A DNA stretch of 64,000 bases, taken from the NCBI GenBank assembly GCA_036630325.1, contig CP142730.1:62001-126000 (forward strand), in the 5' to 3' direction. A program made the position numbers and the translations under genes. Positions within the stretch are counted from its first letter, which is position 1; every line of letters starts with the position of its first letter. Below the pieces are notes generated by a model. That model saw only the letters and a program-made list of their open reading frames with translations, made no database searches and was not told the origin of the DNA. Below, one piece after another: positions 1 to 64,000 of the stretch. The stretch is from Vairimorpha necatrix (taxonomy: Eukaryota).

Positions 1-47073: not shown

Positions 47074-49365
47074 TTAAATTAATTTAATTAAATATTCATC
47101 TCCTGATATTTCTTTAATATCATAAGCTTTCTCTTCGTTGACTACTTTTTTAATGTACCTGTCGCCATCATACAAATTAAAAACTTTTATAATTTCTTTG
47201 AGTTTTACACATTTTTTCCCGTCTTTTTTCAGATACAAATCCACTTTCTTAAGGAAGACTGAGTTGTCTTCTTTCTTGGCTTTAGAAATGAATTCTTCTT
47301 TCCTTGCCTTTTCCTTCTCTTTTAGTCTTTGTAGGATACTTGAGTATTTATTGTTATTAGTATTGTTCTTATCTGTCTTATTGATCTTATTATCTTTGTC
47401 GCTGTTCTTAGCGTCTTTTACATTTTTTATATCTTTCTTTACATCTTTTTTTATATCTTTCTTTACATCTTTCTTAGCGTCTTTTACATTTTTAATCTTA
47501 GTATCTTTCTTTATATCTTTTTTTATATCTTTCTTTTTATCTTTCTTTGTATCTTCGTTCTCAAATATTCTTAGTCTTTCTATGTCTTCTATATCTTCGT
47601 CGACTTTGTTTACTCTCTTTTTTCTACTATCTCGTTTATCTTTTTTCTCATAATATCCTCGTATTTTCTTCTCAAATTCCTCGTTACTACATTTTATTTT
47701 ATAAGTAAATGTTTTCTTCTCTTCTATCTCTACTATCTTTATTATTATGTCTTCTGGTATAAGATATCTTATTCTTTCTATATCTGAGATATCTAGTCTT
47801 ATTTTTAATATATCTTCTATAGACTTCTTACACTTGCTGAATATGTTTGATAGGCCTCTGTTCTCATTGTATTTCTGTATAGTGGTCATGACTCTGAAGA
47901 TTCTGCTTAGTCTTAAATATTTCTTAGGTAAAAGACAATGAGGCAAGTCTACTGAGACAGAAGAGGCCCTGATGGGCAAGAAAGACAAGACAGTGTCTCT
48001 TAGAGGGAGAGTAAATTTGCCTTTACTTGTAAGTTTGCTTGTCTTGATTTTATTGTCTTTGCTTGTAACTTTGCTTGTCTTGATTTTATATTCTTTGATT
48101 GTCTTAATTTGACTTATAACTTTGCTTGTCTTGATTTTATTATCTTTAATTTGACTTGTAACTTTGACTGGACTGGAGCTATGGCAGTCTGGTGGCCAAA
48201 AATCCCTTAAAAGGAATTTTTAAAAAAATCACCCCAAAAATGAAAAGTCAAGAGGAAAAACTTTTTGAAATTTTTAAAATATATTGAAAAAACAAGCAAA
48301 TCATGTATAAAATGTGGTTCTATAAGAAAAAAATATTATGAAAATGTTATTTTTCGATGTACTTGGTCTAAATGTAGAAGTAAATGGTCTTTATTAAAAA
48401 AAACTCCATTCTACAATAACAAGCTTGGAATTAATACTATGTTATTAATTATTAAATCAAGGTCTGTTAATGTAAAGTATAAAGCTATTGCGGAATTTCT
48501 TGGAATTACCATTAAAAGTGTAAGAAAAATCATTTCTTTAACAGTAAATTCCATCGAAAATTCTGTTTACGTTGAAACAGGTATAAATGGAGGACCTGGG
48601 ATTGTTGTGGAAATAGATGAAAGTAAGTTTGGTAAATTAAAATACCATAGAGGCCATGGGTAGAAGGAGTTTGGATTTTCGGAATGGTAGAAAGAACACC
48701 TCAAAGGAAAATTGTGTTTGTTCCTGTTGATAATAGAAGAGCAACTACACTAGAAGAACTTTTAAAAAAAATATGTTCACCCAGAATCTATCATACATAG
48801 TGATTGCTTCTCTTCATATTCTATGTTGTGTTCAATTTTTCAACAACATAAGACGGTTAATCATTCAAAAGAATTTGTTAATAAAAATAAATATGCCATA
48901 CTAATACTATCGAAGGTAATTGGAGCGCTGTTAAAAGTGAAACTTCCATAAGGCATAGAACAAAAAAATTAATAAAGAGTTCTTTGTTAAGATTTATGCT
49001 TAGAAGAAATTTTGAAGGGAATTTGTTTGATAAAATTATTAAAATGATTTTTAAGTTTTTATTTTTTTCATCTTGACTTTTCATTTTTGGGGTGATTTTT
49101 TTAAAAATTCCTTTTAAGGGATTTTTGGCCACCAGATTGCCCTTTAACCGACTGGACTTGTAACTTTGCTATCATCGGCTTGACTGTCTTTGACTGGACT
49201 TATAACTTTGCTATCATCGGCTTGACTGTCTTTGACTGGACTTATAACTTTGCTTTTTTTATTGTTCTCTACTTTCTTAAGTGTTATTTCACTACTTAAG
49301 TCACTTTCTTTTACCAAACTGGCTCGTCTTTTTTTCCTTATAAATTTGTGAATATCTTCGTTCAT
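47074..49365 (-). CDS. CDT1: DNA replication licensing factor Cdt1-like (435 aa reconstructed), interrupted by a Merlin transposon
   Basis: Joining 49365-49150 to 48165-47074 gives one open frame. LLPKKYLRLSRIFRVMTTI...IFSKCKKSIED..IERIRYLIPE resembles the Cdt1 central domain, followed by SILQRLKEKE. Confidence 0.78.
48175..49149 (+). mobile_element. Merlin (IS1595-family) DNA transposon, 975 bp, frameshifted transposase
   Basis: About 79-bp near-perfect inverted repeats (48183-48261, 49063-49141) inside GG...CC termini. 9-bp TSD GACTGGACT at 48166-48174 and 49150-49158. Motifs GGPGIVVEIDESKFGK, WIFGMVER, IIHSD, VNHS, HTNTIEGNWS. Confidence 0.94.
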
Positions 49366-49459
49366 TTTGATGGTATGTAAATTTCAGGGGAATATAAGAA
49401 GAATAAGGAGGAATAAAAGGAGTAAATTACACGCACTCTTCTGTAATATTATAAATTTA

Positions 49460-49966
49460 TTATATAAATTTCCTTCTTTCTTCCATATGCTTCACTAATA
49501 TCTCTTTGATCTCATACCACTCAAATAATGTCAAATTATTCAAACTTAACGCTCTCCCTTCCATTTTACCAAGTCCACTTAGCGTCTTCTTAAATCTCGT
49601 CTCTTTTAATTTATCTATCAATCCTATACACTCTTCTTTCTTTTCGCAATTATAACTGTGTCTTATTATTAATTTCCCTGTACTAAATATATTACTCGGT
49701 ATATTAATATATTCCCTCTGGTTACTGATCTCATCTTCTAAAAGCTTACTAAGATACTCAAAGGAATAAACAAGAGGAAGTCTGATTTGTACTAGGCCGC
49801 TTTTTTTTAATTCTAGTGCTATAAATAACGGTAAATTAATAATAGAAAGTGGGTTGAGATCAGAATAAGACTGGTGGATGAGAGACAAAGAAGGAATAAA
49901 AGATGTGGGCTCGACTTCTAACAACTCCTCAGTGGAAATGAACTTCAACTCTTGAGGAGACAACAT
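49460..49966 (-). CDS. PSF2: GINS complex subunit Psf2
   Basis: Motifs MLSPQELKFI..E, LPLFIALELKK, RFKK, LNNLTLFE. Confidence 0.9.
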   Translation of the reverse strand: MLSPQELKFISTEELLEVEPTSFIPSLSLIHQSYSDLNPLSIINLPLFIALELKKSGLVQIRLPLVYSFEYLSKLLEDEISNQREYINIPSNIFSTGKLIIRHSYNCEKKEECIGLIDKLKETRFKKTLSGLGKMEGRALSLNNLTLFEWYEIKEILVKHMEERRKFI

Positions 49967-50519
49967 TTTAAAAAAGGGATTAATAATATGAACTAGATAT
50001 AAAAACTTTAAACTAGATATTTACATTATGGAACAAAATCAAAAATTAAAGCGCAACATACTAATAAAAAAATATATGTAATCGATATAAAGGCATGTAA
50101 AATATCAATATTATTACTGTCATGTAATATATCAACAATAAAACTAATAATAAAGACATGTATTAGATCAATAGTAAAGACATGTAATACATAATTTTAA
50201 GACATCTCGTAAAAAACTAAAGACTTTTAATACCCACCTAGTAAAGATCCTAAGATCAATGGTTAAATACAAATTTATATATTAAATTTACAAATAAATA
50301 TTTTTTTGATTAAAATATAAAACATACTACTAGTACCTAATTATAAAACATACTACTAGTACCTTATTATAAAACATACTACTAGTACCTTATTATTAGA
50401 TATGAAACATATAGAAATAAAAGTAGTAAAAAAATCTTCTTGATTTTTTTTTATCATTTTTCTGTAACTAAGTCTCATATACAAATATTTAAACACTTAT
50501 TAAAAAAACAAATAAAAAT

Positions 50520-52229
50520 ATGAAATTTACAAAATACTTAAAAATTAATATGTACTCACCTTACAAATACCACTACTTAGACTACAAACTACTAAGTAAA
50601 AACATCAACATGGACACAGAAAAATATAAAGAACTAATAAACCAAGAAATAACCAGAATACGAAGTTTTATAAACACGAAAATACAAGAAATAAAAAAAA
50701 GCAAAAAAAAAGTAAAAAAACTCTGTAAAGAAATGAAAGAATTCGCCGAATTTGTTAGAATAAATGTAGTAGGATTCAAAAGAATATTGAAACGAAAAGA
50801 TAAAAAATCGAACACATTTTTATACAAAATGTATAAAAAAGAATTAAATAAGATACTGAAATCTGTCGACAACTTATCAGAAATAATATACAAAACAAGT
50901 AAAGAAATGACTATTAATACTACTAGTACTAATAATAATCTATGTTTTGTAAGGAAAACTGATAAATATTGGGTACATCCAAATAATGTGAACTCTGTAA
51001 AATTTTTAGTATTGCGTCATTTGCCTTTATACGTCTTTAATAATATCTACGACCACAAAATCCACGATACAAACATATCAAGCGTCTACTTTGACAACAC
51101 AGAATATTCATTATACCACGACAGATTGAAAAAACTTCAAAACTCTGAAGCTATTCGTATACGCTGGTATGGTACAGACGACAATATAGTTTTTATTGAA
51201 CGAAAAAGACATGAAGATAGTTGGACAGGAGAACTAAGTAAAAAATTAAGATTTAAATTGTATGAAACAAAAGTGTATGATTTTATTACAGGCGGAAATG
51301 TTTGGGAAGATGTTAAAGAACTTAATGGTGATAATGAAGATATAAAAATTTTATATGATGAAATACAAAACACTATAGTTAATAAAAAACTAATACCTAT
51401 GGTAAGAACATGTTATAAAAGAGTAGCTTTTCAATTACCAAATGATTCGACTGTAAGAATAAGTCTTGATACGGATTTGTGTATGATAAAAGAAAATTTT
51501 GAGCCTACTAAAAGATCTTGGAGACGTGATAATATAAAATATTTATCAAAAAATGAATTAGTAAAATTCCCTTACGCTATACTAGAAGTCAAAACACAAT
51601 GCGCTGAAGAAGATAAACCAGAATGGATTATTAATATGACGAATGGATGTCTTGTTGAACATGTCCACAAATTTAGTAAATATTTACACGGGATGTCAGT
51701 TTTATATCCGAAAATAAATGAAATTCCTTATTGGTTACCACAAATGACTACTAAAATCTTGAAAGATCCATTTGAAGAAGAAACAGGTTACAAGGAATTT
51801 GATAATAATCAAGTCTTAATAGATATAGAAGCATCAGAACACAATACAGAAAGTACATTATTAAATCCTGTTGATACGAGTAATAAAAGGATTTCTATAC
51901 CTGTAAAAGTAGAGCCGAAAGTTTTTTTCGCGAATGAAAGAACTTTTTTGTCTTGGGTACAATTCGCGATATTCTTGGGCGGCATAGGTACGGCAATGTT
52001 AGGTATGGAAATTGATAAAGCGATGGTAGGCGGAGTTATTTTAATAGGAGTGAGTATAGTATTTGCATTTTATGCTTTGTATTTGTACTTGTGGAGAGCT
52101 GGGATGATACGAAGAAGGGAGTCTGGGCCTTATGATGATAAATATGGGCCACCCGTGCTTGTATGTGTGTTTTTGTTTGCTATGTTTTTAGCAGTGATCT
52201 TTAAATTCCCGCTTAAAAAAATTATTTAA
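50520..52229 (+). CDS. VTC4: Vacuolar transporter chaperone / polyphosphate polymerase (SPX-VTC-DUF202)
   Basis: SPX N-terminus (MKF..YLDYKLL), FVRKTDKYWVH, ISSVYFDN, RIRWYG, KFSKYLHG, VKVEPKVFFANERTFLSW. Confidence 0.93.
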   Translation: MKFTKYLKINMYSPYKYHYLDYKLLSKNINMDTEKYKELINQEITRIRSFINTKIQEIKKSKKKVKKLCKEMKEFAEFVRINVVGFKRILKRKDKKSNTFLYKMYKKELNKILKSVDNLSEIIYKTSKEMTINTTSTNNNLCFVRKTDKYWVHPNNVNSVKFLVLRHLPLYVFNNIYDHKIHDTNISSVYFDNTEYSLYHDRLKKLQNSEAIRIRWYGTDDNIVFIERKRHEDSWTGELSKKLRFKLYETKVYDFITGGNVWEDVKELNGDNEDIKILYDEIQNTIVNKKLIPMVRTCYKRVAFQLPNDSTVRISLDTDLCMIKENFEPTKRSWRRDNIKYLSKNELVKFPYAILEVKTQCAEEDKPEWIINMTNGCLVEHVHKFSKYLHGMSVLYPKINEIPYWLPQMTTKILKDPFEEETGYKEFDNNQVLIDIEASEHNTESTLLNPVDTSNKRISIPVKVEPKVFFANERTFLSWVQFAIFLGGIGTAMLGMEIDKAMVGGVILIGVSIVFAFYALYLYLWRAGMIRRRESGPYDDKYGPPVLVCVFLFAMFLAVIFKFPLKKII

Positions 52230-52531
52230 TAAATTTTTACAATATTAGTTTTTTAATTTTAAAGAATATTTTCTAGTATCTTAAGACTTACATTAAATTC
52301 ATTATTATACTTAGTTCTTATTTAAAATATGAAGAAGGTTTAAGATCGACCCGATAATATAACAAAGATTCAAAATTAAATTTTAAACTAATGTGTAAAG
52401 AAATAACTTTATTATATAAAATGTAAATTTTTTTTTGTTTTGTTAATATTTGGAAATAGGCATCTTATGTCTATAGCACTTACTCTAATATCATATATCA
52501 CTTATTACTTTGTATAATTTAGTAAATTGGA

Positions 52532-52640
52532 TGTTGAACTTGCACAAGATTTTTTAAATTCAATTAAAAAGTTGAACTTGCACAAGATTTTTTAAATTTT
52601 ATTAAAAAGTTGAACTTGCACAAATTTTTTAAATTTTAAT
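52532..52640. repeat. Intergenic tandem repeat (~39-bp unit x3)
   Basis: gttgaacttgcacaa(g)attttttaaatt repeated three times. Confidence 0.8.
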
Positions 52641-52661
52641 AAAAATAAAAAATCCCTTCCT

Positions 52662-52838
52662 ATGAACTTAGAAAAACAAGAGAAAATGTGCAGTGAACTT
52701 GACAAGATAATTTACGGTCTAGAGATGGAAATTATAGAAACTTGTAAATTGAACACAAATTTGAAGACACAACTAGAAGACATGGAAAAAGATGAATTAT
52801 TGACAATGGTGTGGGTATGTGCATACCCAAAAGAATAG
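52662..52838 (+). CDS. 58-aa ORF below the track cut-off, possible DASH/Dam1 complex subunit (Dad1/Dad4-like)
   Basis: A CCC motif precedes the ATG. The product is MNLEKQEKMCSELDKIIYGLEMEIIETCKLNTNLKTQLEDMEKDELLTMVWVCAYPKE, with a coiled-coil-like pattern and coding-like composition. Confidence 0.65.
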   Translation: MNLEKQEKMCSELDKIIYGLEMEIIETCKLNTNLKTQLEDMEKDELLTMVWVCAYPKE

Positions 52839-53117
52839 ATAAAAAAAGAAATTTACATTATTACCAAAAAAATAAATAATTTTATTTGTAAAAACTTTCT
52901 TTTCAAATTTCATTATTAGATTTAAAAAGTTTCTTATGTTTTTTAATCATGAAATTTATAGATACAATTTTTAATTGATTAAATAAAGAATTTTAAACTT
53001 TTTCTCATGTTTAAATTCAAAAAATAACTTAAAAATTTATAAAACTTTCTCATTAATTAGAATTTTATTGGAAAATAATCCAATAATAATTTTGATTTTT
53101 TTTTTTCTATCCCTAAA

Positions 53118-54434
53118 ATGAACGAATTCTTCATCAGGGGACTTTACCGTACACTAGATTTCTTAAATAAAATAAAACTTGATCTTCCTCCCATGACAAT
53201 TTCTTATTCTCAATCTGACATTTTATACACTGTTTATATAAACCTCAAAGAATATTCATACACATACTCATCTTTATTATGTACAGAAAGCCGTCTATAT
53301 AAAAATTCTATATTTTTTTGTACTTGTTGTAACAACTTAAAAAATTTTATGAGAAATTACGCCTTATTTTTAAATAAAAAAAAACAAAATTTGAAAATTA
53401 AAAGCGAATACAGTGACGACGACTTTTTATTGTACTTAATTGGGCTGGTAAAAAAAGATATAAATATCCTTTTTGAAGTAGTAAAGAGGCAGCCTTATTT
53501 TTGGGACGCTTATGTAGCTATAATAGATTTGTGTACTGATGAAAATGTTCCTGATGTAGATGGACCTCTTAGTGACTATTTTTATATGACTTTGTTTGTA
53601 AAAAAACAAATTACAAAAAAATCTTTTTTATTAAAAAAAGATTTTTTAAATTTAAAAGGTGCTGTTTTGTATTACAAAAGAGAATACAAAGAAGCACTTG
53701 AAGTTTTTAAGAAATGTGATGAATTTTCTGACTACCTAGATCTCTTTTCTAATATTTTATATATTAATAAAGATATCTTTTTATATGACGTGTCATATAA
53801 ATTAATAAATATGAACAGATACAAGCCCGAGACCTTGTGCTGTATAGCGAATACTTATAGTTTCAAAAAAAATCATCATAAAGCTATAGAATATTACAAT
53901 TTGTGTACTAATTTATTACCATGTTCTATGTATTTTACATTATTAGGTCATGAATATATAGAATTAAAAGAATATAAAAAAGCTATAGAATCTTATACTA
54001 AAAGTATAAGATTGTGTATAAATGATTATAGAGGATGGTATTCCTTAGGAAAAGTTTATGAATTATTAAATATGACAGAGACAAGTTTGTTTTATTATAA
54101 AAAATCTTTAGAGTATAAAAAAGATGATACGTTAATATGGTTGAGTTTAGGGAATGTTTATATTAATTTACAAATGTATGAAGATGGAATTAAGTGTTTT
54201 AAACAGAGTATTAAGTTAAATGATCCACTTGGATTTTTGTACATAGCAGAGACTTATAAGACGATGAAGATGTATTGCGAGAGTGCGGAATATTATGAGA
54301 AATATGTTTGTATGGCGAAAGATAAAGACGGAGATGTAAAAAGAATTTGTTTGTTTCTTGAAGAATATTACAGGAAGATGTGTGACAATGAGAAGAGTAA
54401 AAAATATTATGAGATGTCTCGGGAGATTGATTAA
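53118..54434 (+). CDS. CDC23: Anaphase-promoting complex TPR subunit Cdc23/APC8
   Basis: Motifs PYFWDAY, LDLFSNILY, YKPETLCCIANTYS, TLLGHEYIELK, DYRGWYSLGKVYELL. Confidence 0.92.
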   Translation: MNEFFIRGLYRTLDFLNKIKLDLPPMTISYSQSDILYTVYINLKEYSYTYSSLLCTESRLYKNSIFFCTCCNNLKNFMRNYALFLNKKKQNLKIKSEYSDDDFLLYLIGLVKKDINILFEVVKRQPYFWDAYVAIIDLCTDENVPDVDGPLSDYFYMTLFVKKQITKKSFLLKKDFLNLKGAVLYYKREYKEALEVFKKCDEFSDYLDLFSNILYINKDIFLYDVSYKLINMNRYKPETLCCIANTYSFKKNHHKAIEYYNLCTNLLPCSMYFTLLGHEYIELKEYKKAIESYTKSIRLCINDYRGWYSLGKVYELLNMTETSLFYYKKSLEYKKDDTLIWLSLGNVYINLQMYEDGIKCFKQSIKLNDPLGFLYIAETYKTMKMYCESAEYYEKYVCMAKDKDGDVKRICLFLEEYYRKMCDNEKSKKYYEMSREID

Positions 54435-54747
54435 AATATAATGTTTTTTTAAAATGCTTTTTTATAATGTATGTTATGAATTTACGTATTTACAAATTCA
54501 TTTTATAGTAAACTTTTAGATTAAATTATATAAGTTCGTTTTATTTGTTAAATACGTGTTTAGAAATTTAATATAAACTCGATTTTATAGTAAAATTCAT
54601 TTAATAGTAAACTTTTAGATTAAATTATAAAACCTCGTATTAATTTGTCTACAAATTCAATATAAACTCGAATTTATAGTAAAATTCATTTTACTATAAT
54701 TTTTTATTAAAAATTCAATACATATTAATTTAATGTATTATATAATT

Positions 54748-55509
54748 TTACAGTGCTTCTTTCTCTTCATACTCCTCGTTCTCCGGTCTTATATCATCAT
54801 ATAACCTTTCAATATCTTCCGCATTCGCTTTATGTCGATGAGTAAGATGATAATATAAACCATTCTTATTTTTATATTTCTTGTGGCAATCATCCACTGG
54901 ACATTTAAAAGGTTTTACTACTTTCTGCTTTTCTTCCGAGTGCACATAATTAGTGTGATAATTTAGACCATTTTTACTTGTGAATTTCGATTTACAAAAA
55001 GCGCAATCATACTCGATCTTATTCCTCTCTCTTACACCAGATATCTCATTAACAGTTATGTCTTCTCCATCTCTTTTTCTTTTTTCTAATTTATTCCTTT
55101 TCGTCTTTTTATAGTATGTATCAAGCACATTCTTCTCGAATGTGCTTATCACTTCATTCTCAAAACTGTTTTCTTGTTTCATAAGTATCGAGAAGTCGCC
55201 TATCACTCCACAATATATTAACATTTGCACCATATACGAGTCTACAGGACTATCACAATCAAGACATTGTAACTTGTCACTTATAAACTCGCAACTTGGA
55301 ATACAAGAAAGATCGCTATACAAATTTTTAGATATAATGTTGGACATTACAACAAGATTGTTAATAGCTCTTTCTTCTTTCCAAGTAAGAACTGGCTTGC
55401 TTTTTTTATAAAAAGAAAAAAGATTCGAATCTTCGAATTTATCATCAGTAGACGATTTTAAATCAGAAATGTTTTTTTCATTGAGAAATTTTTCTTTTTC
55501 AAAACACAT
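54748..55509 (-). CDS. C2H2 zinc-finger protein, Sfp1/JAZF1-like
   Basis: CAFC...KNGLNYHTNYVH and KPFKCPVDDCHKKYKNKNGLYYHLTHRH. Start placed at the ATG after the CCCC motif (55509). Confidence 0.85.
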   Translation of the reverse strand: MCFEKEKFLNEKNISDLKSSTDDKFEDSNLFSFYKKSKPVLTWKEERAINNLVVMSNIISKNLYSDLSCIPSCEFISDKLQCLDCDSPVDSYMVQMLIYCGVIGDFSILMKQENSFENEVISTFEKNVLDTYYKKTKRNKLEKRKRDGEDITVNEISGVRERNKIEYDCAFCKSKFTSKNGLNYHTNYVHSEEKQKVVKPFKCPVDDCHKKYKNKNGLYYHLTHRHKANAEDIERLYDDIRPENEEYEEKEAL

Positions 55510-55547
55510 GTGGGGTTTAAAATGTTTTTTTTTCAATAATACAGGGG

Positions 55548-55743
55548 TTTGAATCATTATAGTGCCATGTTTGAATTTCTATATTCCCATGTTTGAATTT
55601 CTATAGTGCCATGTTTGAATTTCTATAGTGCCATGTTTGAATTTCTATAGTGCCATGTTTGAATTTCTATATTCCCATTTTGAATTTCTATAGTGCCATG
55701 TTTGAATTTCTATAGTGCCATGTTTGAATTTCTATAGTGCCAT
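55548..55743 (+). repeat. Left TIR array: 9 x 22-bp TTTGAATTTCTATA(GTG/TTC)CCATG
   Basis: Head-to-tail units with no spacers. Confidence 0.92.
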
Positions 55744-55770
55744 AAAAATTTGAATTTTTTGTGCCCCTTA

Positions 55771-56757
55771 ATGGTTAGAAAAGAAAGAAAAACCATAACT
55801 ACTGAATTAAGAAACATAGTTTTGGAGTTATCGAAAGATGAAAAACGATCCATTGCCGAAATATCGAGGATGGTTGATTTACATCGTAAAACCGTTGCAT
55901 CTATTATAAGAAGACAGCACAATCAATCCGTTGGCCCTCTTCCGCAGTTGGGCGAAAGCGAAATACTTTCAAACACAGAGCGTGTTATAAAAAACATAGT
56001 TGATTGTGCTAATGATATGACTTTACAAGAAATTTCATCCGAGTTATATACACGAACAGGAGTAAATTTGACCATATCTTCAATATCGAAAAAACTAAAA
56101 AAACTCGGTATAACAAGAAAAAGACTTTCACTAATTCCTGTTGAACGTAATTCGTTGGACAAGTTAAATAAAAGGAGTATCTATGCAGCTGAAATTAGTA
56201 GGTACTCTGTTGAAAACCTAGTTTTCCTTGATGAAACTGGGTTCAACGCCCATACGACCCGTAGTTACGGATACTCAGAGAAAAACACTAAAGCCTATAA
56301 GAATGTGCCAGCAAATCGAGGCCAAAATATCAGCTGCATGTGCGTAATTACTATAAATGGATTATTGGCATATGAGTTCAAACGTGGAGCGTATAACTCT
56401 GAGAGTTTTATGAACTTTGTAGAGAATAAATTGTCTATGTTCTTTAGGAATTATCCTGGTAAAGTTCTAATTATGGATAATGCTAGTTTTCATCATTCGC
56501 GGGAAGTTTTACAAAAATTAAACAGTCTAGGCATCAATCATAAATTCCTGCCTCCTTATTCTCCACAATTAAATCCCATCGAAGAATTCTTTTCGATGCT
56601 CAAGGCAAGGTTTTCATCTTTTCGTAATACAGAAAGTCAAATTGAAACAAGGATTGAAAATGTTTTGAGTTTAAATTATAGCCGTGAGTGTCCTGGATTT
56701 TATAGAAATATGATGGAGTGGCTTGAAAAGGCAAGAGCAAGAGAAGACTTTATTTAA
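55771..56757 (+). CDS. DD34E transposase (328 aa, intact)
   Basis: N-terminal HTH, then VFLDETGF, LIMDNASFH and LPPYSPQLNPIE with 34 residues between the second D and the E. ATG follows CCCC. Confidence 0.95.
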   Translation: MVRKERKTITTELRNIVLELSKDEKRSIAEISRMVDLHRKTVASIIRRQHNQSVGPLPQLGESEILSNTERVIKNIVDCANDMTLQEISSELYTRTGVNLTISSISKKLKKLGITRKRLSLIPVERNSLDKLNKRSIYAAEISRYSVENLVFLDETGFNAHTTRSYGYSEKNTKAYKNVPANRGQNISCMCVITINGLLAYEFKRGAYNSESFMNFVENKLSMFFRNYPGKVLIMDNASFHHSREVLQKLNSLGINHKFLPPYSPQLNPIEEFFSMLKARFSSFRNTESQIETRIENVLSLNYSRECPGFYRNMMEWLEKARAREDFI

Positions 56758-56792
56758 TAAACTTTTTTATTTATTTTTAATTTCATCTTTTT

Positions 56793-56945
56793 ATGGCACT
56801 ATAGAAATTCAAACATGGCACTATAGAAATTCAAACATGGGAATATAGAAATTCAAACATGGCACTATAGAAATTCAAACATGGGAATATAGAAATTCAA
56901 ACATGGGAATTTAGAAATTCAAACATGGGAATATAGAAATTCAAA
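56793..56945 (-). repeat. Right TIR array: 7 inverted copies of the same 22-bp unit
   Basis: ATGG(CAC/GAA)TATAGAAATTCAAAC repeated. Confidence 0.92.
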
Positions 56946-57534
56946 ACCCTGTAAAAAAAAAATGAAAACAAATAAAAACATTTAGTAAATATTGAATGAC
57001 GTAGTACAAATTTAAGAAATGTATTTGATAAATTGATGAATGTAAAATTTTTATATTTTCAATAATGATTGAATTAATATGAAACGAGGAATGTAAACGA
57101 ATTATCTAATAGAGAAGGCTTTACTAGTGTATCGTATGTAAAATAAGATAATTAATTTGTAGAATATTTTTCAATAAACAATTTGTAGAATATTTTTCAA
57201 TTATTTAGTATATAATTGCAATCACTTAGTAGAATATTTTTTAAGCATTTAGTATATATTTTCAATTATTTAGAAGATATTTATCGGGATTGAAAAATCA
57301 AATAAATTTTTTTCATTAAAAAATAGATCTTTTTTTTATCTCGTCAAATTTTTTTTGATTTTAGAAAATCATCATATTTTGCTTGTAAATCTCTGTTTTA
57401 ATTTTCTGCGTATTATAAATATTCAAGAGCTTAAAAATCTTATGTTCAGATAATTTAAGTTAATTTATTTGTAACACAGATATTTTTATGAGTCAAGTTC
57501 TGTCTTAGTTTAACATTAAGAATTTAACGTATAA

Positions 57535-57667
57535 ACAAGTAATTACTGTCAATAAGTTTATTTATATTTTCCATTCCCTCTTTTGGAAATGTTTTTATAT
57601 GCTTTTTGTAGACAATCAAATCTGTCCAGTTGTAGAATATGATTGCCCAGTATTTGATCGGCTACGA
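57535..57667. repeat. Dispersed degenerate repeat, copy 2 (copy 1 at ~900-1032)
   Basis: Same orientation and collinear blocks as copy 1. Confidence 0.75.

Positions 57668-64000: not shown

Follow-up and report, generated by a model that had tools for sequence, protein, structure and literature searches.

How does a eukaryotic parasite live with a replication-licensing gene that has been cut in two? Cdt1 loads MCM2-7 and is reported to be essential in yeast and animals (PMC5538431); by analogy, it would be essential in microsporidia as well. In the Vairimorpha necatrix assembly analyzed here (G000), the reading frame of CDT1 is interrupted by a DNA transposon at positions 47074 to 49365 of the window, i.e., the whole 64,000-nucleotide stretch under analysis. 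Among the articles listed by a literature search for Cdt1 in microsporidia, no report of this locus was found, and PMC10759460, which deals with V. necatrix, does not use the word cdt1 in its main text. The questions are what was inserted and when, what the interrupted gene encodes, whether a protein can still be made from the interrupted copy, and which other alleles might compensate.

A Merlin element inside CDT1

CDT1 lies on the minus strand. Its 5′ part (49150..49365) starts with an ATG at 49365 and runs for 72 codons without an internal stop, encoding a PIP-box-like motif (residues 2-13) followed by 42-bp tandem repeats that specify SPVK. The 3′ part (47074..48165) comprises 363 codons plus a stop, again with no internal stop, and encodes the rest of a disordered linker and two winged-helix-like domains with a K/D-rich repeat between them. 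The two parts are separated by a 975-bp element (48175-49149, plus strand, i.e., in the orientation opposite to CDT1) that begins with GG and ends with CC. An exact 9-bp target-site duplication, GACTGGACT, stands on both sides of it, at 48166-48174 (left copy) and 49150-49158 (right copy). The first-pass annotation had described a CDT1 gene split by a Merlin transposon, and the exact ends, the duplication, and the in-frame halves bear this out: removal of the element and one copy of the duplication restores a single open frame of 72 + 363 codons with no other lesion. With the element in place, the frame closes after 73 codons at a TAA on the minus strand (49146-49144), at the very position given in that annotation.

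The premature stop is supplied by the right terminal inverted repeat (TIR; 49064..49149, minus strand), which also holds a mirror ATG at 49084 whose frame extends for 68 codons. The left TIR (48175..48260, plus strand, about 86 bp) carries a CCCC signal and the ATG of the transposase at 48240. The two ends differ at 7 of their first 86 positions, and their core arms of 78 nt are 97% complementary. Measured against the open-frame copy L009, the transposase itself (48240..49073, plus strand) is a pseudogene whose frame is shifted near 48270, 48657, 48763, and 48892. A CCCC is also found within the 30 nt upstream of the native CDT1 ATG. The tandem repeats of CDT1 occupy 47393-47579 and 48017-49294, with periods of 12 and 42 bp, and their length differs in the sequencing runs X1 and X2 discussed below.

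The Merlin superfamily (IS1016/IS1595-related) is defined by TIRs of 24-462 bp starting with 5′-GG, an 8- or 9-bp target duplication, and an IS1595-type DDE domain (PMC8101967), and it is already known in Nosema and other microsporidia (PMC4202319). The element in CDT1 resembles these in its 5′-GG termini, its TIRs of ~86 bp, and its 9-bp duplication, and its family carries a DDE_Tnp_IS1595 (PF12762) transposase, as seen on L009. That copy, about 96% identical to the one in CDT1, has a 314-codon transposase frame that scores 55.7 bits against a cut-off of 27, and the assignment to Merlin thus stands. Unlike an autonomous Merlin, the CDT1 copy has four frameshifts in its transposase; one of its four transposase fragments matches PF12762, with 22.4 bits, which is below the cut-off.

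At least 23 copies of the element are present in the assembly at 94% identity or above. Among the 20 two-ended copies, the 9-bp duplication is perfect in 13, has one mismatch in one, measures 10 bp in one, and is missing in five. Because the family is this numerous and 13 of the 20 show a perfect duplication at the same termini, the arrangement in CDT1 is not a chance one. Judged by divergence between copies, the insertion is recent: the CDT1 copy differs from L003 by five substitutions and from L002 by six, and four substitutions are private to it when it is compared with 20 other copies. All four coding frameshifts recur in L002, L003, L004, and L008 (four of the 20 other copies aligned). 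Since they are common to four other loci, the frameshifts are inherited lesions of a non-autonomous subfamily that has spread in trans. Of the two explanations offered in the first-pass annotation, mobilization in trans is thus the one upheld, while homopolymer sequencing errors are ruled out by the same four loci.

The CDT1 copy is the only one of 20 with a stop-free frame of at least 100 codons touching its junction, a pattern to be anticipated if insertions into coding sequence are mostly removed by selection. When the element is skipped in silico, L009 and L020 cross candidate frames of 117 and 122 codons, respectively.

Several further observations concern the Merlin copies of the assembly. 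The L009 transposase (L009:1503-2444) has an N-terminal CxxC…CxxxxC cluster with no zinc-finger match in Pfam; described Merlins are reported to lack the IS1595 zinc finger (PMC8101967), and the cluster is a difference from them. A second Merlin family (L025-L030) is about 70% alike and has other TIRs; L025 and L026 have open frames of more than 300 codons. Three pairs of copies (L019/L021, L017/L022, and L003/L023) have flanks in common at separate loci, and L019, L021, and L017 have no target duplication, suggesting that segments were duplicated or that copies exchanged sequence. At L023/L024 (G000:C7:205299-206797), a Merlin copy is broken by about 520 bp of other sequence.

CDT1 is surrounded by housekeeping genes that have no introns: PSF2 immediately upstream, a diphthamide gene on the downstream side, and a VTC gene farther out. 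PSF2, which belongs to GINS (49460-49966), lies on the same strand less than 100 bp upstream of CDT1, which places two replication genes side by side. In the interval that separates PSF2 from the VTC gene, three 26-bp tandem copies occupy 50316-50403, and one X1 contig is 28 letters shorter there. Elsewhere in the window, a Tc1/mariner-type element (55525-56962) has an open DDE_3 frame of 328 codons (55771-56757) and long TIRs composed of 22-bp tandem repeats. Frames for LTR-retrotransposon reverse transcriptase, RNase H, and integrase are found at 9718-11760, 14217-15341, and 29467-31520 and are mutually about 66% alike.

Identity of the gene and of its severed N-terminus

On profile and predicted-structure evidence, the interrupted gene is Cdt1. 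The Pfam family PF08839 matches at 33.1 bits in the genome search, above its cut-off of 22.6; the whole proteins score 21.8 (the 3′ part as a protein) and 21.0, just below it. A profile search found 55 family members, of which 40 were scanned with PF08839; 31 of these match and 22 do so above the cut-off. When a 50-sequence profile was compared with PDB sequences, the four best of six matches were Cdt1, with E values from 7.5e-9 to 8.7e-5. The first 12 Foldseek matches listed for the predicted model are all Cdt1-containing entries, two of them at E < 0.001, and entries for the C-terminal domain match weakly (E about 0.25). The earlier assignment, which had been open to a check by HMM, is thereby confirmed, with the PDB-profile and fold searches in agreement.

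The predicted model has two confident domains (about residues 151-250 and 338-433) that follow a disordered stretch holding the insertion site, where pLDDT is below 50. In having two winged-helix-like domains behind a disordered N-terminus, the protein resembles known Cdt1 (PF08839/PF16679; human 8s0e, 2wvr, and 8rwv; mouse 2zxx; yeast 5me9), and its N-terminus likewise opens with a PIP-box-like motif that is followed, four residues on, by a basic residue. In contrast to the known Cdt1 structures, the V. necatrix protein is very divergent, with a structural identity of 9-20% in the top matches, and its SPVK and K/D-rich repeats are lineage-specific. The assembly holds a single match for each half of CDT1 and one PF08839 match above the cut-off. 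No second CDT1 was found there by searches with each half and with PF08839, in which the best candidates were scored. No relative turned up in a metagenome scan, which yielded 263 pattern matches.

The SPVK repeats had been put forward as CDK-like regulatory sites, yet they do not behave as a conserved element: S/T-P-x-K/R occurs within the first 130 residues of 3 of 54 homologues and is absent in the two closest. The conserved N-terminal element severed by the insertion is, by sequence comparison, the PIP-box-like motif instead. The core pattern of a PIP box is hydrophobic-x-x-aromatic-aromatic/hydrophobic; a PIP degron, which acts through PCNA binding and CRL4-Cdt2-dependent destruction, combines it with a basic residue at +4. 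Such a core lies within the first 20 residues, with the basic residue at +4, in 24 of 55 proteins versus 7 of 1053 other windows, and shuffled sequences give a mean of 0.9 and a maximum of 5 in 500 trials; the pattern used is a relaxed one, and the sequences are related, so these counts are not independent. The strict PIP degron needs TD at positions 5-6 (PMC8871960). Unlike this degron, the public V. necatrix protein has HK in place of TD and no Q at position 1, and, the TD being absent, the motif is called no more than PIP-box-like. No shorter protein form of the N-terminal 200 residues was found among 989 candidates.

Can the filled allele still yield Cdt1?

A public protein record from V. 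necatrix (P0001, locus tag VNE69_05017, 433 aa) matches both halves of CDT1 and would, at first sight, represent an intact gene. It is not an empty allele. Letter for letter, it equals the window minus 990 nt, from a GT at 49157, in the right copy of the target duplication, to an AG ending at 48168, in the left copy. The record is therefore the filled locus read with a GT-AG "intron" whose ends fall inside the two duplications, and it falls two residues short of the form obtained by simply restoring the empty site.

Were this removal to take place in the cell, with the TIR stem bridging the ends, the element would be spliced out of the CDT1 pre-mRNA and the 433-aa protein would be made. The exact reproduction of P0001 favors such splicing, as does the predicted RNA fold, in which the TIRs pair in one long stem that would draw the ends together; moreover, the cut falls in the stretch of low pLDDT. 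Sites in target duplications can be recruited by introns of transposon origin (PMC11282704), and RNA-seq counts of 44,352 are reported for VNE69_05017, with alleles not separated (PMC10759460), so the locus is transcribed. However, 29 in-frame GT/GC-AG pairs exist around the junctions, and that of P0001, being one of them, is not special. Its donor reads GTCCAG; on the minus strand of 48175-49365, neither GTAAGT nor GTATGT occurs, these donor words being a general consensus rather than one derived from this genome. No branch-like word lies closer than 182 nt to the acceptor, and the element's final 86 nt are locked in the predicted stem. A scan of the assembly with a native-intron pattern returned 604 plus 959 matches versus 1072 plus 514 for the control and so did not set introns apart from background. 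The length of 990 nt also stands against 24-76 nt for the microsporidian introns cited here: in Encephalitozoon (E.) cuniculi, a 76-nt intron counts as "long", and short introns are spliced at below 20% (PMC6349667), while seven ribosomal-protein introns are reported for V. necatrix, the shortest being 24 nt (PMC10759460). Splicing of the element is, on this balance, very unlikely. Given the GTCCAG donor, the distant branch-like word, the tiny known introns, and the prediction of V. necatrix genes with BRAKER/Augustus on a soft-masked genome (PMC10759460), the 990-nt "intron" of the public record is probably a gene-prediction artefact.

The arrangement has a parallel in introners, as described in PMC11282704 and PMC12130899, in that a TIR element has splice dinucleotides in its target duplication and is an intron in the public model. 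Unlike introners, the CDT1 element has weak splice signals at both donor and branch, and a long frame is touched by just one of the 20 copies. The word "Merlin" is absent from the main text of both articles, and "microsporidia" is absent from that of PMC12130899.

Alternatively, the 3′ part might be expressed by itself from a promoter in the element, as the first-pass annotation had proposed, which would give a Cdt1 that lacks its N-terminus. The coding sequence of the two folded domains lies wholly 3′ of the insertion, the minus-strand frame into the 3′ part is free of stops from 48219, inside the left TIR, through to its end, and the right TIR offers a CCCC signal and an ATG in the direction of CDT1. 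That ATG does not help, since the frame it opens ends after 68 codons, well before CDT1 is reached. In the frame open from 48219, there is no ATG before 47889, which corresponds to Met163 of P0001 and lies inside a helix (residues 151-173) of the first winged-helix domain in the predicted model; unlike the native CDT1 start, it has no CCC or GGG in the 30 nt upstream. Because translation would begin within the first winged-helix domain, expression of the 3′ part is highly improbable, and the proposal is not borne out. The filled allele, then, presumably yields no full protein.

Element-free alleles and ploidy

Four sequencing runs (X1-X4) were compared as contigs, of which those of X3 and X4 cover next to none of the stretch; contig depth is no measure of copy number, and differences in X1 between the depths of element and gene were left out. 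In one X1 contig, position 48150 is followed directly by 49180; the 1029 nt skipped equal the element, one duplication, and 45 nt of repeat. The resulting element-free form is in frame, with 420 codons and no stop. The joint is found in just this contig, its shorter side has 36 letters, the likeness is 85%, and it lies in a repeat region prone to false joints. Each side of it fits the other half of CDT1 at 24-25 of 36 letters without gaps (gapped fits come closer), which makes a misplaced repeat less likely. An X2 contig of depth 2.5 loses its fit to the window at 48156, the place where the X1 form diverges as well, with 18 letters of the contig remaining. In X2, the element also continues into the sequence that flanks copy L016, and X2 is close to the assembly for this reason. 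X1 has only non-window letters at the places listed and may therefore be another strain. X1 is thus evidence for the existence of an empty allele but does not place it in one cell with the filled one, and an element-free, in-frame allele in closely related DNA is documented in part. The filled junction, i.e., the element joined to CDT1, was not seen among the X1-X4 contig matches listed; on these listed matches, the filled allele is supported by the assembly and by P0001.

Among the places listed, X1 and X2 have in common eight CDT1 letters that differ from the window (47713-47728 and 48012-48014). Relative to the filled allele, these change four residues and leave three codons silent, and they are too few for a test of relaxed selection.

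V. necatrix is reported to be tetraploid and diplokaryotic, with four pseudo-haplotypes that are 96% alike (PMC10759460), and tetraploidy is reported to be common in the group (bioRxiv 10.1101/2025.05.12.652816). The assembly, with 15.0 Mb in 12 contigs and one CDT1, would correspond to a single chromosome set. The locus is probably best explained by a young null allele of CDT1 on one haplotype that is masked by element-free alleles on the others. It is hypothesized that a non-autonomous Merlin copy, mobilized by the transposase of another copy, inserted recently into the part of CDT1 that encodes the disordered, repeat-bearing N-terminus, on the haplotype represented by the assembly. The filled allele would then give no more than an N-terminal stub of 73 residues that lacks the winged-helix domains and would be null, and the parasite would survive because CDT1 is free of the element on its other chromosome sets. 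Filled and empty alleles would thus be expected in the same cell. Buffering by other haplotypes, one of the options raised in the first-pass annotation, becomes the likeliest reading in view of the in-frame empty form in X1 and the reported tetraploidy (PMC10759460). Exon insertions usually inactivate the gene (PMC11282704). The present case resembles recessive insertion alleles masked by ploidy in that a recent insertion into coding sequence brings a premature stop, in a species for which tetraploidy is reported. Masking of recessive transposon-insertion alleles by ploidy is general knowledge. In a literature search of sources lying mostly outside subscription journals, no case of an essential-gene insertion in a tetraploid microsporidian was found among the articles listed.

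The same observations can be read in other ways. The insertion could be real but transient, being confined to a spore sub-lineage or to one nucleus in some cells and phased into the sequence by the assembler. A family that looks recently active, with five to six substitutions between copies, would fit this, as would the missing filled junction among the X1 and X2 matches listed and the presence there, at two of the four private positions as listed, of the common letter only. Four private substitutions suggest some residence time, even if a few could be consensus errors, and contigs drop rare variants, so absence from X1 and X2 proves nothing; a transient insertion is accordingly unlikely. Fixation on all haplotypes, with Cdt1 dispensable or replaced in the lineage, would agree with the failure to find a second CDT1 in the assembly, but both halves are free of stops and frameshifts, 55 family members exist, and X1 has the in-frame empty form, which leaves this reading extremely improbable. 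Finally, the site lies within tandem repeats and none of the X1-X4 contigs listed bridges the filled junction, as would be seen if misassembly had put a repeat copy inside the gene; exact termini, a perfect 9-bp duplication of host sequence, and four private letters are so unlike a collapse or mis-join that this origin is scarcely credible.

A sheltered null allele is, in its parts, an ordinary event in a useful place, as both the element and the masking are of known kinds. The filled CDT1 would mark a recessive, probably lethal allele that microsporidian polyploidy shelters, and counts of filled versus empty alleles would bear on whether ploidy masks transposon damage and how fast recombination removes it. 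The locus is also a warning for annotation, in that a predictor can disguise an insertion as an intron such that an essential gene is reported intact. As a by-product, the analysis points to a conserved PIP-box-like N-terminus in microsporidian Cdt1. If the splice were true after all, the reduced microsporidian spliceosome would have gained a transposon-derived intron that rescues an essential gene, more than 10 times longer than the known microsporidian ones cited (PMC10759460, PMC6349667), and this would be a striking intron gain in an intron-poor lineage.
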